From: Takakia lepidozioides
Lineage: Eukaryota; Plantae; Bryophyta
Reading direction: 5' to 3'
Assembly: GCA_030704615.1 (NCBI GenBank)
Contig: CM060734.1
Location: forward strand, 53,754,001 to 53,818,000
Length of the DNA: 64,000 nt
The notes under the pieces are model-generated. The model did not search any database. It was given only the letters and a program-made list of their open reading frames with translations, and was not told where the DNA came from. A program made the position numbers and the translations under genes. Numbering within the stretch: the first letter of the stretch is position 1; each line of letters starts with the position of its first letter. This document shows positions 1 through 64,000 of this stretch, piece after piece.

Positions 1-208
1 AGTTCTACCGTCTTGAAATAACCTCAATTGAGACTAGAACGGAGGATGCGGCACATCTGTGCAGCGCTTCTTCATGCCTATGAAACCCTAGGATACAGCA
101 AGCGATTAGGTCACGACGATGTCATTGGATTGATGGTCACTCTGCGGTTACGATTGGATCACAAGAGTAGAGCTGAGGGTCAGGGGTGGAGAGGACCAAC
201 AGTCTGAC

Positions 209-3200
209 ATGGAAGGGCGTTCTCCCATAATGGAGTGCCCTCGTGACACCAGCGATGATGATGATTACTTCGAGGCATCGATTTTTGTTGATGAAAGGTG
301 ACGCAACATCCCCTTGCTTGCAGTCCATCGAATTCTATGTCCACTACCATAGTTGGCACTCTTCCAATCTATACTTTCAACAATGGGTGTGCGTTGTCTT
401 GAGGACTCACAAATGAGTTGATCTTTCAGTACTGACTTAAGATGCGTGGCTCTTTAACCCTTCTTAATTCGATACTCGGCTCTGATAGGGATGTAGAGAG
501 TTCTTTGCAGTAAGCTGCGGTCAAGGTTTATTGCAACAATGCTGGCCACGTTTCAAGCTGTGGTTGTCACTGTTATAGCTCTAGAATTAGTGATATAGTA
601 GTACGAAGCTCTGATCAGTAGATATTTCTGCGTCCCTTTTTCCAGCAAGAGGTCGTCACAAAAATGTTGTGCTCCTGCTGGATGTTTAGGCTTCCTGTCG
701 AGGGCTTTCTGATGGACGCTAGGTAGGTGGAGTTGCAGTGGGTTCATGTTGTGTTCCCCTGTGGATATATAACATTCCTCTCTTTCTTTCTTTTTTCTCT
801 CACGATATAAAGCAATGTTCCCCTATCCTCTAGGAGTGAGTAAAGGGTTCAGGGTTGAAGATTGAAGGTTTTAGGCGATTCTTGTGCTTTTCGTATTATT
901 TGGTGGCTCCAAGGTTCAGGATAGAGTCTGTAATTTCTTCATCTTCTTATGAGCACCTGTACCAATTTCTCCTAATATCTTCCCCAATTTCTGTTTTTTT
1001 TTTCTGGGGGGGAGTGTTCCCAAAGAAGTCAGCTTATTATATATTTCCTTGCTGATGGAGCAAGAGTGACCCATGGTTCTTGGTGCAGTTACGTGACACG
1101 GGATTTTATTCTAGGCCCCCACATCATCAAAGTTCTTTGCCTCCAGTCGGCTTCCAGTAAGTATTTGATGCTGAAATTGTTCTTGTTATTTTGGCATGTT
1201 TGACTGAGGCTGCTATGCCCAGTAATTTAGAGTTCACCATGTGTACCTTCTTAGTGCTTTGAGGGCTGCAAACTTCTCCAGGAAGCTGCTAGCTTTATCA
1301 TGGCAAAGTCTCCAAGACTTTGTCCTTACCAGCTTCCTGCAGTCATACATTTATAACTTCAGGTCATCCAAGAACCAACCAGGTACAGGCCTGTGTTGGT
1401 GACCTGGTTGATAACTAGAAAATATATACATGGAAGAAGCCAGATAGGAAAGATTTTGCTGAGATGATGGCTCTTCGAACTCAAACTCGTGCAAGATTAT
1501 TAACCACCTCGCTATCCTTCCACTTATCAAAGGTTTGTTCACTCAAAAGTAGGCTATCGTTGACTTGAATTCACCACCCGCTGTCTAGCCACAGTCACTT
1601 TACCTCTTTTCAATATGATTTTGCTGCAGTTCCTGGAAAGATAAGAAGCCTAAGCATCAATGTGTACAGTGAAGCGGCAACCTTGGCAATTGAATCGGGG
1701 TGATTAACTAAGATTGCCTGTGGGGAGGGTAGCCGATTATGATCTTACGGGGCAGCTGGTGTGGCCAGGGGCAGAGCTTCTAAATGACTACTTGGTGGCT
1801 CGTGCCCCACTTCTTGAAGGCCTCTCAGTCATTGAACTTGGCTCGGGTGTTGGTGAGTGTCTAGAGGCTCCCAGCTTTCTCCCCTTGGATGTCAGTAATT
1901 AGCACTAGCTGTCATGTTGAGGCCTCAGTCATTGAACTTGGCTCGGGTGTTGGTGAGTGTCTAGAGGCTCCCAGCTTTCCCCCCTTGGATGTCAGTAATT
2001 AGCACTAGCTGTCATGTTGAGGTTGTGCAATTATGTGATCCAATCACTTGACTAAGATTGACTCAGCATGATAGTTATTACATCCAACCAAAGGCACTGT
2101 GCGGGGTGGATGAGACAGGTCCCTGAGATTGGTTGGTGAATTTCTGGGCGTTTGTTTTAGACTATGGGCACATGAAGTGTAACATACAGAAAGTTCTGGG
2201 AGTCAATCTTGTTGGGGGTGGTGATAGGCCTCACAGGGCTCCTATGCGCCCATTTCTGTCATCAAGTGGTCATGACAGATCACAATGCTACAGTGCTCAA
2301 GGCATGTCCTATTCCATTCCATGCTCTCAGTTGTTGTGTTAGAGCTCAGTCTTCATCTTCTGTTTCTGGATGTCTGCCCCCTGGTTCACTTTTGATGAAC
2401 AACTTCCTCTGTGTTACTTGTAGACTCCTTGAATGCTGGATTTGAACTGGGTGCAGGAATGTGTGTCAGCAGTGTGCTATTCGAGTGCAGTAGCACAGTG
2501 CTGTTTTAACCAGTAGACTTTCCCACACTTCCTTTGTCTTTTCATAGAGGTATATGTTCTGATGGATCAGAGGTTGAGAGAAACAAACCATGGTGGGGCA
2601 TACAGGTCATGGAGAGGAACGTCAAATTGCAGAGGTCATTCGAGGGTGGCGCTTACACCAGCAGTAGGTTTTCTGCAACACCTATGTAGAGTACTCTATT
2701 TTTCCAAGCAGTGAAATTTCTGGCGACAACCTTCAGGGGTACATTGGAACGATGAGTGTCCTTCCGTCGGCCTCTCATATGTTGTCCTCATCAAAATGTG
2801 CTGCAACCTGATCGGTTCATGCAGATGTGGATTGTGAGGAGCTGGAGTGGGGAAATGAAGGCCATATGGCACACATTCAGGACAGATACCCCCTCGGCTT
2901 TGATTTGATTCTGGGTGCTGATATCTATATCCTTCTACCAAGTCTTGCATTGTTACCCTGCTATCAAAATCTGTCATGAATGTCACTTTAGATGGCAGCA
3001 GCATGGCCGTGGCAAGCCATATATTGACTTGCCAAGCCAAGGACTAAATCGAGTGCTCATAGAAGGCACTGCAGGTGTTTTCACTGTTGTAGCTTATTTA
3101 TGCACTCACTAGTGTTTCTTCAATTCAATCCAGGCTAATATGTGAGGCTGCAAGTGAAGTTTTCATCCCCATAAATTTTGGAGCGAGTGACCCTTGACAG

Positions 3201-3680
3201 GCAGGTGGTGGTTACGTTACCAGCAAAACAGCATACCTTTACTTTTCACCACAGTCAAGAATCTCATGACACACAAACCAGTGGGTACCTGTACTTTTGT
3301 GCTGGCCTACGTTTCACGTGCAAACAGGTCGGCCCCTTCATTCATGATGCCTTCTCTCTTGCCCTCTGCATGGACGGCGTTTGACTACTTAGGAAAAAAG
3401 TGTGGTTGGATTTTCTTCCATATGTGAAAATCTGGCTTATTCTATCCAATTGCCTTTCTCCATCAGATTTTGTGGTCCTGTTAGTTCCACTTCTTGGTTT
3501 TTGTCTTTTTTTAACTATCCCTCTCTGCATGTGGATACAATGTGCAGCAATGATGCAGTGTTGATGGCAGAAGCCAGGAAGCACAAAGTGGAAGTCATTG
3601 AAGTTCCTGGGACCAGAAAGCAAGTGGCAGGTGGTGCACATGAGGGGGTCGTGTATGAAATATCCCTGAGGCCTGGGTAA
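209..3680 (+). CDS. METTL21-like / Methyltransf_16 protein lysine methyltransferase, 8 exons (209-297, 1089-1156, 1733-1852, 2228-2301, 2606-2663, 2825-2926, 3216-3327, 3548-3680)
   Basis: Hand-spliced protein: MEGRSPIMECPRDTSDDDDYFEASIFVDES-YVTRDFILGPHIIKVLCLQSAS-TDYDLTGQLVWPGAELL...VIELGSGVG-LTGLLC...VVMTDHN...LEWGN...FDLILGADICYQQ...FVLAYVSR...EGVVYEI. SAM-binding motifs are present and all exon phases are compatible. Confidence 0.9.
1351..1545 (-). mobile_element. Ty3/gypsy RNase H remnant in intron 2 of the methyltransferase
   Basis: NKPLISGRIARWLIILHEFEF resembles the C-terminal motif of gypsy RNase H. Confidence 0.55.
1819..2020 (+). repeat. ~100-bp tandem duplication spanning the end of exon 3 and its 5' splice site
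   Basis: 1819-1920 and 1921-2020 are near-identical (ggcct..cagtcattgaacttggctcgggtgttggtgagtg...gtcatgttga). Confidence 0.95.
2927..3215 (+). other. U12-type (AT-AC) minor-spliceosome intron
   Basis: 5' end ATATCCTT, branch site CCTTGAC at ~3192, 3' end TTAC. Removing it restores GADI-C-YQQ. Confidence 0.9.
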
Positions 3681-4889
3681 CAAGTGAATGGAAGTTTTCA
3701 ACATGCATTTTAAACATTCGAATTTTTTTGCACCAATGCCAATCCCCCACATTACAACCACGAAGCTGTCTTGCTGTCAGAGGAGTGCCAAACTCTGCAC
3801 TCTGGCAACCTGAAACTTTGCTTGTTGGGCTCAGCCCCTCTCGGAGACTAACCATTCAATTGTCCAGCCATCCATTGCAAAGCAGTTCAGCGGTATACAC
3901 CTCAGTTCCCCAGAATGGAAAGCAAGAACTACTTTTTATGCAGAGTTGGGACTTTTTGCATAGACTTCGCCAGTGTGATGAAAAATCCGGTGGGAAAGTT
4001 GAGCAGCCATATCGGCTGAAGTCCCTGCACAGCATGCTGATTACAAAACATGTTAAGTGTGTGTGATTGAAAGCACCCACCTACTGTTGGGAAGGCAAAT
4101 GTAATGTGGAGCATGCTGTTTGAATGATACCTCAAATGCAGCTTCTCCCTCTCAATCCATTTGGATTCTCATTTGAAATCATTTGGATTTCCATAGGATC
4201 AAAGGAGAAGTGCTTATGTAACACCCAACCTACCAGCAGAAGCACCATTTGTATGCTAACCTCCATGCCTTTGGAGCTTCACCACTGACTAACCCCAACT
4301 AGTTATCCTAACCAATATTCAAACAACCTAATCCACATCACATGTACTACTGGCTGTTAGATCTTGATGACACGCATGTAGATATCTGCACGGTCTACTT
4401 TTCCAGATGGGATGGCTAGCATTTTGGCCCCACCAGTGCAAAAAGGAGAGAGGGATAGAGAAGGAGATGATGCCAACCGAAGTTAGTGTACATGAGAGCC
4501 TCTTAGGAATGAGAAAGATACTTTCCAATAATAAATTTGGACTAGTGTGGCTTGGGCCGTTGAGCACATAATGTACCTATGTCACACCGTGTGAGAGTTT
4601 CCACGACCGGAGACATATCGTGCACTCTCACATGTTGGGCATGTGTACGTTAGCCAATTCTCCACAAAATCAAACACGCCCATTTTCATATGCATAAATA
4701 AGATTGAAGTCTAACCAAGTTGATGTACAATGGTTTTTGCCTCATAGTGGGAGTTCGGCAAGGTATGGTCTTTGGGCAACACGGATTTCTTCAAAAAGAC
4801 AGCTGGCGCTCGTCTACAATGTATTTGTACATTTGTGGAGGGTGCAAGCAAATAGTAGCATTAAAGTATCAGGTTAGTGATTGCGAGTG

Positions 4890-5145
4890 TATCCCACCCC
4901 TACTCAGCGAGGGGTTCCAGTGGTAAAAAAAACCCGGGCGGAGGCTTGTGGTTTGGAGGATCTTACAGTGACAAGCAAAACAAGACAAATGAGGTACTTG
5001 CTTAATATATGCACCTCTACTCATCGAGGGCTTTCTAGTGGTATTAAGAACCATGGCGGAGGCCTTGTGGTTTGGGAGATCTCAACATGACAAAACAAAC
5101 TACATTGTTTAATATATTGACTAGTGTTGCCGTTGAGCACATATT
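4890..5145 (-). mobile_element. Non-autonomous Helitron fragments with a head-to-tail CTAG|TC junction at 5121/5120
   Basis: Same terminal motifs as the 8529-9522 array (aatatattga|ctagtgttgccgttg). Related fragments lie at ~5320-5360 and ~6350-6420. Confidence 0.55.
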
Positions 5146-6117
5146 GTAATGTCGTTTTACCAAGTGATATACACGTATTTATATTTATGACCAGGTGTGC
5201 CAAAAGACAAATATAGGGCCAATATTCCAGAAAAACCCAATTTGATATTTTTCACGAATTTTCAGTGGCAAAAAATACTTGAAATCCAATCAATATATCC
5301 TACACTAGGTCCAAAATTACAAAACCACCTCGATGTATCCCTACTCATCGAGTGTTTTCCAACAATATTAACCCCTAAAGGACGAGAGTTTTTTTGCGAC
5401 TTTTTAGGACAACTTGACATGGCCCGACAAGAGTGGATGTATATTGTTGCCAAAGTTCATCCATGTGGATGAACCATACAATGTTGTCAATAACTACATC
5501 ATATAGGTGGTAAAAAATTATTAGGTCATTCCACCTTTGGAATGAGCAGATTATAATGTGGGAGTGCCCCCCCTTTCTACGCTCATACAAAAACTCATGG
5601 AAAAACTTGGTTTGACCACCAATTTTCTCCATCTAGTTGTGGGGTCCCCTCCAACCAATTGCTGCCTACCATGTGCAGGATATTGTGTCCAAATTTCAGC
5701 ATGTAATGACCTATTTTCATTAATACCCCTTTGTACGTAACTGCTTAGGGATACCCATGGTAAAAAGAACAAGGCTTTTGCTTGGATGTAGCTAGCAGTG
5801 AAAATTTTGCATGGCAAGAAAAATTTCAATGGTGAGTAGATGCCAGATAAGAATACAAAGAGAATGCACCAATTCATACGAAATTTCCAAGATTGGTTCA
5901 GGGGGATGTAGCATAGAATGAATTGTCCACATATCTTGGCCCCATGCTCTCATTGGTTCACGTCACATAGTCAACACACTCAAAACTTGAACACCACACA
6001 AAATATGCACTTTTCGCAAATGTTCAAAATTTTAGGGGGATTTGGCGCATTTTTGGTGCATTCAATAGCTGACAGTGTAAGCTATAACTGTGTTTTGGGG
6101 CACATATCACGTTGGAT

Positions 6118-6232
6118 GTGATTGTGGGTTCAAACCACCGTCTGGTGTGTCATGAAGGTGTCCACCTTTCAGCTGGAAGTAGCCTTTGTGGTGAAGAGAC
6201 ACCAGGCGTCTATGTTTTATTTTATTTTATTT
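6118..6232 (+). mobile_element. tRNA-like SINE family copy
   Basis: ttgtgggttcaaaccacc...ggtgtccacct...tagcc...gacacca plus T-rich tail, shared with the 9817, 13339 and 49118 copies. Confidence 0.6.
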
Positions 6233-8528
6233 TGCTTTGGGCCCACCTCCCAACTCCGTCTGATACCATCCTGACCATGTTACAACTAAGTGAAAAAACA
6301 ATGAGACCCGAAATGGGTCGCATCGTCCTTTAGGGGTTAAGAACCTGGGCGGGATGGGAGATCTCAACGTGACAAACAAAACAAAACAAAACCAACAAAC
6401 TACCTTGCTTGCTTGGTATCTTGATTCCGCCATGGTGTTAGATGAGAGTCATTATTGTGGATGATAAAATATTTGGATAAAACCCATTTTCCATCCATAT
6501 GATAGAGGCATTATATATTTATGTTTATGTTATCAGAATAAGAATAAAAAGGAAATAGAATGTTTGGAGTAAGTTCATAATAGCACCTTATACCCCCTCA
6601 TGCTTAACAAAAAGTTTAAGAACCAAGTGGACCTTGGTCAAAGCGACTAGTGCTTTTCCGACCATAACCGGGATAACGTGGGTGCCCAAAACTTGTCCCC
6701 ACCTCTAGGAGTCCTCCCTTGCGTAGAATCGTACACCCGTCATAGAACCCATGTGGAGTAGGACCCAAAACCACCCGATACCCCTATAAAAGATTTCCTT
6801 TACGGAGGATCCAACTTATTCCATTGACCCTGTACGTCCTAACTCCTAACCTTCGGCATAACCCTACCCGAAGAATGCGGTGTTGTGTAACCCGGTTTGG
6901 ACAAGGTCATCCAATCGCAACCTAGGGCATGTGGGACCTTTTTTGTAAAAAACCATTAACCGGGGAAAAAGCCCTGAAAATAATATTAACAAGCGGCTAC
7001 TCACCTATGGCTCCTCTTTGTGAATAGTGGAATGTACTTTCATCCATAATAAACTTGGAAATTCATCCATTTATTTTTCATAAGTTGTTCAATAATAGAG
7101 TAGGCACATCAGGGAAGTACTTTTGAGAGGAGGTGACACCTAGGAAGGCACAATAGGTGATTAACGATTTTTGACACTGATGCCTACTCTCCTTTTTAGA
7201 ATGAAGAGAAGCCAATAAAGCACGGAATACACATGGCGAAATAACCAGGGCCATGGAAGGTGAAACACATGGGCATTGCATGGAACCGAACGAGGGAAAC
7301 ATAGAGAAAAATGAATGGAGCCTAACCAGAGGTACACAATACAAGAAAGAAACACAAGAGCCCCAAAACGAAGGGCTCAACAGAGAACAAACGAGAGTAA
7401 TCAAGGTATGCAAACTTGACTATCAATATATTGATAACAGAAACCGGTGTTCTTTTTTTTCAATTAATTAATTTAAAAATATATGTATTTGGCAATTAGG
7501 TGTCAGTTTTTAATATCTCTTTCATATTGATAACCAGATGTTTTTTTTTTTTTTTTTCACTATCTGCTAGTATATTTTCAGGGCCTCCGTTCACTTATTT
7601 AATTTTATTATTAAAAAAAACAAAAACAAAAACAGATGTTCCATATTGCTAAAGATCCGGATAGAGACCGAGATATATGGTGAAAAGACAACCGGTTATC
7701 AACAGTATGACAGTGCATGTGTGGCCCCGGAGCTTTGGAATTTGGTAAAGATGTCATTGTGACATCGGTAAAGTTGGAACCGTGCCTGCTGTGCATTGCT
7801 TTACATGTAATCCAAATGTAGGAGCATTGAAAAGGCAAAGGGGGGGTTTGGCGGGTTTGACAATATGCCTCAATGAAATGTGGTGTCTTGGAACACGAAA
7901 ATGGTTATGTGTCGGTAGGTAGATCCTATGATTTAACTTACATATTACAAACATGTTTGGTTACTTTCAAGGAAACCTTCCGAAGAGTAAACCGGCGTGC
8001 GCACACATTCTAGAAAGCCAAAGGGATGACTTTGTAGCTCGTCGACCTACTACGATGCTACTATGGAGGTGTGCAGAGCGGGAGAGTGACTAGGCGGAAG
8101 AATAAGGCTGGGCTTTGGCTTTGGCATTGAAGTGGGTGAAGTATGCATCTAGGAGCCTCCAGAGGGGTTGAGGGGCACAATGGAGATACCATTATGACCC
8201 CGCTATGGAAAATTTTCGGGTGGATATGCGCATGAGGGCACGGGATGGAGGCTTTGAAGACCCTAAAACTAGATTTTCCTTAAGAGTATAAAAAATATAA
8301 CAACTATAAATGAATCAGTCTAATAATGGAGTCATTCAATAACTGGTGGCTATGTGCAAATATACATTTTTCCTCTTTGTACCTTGCGGACGTTTCTGTC
8401 CCCTGCAATATTTATAAATAGTTTAAGGGTGTCCACTCCTTTTCAAATAAAAAATAAAATAAAACTACAATAGCCGGAGCTATTGATAACCTGCAGTTTG
8501 AAATATTCTTGGTCATAACCAAAGGATA

Positions 8529-9522
8529 CTAGGGTAGGATGTGCCGTTGGCCCAAGTGTGCACTGTCATCTAAGTCCAAGTGCAATCCCATATGTATCAA
8601 AGTGTGTCTCCTATGTCGAGCCCTATGTGTGAAGAATTGAAATCTAAGACCAAGTGCAATTTCCTCTATATCCAAGTGTGTGTCCTATGTCGAGGCCCAT
8701 CTAAGCCCCAGTGCAACCTTCTATTCATGGATCCAAGTACATCTCCCATGTAGAGGCCCAAGTGTCCAATCTCATCTAAGTCTAATCATTTTCCACAAAG
8801 CCTACGACCAGATTTGAACCGGAGACCTTTTCCTTGATATCTCTCATGTCGAGGCTCCAACCATTGTCCAAGGAGAGCCCACTTTGCTACCGAATTTCCA
8901 GCGATCCAAAGTACTTGAAATTCCACATCTCCCAAGTCCATGCACCCCTCCTCATCGAGGGCCAACGGTACCAAGCACTTAGGGTGGGGCCCCGCAGTTT
9001 GGGACATCTCAAATCTACAAAACAAACGTCTCGATTCATATATTGACTAGGGTAGCCTGTGCCGTTGGCCCAAGTGTCAAGTGTCATCTAAGCCCAAGTG
9101 CAATCTCCTATGTATGCAAGTGCATCTCCTATGTCGAGGCCCAAGTGCGACTAGGGTAGCCTCCCCTGTTGGCCCAACGGTCCAATGTCATCTAAGTCCA
9201 AATGCATTTTTTTTTCCACAGAGCCGATGACCAGATTTGAACCAGAGACCTTTCCCTTGATATCTCTCCTCTCGAGGCTCCAACCATTGTCCCAGGAATT
9301 CCCACTTTGCTATTTTTCGGGAATTTCCAGCGACCCAAAGTACTTGAAATTCCACATCTCCCACACCACAGGTCCAAAAATCATGAGACCGAGTCCGTGC
9401 ACCCCTCCTCGTCGAGGGCTTTCCAACGGTACCAAGCACCAGGGCTAAGGCCTCGCAGTTGGGGACATCTCCAATCTACAAAACAAAACAAAACAAAACA
9501 AACGTCTCGATTCATATATTGA
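8529..9522 (-). mobile_element. Tandem (head-to-tail) non-autonomous Helitron array
   Basis: On the minus strand: 5' A|TC at 9522, 3' CTAG|T at 8529, internal CTAG|TC junction at 9047/9046 and another CTAG end at ~9150. A GC hairpin (ccgttgggccaac-g) lies near the 3' ends. 8790-9046 is duplicated at 9215-9522. Confidence 0.75.
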
Positions 9523-9799
9523 TGAGAATTTTGGAATTTGCTTAAGAACTTGAGTCGATAGGAGTGACATTTCTAAGGGAATTAATATCCATAATTGGCA
9601 GTTATAAAAATATATGATAACCACCCAATATTGGTGGTCACCATACTGTAACTCAAGGTTGGATGACAAGGCAGCGGAGACCAAACATCCAGCAACATGG
9701 AGCTCAATTTTGTTTTATCTAATGTATAACAATTATTTTAAAAAAAAATCTCAAAGGCTCTGTAGCACATCGATCAACCAACATTTAGCCAAGTGCTAA

Positions 9800-11502
9800 G
9801 GGCATACTTCACTAATGGTTGTGGGTTCAAATCAAAAGTGTCCACCTTCCACCGGACGGCAATAGCCCTTCAGAATTAGGTGACACCATAATTTATGTTT
9901 GCTTTGGCAATGTGTTCACATTTTTTTTGTAGCACGTCGTTGCCCTACAGTGTGCCGAGTTTAGCCTTTTGGTATCTATCAGGAAATGAGGCTTTATGAG
10001 GATTTGCATCACAATCATCGCTTTTCATGTCAATGATAATTGATGTCTTTCAAGGCCCACAAATGTTCGATTAAGTCATTCATGAGATTGAAATGCGTCT
10101 CCGCATTCTTCAATTCTTCAGTTCCTTGCTTGTAGGCTTCAAAGGACAACCCTCCTCTCAATTGTGTGCCACTACTGCCATCAAAATAAAACCTCCAGAT
10201 TTGAACTACTCTCATCTTCTATAATCATGTTGTGTAGAATCACACAAACTATCATAATGTCTGTGATTGTACCCGTATCCCATTGCCTACAAGGATTTTG
10301 AATGATTGCAAATCTGGATTGAAGGACACCAAAACACCTTTCTACATCTTTTCTTGTGGACTCCTGCATCTTCGCGAAGTGTTGTCGTTTCAAATCTTGA
10401 GGTTCGTGAATGGTCTGCACAAAATACTCCATCTCGGATATATGCCATCTGCCAGTAGATAATATCCTGGGTATGAGTTCCCATTTACAGCAAGAGTCAT
10501 GTTTGTGGCTTCACCCTTCGAACAACAAATCTACAACTTGAGGAGATTTGTCGAGAACATTGACATCATTGTTTCCTCTTGGTAGCCTGAAAAAAACATG
10601 TTATATCCATCTACAACAGCTTCGAGTATAATGGATATGCTCTTGTCTTTGTCTTAGAGTTGGCCTTGCCAAGCAACAGGGTAATTTTTCCACCTATAAT
10701 GCATACAATCAATAGACGCGAACATCCCTGAAAATCCCTTCTCCTCATTAATTTTCAGTTGCTTCAAGAGGTCTTCCTATGTTGGCTGCCTCAAATAAGT
10801 CCCCTCGAAAATTCCTCTAATTGCTCTCACACATCGTTTCATGGCTTCTTATATGGTTGTATTCTCCCCCAACCGACAGTATTCATATGTCGAGTCAGTT
10901 GCAACTCCGTATGCAAGCATCCTCAGTGTAGCTGTGCATTTCTGAAATGATGACAAGCCAAGAATCCTAGCAGCATCTCTTTTCTGCGCAAAATATGAAT
11001 CATGGGCACAAATTCTCTCTAATATTCATAGAAACAACCTTCGCTTCATCTTGTAGTGTCGTCAAACATTTTGTCATCGTAGATTGGTGAAGCCCTGAAG
11101 TAATCTCGAAAAATTATGTCATGACCAACCTCTCTTTCTCTCTCTCTGCAAATTTGTACTACGCCTTGCCCGAGATCCACCATGTCTCTTATTTGGAGGA
11201 CTTGAAGAAATTTGTCCAAGTTCATTTACCAAAATGTTGCCGAACATCTCCTCACAATCATTGTCTTCGAGTTCTTCTTGCAAGGTTGCTTGAAGTTGCT
11301 GCCACCATCGCTACATCTTTATCATCGCTGCATCCCCATCATGGGATGACTCTAAGCACTAACGAGCACCAGCATTGTGTAGGCTCTAGTTTTAACGGGA
11401 AACGGGTGGGTCAATTTGGAGTTGGCCGTTACTTGTTTTGGGGAACCCGTCACAGCCCACGATAATGGGGCTATTTATAAGCCACGGTCGTTAAAGATGC
11501 TC
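9800..11502 (-). mobile_element. PIF/Harbinger DNA transposon with degraded DDE transposase (~10030-11200)
   Basis: FAKMQESTRKDVERCFGVLQSRFAII...CVILHNMIIEDE is the plant Harbinger transposase motif. Upstream pieces encode GFSGMFASIDCMHY, with many stops and frameshifts. Candidate imperfect TIRs (gggcat.. / ..atgctc) are each flanked by TAA. Confidence 0.85.
9817..9928 (+). mobile_element. tRNA-like SINE family copy, nested at the Harbinger end
   Basis: ggttgtgggttcaaatc...gtgtccaccttcc...aatagccctt...tgacaccataa...gctttggcaatgtg plus T tail. Confidence 0.6.
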
Positions 11503-12639
11503 TAAGAGGATTTCAGGGCGCATCTTCCCTATATAGAGGACTTATCTTAATTTAAATTATTATTTTTTCATTACTAACATGGTCTTATTTGTGCTATTAA
11601 TAAGTATAAAAATCCACAATTACAATTGGAAGGTCAATAACAGTGTTGGGCGGGTACGTAGGTCAGAGCTGGGTATGTACAGGGGTATGTCCAACCTGAC
11701 CGCCGGCCCCAAACCGGTTTTTTACCTGCCTCAAGACTTACCTAGGGCACGGGTTTGGCTCTCCCTGGGCCCGCCCCAAGAGCTAGCTACATAAGAGGGT
11801 TAAGGTTCAAGGAGGCCCGCCAAAAGCCATAGTGGGGTTAGAGCTGTAGGAGGGCCTGGCTGGCCGGGCTTGTGGAATGAGGAGAATGAGGGCATGTGAG
11901 AGATGGGCCAAGGTTGGTGATGGCTAGTGATAGTTAAGGAAAAGAGGGTGCTAGGGATTATGAGTAACTTAAGCCATTGGCGATGTCCCAAAAAATGTTA
12001 GAGAAGTTGGAGTCATTTAAAGAATATATATATACATATTAAATAAAAATCATGACATGTCCTTATGATACATGACCGGGGGGCTTTTAATGACAAGTCG
12101 GGCCATAGGTCATGTCCTCGGTGATATACCCGTCCAACCTTGGTCAATAATAACCAATATGGATACTAATTTGAAGAACAAGAAACGTAAAATCTTGCAC
12201 TTCATATTTAGCTTCTAATAAAGTTTACCTGAATGAAACTTGGGAGATGCGGGTAGAGAGAAATAGACAATGATTCTTTACAAATTTTAGGTCTTTGCAT
12301 TATCGAAGATGTCTAAAGATGAGTCTCCACATGGATAAAAAAAAGACCTATCATTAGGTTATAAAGAGTATTTGATTCAAGAATAAGCAAAAAGAGAAAA
12401 ATTAATATGATGCATCCACATCCGCAGCTTTTCAATATGGACTTCTAAAAACAATTGGAAGAATTTTATGTTTGGAGAGAAAAAAAGAAAAAAAAAGAAA
12501 AAAACTAACATATCTTAGAAAATTGGGTCATTCCTTAGTACAACCAAAATCATGTTTTACTGATTTTTCGGCAAAACTGACGTGACGTTGGTCGCGTCAG
12601 CGTCAGGTCCGACGTGACGTCACTGACGTGTGCAACCCT

Positions 12640-12800
12640 GGCCTTGGTAGGCGGCTCCGATACCTATCTTGTGGTCAACTCCTCTTCGCGGTGGCAAGCC
12701 GCTTGGCAAGTCCTCCGGCATCACATCCTGGTATTTCTCCAAGATCCTCTTGATCCAATCTGGGCTCGGCTCCCTATCAACTTCTTCTTCCACTTGTCTT
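12640..12800 (-). mobile_element. Ty3/gypsy pol fragment (pre-RT region)
   Basis: IKRILEKYQDVMPEDLPSGLPPRRGVDHKI. Confidence 0.75.
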
Positions 12801-13338
12801 ACATATAGAAAAAACAAACAAACAAACAAACAAAAAACAGATTTAGCAGTAGTTCATTTTGATTGTGACACAAATATACCAAGTGAAAAAACTTACATTA
12901 GAGTGGAAGGTGCAGTTTGAAGAAGAATTGTTGTATTGAAAGCAAAATGCAGATTGTCCAGGTTTCTTTTGAGAACATATATATTATGGACCAAGACATA
13001 ATATAAAACGTGTTCCAATGTCACATTGAGGAAAAATAAAAATAAAAAGTATAAATTTCCAATTTATTATTTAATTGGAAAAACTTGAATGAGAGATATA
13101 GACCATTGAGAAGGCAATTAAAAACCCTCATATTAAAATAGTGAATTTGAGACCCACAAGCAAATGTGCTATAAAATTGTAATTGTGCCTTAAAAATGAC
13201 GACAACAACAACGTCGATGACGACAACATTAACAATAATAAATTGGAACCCGAGTCAACCGGGCACCTAATGTGTGGGTAGTTGAGGACTTTTCAATCCT
13301 TTGGAGAGGTTTACATAACCTGGATTTACAGCTATTAG

Positions 13339-13425
13339 AAGGTGTCCAGTGTCCACCTTCAAAATGAAAAGCAATAGCCCTTTGCGGTGAAGTGACATTA
13401 TAAGTTACGCCTGCTTCGGCATGAG
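13339..13425 (+). mobile_element. tRNA-like SINE family, 3' portion
   Basis: gtgtccaccttc...gcaatagccctttgcggtgaagtgacattataagttacgcctgcttcggca matches the 49118 copy. Confidence 0.55.
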
Positions 13426-15014
13426 TCTTCTTCCTCCTCCTCCTCTGCTAAAACAGAGGATGGCCTCCTTAGGGTGTCTAGACCCAGGTTATAATATAAT
13501 GACCATATTGGATAGAGCCCACCCCCTCAAAGGGGCTGTACCCCACAAAGGGAAGAGGCTCTTATTTACGCTAGCTTCGGTTGGCGTCATATATATATAA
13601 TGACCACACCCTCTACTGCGGTTATGCATTGGGTTACGGCCAGATGACATCGTCCAACATTGCACCACGCCTCATCCTATGGGTAGGGTTATGCCAAAGG
13701 TTACGTGCATGGTCGATAAGTTGGGTCCTGTGCATATGGTATCTTTTAGGGTATAGGGTGGTTTTGGGTCCTACTCCACATGGGTACGATCCCGTACAGG
13801 GGATCCATCGAAGGTGGGTTGCCCAAAGACTCAATAGTCTCCGGGTATCACTTGGGTATCGCTTGTTGATCTAGTGAACTCTTTCTCGGGTGGATAACAT
13901 TCGACATACCGTACGGGCAAGGCAAGTTTGTAATTATCACGTTGAATTTGTGATGGAACATAAAAAATTGTAGTGGTTATTTTTTCCGTAGTGGTCTAAT
14001 CTGCAGTGGTTATTTTTTCCACTGATATGACTCTACTTTTATTTAATTTGATTAAAAGGGCCTCTATCCCCCTTTTATTAAAAAAAAAGATAATAAACAA
14101 CCACCATTGGTCTTTACGTAACTCAAATGATTTGGAGCTCAAATCTTACTACCTTGTTTGGTGTGGTATTGTGGCATTCGGGTCTGGGGTTCATTCTCAT
14201 GTTACGCCTCATGGCTCATACCCCCCCCCCCCTTAAGTTGTAAGAGGCCTGACTTGTGAGCTGAAGATATATTTAGAAAAGTCGGCTGACTGAGTCCGGA
14301 TATTCAGCTATTTCATCGCGGCATGTCATTTGTTACTGCCTCACGACATGGCAGCTCCACATAGTTTGTTTAGTAAATTAAGAAAATTTAAGATATATTT
14401 ATGAAATTGGAATTTTAGGATTTTAGACATTTGAGTTTGAGATTTATTCTATTTTTTGGAAAACAATTTATATTTTGGGGAAATGTTTAAGTTTTTATCA
14501 GGCATTTCAATTTTGAATTAATTTTGGCCATGCGGCCCGCCAGTCTGGACGGCCTGAGGGTACACCATGATAGCAACCAACTGTAAAAACACCATGTCAC
14601 AATCCCTCTAGATAGTCTATGTGTCGTTGCATACTAGGTATTTGATCTCACCATCAAAATGGTGGTCCCCTCTGTACTTTGATTCGATACCCTTCTTTCA
14701 TTTTTTACCATACATATCAAACTCACAAGTACTGAAAATAAAAATTGAGTTCCCTTCAATACTTCAAATAAAGCTTTAACGGACTTCCTCCCCTTTCCCC
14801 CAATTTTTTTTTAAAAAAAAAAAATGATTCATCGGTTTTGGCTTGAGTTGGCACAATTTTTCTATAAGTTAAGTGTTGTCATTTAATCCCAGTACATTAA
14901 TGACCCCCTTTCCAACTTTTTTTTTTTTGGATTGGCATCAGTGTTTTTTTTTCACTTTTCCAAAATCGCCAAAAAGGCTACACTACCCAGTGCCCATGTG
15001 ACAAGAGTAATGAG

Positions 15015-18000
15015 CACTACAACAGATGATCGTTTTTATGACTTCACATATGACTATTTTTTCAGTCTTATATGCGTTCATGACTACATCACTCTGTAGT
15101 GAAAAAAACCCTATCATAGCGACTAGTCTTTAGGATTGCGTTTTGCAAGTCATATCCGTGACTGCTTGCGTGGCACCTGGAGTCCTGCTGCAGAGAGGGA
15201 TGCAGTCACAACTATATGACTACATTGTTTGTTGAGCGCTGCCTACATGGAGAGGCTTCAGCGGGACACGTGCGCCACTGCGCAAGCAACACGTCATGCA
15301 TTCGTCAGGGGATCATATGACTATATGTCTACAAAGTGATGCATATATGGAGAGGCGACGGATAGACATGTGCGCCACTGCGAATTTGACATGTCACGAC
15401 TTCTTGCCATGAACATATGACTACATGTCTGCACAGTGATGCCTACATGGAGAGGTGCTAGCGGGACACGTGTGCTATGGCAGATTTCATACGTGGTGAC
15501 TACATGACTCGCTCATATGACTATAGGGATGTCTAAACGGAGAGTTGTTAGTGGGACACCTGTTGCACTTGAGATGTGACATGTGGCACACAGACAAAAT
15601 ATATGACTAGCATATATGACTACGGATCTTTACACGTGGTGAAAATATGGTTTGAGCAGGTGTGATGCCACGTGTCATCAAGATTGTTTTCCGAAATAGT
15701 TTATATTTTTAATGTTTATATTTTAATGTTTATATTTTAATTTTTAGTTTTTATTTAATGTTTAAAAGAACAGGGGATTGCAGCCTTGGAAAATTTTATT
15801 AAATGGCATTATTTTTAATATTATTATTTAAAATGAAAGTGGATTGAATGATTTAAATTCTTCATTACATGGTGAAATTCCAACATGAAAACAGAATGGA
15901 TCTCTCCTGCATACTATCAACCACAAGGAGAATGAAAATAGTCAACTACAAGGGAATACAAGCTTTGTAAACCACATTACAAAAATCCAAATGAGACCAA
16001 TGTCTCAATGGACACCCAACAATTCAGCCCATGTGTGGGCTTGCTTGTTTTTTGCTGGGCTTTTTGAGGCATGGATGTTTTGACCTTGTGGCCGTTCTGG
16101 TGCTATTAGAATCAAGAACTCTGTTAAATAGTGCACTACTGACTATCCCTTCTGCGGCTCCATAAGTTTCAGTAACTTTAGACTCCAAAGTGTTGTCTGG
16201 CCAACCACCTGCCCCAACTCGGTATGTTTCCTAACACCATTCACATATGGTAGAGGGGTGTTACTGACACATGTCTCTCTGATGTACACACAGGCATAAT
16301 CAAGGGGCACAGCGGGGTACCCGTAACCCACCACGTCAGCACCTTGAAGAGCAACAATTAACCCTACTCAAACTTTCTTGCATTTGGAGTTCACATCCAA
16401 CAGCCGAACCTCGTCACCCACCCTGAACTGTGATCCCAACTCCACACAAAAAAGAACATGATGTGAAAACCCATGACCTGCACACGACTAGGACACTCAA
16501 CATTTTCGAATTAAAGAGAGCCCCCAGGTTGGAAAAAATAAAACACACAAGACAAGGCCCTGGACTTACTCCATTTGCTCGAGAGGTTGCGAGACCTCTT
16601 TTGGGGGGCTACTCGCGGGATCGACACTCTTGCCCCTGGTCTGTACCGGCTTGTCGACAATATCACCTTTGTTTGTCATAAGTTCCTGTATCACAGACCA
16701 GAGAACAACCAGGAAAGCAATGAGCAAACAGGAACAGTGAAGAAAAAACAAAATCCAAGTATGAATCAAACAAAAAAAACCAACATGAAAACCTGCAAAG
16801 AAAACCTAGCATTAATCAAGCAACCGAGGAGAAGCATCCAAGAAAGCAATGCAATGAATGAAATCACAAAACTTGTAGCCTCTGGAGCACTGTCAGAATG
16901 TTTGTACCTTCACAGTAGTAGTGTTGTATGGTTGTTGTCCGAAAACAAGCTGAGACTCCAAAAACTTGGGAATACTGACAGCTTTTGATGCCTTCCACAA
17001 GAAAGGCCACAACACCTCTGTTAGATACTTCATCAGTTGGTGAATCTGGTTGCACTTTCCATGGCTCTGGAAAAATCCCACTGAAGGGAGGATTGTTTGC
17101 CGCCTTTCTTGGTGTGTCGTCAACAAGAACAGTGTCCTCATAAGTCCATTCTGGCCAGTCTGCCCACACTCTAGACAAGTTCTTGAAATATAATGGCTTT
17201 GAATCAGACCCCTTACGGCATGGGAGGACTGGATCCTCGTCACAGTGAAGGGCATCCCACTAGAAAACAAGCTTAGTATGGGCTGCAAAAATATAGTCCA
17301 CCATTGGGAAGAAATTGCGAGCTTGGCAACAAGACCACACCGCCACCTCAAAGTGTTCAAAATATTTTTGCAAAAAGTCATAACAGCGTGGTCTCAAAAC
17401 TACCATCTTCTTGCCACACATCTTCCCCATAAAACCTTTGGGAAGGGATGCGGGCCCATTAGCAGAATGAAAAGATTCACATAACATACCATTTAAGTAC
17501 ATAATTAGTAAATGTTTCCTCGCTGGTTCAGGAAGTAAACTGTCATTTGGCTTCAACATGTGAGTGGGAGAAATTAAAGCAACCTGCTTGTTTGTTTTGT
17601 CCCCGTCTGCATCTTCCTCCCCATTTAAACTCCCACATACCTGCATACCAGAATCCGGTGTGTCAGGCGGCTCTGTCACCAATATTGCCCCCTGGACTGC
17701 TACTGCCTTTGTACGTGGCAAGGGCTGAATTTCCACGTGCACCTCACAGCTCGCCTTCCCTGTATCCTGCTGCTACTCGGTCAAATTCAAACGATCATCA
17801 GTGACATGAAGACATAAGGGCTTAGACTGAGCACCAGTTATCGTCTGAAATTGGGATTCCAAACATTTTGATTCTGTCACAGCAGACGCATCCATCGTAG
17901 ATGTCACTGGTCCTGGGCCTGGTAGATTAATCCCTAATCTGGCCACAATGGCTTTCTGGTACTCAATCATGCTCTGCATCTGTAATTTTAAGTCTGCCAT

Positions 18001-19270
18001 GTCACGTCCACCAGTTTGTCCAAGCCATCCATCCTGCCAACTACTGTAGAATATGCGAGACTTCTCTCCTGCCAATCCATGAAAACTTGCCCAAGTATGA
18101 ATCAAACAAAAAGAACCTAGCATGAACAACGATTGGAAAGAAAACCCAGGCCAAAAGCCTTGAAAAAAACCCTAGCAACCTATGATGAAGCAACCACTCT
18201 AGCAAACGTGGAAAATACACTTACCCGCTTGTCGCTCCCAGCTGACAACCGCGACACTGAACCCTTTTGAAATGTAGGAGGGCACCCTGATAGGGTTTCT
18301 TGCAAATTAATTAATCCATGTCACAAACAAACCCATGCCACAAGTCAGTAAGCAATGTGAGGGCTGACTATATACACATAGCAATTCAATGAGGAACAAA
18401 ATACAGAGTCGTGATGATGCCACTTACCAAGTGTGCCTCCACCATTGTCTTCCCACCACGGCCAATCTTGGTAGGATTCTGAATTGCACCATTTGCCTTC
18501 TTCATGTTGCCCGACACTTTGTGGAACACCTCTGTCTGCCAGTAACTTACAAGCTTGTTCCATACCTCGTCGAATACAGTTATGGGTTTCCCCTTACCAC
18601 CCAACCACGCAGTGTGTGCTTTATAACGCTGGCTCTTCATTATTCTGCCAATTGTTTGTTTTAGGTGGAAGTCTTTTAACTTGTGTGGCGTATATGAAAA
18701 TAGCTTAGCCAGGTGATCTCTGATTTCGTATACAAGTTCATCAGGTTGGTTGTTGATGGCAAGGGAACAATCTAGCTTGCAATAAGCCTGTCCTTTAAGG
18801 GCAGCGTGCCATACATTCCGGGTCTGACCATACAGGGCTCCTTTGAGGTTCGTCACAATCACCGTGGGAGGAAGACTTGCAGCTATTTTCTCTTCCTTCA
18901 CCTTGGCAGCTTCAATTTTGGCTGAGCTATTAGCCCTCCTTAAAGCATTGGTTCTATCATTCTTTGCAACGGCACCCTCCCCTCCTTCAGAGACCTCCGT
19001 GCGCACAGGAGAATTCACAGCAGGATCCTGCCAAGTAGGGACTGGTGGCCATGGCTGTTGGCCAGAAGGCCGAGAATCGTACTGGCCATACTGTCCATAA
19101 GCAGGAGGATATTCTGGTGGCCTGCCACCCCCATAGCTATTAGGGGGTGGCAAATATGGTGGAGGATGATACTGACCATACTGCCCATATGGAGGAGCAC
19201 TACCATATTGACCCTGACCATACTGCTGCCCTGCCCCGTGGGATTGTTCGTGTGACGGTACGTCTGGGCG
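15015..19270 (-). mobile_element. Truncated CACTA/En-Spm element carrying a TnpA-like pseudogene with an embedded FCP1/NIF (HAD) domain
   Basis: CACTACAA terminus at 15015 followed by catatgacta subterminal repeats (15040-15625). Ptta/En-Spm-like exon 18426-19153 (VWNKLVSYWQTE...SGNMKKAN...GRGG). C-terminal Tnp1-like exon 16143-16430 (VPLDYACV...LPY...ELGQVVGQTTLW). Confidence 0.75.
16893..17742 (-). pseudogene. FCP1/NIF-like HAD phosphatase domain inside the CACTA gene (TAG at 17260-17262, later frameshift)
   Basis: LLIMYLNGML...VLRPRCYDFL..FEHFEVAVWS...W...C...FKNLSRVW...TVLVDDTPRKAANNPPFSGIFP. Confidence 0.75.
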
Positions 19271-20641
19271 TTGATTGTCCCGTAGTTAGCACATAAAGGC
19301 TATGAAGGCACATAAAGGCCCTTATATACCCTGATTAGATATATCCTTCATTTTAACATATACCCTTCAGGAAAGTAGGGTATATTGAGGGTCTTGATGC
19401 AGGTAAATATAAGGATAAGGGTATATCATAAAAATACACCCTGATATAAGGGTATATATCCGGGTACCTAAACTTGCCACACCAGGGTATATATATATCA
19501 ATATACCCTGATATACCCAGCGGGTATATCAGGGTAATTCATATGCCCGCCCAACACTGGTAATCCCCTCCACTGGGAGGCTTATACCCTACACGTATAT
19601 TACTATTCTTATGACAAATATTTTGAGAGAGAGATGCTGACTCAACCCTTGGCGATATGTTCATCCATAAGCTACAGAATTCATCCCAAATTCTCGCACC
19701 TCACCTGCAGGATCATTCATCCAGTATGCGAGGCCTTACATGCCGGCATGCTGCCACGTGGCCTCCGTGGATTCCCTGTGAGTCGAGATCAAATATAAAT
19801 ATAAGCGGGAGCGCCTCGAAGGAAGGGCAGCAGCAACTTGTCTTGGTGACCCATTCAACTTTTGGCCACTTGCTACCTAACGGTTGGTCAAACCCATTGC
19901 CCAGATTACCTTACATTTCAGTCACGTGGAAGCTCTTGAGGGTACTCTCTAACCTTTGTTCAGCAATTTCCTGCGAGCAATGTTGAAAATGTGATTATGC
20001 ACCTTAGGACCAATGTATCCGTCCATCTATCGTACATCCATTAGAAAGCGCATCCATCCACAGCTGCCTGCCTATAACAAGCGGAGTGTGAATGGAGCGC
20101 CAAGTTATCCCCGCGTCTTCATCTTCTTCCTCTCTCTTCGTCGCTGCGTGCAAGGCCGGGGACACATCAACACATCTGCGTACGATCTAGTACCTAAGAC
20201 TGCCAGTTCCAGATTCCTCAAGTGATTTTCTGTCGTATCTTAGCTGTGGTCCTCATGGACATTCTAGATCGAGAAAAATGAGAGAAGTACAGCTAATTGA
20301 ACTGCAATTCTTGGTCTTGAATGAGGTAGTAGGGAAAGCTTCAGTAAAGAGGAGTTAAGATACAGGAGTTCCATGGCACCGTGGCCCTCGCCTTGCTCCC
20401 TCTTTGTCCTGACTAGAAATGCCGACCGTTTCTTCAGCGCATGCAGTGACCGCCTTAGGACGTATTTACGTGTACGGAGATTACTGGTCAGAACGAGGTT
20501 AGATGAGCTACTTGGCTCGGTAGGGAAGTCAGGAAGCGGCGGATTCGTAGTCAATATAAAAGCCGGTGCAGCAATTTTAGGCACATTAGGTGTAGCTTTG
20601 ATAGTAACGAGTGCTGTATACATTGGAGTGTTCTGCCAAGA

Positions 20642-22703
20642 AATGTTAGAGATGCAGTGGATTGAGCTCCAAATCCGCGATCTTAGGACCAGTCACAGAA
20701 TAAGATTGAGAGGAGAAATCAGCAGTAAGGCCAGAGATGATGGTCTGGTGCCGATGCGGATTCGAGAGGGGAGACTGGGTAACGGAGACCATTTCACTTT
20801 GTTACTGTTCGCAAATATAGTCCTGATCTTTGTGAGCTGCATGGCTATCGTGGTTGTTTGGCTAGGAGAAGGGGGTTCTGCGTGGAGCGTCTCACGTATT
20901 TGCGCCAAACTAAGAATTCATACGCCAAAAGGGCCACGGGGATGGCCAGTGCTTGGTAGCTGGATGGAGATGCGAAGCAATATCCCGCACAGGAAGCTGG
21001 CAACGCTGGCTAGGCAGCACGGAACCTCTACACATAGGTTGATGTCTCTGAGTGTTGGATGCACACGCATCGTAGTGACCTCAGATCCCACCATAGCTAA
21101 GGACATTCTCCGAAGTGCAGCGTTTGCTGAGCGGCCACTAAAACAAGCAGCAATGCATCTCCATTTTTCTCGGGCAATGGGATTTGCGGTCCAAGGACCC
21201 TACTGGCTGCGCCTGCGGCAGATAGCGTCTTCTCATCTGTTCTCTCCCAAGCAAATAACTGTCCACCATGTTGCTCTCCAGCGCGAAACCTCACGCATGC
21301 TTCTGTCCGTTGCTCAAGCCTGCGACCTACATCACACACTGGCTACGGATTCTACTGTAATCGCTCGAAATGAGATTTGTCTGCGGCCATACCTGCAGCG
21401 TGCAGCTGTTAACAACATTATGAGCCTTGTTTTTGGGAGGCACTATGAATTTGATAAATCCTGTAAAGAAGCGGAGGAGTTGGAGGCCATGATTCGCGAA
21501 GGGTTTGAGGTGCTAGGTGCCTTTAACTGGGCCGACCACTTGCCTGTTTTGTGCCATCTTCAATTCCTCCCCTTCTCCATGCGCTGCACAAAGTTGATGG
21601 TGAAGGTGGAATCTTTTGTACTATCGAGAATCAATGAACATCGTTGCCGCGACCGCAGTTCAAATACTGCTAAGCCAGCTCCTGACTTTGTGGACGTGCT
21701 ACTCTCACTTGACGACGAATACAAGCTATCTGATTCAGACATGACCTCAGTACTTTGGGTAAATCTTCATTATTTTCTGTTATCTATTTATGTGTGTGTG
21801 TCGAACCTTCGTCTCTGTCTGCATTTCAATCCAACGCATGCATAGAGCATATATCCACATGTTACAAAACGAACTGAATCTATGTGACTCAATGAATAGT
21901 AGAATCATCGTAGAGAGAGCGACTCGGACCATTATGGTTGTAGCACGTAACATTTTGCAGTCTACGGTTTCGAATACTGTAGCAATATATGTCTGTACTG
22001 CCAGTGATGGTGCCAACACATTTCATGTTTAAACATCAGAAAGCTGATGCAGTGTACGTGAGACTGTAATGTCCAGGAGATGTTATTTAGGGGCACAGAC
22101 ACCATAGCTGTTCTCACAGAGTGGGCCCTTGCCGAGGTGATTTTACGTCCGGAGATACAGAAGAGGATCCAGGAAGAATTAGATGAGGTGGTGGGAATGG
22201 ACCGAATAGTGGAGGTCAAAGATATTGCACGATTGCCATACCTCCAAGCTTTTCTAACAGAAACCTTACGTTGCCATCCACCCGGACCTCTACTTTCCTG
22301 GGCACGCCTGGCGACTGAGAATGTGAAGCTGGGAGGATACGATATTCCCAAGGGCACCACCGCCATGGTCAATATGTGGGCCATCACTCATGACCCTTCT
22401 ATATGGAGGGATCCTGATGTATTCAATCCCTCTCGGTTTCTGGAGAAGGAGGGAGGTTTATATATTGACGTTAGGGGGGCAGATTTGCGCTTGGCTCCCT
22501 TTGGTTCGGGAAGGCGCGTATGTCCTGGTCGAGCTTTAGGCATAGCCACTTCAGAGCTCTGGCTAGCTCGGTTGCTCCACCACTTTTCATGGTCAGCAGC
22601 ACCTGACCATCCCGTGGATCTTACAGAAGACCTCAAGCTGTCGTGTGAAATGGCTTCTCCTTTGCACGCAACTCCCACCCGTCGACTCTGGAGTCCGATT
22701 TGA
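20642..22703 (+). CDS. CYP78A: Cytochrome P450, CYP78A (KLUH-like) family; exon 1 ends at 21758, exon 2 is 22077-22703; start codon uncertain (frame open from 20373)
   Basis: [34 protein letters not shown]|EMLFRGTDT (CYP78 I-helix with a single intron), [28 protein letters not shown] heme motif. Confidence 0.93.
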
Positions 22704-23679
22704 AGTCCAACGGGAGCCATTCGCAGGGAAAAGAGTACGTTATGGTTTCGTTGAACTGTTTCTGTGGACGTCATACCATTGTACATCATACTAGATTGCG
22801 GTCAATTGTTCGATTGTACACTAAGTACAAGTTTCCTGTTTAAAAAGAGAAGGTTCTGTTCCACACTCTTGTGGTAGTCCATGTAAAGCTCACATACTTT
22901 AATGTGTATCGAGTTATTAGAATGACTGCAGACACCTTATAGCGATCTCTGTGATAAATTGAATTCTTTAAAATACAGCTTTCACTTGTTCATTCCACTT
23001 GTTCACTCCACTTTTTCAGTTGTAGTTGTAGTTCTACTTGCTCCTTGTAGTTAGTCACCGGACCCTCTGATCAGGAGTAAATATTTGTCGTTTCAAAAAC
23101 GGTCAACCTGCCAAACCGACAACAAGGAAGGTTTCACTACTTCTAGACTGACAGTAACATTCAGTTTACCCCACCTCCAACTGGATCATGTGATCAACTT
23201 CATCAATAATCGTGAGTTCAAAGCTCCATCGCTGGTATGTTCTGCTTAAATTTGGAATCAAGAAAGATAAGCAAGTATGTTTGTGACGTGCACAATATCT
23301 GAATCACAGCATTTCTTACCTACACATTTTGTTGTTGGTTTCACAGGCTGTTCATAGTGAAGTTTGAAAGTGAGCACAATAAACTTTCATGTATTGAATG
23401 AATGAATGAATGCCTTCAAGGTCGAACTATTCGAACAACAATTACTGGTTGGAAAGTCCACAAGGACTGGGGAAGAAGCCGTGCTAGTGCTAGTTGCAAT
23501 GCTGACTTTTGCCAGTATAGCAAGCCTCAATGGAAGAGCATAATGCTGAGATTAGTGGTTCATTACCACCGTATCCTGGTGGTGTAAGGAAGGGCAGCTT
23601 GCTAAAACATAGAGTGATATTGACTATCAGCTCATGCGGTCCTGAGGAGGTAGCCTCTTTGTTTGATCCCCAAGTTTTT

Positions 23680-24361
23680 TCAGATGCCAAAAAGCATACC
23701 GGGTCTAGTTTCAAATGTTGTGTCTCGGGTGAGAAATCCCAGTGCTTGCTCATAAACTCCCTCTTCTTTGTTGGGGAAGTGTGCAGTGCGGCTGCTAATG
23801 ACTTGCAACAGTTTTGTCTGTGGCTCCAGCAGCATTGTGATGGCCTTGGACACAAGACTGGCATTTGTGACTGCTGGTGGAGGAGGCCTCATTATGTCTC
23901 GCAGACGTGCACTCATCTGCACCAATCACAACCATGAGAGAACACCCTAGATACACCCTCAGCTGTTGTAGTGGTAAAGCAGTCCCTCTGAAGGTAATGA
24001 ATGTGGGGGCGTGGGGGGGAGCGAGAGAGAATGTACTCATAAGATGTTGTTTGCCGTAGCCTTGTGGGCACAGACCCTGCGCCCAGTTTGGGCGGAACAA
24101 AGGGGACCAGAAACTACCTTTGTGAGGGGCTCACTCCGGTAGTCTGGCTTACCTTGGTATAGAAAATTAGTTCGGCTTTCCAGATATCCTCTAGGTAGCC
24201 CTTCAAGCAAGCATCAATCTGCTGTGTGTGAGCAGCCCAAAAGTTAGACCCAACAAGCCAGGGCTTTGGGCTCAGCCTCAAGATTTTGAGAGTTGGTGAA
24301 CAGAGGTGCCGGGACAATGTTCTTGATTGTCCTGAAGAGGGTCACTCTCTGGTGTGCGCGC

Positions 24362-24399
<38 letters not shown>

Positions 24400-25664
24400 A
24401 TGGTTAGTGGTGTGGTCATACCAGGGCTACTACAGATCCCATGAGAACTCTAAAGTTAAGCATTTTTTGCCCGGAATAGTACTGGGATGGTGACCTCCGG
24501 GGAAGTCCCGCTGCTGCACCCCCACTACTGTATCAGAACTTTTGTTCCACTCAAACTGGGCGCGGGGTCAATGGCCACAAGGCTACGGCAAAACGTCTTA
24601 TGAGAGAGAGAGAGAGAGAGATTGTACTCATAAGACGTTGTTTGCCGTAGCCTTGTGGCCATTGACCCCGCACCCAGTTTGAGCGGGAACAAAAGGGACA
24701 GAACCTACCTCTGTCAGGGGCTGACGTTGGTAGTAAGACTTACCTCCATATATAGAATTAATCCGGGTTTTCCAGATATCCTCTAGAAATCCCTTCACAC
24801 AAGCATCAATCTGCTGTGTGTGATTTGCCCAAAAACTAGGCCTCAGGAGGGCCTGGGCTTTTGGCTCAGCTTCGAGACTTTCAAAGTTGGTAAACAGGGG
24901 TACAGGCACAATACCCTTAATAGATTTGAAGAGAGCGTCTCTTTGGTGAGAGAACCCCGGACAGTGTATCAGAAAATGAATACTGTCTTCAGATTGCCCA
25001 CACAACGGGCAATTGCACTCTCCCTTTCCTCTCTGCTTCTGTTTGCTGTTCAAAGGTAGGCTTCCTGCCCTGAGTTTAAATTTCAGTCTAGTGCCGAGAG
25101 TGGGTAGACCCTTGGGGTCATCCAAGATGTCCTCCCCCATGTCACAGACTGGAAACAAGTTCAGGGAAGTTTTCTGCCTAACTTCATTTTCATCAGACAA
25201 TCTCATGGCAACACACATGGCTGAGGACACTACAGCCTCTAAGTCAGATTTATCCAGCAGGGTCAAGACTTGCGGATCCAGGTCCAGGTCCTTGAGGATC
25301 TCTTCTACTCTCTTCTGCCAGGACTTAGCCTGTTTGACAGGGCGGTCCTGTTTCCAAGATATAGAGTTGATTAACTTAGGATATCTGGTGTTGGGCATAT
25401 GTTGCAGCTGACCCCACCATCTGACCTTGAATTCATCTCGTCGGGAGCTTAAGGACGGAATGCCAAACTCACCCTGAACAGCCACATTGGCTGTTTTGGA
25501 GCATGCTGACATACACTCCTTAAGCACCCCCACTTGAATGGATTCTAGAGACTTAGCCTGGTTGGAGTTATCAACCCATATAGCAGATCCGTACTCCAAG
25601 GCAGGTCTAATAACGCGACAAAGCATGGTTTTCTTAACCTCAGAGTTGACCCCTCTGCAGTGGA

Positions 25665-25707
<43 letters not shown>

Positions 25708-28700
25708 CTCATAAGACGTTGTTTGCCGTAGCCTTGTGGCCATTGAGAGAGAGAGAGAGAGAAAGAGAGAGCGAACCTCTCTGCAGTCTTCAGCATAAAC
25801 AATGCCGATGCAACAACCTCGCTCGTCCACGATTGGCACCACATCTTCTCTAAAGAAACGTAGAGCGACTGAACGTAACACAGCATCCCCTAACACTGGC
25901 CTTGCTTGGGCATAAGGCACCATTATGTTTTCAACTTGCTCAAATGGTGATACCTGAACATGAGACACAAATACCATTAGAGATGGAAAGAGAAACAGTT
26001 TTTTTGTGAGTACGTACTGATAAGACGACGTGTGCCACAGCCTTGTGGTGTATGAGAGAATGTACTAATGAGACGTTGTTGCCATAGCCATTGTGCTCAT
26101 AGGACTTACCTTGGTATATACAATTTGGTTCAGGCTTTCCAGATTTCCTCTAGAAAGCCCATCTCAATCTACGCTGCCCAGCAATTAGCCCCCAACAGGG
26201 CCAGAGCTTTAGGCTCAGCCTCGAGAATTTGAAAGTTGGTGAACAGAGGTGCATGGACTATATTCTTCATGGTCCTGAAGGATCTCTCTCTGATGAGAAG
26301 AGCCTGGATATTGTATCAGAAAATGGATATTGTCTTCAGGCCGCCCGCACATTGGGTATTGACAATCTCCCTTTCCTCTCTGCATCGGTTTATTGTTCAC
26401 AAGTGGACTCCCAGCCCTTTTGGATTTCGGTAAAGTGCCGAGGGTAGGTAGGCCCTTTAGATCATCCTTAAGGTCCTCACCCGTGTCACAAACTGGAAAC
26501 AAGTTCAGGGAAGACTTTCTCCTAACTTTGTTTTGTTGACACATTCTCCCTGCTTCCGACATGGCCGTAGACACTTCAGCCTTCAAGTCAGCGTCATCTA
26601 GGAGGGCCAATTCTTCCTGCCTAATATTCCAATCTCCTCTATCTTTTTCGTCGATCACCTTTGGGTATCTTGTATTAGGCATGCGATTCAACTGACTCCA
26701 CCATCTGAGCTTGAACTCATCATGAGAGCTTAAGGGTGGTACGCCAAACTCGCCCCAAAGAGCTGTGTTAGCTGTTCTAGAACAAGCTCACATGCTCTCT
26801 TTGAGCACCGAAAGCTGATCGGACATTTAGCATGGTTGGAATTGCCATCCCACACGGTAGATGCGTACTCCAAGGTAGGCCTAATGACGTTGCAAAGCAT
26901 GGTCCTTTCAACTTCAGTATAATCTCTCTGCAGTGGAAAATTTAGTGAGACCCAAAGCTGTGTGTTTGGCTGTTGGAACAACTTTCTGTACATGTGCATC
27001 CCAGTTACAACTGGAGGAAAACTCAACGCCAAGATATGTGTAGGAAGGGAGCACAGGGATCTCTTCACTTCCACATGCCCATTTGAGATCCCCTCCTCCC
27101 TCCCCATGATCATTGAGGGCCACCAATGCATTTAATAGCATTGGCTTCAAAGTACCTCTTTGCACAATCAGTCAACTTCTGAAGATTGGGGTATGCCCTA
27201 AGCCCACGAATTCACCCGCAAACATAAGAGCTGGTATGGTGGCATCACCCACCCAAATCCCTCGCTTTCCACATCTTCAGGGAGCTGATTAGTGAAGACA
27301 TTGAAGAGCAGTGGGCAGATGGCACAACCTTGAGCTACACCTTGGTCAATGTCAAATAAGTTCGACTTCTGGCCATTGACCATAACACAACTTTTGGTGT
27401 TCACATACAGGTTGTGAACCATCCTCCATATCTTCCCCTGACCCCAGAAGGCCACAGACAAAGCCACAGCCCGTCCATGCCATAAGGCTCTTTACATTCA
27501 GAAAGTTGACAAAGGTGGGTTTTCCGTCTTTTTTCTTTCCCTGAATAGTCTGGCTTAGGATAATCATATGGTTGACGCAGCCCCGCCTAAACTTCATGGA
27601 AAACACTTCTAGACTCCAAATCAACCTGAAGATGGGTGCTTATTATCCTACCAAACAGCTTGCCAGCTGCACTAAGAAGGGTAATGCCATGGTAGGTCCC
27701 AGGCTCTTCTGTCGCCTTTCTTACACAGATTGACAATGACACCCTCCCTCCAGCAGAAGGGTCTTCTTTTAAGGTTCGTGAGGAGGTCTACCATAGGATC
27801 GCCACCATGATTGTTGTGCTATCACACCCACCGGCTTTATAGCCCTTTAGATATTCAATGAATTCTCAGAAGAACAAATGGGAGTGTTTATTCCTTTGGG
27901 ATATACTCTCCAGTTCATCAGAGCTATCTTAGATCGCCCTTTCATTCTTTAGAAAACCACTCACCGCTAGAGTTAGATTTACGGCCAAGAAGGCTGTAAT
28001 GCGTTTCAAAGGTCTTCATAATCTCAACCATACAAGTCACCATTGCACCCTCGTTATTCCTCAAAGCATGTACTTGCTGACCATTTCTCAGCCTGTACAA
28101 AAGCTGGGAGGCCAATCAGAGTCTTTTCTCATTACCACCGTGGTGGCTCAAATTAATGTTAGGATACAACTCTTCCCAATATATTTCTTCTGAGCCTTTA
28201 GTAGCTGATTTTCCTATTTTTGCAGCTGGTAATATCTAGATCACAGCTCTCTGTCATCTTTGATACTGCAGCAGTCCCTATAAAGCTCCCGTCTCTCGAC
28301 AATGTTAAGCTTCATCTCATTGGTCCACAAATCCACTGCTCTTCCACATACAATAAGTTTCCTTCCAATGATTTTTTAAGCCACAGAAGTAGAGCCACAG
28401 GAGGAGGGAGAGAGAGATTGTAACATCCAAAGCATTTCCCAAGAAGATGTACTTGTGTACAATTTCTTGGCAGCCTTGTGATAAGAATGTACTCATGAGA
28501 CGTTGTTTGCCATAGCCTAGCCTTGGGGGAAGAGAAGGGGAGAGAGAAAGGGAGATACGTACCCCTCTCCGAAGTATGTAAGGTGAGAAGATATCCTCAC
28601 AGAAACCTGTCAAAGCCTGCAAACGTACGACAGCCTGCCACACACAATAACCCTCATAAGCACCTTCGGCCACCATTGAAACTTTTCCAAAATATTTCCC

Positions 28701-31700
28701 TACGACCTTCTCTCCCCCCACCCCACCACCACACTGTACACTTCTGCTGGGACCACCTACAGTTAGCTCTTTCCTGCAGGCAGAAACTGCTAGCTGGGAA
28801 AATCAGCCACTCCTGTACCAAGTGTCACAAAGGCAAGGTTACATTCCAAGACAAAACACTATTTCTTGTTCTCCTGCCCAGTTTCCAGAGACTGCTCATC
28901 CTTTAGGAGGCCATCTACCATGACATTATCTATTAGGAGCACAAGTGCTTAGGGCACCTTTCCATGTGACCCCCTCACCCCCTGGAGCTGACGCCATATG
29001 GCCCAGCCGGGGTCAAAAATGCCTTGCCATGTGATCCTGGCACCCCCTCAACCCTTTCTGGAGGGGTTTGTAGACACTGCAAAAAGCGGACTCCTGGGCT
29101 CCACGGATAAGAGTCAGCTCTTACCTGATATATCAAGTTATTTTATTCTATATTATCCAGGAGCTTACTACACCCTAAATTTAGACAGGTAAGTTTCGGT
29201 TTGGTTTTCATTTCTCATTTGGAACATACTGGTCCCATAAGCCCTTCTTCTCACTTCTCTCTTGAGTAGGAGACCTGCCTCTTAGACAGAAGGAACTCAC
29301 CATGTATGCACGCTTGCTCAAAGGCAAGCCCTTCTTCAACCCCACCATGTTCTTCAAGTTATATTTCGCTATGCCAAGCTGCAGCGATTGAATTCCTCAG
29401 AACAAATCCCATCACACAGATGTTAAAAAGCTTTAACTTTGGTACAACTTTGGTACAATTATATCTTCATATCATGCATGAGGCATTCACCCTAGAGCAA
29501 TAGACGCTGCCTAATTGTCCACATTCCTAGAGGATTTCTGGGATGCAGAAAATTGGCTAGGATTGAGCGGACTAGGGAAGAGAGTCTTCTGTTCTAGGCT
29601 AAGGAATCTTTTGATTGGGATGAAGGATGTGCTCATTGTATGCGTTTCTGCTTTCTTTGTTGCTATCTTCACATAGAATACATTGATGATGTAACAGCCA
29701 ACATACAGTTGAAAGAAATAGCCCGGCCTGTGTCCTTTCACTTGGCATATTCACTGGTCGCAAGAAATCACAGTTCAAATACACCCCTACCTGACCAGCA
29801 ATCACCGCAGCTTCTATGTAAAGCTCATCAGCCTCTGCCCGATCTTCAGCCCACACATGGCCTGCGGCTTCAGGCACCATGCGATCACGCAGTGACCCCA
29901 CCATTTGCACATCTCCTCTCTCGGCAAATGCCCTCATCAAAGCAAGAAACACATGTGCTCGTGGCCTTAACTGCAAATCCTCCTTTGCCTTCGCTTGCAT
30001 TTCTTCTAAGACAGACAGCCCTTCTGCAGTCACAAAGAGTCACATTATTTCTTTCATAAAGTGCTAGTTCCTATTAAACCCTACATGTAAACGATGTCCA
30101 GTCCTACTGAAGACTAAAGAGCATTTGAGTAATAAATGGGCCACCTGATCAGGGCTCATAGTCCATAGGTATAGATAGACTCAGGTGTGAAAATCTAAGC
30201 CAGGTGGTTTGCTGGGACCAAGAATTGGGCTCTTTCCCATTGTCTGGCATAACCTGCAGCACGATCCCTTTAAAAACCTCCCATTTTCCCATACATTGCC
30301 GATATGTCAGGAAGGAGTCTACAGGAATGTTTGGTTGCACCCTGTAGTGAATGCTATCATGTAGTGTGCCCAACGAGAGGAGAATCAAAGCTTCCACAAA
30401 GACAGTTGGTCTTGAGCCCTCACTGAGCATTTTTGGCATTGATATTGCTTGTGTGCATCACATAACCGATGATGACAAAGTACTATGATTGGCTCTTGCA
30501 ATCCATTTCCTAAGTCAATACCTGAGGCTTGAGAAAATTATCAATGCGTAATTCAGACGGCAAGCTTGTATTCCTCTTAAAAGGCTGGCCAGGGTAGCCC
30601 GGTCTTGTGATACACTCCATCACATGATGCAGCAAAAACACAAGTCGTCTTGAGAACTTATCTGCTCACTGACTTGGGTCTCTGATTGAGAAAGACACTT
30701 AGGAAGTTCTCACTATGTACCTTCACGACTGCAAAGGCCCCGATGTTTGCTATCAAAGACGTGACTCCTTCATCGAATAACTAGGACTTCTACTCAAATT
30801 CACAGTGAAGGCAACTCACCTTGGGGAGACCCAACATCAATACAGGCATCAATAATGGCGGTGTACGCAACACGATCAAGCACACATGTGGGAGCTTCAT
30901 TCATCTCAGACACAACTCTGCGCACACCCTCCAGGTCTCCAACTTGTGCAAGACCCTGCCCCAGTTCCTCTATATATCAATTTCACCATCAACCCATACC
31001 ACAGCACTATGGATTAAAGAAACCTCCTCTTCCAGGACCCAAACAACTGAGAGAAGGACCTTTCAGCATTCAGTGTTCCCTGTAAAGGTTCACTAATGCT
31101 TGCGCTGACAGGTAATAGTGGCCACAGAATACTAGTCCCTGACATTAGCTTCCGTACAGAAAACCCCATAAGAAATGTTTGCAGCTTCAAATGTGGTGCT
31201 AGATAGAAAGCAAATTGACGTGACAATCTCATAACCTGTAAAAAACAGAAAGGACCTCATGGCAAGTAGGCTAACCTCCTTCTAACGCACGGACGGGGAG
31301 AGGGCAAAACCTTTATGAGTGTCGTGTAGGTCACAACGTCAGGAAGCAAGAGAGATGTTTTCAGCTTCTTAGCTTCTTCCTGCAAGAACATGCCCCCAAG
31401 TGGGTATTAGACTGCAAATCCCCACACCTGGGGTTCTCTACCAATCCAAATGACTTGTTTTTTATGGATATACTTTTGGGTGACGTGCCTGTGTTGAACC
31501 CTGTGAAGTCAGCCCAGCCAGGCCAATCAGAGTGATGAGTTAAGTACCAACTAGAGACACCGATGGTCAGCCTAGCAGGCCCCATCCTTGCCAGTACAGA
31601 TGTGTGTCAACATGGACTCAGGTCTACCCAACCACATATTGAAGTTGCCATTCATGAATGGGTGTTTGTCCCCTCCCCTAGGAGTACAGAGATCCATGAT

Positions 31701-34700
31701 ACTGAGGAATATTCTTTTAAAGCACGCAGCCCTGTGTCCTTTCTGTCTTTTTCATCTGGCACCTTAATTGTGCTTGAAGTGCGCCAATAAACAGATGGAA
31801 TGTCTAGGACTCCGCCAGCTCCAGCCTAAAACTACCGCGACCTCACAAACCTACAGCATGTTCTCCAATTTCCTGTCTGCAAAGGCTATTACGCCCTTCT
31901 CAAATGTTGCACCAAACCATTCCCCAGCCTTTCCCCCCCTAACGAGAGCACACATGAATATGCAAGGAGAAAGGGCCTATCAACCTTCATGTCTGCCAAG
32001 AGCCGGAGACCTCGAGACATGTCTCCTCCACGCACACAGGCCAACATGAGGGAATTGAATGTCAGGCGCTGCGGATGCAGGCCATGTGACCGCATCTCGT
32101 CTATTAGTTTAAACGCCTCCAGCGGATTGTCCGACCGTGCATACCCCTGTCAACAGCACAGCAGTCGTTCAAGAGGCAGAGCCTCATTAGGTGCACCTAA
32201 GACTGCTTCCTGTACCCTTCTGGCCATTGATCTGTGGCAGTTTGCATAGAGCAGAGAGAGAGTGAAAATGTACTCATAAACACATTTGTAGCCTCATGGC
32301 CGTAGACCACGCCCCCAGTTTGGGTGGAACAGAGGGAACAGATAGTACCTTTGTGAGGGGCTCACTCCAGTAGCGGGACTTACCTTGATATAATCAATTA
32401 GTTTGGGCTTTCCAGATATTCCCTAGAAAGCCCTTCACACAATCATCCATCTGCTGTGTGCCCAGCAGTTACACCCCAACACGCCTGTACTTGAGGGAGT
32501 ATTAATGGAATAGACGAAATTTTTAGGCTCAACCTCAAGATTTTGCAAGTCGGTGAACAGAGGTGCACAGACTACGTCCTTAATGGTCCTGAAGAGGGTC
32601 GCTCTCTGATGAGAATACCCCTGTCCATCAGAAAGTCGATATTGTCTTCAGGCCGCCCGCGCATCGGGCATTGAGAATCTTCCTTTCCTCTCTACACCTG
32701 TTTATTGGTCAAAGGTAGAGTCCCAGCCCCGAGTTTAAGTCTAGTGCTCAGGGTAGGTCGGCCCTTCAGGTCATGAAAGAGAGAGAGAGAATTTACATTT
32801 GCTGTAGCCTTGTGGCCATAGACCCTGCCCTCAGTTTGAGCGGAACAAGAGGGAACAGACACTACCTTTGTGAGGGGCTCACTCCAGTAGCGGGACTTGG
32901 TAGAAACAATTGGTTTGGCCTTTCCAGATTTCCTCTAGAAATCCCTTCACACAAGCATCAATCTGCTGTGTATGAGCTGCCCAGTAATGAGACCCCAACA
33001 GGGCTAGGGCTTTAGGCTCAGCCTCAAGATTTTAGAAGTTGGTGAACAGAGATGCAGGGACTATTGTTCTTGAGAGAGACAGTCGAGTGCTGTTGATATG
33101 ATGGGAATAAGAGGAGACCTTTATAAGAAGATTGTAAGTGAAGGTGGTGACCCCGGTTCGGTTAAGTGGGGTGCGGTAACGAAGCAGCACACCCCGTGCG
33201 CGCCGAGCATCCCCTGCACCCCATCACTGCCAACTGAGGATATTGGACCAGCTGCTAACCAGAGAGACAGGCATGTACATACATAAACAGTTTTCTCAGC
33301 CCTCATGGCTGATGTGAAACATGAGGAAGGCAAAGAGAACCTCACCAGAATCAGCACAAGCATTCACTAGACTGTTGAGATGCACATCAGTTAACTGAGG
33401 TCGGCCAGGGGCAGTGCCGGCCTCCATTGATTCCAGCACCTCAAATGCATCGTCTAGTCTCCTTGCAGAGCCCAAGCCCTGCTACACATTCATCACCGCT
33501 GTCATTGCATATATAGGCTCTGGAAATGCCTAGAATTGAGGACGAAGCCCTCCCTGGACAGGTGATTAACTCCTCATCTTCATCTCAACGTCACTCATTT
33601 GTTCATCTTTGAGAAACAGATTAGTAACGGGCCATTGGAGCAATCTTCATGTGATGTTAGTTCATCAAATTTGTCTTGATGCACAAAACAGGCCTATTTC
33701 TCTACGATTACTGTTTCCATCAAAAGCTTACCCTCAAAAGAGTTCCATATGTGACATTATCAACACTGCAGCCTCCAGGCTGCACCATTTCATCAAAAAC
33801 ACGCAGGGCACGATTGATATCTTCGCAATGCACGCATGCTGCCATGACAGCATTCATAATGATGCGATTCAGCTTCTGATGCTTTTTCTTTGCACACTCC
33901 ACCTCCTCAAAGACCTGGTTCCATGCAAGTCCCATTCTGACCCACATTACAATCTCGTGTATCTAAAATTTATGAAAGAAGGATTGGCAAGTTACCGCAC
34001 TTAGCCAACTCAACAACACATTAGCTTTGCCTCCCATTTCTCGTGTTCTTCAAGTGAGAGTACCTCAATCATTCCACAGAACCTCCAAGAAGAATATTCC
34101 CACTTGTAAACATCTTGCCTGCCTATCCTGCCTGTATAAGTCTGGCATATGAACTCAGCCCACCAAGGTCTGCAGGACTCAATCTGATATCGCCAGTGTT
34201 TGCTCACAGCCATATCAAGAAACAGTGGATTGAGCTTGGGTTACGTGCCGGCAGGAACATATTAGTATAAAGCATGCAGTTGATTTGAGCACTGCTGCTG
34301 TGGCAGAAGATCTGACAAAATGGCTTTGATTTCACTCCTGTTAAGGACAAGAATGGCATGGTAGAAAATAAAGCAAACAAGCAAAGCTTTCCTGAGGGGT
34401 GATATCCAAGTGCGTGAACTTAAGCCTCAAAAAAGAAGATAGGAACATAAACGAATACTGTGTGCATTATATCTACTGTTAGGTGTTGTGCCCAAAAGTC
34501 TAGTATGAGGCAATCGGAAGGTTTTTCTGCTGCTCCACTTTGTCTAGTGTTCATGTACTTTCCTGGCTACTGTGGTCAAATTCCTATCACCACTTTGTTG
34601 CTGGCTGGTCAAGTTGGTATTGACCTAGTGGCTTTCCCTGCTTGTGAGAGTTTTACCACAGCAGCCTTCTCTTGCTTCGCGGAAAAGGTGAAGGTCTTGT

Positions 34701-36218
34701 GGCTTCTGCGTCTTCTCCCATTTTTGTGGAGGTTGCTTTTCTTGGAAGGTTGTCTAGCAATCACTCCTATTTGTCGGCACCTTTTGTGTTTCTCTGCCCA
34801 CTAGTACTGCCAGGATAGGCATTTCTAGGATTGCCCAGGTTACAATGGAGGGTTTGGGTTTGTAGAGTTCCCTGAATTTTCCCTATCCTGCCAAAAATAT
34901 AAAGACACGTTGCCTTAAAGATAACTAATTAGGTTTTTGAAAGTTGTTGTTAGATGGGAAGGCAATTGATTTTCGATTGAAGCTGCAGGCATAAACGCCG
35001 CGGCAGAACCAATAATATGAATCCCATCCAACATTTACCCCAACAGTTACCTTCAAAGAACCATCTCCCATACAGCCACAGACCTGGAACTCTTACTACG
35101 TTGACAAATGACTCACTTGATCAAGCTGGCGACGTTTGCTAAGTTCCATGATTCTTCGAGTCAGTGCACGCATCTCAAACTCTTTCTTCCTCCAAAATGG
35201 CCAGATTGTTTCAGCAACACTGACTTCCTCACTAGGAACAGGTCCAGACTCCTCGCTGCGCTGGAGGATTTCCAACTCTTTCCTCTTTCTCACCTGCCAG
35301 ACATGAAGCAGACACTTATGGCAGCTTGCAAGCTGGAAACATTCTTCATCCGGTTGGAGATCCCAGAACAGCGGGAAATAAAAAGCAAAAGACCTGGGCA
35401 TGCTGTAGCTAAAATGAGGGTAGAGATGGTACAGGTGCCGTAGGGCTGGAGAGTGAGTTGTATTTTGTTGGGGGCCTCTGCAAAGAGGAGGTGGGTCCCT
35501 TTGTGACAAATGAGCAAATACTCAGGCTTGCCAATTTTCACGGGCTACTCCAAAACACATTTCTTTGATTTTGAGCACATTACTCTTTTGATAAGGAGGC
35601 TTTTAAGCCTGCCAGTTTAGGAAAGAGGCCAGGGTTTATCATACCTGGGAAAGAAGTTCTCTCTGCTTCTCATAAGGTGCCTCTTCTTTCTTCTGTGCCG
35701 GCCGCTTTCGTCTGGTCTTAGTTTTCTCCCACTCACCTGCCATCAGTACATTTATTTACATGAGTATGCCAAAGAAAATGCTGAATTGTTCCTGAAGTTC
35801 CAATCAGATATTAAAAGCTGGGGAATTCCTTTAGTTTGATATATCCATTACTCCAGTTCAATCAATTGACCACATAATCGAAAAGGCTCATGACTACTTT
35901 GCCATTCAAAAATGTTTCTGGTCGAGTACCTGGGGTAGCAATTGCCCTGCAAATCCTTCCTTTTCTCTTGTTGGGAGACCCCACAAAAGCATGGCTTCTT
36001 CTTAATAGAAATGTCAACCAGCATTGCATAACCTCCCCCCCTCCACTTCTACAGCTTTGTTTCCCCAGTTCAATAGAGTGCAACATGCCCCTGTGGCTTC
36101 CATGCAACTCCTTTCTGAGCTTTTTCCTGACAAAGTCGGATCCTTCCCATCCAGAATAGCAGTTCACAAAGGGCACAGCACCTGGTAGGGAGCCAGAAAA
36201 CGCTTTCATTTCTTGCAT
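23680..36218 (-). CDS. Pentatricopeptide repeat + CBS-domain protein (At5g10690-like), multi-exon, introns expanded by LINE copies
   Basis: Exons: LTRRIMELSKRRQLDQ (~35116-35296), VFEEVE..LNRIIMNAVMAACVHC..VDNVTYGTLL (33731-33914), LGSARRLDDAFEVLESME (~33410-33480), PPR exons at 31984-32147, 30820-31080 and 29791-30027, VRLQALTGF (~28570-28640), CBS exons 25777-25953 and 23680-23916. Exact N-terminal exon structure not resolved. Confidence 0.85.
24030..24350 (-). mobile_element. RTE-X-like LINE 3' fragment
   Basis: Matches the 3' end of the 24620-25670 copy and ends ...cttatgagtacattctctctc. Confidence 0.85.
24409..24522 (+). rRNA. 5S rRNA-derived sequence (degenerate; head of a chimeric retroposon)
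   Basis: ggtgtggtcataccagggctactacagatcccatgagaactctaaagttaagca...ccggaatagtactgggatggtgacctccggggaagtcccgctgctgcacc aligns with the bryophyte 5S consensus, including the A box (agttaagc) and C box. It has small deletions and no oligo-T terminator directly after it. Confidence 0.9.
24409..24604 (+). mobile_element. Candidate SINE3: 5S head + short linker + RTE-X LINE 3' tail
   Basis: 24540-24604 (ttttgttccactcaaactgggcgcggggtcaatggccacaaggctacggcaaaacgtcttatgag) is nearly identical to the LINE 3' terminus. Flanked by (GA)n on both sides. Confidence 0.65.
24620..25670 (-). mobile_element. RTE-X-like non-LTR retrotransposon, 5'-truncated, with open C-terminal ORF (RT thumb + CCHC zinc finger) and (TC)n tail
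   Basis: VIRPALEYGSAIW...SKTANVAVQGEFGIPSL...RWWGQL...RYPKLI...KFKLRAGSLPL...[18 protein letters not shown]. Confidence 0.85.
25700..25746 (-). mobile_element. ~45-bp extreme 3' LINE micro-copy embedded in (GA)n
   Basis: attgtactcataagacgttgtttgccgtagccttgtggccattg with GA repeats on both sides. Confidence 0.85.
26010..27850 (-). mobile_element. Degenerate RTE-X-like LINE with RT domain
   Basis: YHGITLLSAAGKLF, FRRGCVNHM, GVAQGCAICPLLFNVF, YTYLGVEF, VIRPTLEYAS; many frameshifts. Confidence 0.85.
32265..33070 (-). mobile_element. Two tandem RTE-X-like LINE 3' fragments (32265-32775; 32795-33070)
   Basis: Homologous to 24620-25130; each ends at a short (GA)n. Confidence 0.8.
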
Positions 36219-38306
36219 TGCTCCAACCACCAACCTTGATGTTCCCTAGTGCTTGCTTACTGTCGAATAACCTCACGGGAGCACGAGTTTCGTCATAGGA
36301 GGAAAAACCTCCGTCTTCCCACAAACAAGTACCCAGTCCCTACCTTGGATATTTTCAAGGCGTCGTCAACCGCGCTTCAAATTGTGGATTAGACATTTCC
36401 TCAACAGGCACAAGCTGTGCATAGAGAAGTTGCCCCCATTTGATTTCCCCTCCTCCCAAAACACGACAAGAACAGTATGATTGAAAAGGACCTTCGGATG
36501 ATCCATGTCGTAACAACCTGTGCCACTTACGGCTGCCCTGCCGGGAGCTCCAATTTTACAGTGATAACTTCCTTGCGAAACTACTTCTCCCAAACATTCT
36601 CTAGCAGGTAACAGTGACAAACTGATGCGCTTTCCCCAAATACAAAGAGAATAAAACTGTGCGTGTATATCCCGGAGCTGTAATCAGGTCACATCTGCGG
36701 CTGCTGTACTGAACATTCTCTAGATCATCTGGGTCAGGTTGCTTCTCAGCGCATTGCATTGCTGGTTACTGTTGCGCAAAAGTTGCAATTTTACACACAT
36801 TCTAAGACATACAAATTGACAAGACTTCTAGAGCGTTGACAGGGGAAGCATACCATAACTACAGCTGACAGCCTCGCAGCCTAGATCCAGCTCCGTGGAA
36901 CATCGTGCTAGTCCAACGCCCTGGCGATGGAGAGAGATGGAAGTAAGATGCCAGTATGAATTCCATTGTGAGGATTCTAAGTCTTCTGTGTCCCAACAAT
37001 GAGAAGGTGTGCGCAAAGGAGAAGACTTACAGATAACCCACATTGAATTTTGAACTACAACGTCAGAAACATGACATGACTACCCCACTACACCCAGCAA
37101 CATCCAGTGCTAGTCCAATACCCTGCGAGGGAGAGAGACGGGAGTGAGATATGGATTCATACGGAATCCACGTCTGGAAGTTGGGAGTTAGGAATCCAAA
37201 AGAGTTAGAGATAACCCAAATCTGAGGAGTGTGAATGGGTGTTTGAATATTGTTCTCCTGGAGCTGGGTAAGGTAAAGGTGCTCGGATTGTGAGAGTCCC
37301 CTTGCCTTTTATCTTGTGTCTCTTTGCAAGAAACTGAAGAAGATTATATGTTCGAAGACGTCAGATTTGCTCTGCTAATAATAACAGAGTCTCTGGGTCC
37401 TCGATCCAGAAAGTCTTCTGCAGCAGCATGGTCTACCTAAAAGCCTTATTTTTGGACTGTCGGATCTTCAGAACACGTTGAGGGATCTTGGGTTCAAAAC
37501 CATGGCGTTGTAGCTTGTGCTACATAACAATTTCTCACCAAACTCACACACTGCTAAAAAAGAACATCACACATTCCTTAGAGAGACTCTCCAGCAAATC
37601 AAGCAGACTGAGAGAGCTATGAAAAGTAAGTAACAGTGGATGACAAGGGTGGCCAGCATCTCTTGCTGGTAGAAGGCGGTGCGATGAGGATTTGTGACCT
37701 GTAAAAGAAAGCCTGAGAATTTGGCATGCGCTGCTTGCGGAATCCAGTGTATAGTCGACGCTCGTCGTAGTTGAGTGAAGTTTGATGGTGGGGGCGGTTA
37801 CTGGGACTCTTTCAAGCTGGAGTGTTTTACTCAGCCGGTTGATGGCGGAGGATGAAGGGGAGATGTCCCCGGATATTTCCTCCTTTGGATTTCAGGATTC
37901 CGCATATGTGAAGTTTTCCTTCAGGGTCTGAAGTCTCAACCATCTTCCTCTTAATATAAATTGATCAAGACTCCCGAGAGAAGAACCGCATATACCAAGG
38001 AAGGGGAAAACAAAAGAACAGGCGGAACACTGACGACTTCTGTTGCAACCCAAATTGTGGCAGGTGGTCAATGGGCTTTCTAAAAGTAACTTAGCGTGTT
38101 GCGCATTGCCAGAAATCGTTGAAAGATTCAGTGGAGGCAAGTAGGGTACTTGAAGAAGTGACTTCAAAACTCATCTTCGAAGACTCCTGGTTTTCAACTG
38201 ACGAAGGTCACTTCATGTAGGACAGTGCTGGCGAATTCTAGGGGGATTTGGAGGGTAGCATTAGCACTATCAGAAAGCAAGCGCACGGAATTGTTGGTCT
38301 GTAAAC

Positions 38307-41300
38307 ATGCAGCAGTTGCAGCCAATGTACGAGTGTGGTCTAAGGGAGCATTGGAGGCGTCAGATTGGGGATCTTCATCCCATTGCTTTTTCCCGCACAA
38401 TTGGAGGATGTGAGGTGTGAATGTTTGTACTTTGTATATAGCTAAAGTGTTCTTCTATTCGCCTTCTAGCTTCGACTAGATATTCGTTGCACATCGGGAC
38501 TAAGCCCAATTGTTATGGATCCTGTCTTGATGCTTGGCTTGTGATGGAGGAAAGATTTTCATGTGGAAGATTTGAAGAGTTGGTTGAGAAATGTGTGTTC
38601 ACACATTGTTCTACTCGCGGGAATAGGACTGACTCTGAGCTGCCAGGGCCAAATTTGTGGACCTGGAGACCCCAATCTCAAATTTAATGGCTTGCCAGCG
38701 ATGGTGTTAGCAGTCTGTCTGTGAAGGGGGTTATTGGGGTGTAATTGCAGATGTGCTTGAAAATTATCATCTTTATGGTTTTACCGTGTGTGTGCTCTTG
38801 CTCTCGAGAGCAGCTGCAGTTTGTAGTGGCATTTATCTTGACCGAGGAATATTTGTGGAGTGACAGTTTATTTCTGTGGCTCCTTAATTTCGCATTCTCA
38901 GACCCATCTTTCACCTTCAAAGTTACTGTCTCTTGTCCTTTTGCTTGTAGTGATCTTTAGAGTGGATGAGTGAAACATAGTGACAGTTTTGGAGAGGTCT
39001 TACTGATGGGATAAGAACATTCAGACCTTTTCCTGGCATATGGGATGGTGCATACAGGACCTCATTCAGCGCCTGTCGTTGTACGCAAAATTGGATGGGC
39101 ATAATGACTGTGTGAACACAGTCCACTTTAATCCAACCGGTGAGCTTTTGATCTCAGGGTCAGATGACCGGGAAATTGTGTTTTGGGACTGGGCTGCCAA
39201 AGTACAAAAGCTCTCCTATAGCTCTGGTCATGACAGTAACGTCTTCCAAGCAAGAGTGATGCCATTTTCTGATGACAGAAGCATTATCAGCTGTGCTGCT
39301 GATGGCCAGGTTCGTCGGATCTCATTTCTGGGTTTCATTCAAATGTTCTGATGTATCTGTACTTGGTTGCTAGTGTGGTGGCTAGAGACTTGGATGCTGA
39401 ATGTTTATTCAGTCCAAAGTACTGTGACGTAAAGTTTATTTCTTTCAGTCCCACTTACTGTGATCTAGACATATTTCTTTCCTGAGCTTTTAGAGATTTT
39501 ATAGTAACTCAAAATGTTTGCCGTGATGATGCCTTTCTAGTGGAGCTTGCATTTTCCTATCAACCAGTTACACAGACAGCACAGAGTTCCCTATCAGGTT
39601 AATCAAAGCTATAAGTTCTTTTCCACTATATGTCTGTTGGACGTCTATGGCAGGTACGACATGGGCAAATATTGGACAATGGAAAGGTTCAAACAAAAAG
39701 CCTAGCCAAACACAAAGGACGTGCCCACAAGCTAGCTATAGAGCCTGGTAGTCCCCGTACGTTCTTGAGTTGTGGGGAAGACGGTGTTGTCCGTCAAGTA
39801 AGTTTACAATCCATCTCTGGGGCACTGCAATTCAAGGGGTTCTTATTCTGCCATAGCAAAGGCATCCAAGGTTCCATTCCCGCTTCACTTTTAATAGTCT
39901 TTTCATTGTCCTCTTCTGTGCATGATTGTGCTTTCCAATTCAACATTTTCCAATATGACTGTCAAGATTGTTGGAAGATCAGCAATGCTTCAATATGCCA
40001 GGCCCCACAGTGGGGTTCATAAGGAATTCCAGGCAATTCCTCTGTATCTGTCTTTTTCTCACCCCACCCCCCCCTCCCTCCCTCCCTACTTATGCCCGCT
40101 TTGCTGGCATGTTCTATGGGTGAGCCTTTTCTTTGGTCACTTTCTCGTTTCGAGTTTTCTGTTGGCATAGCACTGTTGCAAAACACCCTGCTGTCAAGGA
40201 ATTCTCCCTCAACACTGCCTTTGTTGCCATGTGCCAGTTTGACTTGAGGGAGGAGAAGAGTACAAAGCTGTTTGTTTGCCACAGCTTTCCACCTGGCAGC
40301 GGGAAGCGGGATCGCCACAATATCGTCCGTCTCAACGCCATAGTCATTAATCCTCGAAACTGCAACTATTTCTCTGTAGGAGGCTCTGATGAATTTGCTC
40401 GTGTCTATGATATTCGCCGCGTTAACGCTGATGCATCAGGCAATGCAGACCAGCCAGTTAACTCCTTTACTCCAAAGCACCTGTTTGGTACAGGCAAGGC
40501 CCTCACCACCCTTTTTGTATGCAGTTTGTTGGCGATTTGTTACATCAATGGCAGGATTTTACTATTTGCATGATAACTAGCATTGATTTTGGAGGAGGTA
40601 GGTTTGGATTGGAGAAACACAGATCACTGCTTGGTTACCATAATTTGTAATTCGGTTTTTCTGTCAGGAACCCACATCTTGGTCACCAATTAAACCCATA
40701 TTTTCGAAATGCAAAACCAGACTGGTTGTTTTGCCTCCCAAGTCAGTGTTTTGACACCTTAGAGTAGATGTCATCCAACACAATGCTATCGTGGTGCTGG
40801 GTGATCAGGCACCTGGTACTGATCCAAGCACTGATCAGGTACCAGGTGCTCAGGTGTATACCCTCGTCATCATCAAGCTGAAGACAACCCTTTCAGCCAT
40901 TATTTGTTGAAACCTAGACCCTACGCAAGAGTCTGGACAAGTAGACTTCGCATTCTGTGTTACAGTCAATAGACAGAAGTCTTAACTTCTTTGTTATTGA
41001 TCAAGGTGTAGCACAAGGTTGCACCCTCTCCCCACTGCTCTTCACTGTTCTCCTTAATCAGCTTCTTGAAGATGTGGAAAGTGAGGGGTTTGGGCTAAGG
41101 TGGGTGATGCCACCATACCAGCTCTTATGTTTGCAGATGGATTGGTGGGCCCAGGGGCTACCCCATCCAATCTCCAGGAGCTGATTGATGGTGCGAAGAG
41201 GTTCTTTGACCTGTGGAAGCTAGAAGCTAATATTAGTAAATGCACAGTGGTGGCATTCAACGACTGTGGGGAGGGAGGAGGAGATCTCCAATGGAAATGT

Positions 41301-44150
41301 GGTGATGAATTCAACCTGTGTGGGTTGACAATTCCAATCATGCTAAATCTCTATAATCCATTCAGGTCGTGGTGCTCAAAGAAAGCATGTCGGCTCGTTC
41401 TAGAACAGCTAATGTGGCTGTTCGGGGGGAGTTTGTCATACCTCCCTTAAGCTCTCGACGTGATGGGTTCAAGGTCAGATGGTGGGGTCAGTTGAATATC
41501 TGATGCCCAAAGACTGTTCGATGCAAATGAAGTTGGGCATAAAACTTCCCTGAACTTGTTTCCAGTCTGTGACATGGGCAAGGACCTTAATGATGATCTC
41601 AAGGGCCTACCTACCCCTGGCACAAGACTGAATTTTAACGTGAAGGCGGGAAGCCTAACGTTGAATAATAAACAGATGTAGAGAGGAAGAGGAGATCGTA
41701 ATTGCCCGATGTTCGGGCAGCCTGAAGACAAAATCCATTTTCTGATTCATTGTCCGGGATATTCTGACCAGAGAGTGACCCTCTTCAGGACAATCAAGAA
41801 CATTGTCCCTGCACGTATGTTCACGAACTTTGAAAACTCAAGGCTGAACCTAAAGCCCTGGCCTTTGGGGTCTAATTGCTGGTCAGCTCACACACCGCAA
41901 GTTGATGCTTGCGTGAAGGGCTTCCTAGAGCATATCTGGAAAACCCGAACTAATTGTCTCTATCAAGGTAAGTCACACTACCGGAGTGAGCCCCTCACGA
42001 AGGTAGTATTTGTTCCATTTGTTCCGCCCAAACTGGGCACTGGGTCTATGGCCACAAGGTTACACAGTAAACAACGGGTTATGAGTACATTCTCTCCCCC
42101 TGCCCACTAGGTAGCCTACTCAATGGCTGAACTTGACATGGGAGTAGGTAAACGTCCCTGTGACTAAATGCCGGCCTTGTGAGCCCTTGTTTGATTGACC
42201 TGAAGCAGTTTGCTTCAGGTAAGGCAGTGCATTGGATTTAGTTGAGAGAAGGGATCTCTCCTTTTGTAGAATATGCCTAAACAGGCCATTCCCTGCAGCT
42301 CCTATGGACTGATTGATCGTGAATGGTAACAAGCAGATCCATATTGGGGGCAGCCCTTTCCTCAAAGTGGGCAGTCTGGCTTGCATGCTCAACAGGCTAT
42401 TGTGTCTAAATCTCTTACCTTCTATCAATACATCTCTTTTTCCAGATAATGCACGGATTCCCCGGGGTGATATCTGGGAGCTGGTTACTTCTGCCAAATC
42501 TAGCATTTGTGTAGATTTACCCCACATCATGTCCTAGAAAGCTACTCTCTGATTACTCTCATCAGATAGTGACCCTCTTCGGGACCATCAAGAACTTAAT
42601 CCCTGCATCTCTGTTCACCAACTTTCAATTCTCGAGGCTGAGCCCTGTTGGGGTCTAATTGCTGGGCAGCTCACACACAGCAGATCGATGCTTGTGTGAA
42701 GGGCTTTCTAGAGGAAATCTGGGAAGGCAGCACCAGTTATCTATACCAAGGCAAGTCCCACTACTGGGGTGAGCCGCTCACAAAGGGAGTGTCTGTTCCC
42801 TCTAGTTCCGACCTAATTGGGCGGGGGGTTAAGGCTATTAGAAGCAATGTCCCATGAGTGCATTCTCTCCTTCTCTCGCCACCTTCCCCCACCCTCCTTT
42901 CTTCTTTTGTAGTAGGCCATTAAATGTGTGGACAACAGCGGTGTACTTGCAAGTTTCCTGACAAACAGCTATTGATCATGCAGTCCGTGTCCCTATTGTC
43001 ACGAGGGTTCCAGAAATGTAAGCAGGGTTTTTATATTTATCTTGGGGTTGAGGGGAAGCAGATCAGGTCCACATAACATGTGTGGCGTACTCACAGCAAG
43101 AAGAGCTCCTGGTGTCTTACAATGACGAACTCATCTATCTGTTTGACGATGAGATGGGCTTGGGTCCAAACCCCAAAGAAAGGCAATCGACAGAAGACAC
43201 GGGAAATAGTGATGTTGTGGGTCCCCAGCCAAGGTGTCCAGAACCAGAAGTGTACAAAGGACATCGAAATGCCCAAACTGTGAAGGGTGTCAACTTTTTC
43301 GGTCCCAATACTGAGTATGTGGTCAGTGGGTCAGACTGTGGACGAATATTCATATGGAAGAAAAGGGGTGCCAAGTTGTTGCTAGCTTGAGGCATGGGGA
43401 CAGCCAAGTAGTGAACTGCTTGGAGCCCCACCCATATTCCACCATTCTTGCAACCAGTGGGATTGATAGAACTGTCAAAATCTGGGCTCCAACAGCGAAT
43501 GAGCTCCTGCCACTTCCTAGCGATGCTGAGAAGGTGAGTGTGGTACCTTGTCATCTCTGTTGCCCTTGTGCTTGTGAGCAGTAGGCCTTGTGATTTGTAC
43601 CTCCACACATGTAGCTCTCCCTTCCTCTGCCATGCTGGCACCATGTTTTTCAGGCATTCTCCATCCAGTGGACTGTTTTTGGATAGATTGCTGAATCATC
43701 AACTGTTGTTCATGGGCTGTCTTTGTTAACCCTGTGGTGTGTTCTTGTTAACTTATTACAAGTAAATATATTTTAGTATCCAAAATGGCTGAGTTGTTTT
43801 GCGTCCATGTTGCATCCTTGTCATGCCATCAGATTTGGGAAAAGTGAGTCTATAAGTGAGACAAAAAGCTTGACGCTTGATCTGAGTGACTGTCGGGTTG
43901 TTTGTAGGTCATGGAATTGAACAGCTGGGAAAGAGAAAATCGGTCTCACATCTCCTTGACGCCAGATTCTCTAATGAATGTGTTGCGTTTGCAACGGCGG
44001 CATGCTCAGCGTGATCATGATCGTGGACACTCGCAAACGTTGATGGATGAGGATGTAGATGATGACGACGATGACGACTACATGGACTTTGAGGAGTTAT
44101 CATCCGATGAGGGGGGTACTGTGAACCCACGTGAGTGCATTATCGGTTGA
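38307..44150 (+). CDS. DCAF8-like WD40 (DDB1-CUL4-associated factor) gene; exons 38307-38414, 39058-39309, 39654-39797, ~40238-40493, 43062-43533, 43909-44150; apparent frameshift at ~43380
   Basis: [40 protein letters not shown]...[11 protein letters not shown]...[15 protein letters not shown]...[10 protein letters not shown]...[14 protein letters not shown]...[35 protein letters not shown]...[22 protein letters not shown]. Confidence 0.88.
40980..42100 (+). mobile_element. RTE-X-like LINE (internally deleted) in the WD40 intron
   Basis: [28 protein letters not shown]; 3' end ...ttatgagtacattctctc. Confidence 0.85.
42555..42875 (+). mobile_element. RTE-X-like LINE 3' fragment
   Basis: [20 protein letters not shown]; ends catgagtgcattctctc. 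Confidence 0.8.
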
Positions 44151-45478
44151 ACAGACAAACTACTATCAACTCGTGGTCTTCTGTCCCGCGTATATTTAAC
44201 AGAAGGCTACTAATGTTTTGAGGGAGGTCGGTTCAAATTAAGATAGTTTATGGTCCAGCCTTAGTTTCAGTTGGCCATTGCAATCTAACACCACAACACC
44301 CTGTTTCCGCCCACAGGAGAAAGATAGAAATCAAAAAGATACATCTACCAGACCATTGCTTAGTCTTGCAGGGATTCACCCCTTTCTACTGTGAATTGAG
44401 GGAATGGATATGAGACAGGGAGAAATAGATGTGGAGGTTATGTCTGCAAAAGGGATGGGGAATACGGGTGATTACACCTTACCAGCTGGAAAACTCGTAT
44501 AGAGGGTTCTTGTGAGCAATCTCATCCTCAACTGACTAGCAGCTGACATTATTGCTGTTCACCGGAGATTTGAAGCTTGGTTGCATAATGTAGAGAAAGA
44601 AAAGTTGTGTTATTTAGTGTGTGGTGTAGGCCATGGGCCAAGTACCAGGCTTTTGGGGCGGGAGAATGGGTGGGGAGGGTGGGGAGAGAGAAGAGGGCGG
44701 AATAGAGTTTAGTAACTCTGCTGATAGTAATATGCTAGTTAGGGAACTTACCACGTTATGTGGAAGTGATTCTGGTCCCTCAGAAACTCTTAATGAAAGC
44801 ATTTAAATTTTGAAGCACTTATGGACGGTGAAGATGGTAGGTGGCCATGCATAGACCAGGGACTTCTCTATTCATCGTCTGCAATCACGAAGCAAGCTCC
44901 AAGTCTTCACCTTGGGTGTAGAGAAGATAGGATGTCCCGCCATGATGATCACCAAACTAATGTGCTTTGATCTCTTACCGCCGTCATTACAAGACTTTCA
45001 ATAATATATGGAAGTATTACTACCCATATGTTGACTTTACCACCTTCACACAGTCACATACGGAAAGCTAGGGTGGAACTTATACAGGGTCATTTATTGT
45101 GGGGTTAGAGCATAAACAGTATTGTACTTTCAGAGAGTAGTGAACTTCACAACAGAGGCAGCAGTTTGAATGGAGAAAGTGGCAGTTAATATTTTCAAGC
45201 TGAGGCACATCCTGAGGGCTTTTGAATGTACAATAGTTCAAAGAGATGAAGTACTTGCTAACAATTATCAAGCACTTTGACAAAGATATTGGAGATCAAA
45301 CCCAATGTGCTCTTCTATGAAATTCTCTTCCTAAATGATTGACTTGAGTAAGATGCATAACTTGAAGATGTACTTGGATTTGTAGAAAAAAGTTGGAGCC
45401 TTGAATACGACAGCTTGTGTGTGTTCTATTATAAGCCTTTTCGATAATAACTACTATTTTTCTTAAGAAATAGACCAT

Positions 45479-45943
45479 TTAAAATGGAAGATAATAGGAA
45501 TAATATAAACCCCGTTGGTATTGCTGCTCCCCAGTGGCCATCTTACGGAATGCGCACATCAGATCACATGCTAGTGCCGCTAAAATATGCGACTTTCCAT
45601 TGCCAAGGTTGCCCCACAAGACTGCTTCTGAGTGATCATATAATTCTTCGTTAGTTGCATCTGCCTTCACATGTAAATCTGATGGACAATCACCTTCAGC
45701 TCCTGTAGATCTCAACCTTAATAGTGCATTTCGCACTTCTCGATATTTCTCACGTCCCATGTATCTCCACCAAGAGCCACCCTCAGTCTTAAAGCGGTCG
45801 GGTATGCCCGCAAGTGTGGGAAAAGGTAGCTTGAACAAGGTGTTGGGATCCTCAAATGATGAGTTTGCTACAACTCGCTCAACGATGCAGTCGTTAATGC
45901 ACACTTGCAACCTCTGACAGGATGGTACGCCGGTTTCCGGCAT
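45479..45943 (-). pseudogene. P-loop NTPase fragment resembling Crinkler-associated (CR-NTPase) proteins
   Basis: LPFP...DRF...YMGREKY...LWGNLGNGKSHILAALAC contains a Walker A motif. The ORF ends shortly after the P-loop. Confidence 0.5.
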
Positions 45944-46737
45944 GACAAATCTTCCCCACTCTCTCTTGAGAGTGACATGGCATTGAAGGAGTGTAAACTC
46001 TAGTCGGGGTTACACTGGGTTACACGACAAGGTGTGTAACTCCACGTGGGGTTACATTGGGTTACACAATGAGGTGTGTAACTCCGCTCGTTACCCAATG
46101 CGTTGGAACCCAACCCAATGAGCATAATGAGCATAATGATATAACCCAATGATATAATGAGCATATCAATGAGCATCAATAAACCCAATGCTCCTAACCC
46201 ACCAACCCCCTAATTACGTCTTCACACAAGGACAAAAGTGGATAGTAAATATGGAGTCCACGGATCCAGCTTGTTGCACATCCCCATCTCTGTAGGCAGT
46301 GCCACTCTGAGTTTCTAGGATTACCAGTAGGCGTCACTGAGCCATATAATATAAGCGTGTATCCATTCTCAGTAATATAATATCGTGTACCCATCGTCTC
46401 CTTGCTCCGAGCAGGCATTTAGGGATAGTTAAATATAATCAATAATTTGGGTCAGAGTTGAAGTTGTTTCAAATTGAGACAGCATGCAGCTCATAATTTG
46501 TACACTGTTCATGCTTGGTTGCATGAAACTCTAGACTTGATAATTACTCGAGCAAGACCAGGTCACAGAGTATTCCATATTTATCCATGTCATCTATCAA
46601 AGCTTCACATGAAATTCCACACATACTTCATGTCAAGGCGACCAGCCTGCTTCCGAGCAAGAGATTTACGTAAATTATTGAGTGAGAGATATCCACTCTC
46701 TCTTATGTTGGCAGCAACTATACGATTAGAAGCCCTG

Positions 46738-48545
46738 AAGTGTAAAAGACATTTTTCCAACTTGGCATATAGTCTTCTTTTTCTTAATTTATCAAGGACA
46801 AGGCGTACATGGCGGTCATGTTCTTCTTCATTCTGTGAAAATATCAAAATGTCGTCCAAATAGATGACTACAAAGTCATCTAAAAATTCTTGAAAAATGT
46901 CATTCATCATATGTTGGAAAATTGCTGGAGCATAAGACCAAAAGGCATAACACTGTATTCAAAATGTCCATACCTTGTTCAAAAAGTTGTTTTATATTCG
47001 TCTCCTTCTTTTATCCGTACAAGGTTATAAGCTCATTTCAAGTCAATTTTGGTGAAAATCTTCGATCGTCCCAGCTGGTCGAGAAGCCCAGAAATCAGTG
47101 GCAGGCGAAGTTGTTTGCTTCGCACCCACTGTGAGTATACTGAGAGGCGGCTCACCCTAGTGTTGTGGCCTAAATCTCGCAGGAGAGCATTCCACCTCAA
47201 CCGGAGTGCTCAACTGACCCGAATACTTTAGTTTGGGGTTGTCAGACATCGCATTGCAGGGGCTTGTCATTAGGGTTTTTTTTTTAAAAATGTGAGAGGT
47301 CTACGGTTTAGCCTGAAATTGCCCGCATCCTTGTCTTTTGGGTTTACGAGTTTTTCTACATTCCCAGTGTTGGGATTGCATTGCTAAGTACACAGAATGA
47401 TGATTGTGAGGCGACGCATGTCTCCACACTATCATGGCGCACCATGAAGAGAGCGGGATTGGTTAATTTCTTCATGGGGTGAGGATTGCAGGCTTCTTGC
47501 TCCAAAACCAAAGCGTGCTTGCCGTCGACCTCCACTACCCACGGGACCACCCAGACGCAGTGGAAGGCTAGAAACAATGGCCGACGAGGCACGACAGTAT
47601 GTAGACGAAGACGAGGAGGAGGATTTGTTGTGTGTCCCTGCGGGCGAGCCCCCGCAGATGATTTTGAATGTCGGATGAAGTGCTTCAACAAATTTTCATC
47701 AATATATTCACGTAATGCAGCCAACTCCGTCTAGAATAAGTTATAAATTGGGCTGAATGGTGGTTGGGCTCCTTCTTATAACTCAATTGCATAGTCATAA
47801 GTCGATGTTCTGGCAATATGTCTCAACATCATTGTAATCTTGATATTGAGCGGGTAATGTTGAAATACCTTTGTCTGTTATGTCTTGATCGGAGTCGCAT
47901 AAAGTGCAAATGTCGCATCCTTTTTGGTAGCTCTCATGAAAGCTCTAGCTCCAAGGAACACGGGTTGAATACCTTTGATATTTCTACATTTTTGTCTTGC
48001 AGAAATTTTTCGCGATCGCCAGTCGATGTCAGGATTATGAAGTACGAACCAGGGAAGTCCAAGGATCACAGGATTCGTTGGAGACTAGATTACGTTGAAA
48101 ACAATATGTGATGCTTGATCTTTAAGCTTCACTTCAAGTGATCGAGTTTCATGGTCCACATTTCCTGATACTAACGGTCGTCCATCGATGACTTCAACGG
48201 GGGCCGTTAGTTTCTTCTTTACGAGCGTTAAATTGTGTTGCTTCGCAAAGTTTTTGTCCATAAAACAAACTGAAGCGTCTAAGTCCAAAAGTTTTTCTAC
48301 AGAGATATCTCGATTTTGCACTCTAATTTTTACCGGAACTGTGAAAAAATGTGTAGGGTCTGGAGGTAGAAAGAGACATTTTTTTTTGAGGAATTTGTGG
48401 TGTCCATCCGCATGGTCCCTACTACGACTAGACATCTTCGTTTTTCGACCTCCTCGTATCGGACACTTGAGTTGCGCCCCGAGCTTTGAATCTTCTCTTG
48501 TTGGGGCAGTTTAATGCTATGTGATCTTCTTCTCCGCAATAGAGG
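46738..48545 (-). mobile_element. Ty3/gypsy chromovirus (Tcn1-like), 5' pol part: protease + RT up to KCLLH; degraded
   Basis: LLDLDASVCFMD (protease), [54 protein letters not shown]...LYAKLEKC. Confidence 0.9.
47101..47640. other. ~540-bp CpG-rich insertion interrupting the gypsy RT
   Basis: RT motifs SKSSAGA (47641+) and LISGLLDQL (<=47100) flank non-RT sequence that replaces the expected intervening RT segment. Terminal hairpin gcgaag-ttgtttg-cttcgc at 47105-47123. Confidence 0.55.
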
Positions 48546-48765
48546 GTGATTTCCTTAATGGGACCCTTCAAACTAATATTTATAATTTAAATGAGGGAAT
48601 GGTATTCTCGAAGTTAATTATGTACATTTAGAAGAGCCCTTGAAATGGACAATTTTAAGGATTTACAATGGTCCCAATCTCTAAACCCTTAACCCTAAAC
48701 CAACAATTTGAACATAAACAACAAAATTTAGCTTCAAACCTTTAAATTTTTTGATAATTTAGTTT

Positions 48766-48767
<2 letters not shown>

Positions 48768-48794
<27 letters not shown>
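48768..48794. repeat. (AT)n microsatellite
   Basis: Direct reading of the sequence. Confidence 0.9.
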
Positions 48795-48796
<2 letters not shown>

Positions 48797-49117
48797 CAAT
48801 ATACAATGCCTCAACCATAAAGATTTATCAAATTACATGACTAAATTACAATGTCATTTTGAGTATACTAAGAAGTCATTCTTGGTCGACTCTTATTCAG
48901 TTGTTATTACTTCTACTTAATATCCGTTAATGTCTTAGAACGTTTTTTTTTTAAAAATGTGTGATTAGAATAATGTACAGCTGGAGGATTAAATACGTGT
49001 ATTGTTTCCTATCTCCCTGAGACTAAATATATGGTAAGCAAAACAAGCCATAGTGTGAGCTGGTTTCCACTGCATTTCAGCTTGATGTAATGAGGCGTTC
49101 ATAATTAGCCTCCGTAC

Positions 49118-49258
49118 TTTCAAGTGGTTGTGGGTTCAAACCACCCTGTTGGTTGTTACAAAGGTGTCCACCTTCCTACCGGAAGGCAGTAGCCCTTCTG
49201 GGTCAAGTGACACCATAAGTTACGCTTGCTTCGGCAATGTGTCCACTATTTTTATTTT
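49118..49258 (+). mobile_element. tRNA-like SINE copy with a 13-bp target-site duplication
   Basis: TSD ttagcctccgtac at 49105-49117 and 49259-49271; B-box-like gggttcaaacc; T-rich tail. Confidence 0.8.
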
Positions 49259-49438
49259 TTAGCCTCCGTACCATCCACTTTTAATTGGATAAAAAATGAC
49301 ACAACAAAAAGAAACTAATACCACCGCATTATGGGAGTGTGCCAGATACAACACATATCCTCGAGTGACATTCGAACCTCATGAAATCTCTCTTAAGCAT
49401 ATTAGCTTCATATTAGTCGTAATGACTAGCCTGATGTA

Positions 49439-51020
49439 GAAAGATATCATAGTGCACTCCTGATTGTGGTGTGGATATTGGAGCTCCTTGGAAGCTCACA
49501 AGCCAACACGGCGCTCCCCCAACTACGGCGTCCCTGCCAATTAACACGGTGCTCCCCCCAACTACGGACTAGGTAGCATTCATGCTGAGACAGGCTACAG
49601 GATGTAGTCTGTCGAAACATGAACGCTACCTGACGTTATTGAATTTGACGACGATGTGAGCCGGTTACTATGTCGGTCATGAAATGCCAGCTTCACTCTG
49701 TCACGCTCAATCATCCACGAAGGCATACATAAGGTCATAGTCATCCACATTAGACTATATGATAAGCATCCATGAAGCCAGGTAAAATGTCATAGTCATC
49801 CTCAATGTATTCGTTCCCTTCACAAATAGGTAATGGACTACGGCAGGTGACACGGCTGCTGAGAACTAATGAAAATGGAACACGTCGGCAAACAACGTCC
49901 TAAACTCAATTACGGCGTCCGTGCCAAACACGGTGTTCCCCAACTACGGCGTCCTTGCCAATTAACACGGTGCTTCCCAACTACGGCGTCCCTGCTAATT
50001 AACAGGATGCTCCCCCAACTACGGTGTCCGTGCCAAACACGGTGCTCCCCCAACATGACGTCCATGCCAAACACAGTGCTCCCCAACTACGGCGTCCCTG
50101 CCAATTAACACGGTGCTCCCCAACTACGACGTCCCTGCCAATTAACACGGTGCTCCCCAACTACGGCGTCCCTGCTAATTGACACGATACTCCCCCAACT
50201 ACGGTGTCCGTGCCAAACACAGTGCTCCCCCAACACGACGTCCATGCCAATTAACACGGTGCTCCCCAACTACGGCGTCCCTGCTAATTAACACGATGCT
50301 CCCCAACTACGGCGTCCCTGCCAATTAACATGGTACTCCCCAACTACAGCGTCCCTGCTAATTAACACGATGCTCCCCCAACTATGGTGTCCATTCCAAA
50401 CACGGTGCTCCCCCACTACGCCGTCCCTGCCAATTAACACGGTGCTCCCCAACTACGGCGTCCCTGCTAATTAACACGGTGCTCCCCCAACTACTGTGTC
50501 TGTGCCAAACACGGTGCTCCCCAACTACAGCGTCCTTTCCAATTAATACAGTGCTCCCCCAACATGACGTCCATGCCAAACACGGTGCTCCCCTTGCCAA
50601 TTAACGGTGCCCCCCCTTCCCCCAACTACGGCGTCCCTGCCAAACACGTTGCTCCCTCAACACGACGTCCCTGCCAATTAACATGGTGCTCCCAGCTCGA
50701 TTCGACGTCCCTGCCAAATACGGTGCTCCCTCGACACCACACTGTGGAAAGATATCACAGTGCATTCCTGATTGTGGTGTGGATGATTGGAGCTCCTTGG
50801 AAGCTCGCAAGCTAACATGGCATTCTCCCAACTACGGCGTCCCTGCCAAACACGGTGCTCCCCCGACACCACGTCCCAGCACACCGTGGAAAGACATATA
50901 TCATAGTGCAGTCCTGATTGTGGTATGGATGTTGGAGCTCCTTGGAAGCTTGCAAGCCAATCACACGAATAGCGCCACACAACGTCCCCATCAACACGAT
51001 GTCCCAGAGCACACGACGTC
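49439..51020. repeat. GC-rich minisatellite (33-38-bp units, cacggtgctccccaactacggcgtccctgccaa[tta]a; ~25 copies, main block 49905-50735) with a ~75-bp companion repeat at 49439, 50747 and 50890
   Basis: Direct reading of the sequence. Confidence 0.92.
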
Positions 51021-51092
51021 TCAGGCAACTTCGACTTGTCCATTGTAAATCTTCACAATGGACAGCCAAGTTCTATCTATTGATGTAAGTGC

Positions 51093-53265
51093 ACATCAAT
51101 CTGAGGTCGAATTTCTGGGCTACATTATTTCCGACAAATGCGTCTTTATGGATCAGAAGAAATACAAACCATCATCAAGTGGATTAAACCTACTTCGGTC
51201 CGAGATGTACAATGTTTTCTGGGATTTGCAAATTTCTATAGAATCTTCATCAATGACTACTCCAAAATTGTTGCACCAGTGACACGACTCACATGGAAGG
51301 ACAAATTTGTATGGGACGACATGCAGACCCATCTAAACCATTCTTCTTGGAAGCAGATGCATCGGACTTTGCACTTGGCGCTATACTCTCTCAATACGGT
51401 ACGAATGACCAACTTCACCCTGTTGGTTTTCGTTCTCGCAAATTTTCTGCTGTAGAGATCAATTATAAAATCCATGATAAAGAACTTCTAGCGATCATCG
51501 ATGCTTTTGAGGAGTGGCGTCATTTACTGGAGGGAGCTAAACATCAGGTCACTATCTACACCGATCACAAAAACCTCGAATATTTTGTGAGTGCTCGTGT
51601 TTTGAATCGATGTCAAGCCAGATGGGATATGTGACTAGCAAGGTTTAATTTTGTTATTGCCTATCGCCCCGGACATCCTCAAGGGAAACCCGATGTTCTT
51701 TCTCGACGATCATTTCTTGCGCCGAAAAAGGAGGAGACAGCTTTCGACCAATAGAAATCCATCATCTTGAAACCAACAAATCTCCAATTGAATATGCTAT
51801 CTATGTCCACCTATGACGATGCAGAGATCATAAAGGAGATTTAGGAAGCACTGAAGAGCGACCAATTTGCTACGACACTACGAAGTCAACTAAATTGACC
51901 TCGAGACAACCCACATGTTACAAACGACTTCAAATTCAAAAATGACTTACTTTATTTCAAGGGACTTCTCTATGTACCTCCAGGACCTACACGATTTCGA
52001 ATTCTTCAAACATATCATGATCTTCCGGTTGCATGACATTTCGGCTTCAACAAAACAATGGAATTGATATCCAGAGACTATTGGTGGCCGCAGATGTGGA
52101 AACTCGTAAAAGAATTTATAAAATCTTGCGACACGTGTGCTAGAGCGAAGGGACCACGACATTGACCTTACGGCCTTCTTCAACCATTACCATTCCCAAG
52201 GGTCCATGGTCGTCCGTGTCTATGGACTTTATTACGGACATTCCAATTTCCAAGACCACCGATTCAATCCTTGTTATTGTAGATCGTTTTACAAAGATGA
52301 CACATTTCATTCCATGTAATAAAACGGTTATCGACGAGGAAACTGGAGGACTCTTCCTCAATAATATCTACCGCATTCATGGACTCACAAAGGACATCGT
52401 ATCTGATCGAGGACCATAGTTCATATCAAATTTCTAGAGGGGATTATTTCACATATTAGATACTAAGATCAATCTCTCTACAGCTAATCATCCACAAACT
52501 GATGGTCAACCCGAACGTGTAAACCAGATTTTGGAACAGTATCTTCGGTGTACGATAAATTATCACCAAGATAATTGGACGGACCTTCTGTCATTGGCTG
52601 AGTTTGCCTACAACAACACTATACATTCTTCGATTAAACAAACTTCATTTTTCTCCAATTATGGTCATCATCCTCGAGCAAACCATTTCCACATGAAGAC
52701 TGTTGGAAGCCCTGCTGTAGAAAACCTTGCTACTCATCTTGTTACAATTCACAAGAAGCTTACATTCCACCTCGCAGAAGCTAAAAAACAATACAAGGAG
52801 TATGCAGATCAACATCGTCAATTCCAACCTCAGTTCAAGGTCGGAGATTGTATGTGGCTTCAAACCTCGCGTTCATCAAAGAAGTTGGATTATCAACGTC
52901 TGGGACCATTCAAAATTATTCGACAAATAAATCCGGTCAGTTTTCGGCTTGAACTCCCACGAAGTATGCGCATCCATCCAGTCTTTTATGTTTCATTATT
53001 GGAGTTGTATCATCCATCGAATATTCCAAGGAGAGTCTCCGTACCACCTCCACCAATCGAAGTCAATCAGGAAATTGAGAATGAAGTCGACAAAGTCCTA
53101 AACTCTCGCATCAAGTATAAACGTCTTGAGTATTTCGTACATTAGAAAGGCTACGACATCAGCGAACGAACGTGGGAACCTTCATCCAACCTCGTCAATG
53201 CATCTAACAAAGTCCAAGAGTTTCATCAACGATATCCAGCTAAGCCCCGAGTTACACGTCAATAA
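51093..53265 (+). mobile_element. Ty3/gypsy chromovirus (Tcn1-like), 3' pol part: RT end, RNase H, integrase, chromodomain; degraded
   Basis: [106 protein letters not shown]. Confidence 0.93.
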
Positions 53266-53830
53266 GCCGTCACAACGATGATGTCAATCAAGTTAGCTTC
53301 AAGGTGAAGACTCCACATTCAATGTACCTGATACACGCTAAGGAGAGAGGAGCACCACACATCAGTATATATAGCTACACTTCCAGCACTCTTGCATCTC
53401 GTATTTGCAGCATGAAGTTACATGAACCAAATACATTGGAGTTGTCGCTTACCCAACATCACGCTGACGCTCTCGAGACGATGGGTCACAAATGCGACGC
53501 GTACTTCCTTGTCTGGCCCCCGTACGACGACAAGTGGAGCGTACTTGAAGTCTGATAATTCTATTGGAGGTTGTGGGTTCGGACCCAGAGAGCAACGAAA
53601 TCATGTTTGAAGGCATCTTCAAAAATCAGAATGCTCAAATCACTGCGTGGTCCCTAGTTTAAGGTGTTGGACACTATCGATGGTTGTAGGGACCTATAAA
53701 CCATTTGAGTCAAGAACGAAGAGCCGAATACTTGGCAAGTACCATTCGCCGGATTTTGGATTTTCTCCAACTCTAAGCAAGTCCAAGATTTTACCGCTCC
53801 TCGAGGAACTCGGCGTTAGAGGAGGGGTGA

Positions 53831-54497
53831 TATCACGGAGATAGTCCAGAGGAACTTACCAGAAGTAAATACCAGAAGTAAATACGAGAAGTTACCAAGT
53901 TACCATGTTACCGGAAGTTACCATGTTACCGGAAGTTACCATGACTTATCGTGATTTATCGTGATCTTCCATGATTTACCATTAGTTACCAAATTACCGG
54001 AGTTTATCAAATTACCAAGAGTAACTTGGGAAACTGCTCAGGAAGCTTCTTTTGGAGAAAACTTCTCCATCAAGATACCTCCTTTGTTTAATGAAGCTTT
54101 TCCATCAATAAACCTTTGTTTAATCTTGGAAATTTCTTTATTAAGAAACCTCTATAGGGGAAGCTTCTTAGGGAGTAGCCAATATATATAGGAGACTGGA
54201 CACTCTTCAGTCTCGCCAACATAAGTTCAATCTACTCTTGTTTCAGTTCCAGTACTCCAGTCCAGCTTCTAGTACTCTAGTCCAGTTTCCAAGTATCTGG
54301 TACCCAGGTCCAGTTTCCAGCCTTCCAGTATTCGAGTTGAGTTCCAGTATCTTGTACTCTTGTCCATTGTTATAAAGATCATCTTGATTCATGTTTACCC
54401 ACCATGCGTTCGGCCACGCCGACCTTGACTTTTTGTCTAGTCTTGTATCTCTAGTCTGATCTCTTGTTTATGTTCAGTCATGTTCTCGTCCTTGACA
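53831..54497 (+). mobile_element. 3' LTR of the chromovirus
   Basis: PPT agaggaggggtga immediately upstream. Termini T(A)TCACGG...TTGACA. Internal gttacc repeats and a TATA-like tatatata. Confidence 0.75.
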
Positions 54498-56438
54498 CCT
54501 ACTACAAAAGCGCGTCAGGCCAGTCCAGTTAGCCATCACCAACACCATCCTGTGGTTGTTCGCAACAAAGGCAACGCCGATAGTACATAATCATCCCGGT
54601 CTAGAAAGCATGACTGACGACGAACTGTGGAGATTGTAAGTTTGCCCCCGAATCCTGCTTGTTTTCTTTCGCGGGGAGGGGGAGAGAATGAGGGGTACTA
54701 GAGGATGAAGCAGCGGTCATCACGTGTATGCCGCACGTGCGGAACGACGATAGGTCACTCGTGTTCCCGTCGTTGTCGTGTCCATTGATGACATATGTCC
54801 CAAGTTCGTGTTTATTTCGTTTTACTAATTATGGATTGTGTTGGGGAGGAACAGCTTTTTCAAAATCGACCGGAAGTTTGAACGACCTGGAAGAAGAGTC
54901 AAGTTTCAGAATTTTATAATCACTGAGGGGGTTGCGGTCAGTGTGCTGTCGGGCTCGCCCCGACGCCAACCTACAGTCACAGCCAGAGTAGGACAACTAC
55001 TTGATTCGCCATGTTTGTTTTTTATTGCCTTTAGTGATCGGGCGTACCGGCTCGTGACGCAAATGCGGGTGAACTTGTTGGACGACCAGCATCGTCTTAT
55101 TATGTGCAAAGTCAAGGGCCATGTGCGGGAAGGCGATATCCCCACCCTCCTTGAACCCGAAAGCGAGGCTCATCGCTTTAGATGAGTTATTTATGTGACG
55201 TTTCCATGAATCGAAATCGGTTTTAGCTGAAGGTTAGAAACACGGCAACATGATCTGTTGGGGTCGATGTCTACAACAGAATGGTTTATGACCGTATATA
55301 CCCCCTGCAAATATGTGTGGTCGAGTGCCTCCAGGCGCCTCAACCTTGTTTTAGTGAAAGATCCCATTTAAGGCGTTGGATACCCGAGAGCTTCTCTTTT
55401 GTTCGGGAAATGTATTGAAATAAAAGCTTAATATTGTTTTTGAGGTAGTTTGATTGGGAGTGGACATGCATGTCGTCTCTTCAGTTGAGGGAAAAACCAT
55501 CTTGTAGATTGACGTGTTTTTAAACGGACGTTGGTCTTGTTTTTTCGCAGGTGAAAGGACACGAGAAAAAAGAGATGCCCAAACCGACTCCGCACACCCA
55601 TGTGCCATTGCCTAAACGAGTCGTGTCCATCGACCCGGGCCGAAAATACCTCTACACAGGAGTGGTGTACTCGCCCAAAGTAGAGGCCGCGCTGAACGAG
55701 CCGTGGGTGGACCAAGGGGACCGGTTCCAAGTGATCCGCTGCAACAAGGCACGGTTCTACACCATGTGTGGGTACCGGCGGCGGGCCAAGCTGACGAAGA
55801 GGTGGATGGCCAGGAACGAAGCCGTGACGCAGTTCAATTCGAGGGTCAACACCGTCTCCGCTAAGGTGGCGACTGTAGAGGGGTATAGCATGTACGCAGC
55901 GTCGGTGCTGACACATCTCCGAGCACTGAACGAGTTCTACATGGTGAACAAGAGGATGAGGGAGCTGAGGTGGGCGACATGGATAAAGACGGAACGGGCC
56001 TATGTGACGCTTGCAAGGGAGGTGACGGCGAACAACCCGACGACGGTGGTGGCCTTCGGGGACGCCTCTTTCGCGCACAACAGCCCCGGGACGGAGAGCA
56101 CACCAACCTCCAAGCTACAGAAGAAGATACGGGAGAAGGCAAACGAGATGGTGATGGTGGGCGAGTTTCGAACTAGCCAACTATGTTGCGGTTGTAGCGA
56201 AAGGATGGAGGCCATGCCCCAGTGCTGATTCCCGGGACAGACTGGGCGTCGCGGTTCATACGCGGTCCGACTGTGTCCCAACACAGCCTGCTATCGGACT
56301 ACATGGAACCGAGATGTCAACGCGACGGTCAACATCATGCACCGGTTCTTGGAAATGTGGGACTTCCGGCCTCGCCACCCGGCATTCTGCAGGGCGGAGA
56401 GGCCGGAGAGGGATGTTGCCAGCCGCACATCTCATTAA
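54498..56438 (+). pseudogene. Fanzor (eukaryotic TnpB-family RNA-guided endonuclease), 5'-truncated by the LTR; exons <=54498-54635, 54855-54987, 55551-56438; one in-frame TGA at 56226-56228
   Basis: Spliced: ...[14 protein letters not shown]...[16 protein letters not shown]...-RVVSIDPGRKYL (RuvC-I D)...VVAFGDASF...PT...VGEFRTSQLCCGC (RuvC-II E + Zn)...*...VRLCPNTAC..TWNRDVNATVNI (Zn + RuvC-III D). GT-AG introns join in frame. Confidence 0.88.
55035..55185 (+). pseudogene. RPS28: 40S ribosomal protein S28 fragment inside Fanzor intron 2
   Basis: [50 protein letters not shown]. The N-terminus is missing and there is a small frameshifting deletion. Confidence 0.85.
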
Positions 56439-56532
56439 GACTGCCATAGTAACAGGCAGTCCGCGCTGAGCGGGTGAGGGTGCAAACCCTCTCCGCGATT
56501 ATGCACAACGGTGGGTTTTTATACTCACATTG
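56439..56532 (+). ncRNA. Putative Fanzor omegaRNA scaffold / element right end
   Basis: Three stem-loops directly after the stop: GACTGCC/GGCAGTC (56439-56461), GCGG..GAGGGT-GCAA-ACCCTC..CCGC (56470-56496), GTGGGT/ACTCAC (56511-56528). GC content drops after this. Confidence 0.6.
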
Positions 56533-56561
56533 AATGTACGATGGAGGCCCTTGAAATGAAC

Positions 56562-56655
56562 GTTGTTTACAGTGGAAGGAAACTGGTGCATTTTGTTGAA
56601 AAATGTATCTTACCAAAAGAGTCATGTTGTTTCCAGTGGAAGGAAACTGGTGCAT
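56562..56655. repeat. 30-bp direct repeat x2 with a 34-bp spacer
   Basis: gttgttt(a/c)cagtggaaggaaactggtgcat at 56562-56591 and 56626-56655. Confidence 0.9.
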
Positions 56656-56906
56656 CTTTCAAAATCTCGAGGCTGAGCCCAAAGCCATGGCCCAGTTGGG
56701 ATCTAATTGCTAGGCAGACCACAAGCAGATGCTCATGTCAAGGGCTTCTAGAGGAAGTATGGAATCTCGAACAAGATTGTCAGTGTCACGGTAAGCCCCA
56801 CTACTGGAGTAGGCCCCTCACAAAGGTAGTGTCTGTTCCCTTTTGTTGTGCCCAAGCTGCACAGAGTCTATGGCCACAAGGCTACGGTAAAGAACATCTT
56901 ATGAGT
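56656..56906 (+). mobile_element. RTE-X-like LINE 3' fragment abutting the p44 pseudogene end
   Basis: ctcgaggctgagccc...ggccacaaggctacggtaaagaacatcttatgagta. Confidence 0.8.
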
Positions 56907-59238
56907 AAGGTTGAGATCTTGATGTAGAGATACTTTCACAACCAGGACAGTTATGGAGGCTCTCATGAATGTAAAGGTCACATTCAAAGCAGAAGTGCTG
57001 CCTGCAGCTTGGACACATGAGCCGCACCCTGCTTACCCTGCCCCCTGTCATACAAACAAAACAGCAGATTGATGAGCATCCTGTGCAGAAAAAAATGATA
57101 AATGCCAGAGAGAGACAACTTGTGAAAGAGGTACCTGTGAAAGGGAGTTCCTGCTGGCAGCCATAACAGAGAAGGGCTATGCTTTGCTTCCCATTTGCCT
57201 CCGCCAAATTACCAAACTCCTCAAATGGGGGCACTGGAAAAAGATGGTGATAAGAGCGTGCCAAGTGGGGAGATGAAACCAATGTCAGCCCACATAGGTG
57301 ACACTCAGTGGGAAGGTCACATACACGAGCTTTGCAATGAGGGCAGGTGTAACCTCCCCTATCGTCACTTCTCTGTGCAAGCACAGAGTGCCACTGCATC
57401 TTCTGCACCCCTTTGTGGAAAGCCCATTCGTACTAGGCTCGCTATAGGTGTCTCTGCCAGTGCATGCTCCATTATCAGGTGGGGCATGCTCCATTATAAG
57501 GTCTTTCACGTGGGCCTGTATGAGAGCACATGTTGTGCTTAGTGTATGTGACCAAGAGAAGTGGGCGAAGTAAGAGCTATGAGCTCCCCAAGAAATCAAA
57601 GGCTCCAAGTAATGAATGTATCAACTGCACTGGACTCCATTGCACAGAATTCAACAATGAGAACTACAAGGGAACACTGAAGTAAGATTTGAGGAGGTAT
57701 TAGTTCCACCATACAATGGAGGTCAGATTCTACTTGGACAAGGGTCTGCAATACCAATGATGCACTCAAAACTTGCCAATGAAGTAAAAATGCTGATACT
57801 GTAGCCCACATTCTTTCTTACATGGTGATGAGAAAGAGAGGCTAGCACCCACAAACCTCGCTTGTTGCAACGGAATAAATCCCGCTCGTTCATTCACATA
57901 AAAGTTTACAAATGTAAACTTCAGCAGCCAGCCTACAACAGAACATCGGATATTAGCCTCCTTGCACTTCTGGATTGCCTCCATGAGGTCTCCAGGGTCA
58001 CAGGTGCCAAGTGCTGAAAAGATGAGCACCATCTCCCGGTGCCCATATGTGGGTATTTGAGACAAAAACCCTCTGGCCAAGTCAAGTGCATTCTGTATCG
58101 AAACATCCCCTGTGCGCGGGCCTCCTATTTTGACCTCGATATGTGTGTGAAAGGTACAAGTCACATCCACAGGAAGCCTGAACGGCCAATAGGAGCAGAG
58201 AGGAAGAGATCATAGAGCAGAGGAACTTTTGGAGACGGAAGAGAACTTACAGGACTTGTAAGTGGGTGGAGTTGACAGATGGCATTGGTCCATATAACTG
58301 GTTGTCAAAGAGAATCCTGTTCCATACAAAATAGGCACAAAATATAGGTCAAAAAGGAATAAAAATCAAATCTTCTGGAATTACAACAATCTTTCCTTCT
58401 TTTTTATTTTTGTGAGAAAATGGGGAAACGCCCCAGAATCAACATTGTCGCTCGAGACCATCGATTGCAATCAACTCGCGCTCAAAGGCCTCAACACAGT
58501 TGGCCACGATTCCCATGCGGCTGGGCCGAAAGTCCGTCTCCGCAGCCGCCTGGGCAGGCATCCCACGGTCCCCAGTTTAGAATGAGGCCTTCATCTTTGC
58601 ATACCAATTCTAGGGCTGGGGTTTAAGGACCCTCTTTTGTAGCTAAATGCTACTATCAAATGTACAGGAATCTTACTGGGAATGAAAGCATATCTAAGGT
58701 CACCGAGAATATTAGAAGAGAGGGGCCAACAAGCCCTTGCGGTGTCCTTTCACCGAACATAGGCTTGCGTACTCGAACCAAGGGGAATCCAAGCAGGGTA
58801 GGGGCTTTTCTCAACGCATAATGTGAGAGCGCCCATCCTCTGCCACCTACGACTCTCGCGGTCATAATGGTGCCTCGAGTAGATTGGATGCGGGGTAATC
58901 TGAACAACACACTCTCTTTTCTGGCTAAATACAAAGAAAAACTTGAAGTGAAGTTTGCGGGATCAACTCACTCGGGAGAGATCGACGAGAAGGTAGAGGT
59001 AACGGATAATGCCGCGCTGGATGTGAGGGCCAGCCATGGCTGCAACCTTCTTTCGATGCTGGCGCTGCTGCTGTACAACATCCACAGGTCGCAACAATCC
59101 AGACTCATCCTCTTGAAGAACCTCCCAAGACCGATCGTCCGCGTACGCTCGCTCCCAAGCCTCCATGTCCCGCCCGGCTTCCTCAGCGTCCACATCTCCA
59201 TCATCTTCCACACCGTATGCCACATTTTTCTCCCCCAT
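56899..59238 (-). pseudogene. GTF2H2: TFIIH p44/SSL1 subunit, intron-containing pseudogene
   Basis: AWERAYADDRSWEVLQEDESGLL...IQRGIIRYLYLLVDLSR; GDVSIQNALDLA..IPTYGHRE; GYTCPHCKARVCDLPTEC..CGLTLVSSPHLARSYHHLFP; FCFECDLYIHESLHNCPGC. Frameshifts at ~57930, ~57470 and ~57360-57385; the central vWA exons are not seen. Confidence 0.85.
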
Positions 59239-61041
59239 ATCACAAGGAGCTTTTCAGACTTCCCTACTATGGCACACAGGGGGAGCCCTAAAAAAGGGGA
59301 AACTACAATTCCCTTGAACAATCCCCCGTTGGCTGTTTTCCAACTAAGGGGAAATTCCCTTAGGTATTAGGAACTCGCACTGGCACAGACTGACATGGCA
59401 CCCGATCGACCCACCGCAATGCTGATCTACAATGCAAGTGCCAACACAGCAGTCAACAATCGCAGCCAACTCCTGCATGACTTTATCTTCTAAACAATCC
59501 GTGCACAATTCCACAGCTCACACAACGCAAGGACTTAGCTCCATAAACTGGAGATGGGCCGTCATGTGGCCAGCAGTATAGAATTGCTTGCAATAGGTCG
59601 TGTGAGTCGTGAGCTGTTATGTGTGTCTGTATGATCCTCATGCTCGTTTATTTCGATCTCTCTCTTTTTGGCAATGTATGACACATGCGCGTGTTGAATG
59701 ATGACTTCGGTAGCCGTATACCTGCCTTTTCCTTGGGACAGGATATACTGAATTACCGCATATATTTCGGCCATGGATGCTTCGGCTGGTGCACTCTCCT
59801 CATGTCCCTCCTAGCAGAAGATACGCTTTTTGTAGTGTTGTGGGTGTGCCCAAATGCTGCTATAGGAGAATGCTGTGTACTGTTGCTGTCTGCATGCATC
59901 ACACCCTAATACCTCACCACCACTTAGTTCAAAATCCCTCCTCAAATCTCAGTGCAGTAGTTTGCAAAATGGTCTATATGTAGGTACGTCGTTGTCTTCT
60001 CGAGACTGAATTATGAAAGGCTCCGTCTGGCAAACATTTTGGCAAGTGCTTTGACTGGTGGTGATCTTGGGAATATTAATTTCAAGCCACACATGCTCTG
60101 CAGGACAGGAGCAAGAACCTCAAGGATCTGCACAGGGACCTGTCCATAGCACTGCAACCATAAGTTCACTTGTTGGAATACTTGTGGTTGTAGTGTCCAG
60201 GTCTTCCACTTGGAAGGGAAATCCAACTTAGAAGCCCTTATAAGCTTGGACAGGTTAAGGTTTGGAAATAAGATAACACACCTCACAATGATATATAGTG
60301 ACTATGCACCATACCACCAACCTAACAGATTGGAAAAATCTCATAGGATAGTTAGATCAGAGGCAACCCCCTCTTATGGTTATTCTTTCCTGAAGTCCTC
60401 TCATAGGTAGTGGCAACATAACACTGGTTGTTCACTGCAAGTACGCAGCCTTCTCATATCTTCAAAACAACTCCATATCTAGCTCTAGGATTTCAGAAAA
60501 GAGCTCCAAAGGTTCATAGAAAAAGAGTGGCCCTCGCTTGCACCCGTCCCAAAAATAATTGTTTTCCTGAGGATGTGCGAAGTGACTGGCAAATGCTATA
60601 GCTATCCAAAATGAACCAATAAGTAGCTTGTCCGAGGGAATACGACCAACCTACTTGGTTACCATTATGTAAGGGAGTCAAAAGTGTAGACCTCTTGAGC
60701 CAAAAATCACCTAAGTGTCTGTGCAGGAAGGGGCTGTCAAATTTTCAACACAGCTGAAGCCAACATCACTGGTTCCTTGGGAAGATAGCACATAGAAGAC
60801 ACCTTAAAATCTCGTCTTCCTAGACGATGTGACAGTAGCCATTGTTATGCTATTTCTCCCTAGTTCATGTAGTGCAAAGGCAGCAGCTCACTTGCAAGCA
60901 TTGAACATTTAGGGTAAACCATTTGCATCCTCTTCTATACATGGCATGATGAAAAGCTTCTCATCATAGCCTTCGAGAAATTTTGGAAACATTGGCTCGA
61001 AACTACAAAAACCTAAACTGCTTCGAGGAACAAAGCCTAGG

Positions 61042-61661
61042 CTAACTTTGAGAATCCACGTATTGATCGACATCAGACTTGAGGGCGCTCAGCTGACCTT
61101 CCGACGCAACTTTGATCTTGTCATCACTGATAGTTATCAGAACTTTGGCCTGGAATGCATTTGCATATGCATTTGGGTTGCAAAAAACCTCAAAGAAAAC
61201 ACCATCATCTCCTGTCTGCCGGTACTCCATTGTGTCCCATCTCCGTGGCCTCGTGCCCTTCTCCTTCTCTTTAAATGTCGTCAGGAGGCCGACGATGGCA
61301 GAGCTTAGACCCTTGGCTGCGTCTACCGAGAATGGCAGAGTGAGCGACGTCTCCCCAATGTGGAAGGTGATGGGGGCTTTCGCTGCGAGAATCAAACAGA
61401 TTCTTCCGATCAAAAGTGCGGAAGGCCGAACACAATCCAATCCTACGACCAACTAAGAAAAACACAACTACTTTACAGTCCACCGAAAACTTTGGATCGG
61501 CTCCACTGTCCCGGGTCCTCACTTCCCCGCTCACTAGTCTCTAGAAATAAAGAGAATCTGTCATATTCAACACGATTGGTCATGGCAAGCCATTCAGCAC
61601 CGCATGACACAATCTGACTGCGGTGCCTCTGCGTCCGCATGATCTTTTATCACTCTCTTAT

Positions 61662-61710
<49 letters not shown>

Positions 61711-61884
61711 TGAGAGAGTGAGAGAGGGAGAGAAAGGGAGAGAGAGCTGACCTTGAACCTGCAAAGAGCATTGGATCGGGGTGCAAGTGAGCGCCCTTCT
61801 TCGGAGACATGCTGGCTGTGGGTTTGTGCCATACCCAAGCGAGAAGAGAGGTGGTTTCAAAGAGAGGGAGAGGGCAGACGCCAT
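61042..61884 (-). CDS. Small plastid-targeted protein of cyanobacterial type, unknown function; exons 61884-61752 and 61382-61042
   Basis: Ser/Ala/Arg-rich transit-like exon MASALSLSLKPP... joins in frame (G|CG) to ...MEYRQTG..VFFEVFCNPNAYANAFQAKVLITISDDKIKV..E..LS.LK.DVDQY, a motif I recognise from conserved cyanobacterial/algal hypothetical proteins. Confidence 0.75.
61660..61746. repeat. (GT)n(GA)n compound microsatellite in the intron
   Basis: Direct reading of the sequence. Confidence 0.9.
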
Positions 61885-62407
61885 GGCACTTGCAGCATGC
61901 GAGTGAAGAGAGAAGCCATCGCTCCATGCTCCTCCGTCTCTCCCGCACCATGGGAACTCTGCGAACATCTCGGTCTGGATTGCGTTCCCCTGTGCGTGGC
62001 GAACATTGTCGTTATATTAATTGTCAGTTCTGAGATGTAAGTAGCGCAGTCAATGAGCGTAGCTTTCTTCGATTGAGTTCAGTAATATGGGGCTGGTCTT
62101 CCAGCACAGCATGGGAGGCAGGTTCTCGAATGAAATAAGTTTACTCTAGGCTATCAACTACAGCACATGTATACACATTGCTGATGTGGGTGTCCAAAGC
62201 TCGTATCACTCTCTCTGGAATAAAATTTATTACAACATTCAGAGAAAAAAAAATCCTGTAAATTCTGGGCTCAATTGGAGAACTGGGAGGCTGGAAAGTA
62301 GCATCATATCTATAGGCGATTGAATGTTATTGTTTTCTCTCTCTCTACCCTTTACTAACTGCTCCTTCCACCTGCGAAATATCATCCCAAATTTACAAAA
62401 GAGAAAC

Positions 62408-64000
62408 TGTTGAGAGAAGCTCAAGTGGTTGGTCCCACGGTGGTTGTTAGGAATCGTGAAGGAGAAATGAGATGTCCGAAGTCTGCTTCATTAAACCCAA
62501 AGCAAGCATAACATACTAGTCCTAAGTATCAGAGAGCTAGAGAGCGGGGAAGCACAACTCTTTTCATGATTAACTAGTGGCTACTGGCGGAGTGGTCTGG
62601 ACACTAAATTAGCCTACTTCACATATTGAGCGGAGCCATTGATCTGATCTGTTCTTCGACCGTTACATATCTAGACGTCGATCTTCTTTGACTAAAATAC
62701 TTAACACCTCCCCTCGAACTTGGAAGCTATTCATCTTTCCAAGAGAGTATAAAAAAATGTTGTTCTAGTTTAGACTACATGCTCTGATTATTGGCAGAAT
62801 TCGAGTAGTCAATTGTGTGTACCAAACCTAGTTTGTCTCTTAGTTTCTCGAACACAGTACGACCCAAGGGTTTGGTCAAGATGTCTGATCAGAAGATGGA
62901 ACATGATTCATTTCTAGTTCACCATCTGCAACTTTTTCTCTGACAAAATGATATCTGATCGCAATATGTTTGGCTCTGTCATGAAGAACTGGGTTTTCAG
63001 ATAGTTCAATTGCATTTTGATTGTCGACCATGATTTTCGTTGGTTCTTGTTCGTCGATTGCTTGAATTTCTCCAAACAATCTCCTCAGCCACAGAGCCTC
63101 TTTGCTTCCACTCGTCATGGCCATATATTCGGCTTCTGTGGATGAAAGAGCTGTGCATGGCTGCTTTTTGCTACCCCATGTGATTGGAAATGTCTGGTCG
63201 GGTTTATGTCAGGAAATTCAATTTCCCTATCATTCGTTGGTACATTTGTGCATCGACTGTGGAAGCCCCCATGTCTGGCATGAGCTTAAGTCCTTGTAGC
63301 ATAGGTACAGCTGCAGCATTGTAATTCAAACCCAAATTCTTTCAATATTTGTGCTGCGTATCCTCTTTGCGTGACAGTAATACCCTCTAACCGAAAAAAA
63401 TACTCCAGCCCTAATGAGTGACTCAGCAAACCCAAATCTATCATCTCAAATCTCTTCTGAATTTCTGTTCTAATCCACTGGAGCTTAGTAGTGTGGTTAC
63501 CGGTGAGATAAACATCATCGACATAAAGAATTAAAATAACCACCTTGTCACCTTCACGAAAATAATATAGGTTGCCATCAGCAATGTCTTTCTTCAATCC
63601 TTGTTTTTGCAAGTATTCATCAATCTTACTATACCACGCACGAGGTGCTTGGCGCATTCCGTACAATGCTTTGCGTAATCTACATACTTTGCCCTCTTTA
63701 CCTTTTTCTTCAAACCCTTCTGGTTGTTGCACAAAAACTTCCTCAGAGAGTTCGCCATTTAGAAAGGCAGTCTTCACGTCAAGATGGTAGATCAACCATC
63801 CATTGTGACCAGCCAGTGCAGTGATGGCACGCAAAGTTTTATATATTTGGCAACCGGGGCATAGGTTTCCTCAAAGTCCTCCCCTTCGCGCTGTTGAAAT
63901 CCATGAGCAACCAAGTGCGCTTTCAGTTTTTGATGTGGTGCCATCCGTATGGGTTTTCAACTTGTAAATCCATTTAGTTGTGATTGGTTTTCGACCAGGG
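62408..64000 (-). mobile_element. Ty1/copia retrotransposon 3' part (RT, RNase H, PPT, 3' LTR 62408-62706), degraded, runs off the window
   Basis: HLDVKTAFLNG, LRKALYGMRQAPRAWY, LYVDDV, SSTEAEY, HDRAKHIAIRYHFVRE. PPT gaggggagg precedes an LTR with TGTT(A/G)AG inverted ends. Confidence 0.92.

What the first reader, a model, noticed from the sequence alone, without database searches (positions are those of the whole stretch)
24409..24604. 5S rRNA head fused to the LINE 3' tail: candidate plant SINE3 (5S-derived SINE)
Seen in sequence: a full-length degenerate 5S sequence with its internal Pol III promoter, then a ~17-nt linker, then ~65 nt nearly identical to the 3' terminus of the adjacent RTE-X-like LINE, all within (GA)n. 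Established knowledge: Pol III head plus partner-LINE tail is the classic SINE design; 5S-headed SINE3s are described chiefly from animals, and plant 5S-bearing TEs are mainly Cassandra TRIMs. Inference: either a new SINE3 family mobilised by this LINE, or a one-off template-switch chimera like U6-L1.
Basis: partly seen in the sequence, partly recalled or inferred. Interest (0 to 1): 0.8.

Follow-up and report, generated by a model that had tools for sequence, protein, structure and literature searches.

The report
5S rRNA fused to LINE tail
A decayed copy of plant 5S ribosomal RNA is joined to the last ~65 bases of a very abundant jumping gene (LINE); this is the layout of a 5S-derived SINE, a kind not reported in plants, but DNA data from the same organism show only about 1-3 look-alikes, so it is most likely a one-off by-product of the LINE's reverse transcriptase, not a multiplying family.

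Summary
Rfam finds a full-length but decayed 5S rRNA at 24408-24522 (+). A 16-nt linker follows, then 65 nt that are 93% identical to the sense 3' end of a LINE, and (GA)n lies on both sides. The neighbouring LINE is on the opposite strand, tail to tail, so the two LINE ends form a 68-bp hairpin.

The SINE-family reading is not supported. In contigs of a DNA run of the same organism, at 80% likeness or more, the 5S head and linker have the depth of about 1-3 single-copy contigs. The LINE-derived parts reach 3e5 to 1.8e6. The copy also has a T6 run inside the head and a T4 run exactly at the linker/tail joint, both RNA polymerase III stop signals. It lacks the LINE's last 6 nt and its (CT)n tail.

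Best reading (0.6): one retrotransposition event in which the LINE reverse transcriptase copied about 65 nt of LINE RNA and then switched to a 5S-type RNA, as in mammalian U6/L1 and 5S/L1 chimeras.

The scan has flagged the same kind of fusion at ten or more other places in this genome, with lengths of 156-448 nt. I could not see those loci. If their junctions really differ, they are recurrent chimeras, not one family. A low-copy plant SINE3 family is not excluded (about 0.15).

The parts
24362..24399 (.). (GT)7(GA)12 microsatellite on the 5' side; probable target site and left half of a microsatellite target-site duplication
   Evidence: coordinates; sequence
24400..24407 (+). 8 nt (ATGGTTAG) of unknown origin between (GA)n and the 5S start; extra 5'-junction nucleotides, or a relic of a LINE terminus ((GA)nAATG is how LINE ends begin on this strand)
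   Evidence: inference
24408..24523 (+). Full-length, decayed 5S rRNA head (box A-like AAGTTAAGC at 24453-24461, box C-like at 24478-24495)
   Evidence: Rfam RF00001, 57.8 bits, model 1-120; motif coordinates
24463..24468 (+). T6 run inside the head: an RNA polymerase III terminator signal that would stop transcription of this copy
   Evidence: role from established knowledge of Pol III termination
24524..24539 (+). 16-nt linker ACTACTGTATCAGAAC. Either the 3' trailer of a read-through 5S-type transcript, or a LINE piece: CCCCACTACTG is identical to a LINE motif about 115 nt from the LINE end
   Evidence: origin inferred
24540..24604 (+). LINE-derived tail: sense copy of LINE positions -71 to -7, beginning at the LINE's TTTT (24540-24543) and ending at CTTATGAG; lacks TACAAT(CT)n
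   Evidence: blastn 92.8% to LINE B; I1/I2; alignment A1; LINE contigs diverge before 24539-24543 (table 7)
24602..24621 (.). (GA)10 shared between the chimera's 3' end and the (CT)n tail of LINE B on the other strand; right half of the possible microsatellite target-site duplication
24621..25660 (-). LINE copy B, 5'-truncated (1040 nt), same subfamily as the chimera's tail; ends ...CTTATGAGTACAAT(CT)n
   Evidence: ORF with LINE C-terminal region
24032..24354 (-). LINE copy A, a 5'-truncated 323-nt 3' end of an older subfamily (79% to B)
25702..25746 (-). 45-nt LINE 3'-end fragment, 100% identical to B, with (CT)n on both sides: shows that very short LINE copies are laid down in this microsatellite

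Best explanation
This is a single chimeric retrocopy made by the reverse transcriptase of a very abundant, recently active LINE whose copies end in ...TATGAGTACA(A/T)T(CT)n and sit in (GA)n/(CT)n microsatellites.

Inferred steps:
1. A free (CT)n 3' end on the minus strand of the microsatellite primed on a LINE RNA at the internal GAG of ...CUUAUGAG, 6 nt before the RNA's terminus.
2. The enzyme copied about 65 nt, as far as the LINE's only UUUU run.
3. It then switched template to a 5S-type RNA and copied that to its 5' end. The acceptor was either a polymerase III transcript ending ...CAGAAC-UUUU, or the CCCC 3' end of 5S reached by way of a LINE motif.
4. The cDNA was joined to the left flank with 8 extra nucleotides.

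The LINE template could have been a free LINE RNA or the end of neighbouring copy B itself (fold-back). Both give the same sequence.

Shown here: the three parts, their order and orientation, the microsatellite on both sides, and the lack of a multi-copy family. This copy is not a working SINE. Polymerase III would stop at the T6 run in the head or at the T4 run before the tail, there is no upstream promoter-like sequence, and the LINE's terminal 6 nt and tail repeat are missing.
For: Whole 5S in sense orientation, 5' of a 5'-truncated LINE 3' end. The whole unit is bracketed by (GA)n, with no microsatellite between head and tail. Summed contig depth over the head and linker is 51-168 in run X1, where long unique contigs have depth 57-60, against 3e5-1.8e6 over the LINE parts. 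The junction sequence is unique in the window. LINE homology starts exactly at TTTT 24540-24543 (table 7, 26, 45). The tail carries the letters of the young B subfamily (B and the 45-nt fragment are 100% identical; 2554 of 10659 laid contigs are at least 99% alike), so a young member of an active family should have close siblings, and none are seen. The 45-nt fragment shows that early termination in this microsatellite happens. The mechanism is documented for L1 in mammals, including 5S/L1 (10.1101/2025.02.02.635956), and for the MGL LINE in a fungus (PMC2104539). Unchecked scan notes list ten or more further 5S-LINE fusions in this genome, of 156-448 nt with tails of 53 to about 300 nt.
Against: A 16-nt linker lies between the 5S end and the tail, whereas U6/L1-type chimeras usually join directly at the small RNA's 3' end. 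The target-site duplication cannot be proven because both flanks are (GA)n. One or two extra single-copy contigs match 24431 to about 24530 at 80% or more. They could be siblings or the source gene, and I could not see them. The head looks somewhat more decayed than the tail (about 8 broken pairs and three deletions, against 1 substitution and 2 indels in 66 nt), which would fit a template that was already a diverged 5S-like RNA. Several of the other fusions noted by the scan have similar lengths (196-226 nt), which could mean a shared junction. Contig data drop rare variants, and some records are filtered.
Confidence: 0.6

Rival explanations
1. It is a member, internally deleted and 3'-truncated, of a true low-copy or older 5S-derived SINE (SINE3) family. 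In that family a polymerase III transcript of a master copy is mobilised by this LINE through the shared 3' end.
For: It has the canonical SINE build: a polymerase III-type head plus the partner LINE's 3' end. Boxes A and C are recognisable. One or two further contigs match the head, up to about 24530. The junction CCCCACTACTG equals a LINE motif about 115 nt from the LINE end, so a fixed junction of 5S plus the last ~108 nt of the LINE is conceivable. The scan notes several fusions of 196-226 nt in this genome (unchecked). The head may have been diverged already when it was copied.
Against: There are at most about 3 contigs at 80% or more over the head and about 1-2 over the 5S/linker joint, against 1e5-1e6 for the LINE. 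The tail is young, so siblings should be close, yet none appear. The T4 run between head and tail and the T6 run in the head would end polymerase III transcripts before the tail. The copy lacks the LINE's last 6 nt and (CT)n and lies in the opposite orientation to the microsatellite compared with all ten LINE copies in the window. The noted fusions range from 156 to 448 nt, with tails of 53 to about 300 nt. A 2024 review knows of no 5S-derived SINE in plants (PMC10946416).
Confidence: 0.17
2. There were two separate events, or a rearrangement at the DNA level. A lone 5S retropseudogene or orphan 5S unit was already at the site, and either a short LINE 3' fragment landed beside it or a fold-back inverted duplication of LINE B's end formed there.
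For: Short LINE 3' fragments do insert on their own in this microsatellite (the 45-nt piece at 25702-25746). The tail and LINE B's end form a near-perfect 68-bp palindrome centred on the (GA)n (dG -120.7 kcal/mol, z -18), with only 1 substitution and 2 small indels. The linker has no proven origin.
Against: There is no microsatellite or duplication between the linker and the tail, although independent LINE fragments here carry (CT)n on both sides. Head and tail are collinear and in the same sense, within 16 nt of each other. Only one 5S match exists in the 64 kb, so a chance meeting with a LINE terminus in this exact arrangement is unlikely. The same arrangement is noted at ten or more other loci (unchecked). 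It is not a 5S rDNA array unit or a Cassandra LTR: there is no second 5S, no terminator directly after the gene, and no LTR features.
Confidence: 0.15

Closest known systems
U6/L1 and 5S rRNA/L1 chimeric retrocopies of mammals (template switching during LINE-1 reverse transcription; 10.1101/2025.02.02.635956 and the work it cites; PMC4476161)
   Same: A whole small polymerase III RNA lies 5' of a 5'-truncated LINE 3' end in one insertion. Each chimera is an individual product that does not multiply. Such chimeras recur in one genome.
   Different: The host is a plant, and the LINE is not L1-like with a poly(A) tail: it ends in a (CT)n microsatellite. Human 5S/L1 chimeras are mostly antisense and truncated, whereas this one is sense and full-length, like U6/L1. 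It has a 16-nt linker, was primed 6 nt inside the LINE end, and has a microsatellite instead of a readable target-site duplication.
MINE and other bipartite or tripartite chimeric retroelements of Magnaporthe grisea (WEIRD RNA fused to the MGL LINE; PMC2104539)
   Same: A LINE outside the mammals switches template at preferred sites of its own RNA and fuses a non-coding RNA copy to its 3' end. The junction here lies at the LINE's only UUUU run, which would fit a preferred switch site.
   Different: The 5' partner there is a 1.1-kb RNA of unknown function, not 5S. Those elements have clear 12-14-bp direct repeats. The organism is a fungus.
SINE3: 5S rRNA-derived SINEs of animals (zebrafish SINE3, fruit-bat MEG, lepidopteran HaSE3, coelacanth CoeSINE5; PMC5786205, PMC10946416, PMC3272025)
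   Same: A 5S head with internal-promoter boxes, followed by a short spacer and the 3' end of a co-resident LINE.
   Different: Those are families of many copies with one fixed structure, which is the criterion stated in PMC5786205. This sequence has about 1-3 look-alikes, polymerase III stop signals before the tail, and an incomplete LINE terminus. None is known from plants (PMC10946416).
Cassandra TRIMs (plant LTR retrotransposons with a 5S sequence in each LTR; PMC10886601, PMC10946416)
   Same: A 5S-derived sequence inside a plant mobile element.
   Different: Cassandra has two LTRs, each with a 5S copy, plus a primer-binding site and a polypurine tract. Here there is one 5S in the 64 kb, joined to a LINE end, with no LTR structure.

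Membership tests
SINE3 (5S rRNA-derived SINE) | Head derived from 5S rRNA with internal polymerase III promoter boxes | tested here: met
   Rfam 5S, 57.8 bits, full model length. Box A-like and box C-like motifs are present. The intermediate-element region is decayed into T6.
SINE3 (5S rRNA-derived SINE) | 3' part shared with a co-resident partner LINE | tested here: met
   65 nt at 92.8% to LINE B's 3' end. It lacks the last 6 nt and the (CT)n tail that all LINE copies carry.
SINE3 (5S rRNA-derived SINE) | Many dispersed copies with the same head/body/tail structure (a retrotransposition unit, PMC5786205) | tested here: not met
   At 80% likeness or more, depth is 51-168 over the head and linker, with single-copy depth about 57-60, against 3e5-1.8e6 over the LINE parts. 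There is no second copy in the window. The test used contigs, not the full assembly, so a low-copy or more diverged family is not excluded.
SINE3 (5S rRNA-derived SINE) | Transcribed as one unit by polymerase III, with no terminator before the tail | tested here: not met
   T6 at 24463-24468 and T4 at 24540-24543 lie before the tail. This is a sequence prediction for this copy only. No RNA run is on record as holding the region, and two runs guessed to be RNA have contigs only over 24431-24493.
SINE3 (5S rRNA-derived SINE) | Target-site duplication around the whole element | tested here: inconclusive
   (GA)12 on the left and (GA)10 on the right. This fits an insertion into a microsatellite but is not a readable duplication.
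LINE template-switch chimeric retrocopy (U6/L1 type) | Full-length small RNA copy 5' of a 5'-truncated LINE 3' end, in the same orientation | tested here: met
LINE template-switch chimeric retrocopy (U6/L1 type) | Each chimera is an individual product: junction unique, not amplified | tested here: met
   About 1-2 contigs across the 5S/linker joint. Unique in the window. No ORF look-alike of the junction peptide (a weak test).
LINE template-switch chimeric retrocopy (U6/L1 type) | Junction directly at the 3' end of the small RNA | tested here: inconclusive
   A 16-nt linker intervenes. It ends at the TTTT shared with the LINE, which fits the U-tail of a read-through polymerase III transcript. 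Alternatively CCCCACTACTG is a LINE motif (z 1.8-2.6). Neither is proven.
LINE template-switch chimeric retrocopy (U6/L1 type) | One target-site duplication around both parts (a single integration) | tested here: inconclusive
   (GA)n lies on both sides of the whole unit and none lies between the parts.
Cassandra TRIM | Two LTRs, each with a 5S-like sequence, plus a primer-binding site and a polypurine tract | tested here: not met
   There is only one 5S match in the 64 kb, and no direct repeat containing it.

The most novel reading that the evidence does not exclude
The copy belongs to a genuine, low-copy 5S-derived SINE family of a moss-like land plant, the first plant SINE3. Its head would be joined to the LINE at a fixed point, the LINE motif GTCCCACTACTGG that resembles the 3' end of 5S, and this copy would be an internally deleted, aberrantly primed member. 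A weaker form of the same idea: this LINE repeatedly fuses 5S RNA to its own tail, so the genome shows the birth stage of a SINE.
Probability: 0.15. Interest if true: 0.75.

Novelty: new member of a known kind. Interest (0 to 1): 0.45.

Why it matters
No 5S-derived SINE is known from plants (PMC10946416, 2024). In the papers I could search, LINE template-switch chimeras with small RNAs are described from mammals and one fungus, not from plants. This locus is a clear plant example of a LINE reverse transcriptase joining a whole 5S RNA to its own 3' end, which is the step thought to give birth to SINEs (PMC5786205). On its own it is a dead, probably single-copy product. Its value lies in the set: the scan has noted ten or more such fusions in this one genome. 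Aligning them would show whether a plant LINE makes recurrent chimeras at preferred switch sites or has already founded a small SINE3 family.

Tried and rejected
1. Metagenome scan. I scanned JGI metagenome contigs with a pattern running from the 5S 3' block, across a gap, to the LINE-tail block. It gave 25 loci; none resembles the element or the LINE by blastn, so they are chance matches.

2. Junction peptide. I used the stop-free 47-aa translation across the junction (24460-24600) to look for ORFs called on sibling copies. There was no candidate. The first try, at 38 aa, was under the size limit. A blank here says little.

3. Does the LINE 3' UTR carry a 5S-like structure? Rfam with permissive E-values on LINE ends found none. 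It found only generic miRNA-hairpin matches caused by the inverted repeat.

4. LINE clade. The LINE C-terminal ORF has one relative in 5.8 billion proteins (P0001, 51% identity). Its contigs (L026, L027) hold no 5S. The Atlas gives only unnamed eukaryotic clusters. The clade is not settled and 'RTE-X' is not confirmed.

5. Organism. A paper search for a run accession found nothing. The organism is known only as a Streptophyta-type plant; earlier agents called it moss-like.

6. Other readings rejected. Cassandra solo LTR, 5S rDNA unit and 5S-mimic exon are rejected: one 5S only, no LTR, no gene context. There is no tRNA-headed SINE either, as the window has no tRNA.

7. Tail structure. The tail's fold is no better than shuffled sequence (z -1.1), so I claim no 3' stem-loop.

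8. Twin priming during LINE B's own integration is rejected on geometry. It would put the inverted piece at the LINE's 5' end, not beyond its tail.

9. Operators' notes.

Full report
**What is there.** Rfam's 5S rRNA model matches 24408-24522 on the + strand over its full length (positions 1-120), at 57.8 bits against a gathering score of 38 and E 1.7e-09 for the whole window. It is the only Rfam family that reaches its gathering score in the 64 kb. The copy is decayed. It has about eight broken pairs and a 3-nt and two 1-nt deletions against the model, and a T6 run at 24463-24468. Box A-like (AAGTTAAGC, 24453-24461) and box C-like (24478-24495) motifs are still recognisable.

After the 5S end (…GCTGCACCCCC, to 24523) come 16 nt, ACTACTGTATCAGAAC (24524-24539). 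This stretch is unique in the window even with three mismatches. Then 24539/24540-24604 aligns to positions 966-1034 of the 1040-nt LINE copy B at 92.8% (I1; alignment A1). On the left lie (GT)7(GA)12 (24362-24399) and 8 nt, ATGGTTAG. On the right lies (GA)10 (24602-24621).

First, the neighbouring LINE (B, 24621-25660) lies on the minus strand, so the chimera and LINE B are tail to tail across the (GA)10. Together they fold into a near-perfect hairpin of about 68 bp (dG -120.7 kcal/mol, z -18). Second, all ten LINE copies in the window end …TATGAGTACA(A/T)T followed by (CT)n in their own sense. The chimera stops at …CTTATGAG and runs straight into (AG)n. It therefore lacks the last 6 nt and the LINE's own tail repeat, and it lies in the opposite orientation to the microsatellite compared with every LINE copy.

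**The LINE.** Copies A (24032-24354), B, a 45-nt fragment (25702-25746, 100% identical to B, with (CT)n on both sides), and D to J are listed. Contigs of a DNA run of the same organism (X1, which holds 84% of the sampled words of 22000-25000) pile up on the LINE parts to summed depths of 3e5-1.8e6. Of 10659 laid pieces, 2554 are at least 99% alike. The LINE is therefore very abundant and recently active.

Its clade is open. Pfam sees only a weak RVT_1 match. The C-terminal ORF has a single relative among 5.8 billion proteins. The Atlas gives unnamed eukaryotic clusters. I could not confirm 'RTE-X-like'.

The genome is a plant's. A two-exon P450 gene lies at 20373-22703, and its nearest clusters are from Streptophyta.

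Read laying on 24200-24800 at 80% likeness or more gives summed contig depths for run X1 over the head and linker, bin by bin from 24410 to 24535, of 51, 108, 120, 168, 114 and 93. Long unique contigs in the same run have depth 57-60 (records 1 and 4). So only about one to three single-copy contigs lie on the head, and one to two cross the 5S/linker joint.

The tail carries the letters of the young B subfamily. A young copy of an active SINE should have close siblings, and they are not there.

LINE contigs diverge from the stretch just before 24539-24543. Their loose-end consensus is …GGTAGTTTCTGT(C/T)CC…, the LINE's own upstream sequence (table 7). This fixes the start of the LINE-derived part.

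There are caveats. These are contigs, not reads. Some records are filtered out. The one or two extra contigs over 24431 to about 24530 could be siblings or the source gene, and I could not see them.

A relative's run (X9) has only a 36-nt 5S-like piece. Two runs guessed to be RNA cover only 24431-24493. Nothing can be said about expression.

**Features of this copy that speak against a working SINE.**
- A T6 run lies inside the head, and a T4 run lies exactly between linker and tail. Both are polymerase III stop signals (established knowledge), and both come before the part that the LINE would have to recognise.
- Upstream there is only microsatellite.
- The LINE terminus is incomplete.

**Mechanism (inferred).** On the minus strand the sequence reads …GAGTACAAT(CT)n|CATAAGACG…. 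This is what results if a (CT)n 3' end primes on the GAG of …CUUAUGAG of a LINE template. The enzyme copied about 65 nt, up to the LINE's UUUU. At that point the cDNA ended in AAAA, which can pair with the U-tail that polymerase III transcripts carry. The sequence that follows is a 16-nt trailer and then a whole 5S. The simplest acceptor is therefore a read-through 5S-type transcript ending …CAGAAC-UUUU.

An alternative comes from the alignment. The joint CCCCACTACTG is identical to the LINE consensus motif (GGTAAGT)CCCACTACTGG about 115 nt from the LINE end. That motif also resembles the 5S 3' part, GGGAAGTCCCGCTGCTG, at 15 of 17 positions (z 1.8-3.6, marginal). The switch may therefore have used CCC microhomology with the mature 5S end, with a later or simultaneous internal deletion.

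The LINE template may have been a free RNA, or the end of copy B itself by fold-back. The product is the same either way.

Twin priming within B's own integration is excluded on geometry.

The 45-nt fragment at 25702-25746 shows that this enzyme often stops very early in this microsatellite.

**Comparison with what is known.** Template-switch chimeras of a small RNA with a LINE 3' end are documented for L1 in mammals. U6 makes up 71% and 5S 10.5% of 253 human cases, and they do not go on to propagate themselves (10.1101/2025.02.02.635956). They are also documented for the MGL LINE in Magnaporthe, where switching occurs at preferred sites (PMC2104539).

5S-derived SINEs are known from fish, reptiles, mammals and insects. 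[quoted passage not shown]

The accepted criterion separating a SINE from a chimeric copy is a high copy number of nearly identical structure (PMC5786205). That criterion was tested here and not met.

My paper searches found no report that links SINE3 with bryophytes and no description of plant LINE/small-RNA chimeras.

**Earlier notes of this scan.** These are unchecked and I could not see the loci. Ten or more other 5S-LINE fusions are noted in this same genome, with finding lengths of 156-448 nt. Follow-up agents reported tails of 53 nt, about 77 nt and about 300 nt, and none could test for a family.

If the tails really differ, that is the signature of recurrent independent chimeras. The cluster of lengths around 196-226 nt keeps a small family possible.

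My contribution beyond those notes:
- the copy-number test;
- the orientation and terminus anomaly;
- the TTTT joint;
- the LINE motif at the junction.

**Dead ends.**
- The metagenome pattern scan gave only chance hits.
- The junction-peptide search found no candidate.
- Rfam on LINE ends and on two Logan contigs found nothing.
- No tRNA heads are present in the window.
- The tail's fold is not better than chance.

**Verdict.** The most likely reading is a single template-switch chimeric retrocopy (0.6). It has the architecture of a SINE3 but is not shown to be one. A member of a low-copy plant SINE3 family stands at about 0.17, and separate events or a DNA-level fold-back at about 0.15. Interest is moderate: the copy itself is an ordinary dead product, but the set of such fusions in this genome deserves a whole-assembly analysis.

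Noticed in passing
window 24536-24698: The chimera's tail and the 3' end of LINE B form a near-perfect hairpin of about 68 bp with a (GA)n loop (dG -120.7 kcal/mol, z -18). Rfam's permissive scan reports it as weak miRNA-precursor look-alikes (MIR2600 at 45.7 bits, below gathering). If transcribed, it would be a ready source of small RNAs against the LINE's 3' end.
   Followed up: partly
window 25660-25780: A 45-nt LINE 3'-end fragment (25702-25746), 100% identical to LINE B, sits between two (GA)n runs and directly upstream of LINE B's truncated 5' end. LINE copies stack head to tail in (GA)n/(CT)n, which suggests the LINE targets this microsatellite or its own tails, as microsatellite-specific LINEs of animals do (from my own knowledge, not tested).
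   Followed up: partly
window 24100-24160, 32330-32400, 42740-42790 (LINE copies, about 105-125 nt from their 3' ends): The LINE 3' region carries the motif GGTAAGTCCC(G/A)CTACTGG, which matches the 3' part of the 5S copy (GGGAAGTCCCGCTGCTG) at 15 of 17 positions. It could be chance, an old capture of 5S sequence, or a homology that favours 5S-LINE switching.
   Followed up: partly
window 24628-25977 (-) and P0001: The LINE's C-terminal ORF has only one relative (51% identity, a Logan contig) among 5.8 billion clustered proteins, and no Pfam family. This abundant LINE lineage is almost absent from protein databases.
   Followed up: partly
window 20373-22703 (+): A two-exon cytochrome P450 gene (Pfam p450, E 1.4e-57 for the second exon) with Streptophyta-type relatives lies 1.7 kb upstream of the LINE nest. 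It looks intact.
   Followed up: no
window 56653-56907 (+): Another LINE 3' end (copy J) lies about 90 nt after the Fanzor-tail hairpins that the scan noted at 56439-56560. It ends without the (CT)n tail.
   Followed up: no

Follow-up and report, generated by a model that had tools for sequence, protein, structure and literature searches.

The block 54498–56438 on the plus strand very probably represents the relic of a Fanzor1 gene that is no longer functional, and it is located in the chromosome of a land plant. The window, i.e. the whole 64-kb stretch of DNA analysed here, also carries a CYP78A-like P450, whose named matches are in Cryptomeria, Selaginella and angiosperms, and the gene for TFIIH p44, the cluster of which is named 'General transcription factor IIH subunit 2' in the Atlas. 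Since these two share the window with the relic, the host is a land plant, which is the setting stated in the earlier note. The relic is a further member of the known Fanzor1 family and not a new system, and the copy is dead, because the N-terminal 43% of the protein is absent from the window and a TGA codon splits the zinc ribbon. The coordinates of the features are listed in Table 1.

Table 1 Features of the Fanzor1 relic and its surroundings (positions within the window; profile, Fanzor1 family profile)
Feature	Position	Strand	Description
Ty3/gypsy chromovirus pol remnant	51138..53262	+	RNase H, integrase SH3, chromodomain
Candidate 3' LTR of chromovirus	53282..54497	+	1216 bp; TGTCAA...TTGACA termini, read from sequence
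Fanzor1 relic, exon 1 remnant	54498..54635	+	Frame from 54499; profile positions 280–322
Probable intron 1	54636..54854	+	219 nt; GTAAGT donor (GT at 54636), TACTAAT branch-like site ~25 nt before AG acceptor (54853–54854)
Exon 2	54855..54987	+	Profile positions 324–364, hmmsearch E 6.5e-05
Probable intron 2	54988..55550	+	563 nt; GT donor (54988), pyrimidine tract, AG acceptor (55549–55550)
Exon 3, first part	55551..56225	+	225 codons; profile positions 377–581, E 1e-74
In-frame TGA	56226..56228	+	Splits zinc ribbon, in a variable-length loop
Exon 3, second part	56229..56438	+	69 codons + TAA; profile positions 586–639, E 2e-16
Relic 3' flank	56439..56652	+	Two hairpins; 33-nt direct repeat (56562–56594 and 56626–56658)
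Dispersed host repeat	56653..56907	.	~255 bp; right bound of relic; overlaps last p44 ORF codons
TFIIH p44 (GTF2H2/SSL1), last long exon	56899..57408	-	Pfam C1_4 1.6e-14; convergent with relic

The remains of the gene consist of four colinear pieces, parted by two GT-AG gaps and one in-frame TGA. Each piece was searched separately against a family profile of 644 positions, from the building of which the window sequence was excluded. The whole window gave 2174 fragments in six frames, of which only the two parts of exon 3 and exon 2 matched this profile, and the match to the Fanzor1 family is far above chance. The first part of exon 3 retrieved 471 relatives from 1.84 billion representatives (phmmer, best E 6e-40); the full-length relatives have 560–790 aa and the match starts at their residue 315–480. 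The Cas12f1-like TNB domain was detected in eight of the best relatives (E ≤ 3e-4; seven of the eight above the Pfam cut-off), whereas the sole Pfam match of the first exon 3 piece itself was to TNB with E 0.019 and did not reach the cut-off (15.6 against 26.3 bits). The family profile found SpuFz1 (8gkh, 5e-41), GtFz1 (2e-35) and PpFz1 (5e-30) in the PDB, followed by the mimivirus Fanzor2 (2e-07) and TnpB (~1e-3), i.e. the homology to Fanzor1 is stronger than to TnpB or Fanzor2. Searches with single pieces gave no match in NCBIfam and, using phmmer, none in the PDB. None of the 53 pattern matches for related loci in IMG/VR was confirmed.

The AlphaFold model of the 225-aa piece (pLDDT 87.3, pTM 0.79) assigns to the first part of exon 3 a RuvC fold with a helical insert. 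When this model was used in Foldseek, the first seven matches were all Fanzor1 structures (SpuFz, GtFz and PpFz), and Cas12f and TnpB came after them. The profile, PDB and fold searches, all done with separate pieces or the family profile, agree on Fanzor1, and the Fanzor identity proposed in the earlier note is borne out.

The main exon (55551–56435) comprises 295 codons with the single TGA, and its frame closes at TAA 56436–56438; the exon obtained by reading through the TGA was found with the very coordinates and RuvC motifs that had been claimed for it. Exon 2 matched the relative P0151 in BLASTP (E 4e-04). Exon 1 alone is weak (E = 2 against the family profile); it shows 43% identity to P0151 over 30 aa and terminates with the Trp of the family W...F motif. 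The remnant which had been placed from 54498 is present, but its reading frame begins one base later; the codon 54496–54498 straddles the LTR end and another TGA is located at 54493–54495. A Phe codon is assembled from the TT that ends exon 1 and the C that opens exon 2, whereas the junction of exons 2 and 3 is in phase 0. In the profile, the exon 1 match ends at position 322 and position 324 follows directly after the intron 1 gap. Because homologous profile positions abut across both GT-AG gaps, the gaps probably behave as spliceosomal introns, and the proposed in-frame joining of two upstream exons fits these phases and positions. A second copy of the intron 2 sequence was not found within the 64-kb window. 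A third mini-intron excising the TGA was rejected, since the sole GT...AG span around this codon has 19 nt and is too short. A 216-aa antisense ORF (55428–56078) was rejected as a by-product of the GC-rich sense frame.

The RuvC site of Fanzor1 is formed by the Asp residues of RuvC-I and RuvC-III and by an alternative Glu which compensates for the loss of the one in RuvC-II. In the relic, this rearranged site is complete in residues: RuvC-I SIDPG (Asp28 at 55632), VVAFGD with Gly170 (56058) at the old RuvC-II site, GEFRTSQ with the alternative Glu205 (56163) and, downstream of the TGA, RuvC-III WNRDVNA (Asp at 56313). The Gly is invariant in 45 sequences, in keeping with the rearranged site described for Fanzors, where an inert residue (Gly or Pro) replaces the canonical RuvC-II Glu and the alternative Glu lies downstream (PMC10530073). 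Both Cys pairs of the zinc ribbon are kept, CxxC (56184 and 56193) upstream and CxxxxC (56274 and 56289) downstream of the TGA. There are differences at conserved positions: the relic has TEG in exon 2, as had been noticed before, whereas 20 of the 22 relatives have TDG, and it has Gly immediately before the alternative Glu, where 20/22 relatives have Asp.

The decay of the remaining coding sequence is slight: a single stop interrupts it, it is free of frameshifts, and it retains 29 of the 33 conserved columns (79–100% of the columns are kept in the relatives). One stop per 383 codons is compatible with a neutral divergence of about 2–3% and would be unlikely at more than about 10–15%. With no more than a few percent of decay in what is left of the frame, the sequence supports a fairly recent loss of constraint. 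The terminal branch of the window piece in the tree is 1.33, compared with 0.76 for its sister; this long branch could belong to a divergent lineage or reflect decay beyond that indicated by the number of stops. The earlier view of a recently inactivated copy holds as far as the small number of lesions is concerned, but since about 43% of the protein is missing, the block counts as a relic, which reverting a single mutation would not restore to function. Profile positions 1–279 gave no match in any frame of the whole window, and the relic keeps the C-terminal 57% of the profile. In the solved Fanzor1 structures, the N-terminal part is the RNA- and DNA-recognition part (WED/REC).

The Fanzor1 homology begins within two bases of the LTR end (54497). 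The element upstream was confirmed as a chromovirus by Pfam matches to RT_RNaseH (1e-33), SH3_Tf2-1 (5e-16) and, on the piece after the in-frame stop of the chromodomain (53143–53145), Chromo (7.6e-07; 29.4 bits, cut-off 25.1); the overlapping ORFs 51138–51455 and 51293–51634 in its pol point to a frameshift. Within the LTR there are short repeats as well as a TATA-like box (near 54185); it is given here as a candidate because no second copy was found within the 64-kb window. With the chromodomain present and the terminal motifs finishing at 54497, the proposal that the 5' end of the gene is cut at a chromovirus LTR stands. From the position of this junction, we infer that the LTR insertion may also have been the cause of the truncation.

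The 3' flank of the ORF is the place where an ωRNA scaffold or an element end is expected. Its fold z-score is −2.3 on the plus strand and −2.4 on the minus strand, and no Rfam family matched it. No inverted or direct terminal repeats framing the relic block were found, and no transposase, terminal repeats or target duplication of a carrying element was found at the locus. The left end of the element has been lost at the LTR; its right end could not be located within 56439–56652. Elsewhere in the window, at about five sites, the ~255-bp repeat on the right has eight further matches, full or partial, with 70–90% identity.

The nearest relative is the metagenomic pair P0151/P0001 (620 and 561 aa), which forms one 90%-identity cluster on one giant-virus-like contig of 395 kb and shows 44% (phmmer) or 42.7% (tblastn) identity to the relic, with E values from 6e-40 to 6e-61. 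The tree places the window piece and P0001 as sisters with a support of 83/82, which is below the strict threshold. Three relatives were found on contigs exceeding 15 kb, each within a gene neighbourhood resembling that of a giant virus: P0151 with Pox_VLTF3, D5 primase-helicase, PCNA and Bro-N, P0005 with Evr1_Alr and P0002 with the RNA polymerase subunit Rpb1. The composition of the P0151 gene (GC 0.61, GC3 0.75, CpG o/e 0.94) is near that of the window exon 3 (0.58, 0.74 and 0.96, respectively). These data, and the giant-virus-like regions found in a moss and a lycophyte (PMC4083422), would also suit a relic left directly by an integrated giant virus (Nucleocytoviricota) rather than by a Fanzor-carrying cellular transposon. 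We consider such a direct leftover unlikely, since the window contains no other virus-like gene, the block has only 2 kb and two intron-like gaps interrupt it in contrast to the single ORFs of the viral relatives; it is also no more than ~42% identical to the viral relative, and their grouping in the tree is supported below the strict threshold.

A GC content of 0.58–0.59 makes the relic block the maximum of the window (median 0.45), and its GC3 of 0.74 contrasts with 0.47–0.50 in the host exons. The high GC and CpG content had been taken as a hint of foreign origin; GC and GC3 are indeed distinctive, but CpG richness was rejected as such a mark, since the neighbouring retroelement has an equal CpG o/e. 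It is very improbable that the sequence is a living short host gene, running from the in-frame ATG at 54610 in exon 1 to the TGA and encoding a domesticated RuvC-like protein without nuclease activity, despite the good splice signals and the little-decayed frame. Its product would have only half of the zinc ribbon and neither the RuvC-III Asp nor the recognition part at the N terminus; past the TGA, 69 codons remain open with strong homology, which is unexpected for an old true stop; the homology starts at an LTR end and not at a promoter; and no protein near-identical to the 225-aa piece was found in a collection of 5.8 billion proteins, where proteins of 124–394 aa were covered and the plant's own genome seems to be absent. 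The high GC and GC3, as well as the presence of relatives in fungi and giant viruses, could also be ascribed to a fungal, protist or viral contaminant misjoined to plant sequence in the assembly, but this hardly deserves credence because both junctions are made with host repeats (the LTR end and the 255-bp repeat recurring in the window) and what the block holds is a truncated pseudogene rather than a complete foreign gene.

The Fanzor1 relic would be the outcome of several events. The gene would have arrived by insertion of a mobile element or a virus whose GC-rich composition differed from that of the host genes. Its front may then have been removed by the chromovirus LTR retrotransposon or by a rearrangement at the LTR end, and the stop may have arisen after this loss or before it. 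The short dispersed repeat would have inserted ~215 bp downstream, and the whole series of events appears to be fairly recent.

Among the known systems, the best solved relative is SpuFz1 (PDB 8gkh; also 9ceu–9cez), which was matched by the profile over positions 12–636 and by fold with a Foldseek E value of 4e-08 and TM 0.55–0.60 against the AlphaFold model. SpuFz1 and the relic have the same order of motifs (I.TDG...SV, IDP, DE..TS..C..C and WNRD), at ~19% identity in the modelled part. SpuFz1 is complete and active with its ωRNA, whereas the relic lacks the sequence before profile position 280 and has a stop in the zinc ribbon. An intact Fanzor1 reportedly binds an ωRNA whose template is the 3' end of the mobile element carrying it, and then cuts double-stranded DNA with one RuvC active site (Saito 2023; Jiang 2023). 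P0151/P0001 match the relic in GC3 and CpG make-up, but they are encoded by an intron-less single ORF with the full N-terminal part among viral core genes, unlike the relic with its two intron-like gaps and plant repeats around. KnFNuc of Klebsormidium nitens and CrFNuc of Chlamydomonas reinhardtii are, according to their description, Fanzor1 proteins of the green lineage like the relic, although their hosts are algae and not a land plant. The CrFNuc genes contain introns, and several of them occur in one genome on Helitron2 elements (PMC10530073); the sequence adjoining the relic showed no recognisable Helitron end. Bacterial TnpB (ISDra2, PDB 8h1j/8bf8) and Cas12f have the RuvC core and probably the zinc ribbon (TNB) in common with the relic, and were detected by the profile at ~1e-3 and by fold with E values from 7e-4 to 1e-2. 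TnpB has the canonical RuvC-II Glu; in the relic, as in Fanzors, this position is a Gly and the alternative Glu follows 35 residues later.

To our knowledge, Fanzors are the only RNA-guided DNA nucleases of eukaryotes. They have been described in fungi, protists, animals, green algae (Chlamydomonas and Klebsormidium) and giant viruses. No description of a land-plant Fanzor was found in the literature searched for land plants, bryophytes and Viridiplantae, where "Streptophyta" appeared only in a figure legend. Judging from its sequence, the relic shows that the Fanzor1 family reached an embryophyte genome and was apparently maintained there until recently. The relationship of the relic to a gene from a giant-virus-like contig, together with the matching base composition, may be a further case for large DNA viruses spreading Fanzors among eukaryotes, and it agrees with the giant-virus footprints already known from non-seed plants. 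The relic itself cannot be an enzyme, and its practical value hinges on intact siblings. We tentatively suggest, while regarding it as rather doubtful, that the relic belongs to a young, multi-copy, intron-bearing Fanzor1 family derived from a GC-rich giant-virus lineage, of which at least one sibling copy is intact. If so, land plants would have in this intact sibling their first native RNA-guided DNA endonuclease, with an ωRNA of its own.

The assignment of the relic to the Fanzor1 family is secure. The Fanzor reading of the earlier note is supported by a profile of relatives, matches in the PDB, a structure search and the catalytic layout. The 225-aa piece encoded by exon 3a gave only a sub-threshold TNB match in Pfam when used alone, and nothing was found with it in the PDB. 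A HMMER search of 1.84 billion representative proteins returned 471 relatives (best 6e-40, 44% identity); the full-length ones have 560-790 aa, and their alignment to the piece begins at residue 315-480. A Cas12f1-like TNB domain was detected in eight of the best relatives (E <= 3e-4), in seven of the eight above the Pfam cut-off. Run against the PDB, a profile of 22 full-length relatives and the window piece matched the solved Fanzor1 proteins SpuFz1 (5e-41), GtFz1 (2e-35) and PpFz1 (5e-30), whereas mimivirus Fanzor2 reached 2e-07 and TnpB or Cas12f only about 1e-3. The AlphaFold model of the piece (pLDDT 87.3) also placed SpuFz1, GtFz1 and PpFz1 at the top of the structure search, followed by Cas12f, TnpB and Fanzor2. 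The catalytic residues RuvC-I Asp28, alternative Glu205 and RuvC-III Asp are all present in the window pieces. Glu205 lies 35 residues beyond Gly170, which occupies the old RuvC-II position and is invariant across 45 aligned sequences. This is the same rearranged catalytic layout as described for Fanzors by Jiang et al. (PMC10530073).

The 295-codon exon interrupted by one TGA and carrying the RuvC and zinc-ribbon motifs was found as claimed. For the gene model, we used a 644-position profile of 22 relatives from which the window sequence was left out, and each exon piece was searched separately, with no exon joining and no stop read-through. Just three of the 2174 stop-to-stop fragments of the window fell under E = 5. 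Exon 3a corresponds to profile positions 377-581 (E 1e-74), exon 3b to 586-639 (E 2e-16) and exon 2 to 324-364 (E 6.5e-05). Exon 1 matched positions 280-322 weakly by itself but is exactly colinear, and position 323, absent from the exon matches, is the codon split by intron 1. In pairwise comparison with the nearest relative, exon 1 showed 43% identity over 30 aa and exon 2 53% over 17 aa. The two in-frame GT-AG gaps proposed earlier as introns are supported by the colinear flanking profile positions. Both gaps appear to behave as introns, because their borders are precise, the phase is correct and homologous residues are neither lost nor gained. No second copy of either gap occurs in the 64-kb window.

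Coding pieces and intron-like gaps of the Fanzor1 relic
Feature	Position in window	Strand	Characteristics
Exon 1 remnant	54499-54635	+	encoded stretch ends ...ELWR
Putative intron 1	54636-54854	+	GT...AG; GTAAGT; TACTAAT ~25 nt before AG; frame kept
Exon 2	54855-54987	+	encoded stretch ends ...ITEGVAVSV...
Putative intron 2	54988-55550	+	GT...AG; long pyrimidine tract preceding AG; frame kept
Exon 3	55551-56435, TAA at 56436	+	295 codons, one TGA at 56226
Exon 3a	first 225 codons of 55551-56435	+	SIDPG, VVAFGD, GEFRTSQ, CxxC pair
Exon 3b	69 codons 3' of TGA	+	CxxxxC pair, WNRDVNA

Judged from its sequence, this copy is dead. Profile positions 1-279 are absent from all frames of the 64-kb window, the Fanzor1 homology starting at 54499. 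The TGA is located in the variable loop between the zinc-ribbon halves, and a product stopping there would be without RuvC-III. Directly upstream of the start of homology lies an LTR-like sequence (53282-54497, 1216 bp). It is bounded by TGTCAA...TTGACA and has a TATA-like box as well as short repeats in its interior. A Ty3/gypsy pol on the same strand precedes it and includes RNase H, integrase SH3 and chromodomain segments; the chromodomain scores above the Pfam cut-off and carries its own in-frame stop. The chromodomain pol and the LTR-like ends at the junction agree with the proposal that a chromovirus LTR cut the 5' end, although no partner LTR was found in the 64-kb window. Because of this, and because a 37-bp tandem array, adjoining an inverted gypsy remnant, in turn breaks the retroelement at ~51 kb, it is the position of the junction that points to the LTR as the cause of the truncation. 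The array (49890-50900), at the 5' break point of the chromovirus remnant, consists of 16-19 copies of ~37-bp units, 60-90% alike, with a GC content of 0.556 and a strong negative GC skew. RT and protease-like ORFs (46605-46910 and 48085-48435, minus strand) belong to a second gypsy-type element upstream in the opposite orientation, which makes this a cluster of nested or rearranged repeats.

Across the 383 codons of the four pieces there is one stop and no frameshift, and 29/33 columns conserved in at least 85% of the relatives are kept, which indicates that the loss of constraint is recent, as the earlier note held. A substitution-only simulation gave one new stop on average at roughly 2-3% divergence; the probability of at most one stop was 0.10 at 10% divergence and 0.02 at 15%. 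In a leave-one-out test of the same 33 columns, the relatives retained 79-100%. The window sequence departs at four of the columns, with TEG for TDG, GEF for DEF, NAT for NAA and, once, His for Pro. Two hairpins occur in the 3' flank (56439-56652), together with a direct repeat of 33 nt. The fold z-scores of the flank are -2.3 (sense) and -2.4 (antisense), and it has no match in Rfam; an omegaRNA remnant in it is possible.

A contaminant join of the Fanzor block is argued against by the host repeats that form the junctions on both sides. On the right, the relic is bounded by a 255-bp repeat (56653-56907), with further copies at about five other positions of the window. The TFIIH p44 gene is convergent with the relic, and a two-exon CYP78A-type P450 (20373-22700) has named relatives in conifers, Selaginella and angiosperms (58-64% identity) and best unnamed matches at 70-73%. 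The window further contains a copia RT and 5S rRNA-like sequence, with a full-length 5S rRNA match at 24408-24522 (Rfam 57.8 bits) ~110 bp from the repeat copy at 24034-24295. The 255-bp repeat overlaps the final three codons, stop included, of the p44 ORF (56899-57408); the annotated p44 C-terminus may be repeat-supplied, or the real last exon could have a different end.

The GC- and CpG-rich coding sequence had been taken as a hint of foreign origin. Exon 3 does stand out in GC (0.584, the highest in the window, median 0.454; maximum over 888-bp windows 0.590 at 55601) and in GC3 (0.74, against 0.47-0.50 for exons of the P450 and p44 genes). Its CpG o/e is 0.96, that of the intron-like gaps 1.1-1.2 and the window median 0.50. 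Since the adjacent retroelement pol is equally CpG-rich (0.94), CpG richness here marks young repeats and not foreign origin. CpG is strongly depleted in the p44 exon (0.17) and in the short repeat (0.26), but neither in the LTR retroelement remnants (51000-53150; 0.94-1.05) nor in the Fanzor block (about 1.0). Seed plants usually show the reverse pattern.

The three relatives whose contigs exceed 15 kb all have giant-virus-like gene neighbourhoods: P0151/P0001 on a 395-kb contig with Pox_VLTF3, D5 primase-helicase, PCNA and Bro-N, P0005 among dense, unsplit ORFs including Evr1_Alr, and P0002 beside an Rpb1 RNA polymerase subunit and an FCP1-like phosphatase. Eukaryotic relatives also occur: one has its ORFs split, and another adjoins a peptidase A4 gene, which presumably points to a fungus. 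Atlas clusters come from Nucleocytoviricota, Zoopagomycota and Mucoromycota. Maximum-likelihood analysis of 45 RuvC regions placed the window piece as sister to P0001, the shorter member of the P0151 cluster from the same contig, with moderate support (83/82) and a long terminal branch. The P0151 gene (GC 0.61, GC3 0.75, CpG o/e 0.94) nearly has the values of exon 3. Its giant-virus-like contig (ENA ERZ25067524, GC 0.565), which bears the nearest Fanzor1 relative, flanks the gene with protein kinase and DUF5832 genes; the 620-, 561- and 73-aa members of the cluster all come from this contig, which may hold more than one copy. A giant-virus source would fit these data but is not proved by them, because the identity is ~42%, no other viral gene occurs in the 64-kb window and the viral relatives are intron-less, whereas the window copy has two intron-like gaps.

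The Fanzor1 family has been described before (Bao and Jurka 2013; Saito 2023; Jiang 2023, PMC10530073), and its active or studied green-lineage examples are algal (Klebsormidium, Chlamydomonas). Our literature search found no paper describing a Fanzor in a land plant. The locus is a new but dead Fanzor1 member, of a known family in an unusual host, and its significance lies in the implications for its siblings and for viral spread rather than in the window copy itself.

Follow-up and report, generated by a model that had tools for sequence, protein, structure and literature searches.

To our knowledge, Fanzors are the only RNA-guided DNA nucleases so far known from eukaryotes. The Fanzors that have been tested come from fungi, protists, molluscs, algae, and giant viruses. 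Plants are mentioned only in broad terms in the papers known to us, and the one tested streptophyte example of which we are aware is the alga Klebsormidium.

The Fanzor1 of Spizellomyces punctatus (SpuFz1), for which the structures 8gkh and 9ceu-9cez are available, uses an omegaRNA composed of a 75-nt scaffold and a variable guide of 14-15 nt (Saito et al. 2023, PMC10432273). In this fungus, the 80-nt region that separates the stop codon from the 3' inverted repeat (IR) gives rise to an RNA of 88-90 nt, and gene-less "ghost" omegaRNAs exist besides the copies that carry a gene (PMC10432273). In the three solved Fanzor1 (Fz1) complexes, the first stem-loop (SL1) has 7 bp and contacts the RuvC and TNB domains, and it is separated from the guide by one to three further stem-loops that vary between systems (PMC11423790). 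The source of Fanzor RNAs is the 3' non-coding region that adjoins the right end of the element, and its conservation may reach into the open reading frame (ORF) (PMC10530073).

The DNA analysed here, hereafter named the window, is a stretch of 64,000 nt from Takakia lepidozioides (CM060734.1 of assembly GCA_030704615.1, positions 53,754,001-53,818,000, forward strand), and all feature coordinates below are positions within it. A tract in this window agrees with the published descriptions in both position and structure, including the exact 7-bp SL1. The segment 56436-56534 probably represents the right-end module, non-coding and conserved, of a Fanzor1 family that has multiple copies and an intron, and it matches an omegaRNA scaffold in position and architecture. 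By analogy with the described systems, we infer that such a tract would be transcribed, bound by the nuclease protein, and used together with a guide.

Identity of the adjoining gene

Judged by its sequence, the gene upstream of the tract is a Fanzor1, a member of a clade of eukaryotic and viral TnpB homologues. An exhaustive phmmer search with the 225-aa piece encoded at 55551-56225 recovered 471 relatives, the best of which shared 44% identity, and a hidden Markov model (HMM) built from 23 full-length relatives matched the locus with an E-value of 1e-73 over HMM positions 369-574. An alignment of the C-terminal halves of the family (alignment A1) was the basis of a profile search against the PDB. 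Its best match was SpuFz1 (8gkh, 5.5e-19), accompanied by the Fanzor1 proteins of Parasitella parasitica (PpFz1, 1e-16) and Guillardia theta (GtFz1, 2e-10), whereas the Mimivirus Fanzor2 (9b0l) and bacterial TnpB reached only 3.6e-4 and 7.8e-4, respectively, indicating that the protein is closer to Fanzor1 than to Fanzor2 or TnpB.

The catalytic and structural motifs are consistent with this assignment. The RuvC-I aspartate in IDPG, the RuvC-III aspartate in NRDVNA, and the zinc-finger pattern CxxC...CxxC are all present. In alignment A1, the canonical TnpB site of the RuvC-II glutamate reads FGDASF, and the relocated glutamate is found as the invariant E of GEFRTS; a relocated glutamate in a DEFRTS-type motif is a described Fanzor feature (PMC10530073). 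The Pfam model PF07282 matched the locus fragment weakly; of five relatives that were scanned, three (P0001, P0004, and P0005) scored above its threshold. The original prediction had called the gene a Fanzor, and the HMM, the motifs, and the PDB profile matches together bear out this identity and specify the clade as Fanzor1.

Exons, intron, and damage of the window copy

The most upstream detectable Fanzor1 exon lies on the plus strand at 54855-54987, with an uncertain start, and encodes a WED-like strand motif. HMM positions 323-364 matched 54853-54981 with an E-value of 6e-4, and tblastn with the relative P0002 matched 54850-54966. This exon ends on a codon boundary before the GT at 54988, the first letters of a phase-0 GT..AG intron of 563 nt (54988-55550, plus strand) that contains a T-rich tract and a CAG acceptor. 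The pieces flanking the intron are read in different frames and join in frame, and the HMM positions on the two sides, 364 and 369, are six residues apart. The last exon (55551-56438, plus strand) carries IDPG, GEFRTS, the zinc-finger cysteines, and NRDVNA, and it ends with the TAA stop codon at 56436-56438. The strong HMM match mentioned above falls at 55563-56225 in this exon, and a second one, covering HMM positions 577-629, falls at 56229-56435 (E-value of 6e-15).

Between these two matches, an in-frame TGA (56226-56228, plus strand) interrupts the last exon within the variable loop between the zinc-finger halves, and the tblastn alignments continue straight across it. Removal of this TGA by splicing was considered and rejected, since only one GT..AG pair encloses it, with a spacing of about 19 nt that is too short for an intron.

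Only HMM positions 323-629 of 634 were detectable in the 64-kb window, the exons being searched separately. The N-terminal half (WED, REC) was not found in the window by hmmsearch with the --max option at E-values up to 10, and the locus holds no complete WED-REC-RuvC-TNB ORF. An inverted copy of 56510-56533, which would represent the left end, was absent from the 64-kb window at up to three mismatches, an inverted-repeat search likewise revealed none, and no second copy of 53200-56660 occurred within the window. Either the element has lost its 5' part, or the left end is located elsewhere.

The locus represents the 3' remains of a Fanzor1 element and is thus a fragment of a member and not a functional member of the family. 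With a 3' fragment and a premature TGA, this copy cannot supply its own nuclease, and any activity would therefore need a nuclease in trans. For the gene placed before the hairpins by the original prediction, the Fanzor identity stood, but what occupies this position is not an intact gene; it is a 3' fragment with a TGA at 56226.

Two features of base composition were also observed. CpG is not depleted across the Fanzor exon and tail (55551-56534), with 78 observed against 82 expected occurrences. Most of the differences from the family that are private to the window copy have G or C in the family and A or T in the window.

The hairpin tract after the stop codon

Sequence reading and RNAfold located three hairpins at 56439-56532, directly 3' of the stop codon. 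SL1 (56439-56461, plus strand) is a perfect stem in which 56439-56445 pairs with 56455-56461 through seven Watson-Crick pairs around a 9-nt loop, exactly the stem length of 7 bp described for SL1 of Fanzor1 omegaRNAs. SL2 (56463-56504, plus strand) has a 6-bp core (56476-56481 with 56486-56491) capped by a GCAA loop of the GNRA type; the core is lengthened by 5 bp (56470-56474 with 56492-56496) and enclosed by a weak outer closure of 3 bp (56463-56465 with 56502-56504). SL3 (56506-56532, plus strand) consists of a 6-bp stem (56511-56516 with 56523-56528) that includes one G-U pair and an extension of 3 bp (56506-56508 with 56530-56532). For 56437-56540, RNAfold returned exactly SL1, SL2, and SL3, with a minimum free energy of -41.1 kcal/mol and 18% of the ensemble. 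The fold had a z-score of -3.72, none of 200 dinucleotide shuffles folded as well, and a 131-nt version of the tract gave a z-score of -3.5.

The three consecutive hairpins that had been predicted right after the Fanzor stop codon are therefore real. Their details hold as well, namely the perfect 7-bp first stem, the GNRA-capped second stem with its extension (counted here as 5 bp), the 6 bp of the third stem, and the AT-richer sequence after the hairpins, where the GC content falls from 0.52 in the tail to 0.41 in the flank; the last exon has a GC content of 0.59.

As controls, the neighbouring segments were folded in the same manner. The next 104 nt downstream of the tract showed no excess structure (z +0.22), and the last 104 nt of the ORF had a z-score of -2.55 because of a long hairpin at about 56365-56407 (plus strand), which lies within the last 75 nt of the ORF and was found by an inverted-repeat search as well as in the folds. 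Considering the z-scores of the ORF end, the tail, and the flank, the predicted structure fills the ORF end and the next 96 nt and then stops. The in-ORF hairpin may belong to the scaffold as its 5' part, or it may serve as a processing site.

These folding results bear on the explanation that the hairpins are palindromes arisen by chance in decayed, GC-rich sequence. Only a single locus is concerned, and the neighbouring coding sequence is mildly negative too, with z-scores of -1.7 to -2.6. However, not one of the 200 shuffles folded as well, the tract is kept in about ten copies, and the relatives possess a parallel architecture, all of which leaves chance with hardly any likelihood.

The minus strand of the tract folded with -35.7 kcal/mol and a z-score of -2.94, as any set of DNA palindromes would. 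Folding of both strands would suit an alternative in which the hairpins are a terminal or subterminal structure at the DNA level, made up of the right terminal inverted repeat (TIR) and transposase-binding palindromes, with no guide-RNA role. The relatives are indeed bounded by TIRs and their last stem overlaps the TIR, and the contigs of the probable RNA run X5 contained no transcript of the tract over SL1-SL2. Nevertheless, the G-U pair in SL3 renders the plus-strand fold the stabler of the two, and the 7-bp SL1 following the stop codon is an RNA feature conserved in the solved Fz1 complexes (PMC11423790). Moreover, the nuclease-bound RNA in every Fanzor tested corresponds to this very tract and overlaps the IR (PMC10432273, PMC10530073). 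A role confined to the DNA level is accordingly considered unlikely, and the omegaRNA scaffold remains the preferred reading of the tract.

No Rfam family matched the locus at the gathering thresholds. When E-values up to 10 were admitted, the only matches were sub-threshold ones of miRNA models to palindromes, and they were rejected.

Other copies in the species and the right end

Four DNA runs, all from one sample, contained the stretch 55530-56660. The contigs aligned to 55000-57000, at a likeness of at least 80%, came from two DNA runs, one probable RNA run (X5), and one small run. Across 55000-56540, introns included, the summed contig depth was 5-13 times the single-locus depth. By contig depth, the intron at 54988-55550 is multi-copy, as the exons are, demonstrating that the copies arose at the DNA level.

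The summed depth up to the bin 56474-56540 amounted to 630-730 in X3 and 220-410 in X1, and in the bin 56541-56607 it equalled that of the error-free contig of the locus itself, namely 70.1 in X3 and 31.1 in X1. About ten copies from the same species align to about 56533-56534 and none in the next bin, and the alignments end at ~56533 according to the bin fractions in X1 and X5. The window has T at position 56500, whereas G is found there in nine or ten contigs, and these G-variant contigs have at most 34 letters left to the contig end. The depth drop, the bin fractions, and the contig ends together indicate that the repeated Fanzor unit probably ends at about 56533-56534, which is 1-2 nt beyond the closure of SL3; the right end is defined here as the point where the contigs of other copies stop aligning to the window sequence. 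As anticipated, the tract is thus encoded between the ORF stop (56436-56438) and the probable right end of the element, marked by the copy-number boundary at ~56533-56534. The element end had been predicted at 56528-56532; a boundary, seen as a drop in copy number, was found within 2-5 nt of it.

Could the break at ~56534 be private to this decayed copy, produced by a deletion or rearrangement, in which case the family would really end further downstream, the three hairpins would make up just the 5' portion of a longer tail, and the guide proposed here would be incorrect? The tails of the relatives are longer (130-160 nt), the window copy is damaged elsewhere, and the boundary was judged by alignment to the sequence of the window copy itself. 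Even so, the boundary falls just 1-2 nt past the closure of the last stem, and the predicted structure is gone beyond it. The flank past ~56534 is single-copy by contig depth, not an inserted repeat, and unstructured (z +0.22). The SpuFz1 tail, with 75-80 nt, is shorter still (PMC10432273). A private break is therefore regarded as quite unlikely, and the boundary is read as the probable right end of the repeated element.

The terminal 60 nt occurred in 9-10 distinct contigs, compared with 5-6 for the ORF end, and one contig skips or replaces 56400-56481. The contig excess and the skipping contig are compatible with solo ("ghost") tails. Deletions that shift the frame are present in at least one other copy, and the Fanzor family in this species is partly decayed.

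Repeats of other kinds were observed around the locus. Downstream, between the right end of the Fanzor and a SINE-like repeat, the flank is single-copy except for a 33-nt direct repeat (56562-56594 and 56626-56658, 94% identical, with 64-nt spacing), part of which can pair with the ORF at ~56337-56352 in a long fold. The SINE-like repeat is of very high copy number, with a summed contig depth of up to 2x10^5; it starts at ~56608-56656 and ends at 56907, and in other copies a CT-rich microsatellite follows this end. Its relatives in the window are found at ~24000-26600, 32300-33060, and 41500-42840, and the repeats around a 5S-like head at 24408-24522 (Rfam 5S_rRNA, 57.8 bits) are members of its family.

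Within the intron, the segment 55034-55490 is matched by an 873-nt contig of X5 with a depth of 162, far above the rest of the locus. This contig matches the segment only, at ~85-90%, and continues into unrelated sequence on both sides, and it seems that an expressed paralogue or a transposable element (TE) fragment shares the segment. Upstream of the Fanzor, a decayed integrase of the Ty3/gypsy type with its C-terminal region was found at ~52000-53265, containing stops, and no LTR pair matching 53200-55600 was present in the window. A satellite array with a period of 37 nt (and 72 nt) and 16 or more units extends over 49890-50900.

Relatives on giant-virus contigs

The closest proteins, with 36-44% identity, are encoded on gene-dense metagenome contigs that carry the giant-virus hallmark genes Pox_VLTF3, Evr1_Alr, ATG8, and Glyco_transf_25. 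Two of them, L001 and L006, are copies on one giant-virus contig of 395 kb (ENA ERZ25067524), and they are ~95% identical through the stop codon and 130 nt beyond, after which the likeness ends abruptly. Their 130-nt tails contain three hairpins, with z-scores of -4.0 and -4.9, and a TIR matching at 93% has its right arm in the last 30 nt of the tail and its left arm ~320 nt upstream of the ORF. In a further relative, L009, the TIR has 28 nt and its right arm ends 158 nt after the stop codon. In addition, a hairpin inside the ORF lies shortly before the stop codon in L001.

The layout of this Fanzor1 clade is thus an ORF-end hairpin, three hairpins, a TIR, and a sharp end. By its position and architecture, the window copy would be a shorter form of the same layout, with tail sequences that can no longer be aligned. 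Position and architecture are the basis for proposing that the tails are homologous, since no sequence similarity to the tails of the relatives remains beyond the ORF. By analogy with the relatives, SL3 would overlap the right terminal repeat.

Several further observations concern these viral elements. L001 includes an intact, TIR-bounded Fanzor1 element of 2.17 kb (L001 3653-5819), with its second copy, L006, on the same contig. The last stems of L001 and L006 differ by a substitution plus an indel, and the pairing is kept. L007 represents the same site from a different sample, and its ORF is broken into pieces of 512 and 107 aa. A homologous-protein search with the 225-aa piece, restricted by candidate length and a word filter, gave no match at E-values up to 1e-5. 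A search of viral contigs yielded only two weak 50-aa matches (one giant-virus MAG), which were left aside, a single-protein query of metagenome contigs returned no relative, and the exact 22-nt SL2 pattern was absent from metagenome contigs.

In Mimivirus, palindromes mark the ends of transcripts, a regularity called the "hairpin rule". The hairpins of the window could accordingly be viewed as 3'-end or termination signals of an mRNA, or as a 3'-UTR structure, possibly of giant-virus ancestry, given that the closest relatives reside on giant-virus contigs and that SL1 begins immediately after the stop codon. For such a signal, however, one hairpin would be enough, whereas three hairpins and the in-ORF hairpin fill the tract to the end of the element in the manner of a Fanzor RNA. 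The gene also has a spliceosomal intron, so its expression, if any, would depend on the host machinery. This explanation is very improbable, and the tract is still best understood as the scaffold module of a Fanzor1 element.

RNA data and proposed mechanism

X5 comprises assembled contigs of one probable RNA run, and contigs cannot reveal RNA ends. No X5 contig covered the ORF or SL1-SL2, and one low-depth contig, derived from another copy, covered ~56474-56533. The latter may be part of a longer host transcript.

The putative guide flank is 56535-56555 (plus strand), as suggested by analogy with TnpB and Fanzor (PMC10432273, PMC10530073); a guide beginning at ~56535 follows by this analogy only. 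In the tract, SL1 directly follows the stop codon and two further stem-loops come next, the last of them presumably overlapping the terminal repeat, and the element would end 1-2 nt later. If a copy were active, an RNA of about 100-170 nt would arise from it by read-through or by separate transcription. The last 15-20 nt of this RNA, on the 3' side, would be taken from the DNA next to the element and would then direct the nuclease to the empty site that they match. A relic such as the window copy would act at most in trans, with the nuclease provided by an intact copy.

A more far-reaching scenario envisages, in a genome like that of a land plant, a still-active, intron-bearing Fanzor1 family of giant-virus ancestry with a three-hairpin omegaRNA of roughly 95 nt that is also dispersed as solo "ghost" tails; relic tails would be loaded in trans by nuclease from intact copies, and the whole would constitute a plant-native RNA-guided nuclease. 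At present, this scenario is doubtful.

Significance and comparison with known systems

Fanzor1 nucleases with an omegaRNA are a kind of system already known, to which the locus adds a member. Taken as a single decayed locus, its value is one data point for the right end of the family. Its interest comes chiefly from the plant-like host, from the intron, from the presence of multiple copies, and from the affinity to giant viruses. The spread of Fanzors into this lineage, probably via giant viruses, would be documented by an intron-bearing Fanzor1 family that has multiple copies in a plant-like genome. Should an intact copy exist, it would provide a compact editor adapted to plants, for which the boundary of the scaffold is known.

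Among the known systems, SpuFz1 belongs to the same protein clade and likewise has an SL1 of 7 bp, and its guide comes from the flank. Solo "ghost" tails are known for SpuFz1 and are suggested here by the contig excess over the terminal 60 nt. The SpuFz1 scaffold comprises two stems plus a linker, whereas the window tract has three stems and an in-ORF hairpin, and no sequence similarity exists between the two. The window differs further in its plant-like host, in the intron of the gene, and in the broken state of the copy. RNA expression and activity were demonstrated for SpuFz1, while the window tract is known from its DNA sequence. GtFz1 resembles the tract in its multi-stem scaffold, which has a 7-bp SL1 and three further stem-loops and overlaps the 3' end of the ORF (PMC11423790), an overlap comparable to the in-ORF hairpin plus SL1-SL3 of the window. 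In contrast, its protein match is weaker (2e-10), and its stems differ in number and sequence.

The giant-virus elements L001, L006, and L009 share with the window copy the in-ORF hairpin, the three hairpins, and the sharp end, with tails of 130-160 nt. They differ from it in being intron-less and intact, in their TIRs of 28-30 bp, and in their viral context; their tail sequence is unrelated, and their last stem is longer than that of the window. KnFNuc of Klebsormidium nitens (Jiang et al. 2023, PMC10530073) is likewise a streptophyte Fanzor1 with several genomic copies, and, compared by its description, its RNA, too, is encoded in the 3' non-coding region that adjoins the right end (PMC10530073). 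Unlike the window gene, KnFNuc is intron-less and experimentally active.

Bacterial TnpB of the IS200/IS605 and IS607 elements shares the general plan of a scaffold at the right end, a guide taken from the flank, and a RuvC nuclease. The TnpB RNA, however, mostly overlaps the 3' end of the ORF, whereas the Fanzor RNA extends further downstream and overlaps the TIR. The catalytic glutamate of the window gene also departs from that of TnpB, being relocated as in other Fanzors.
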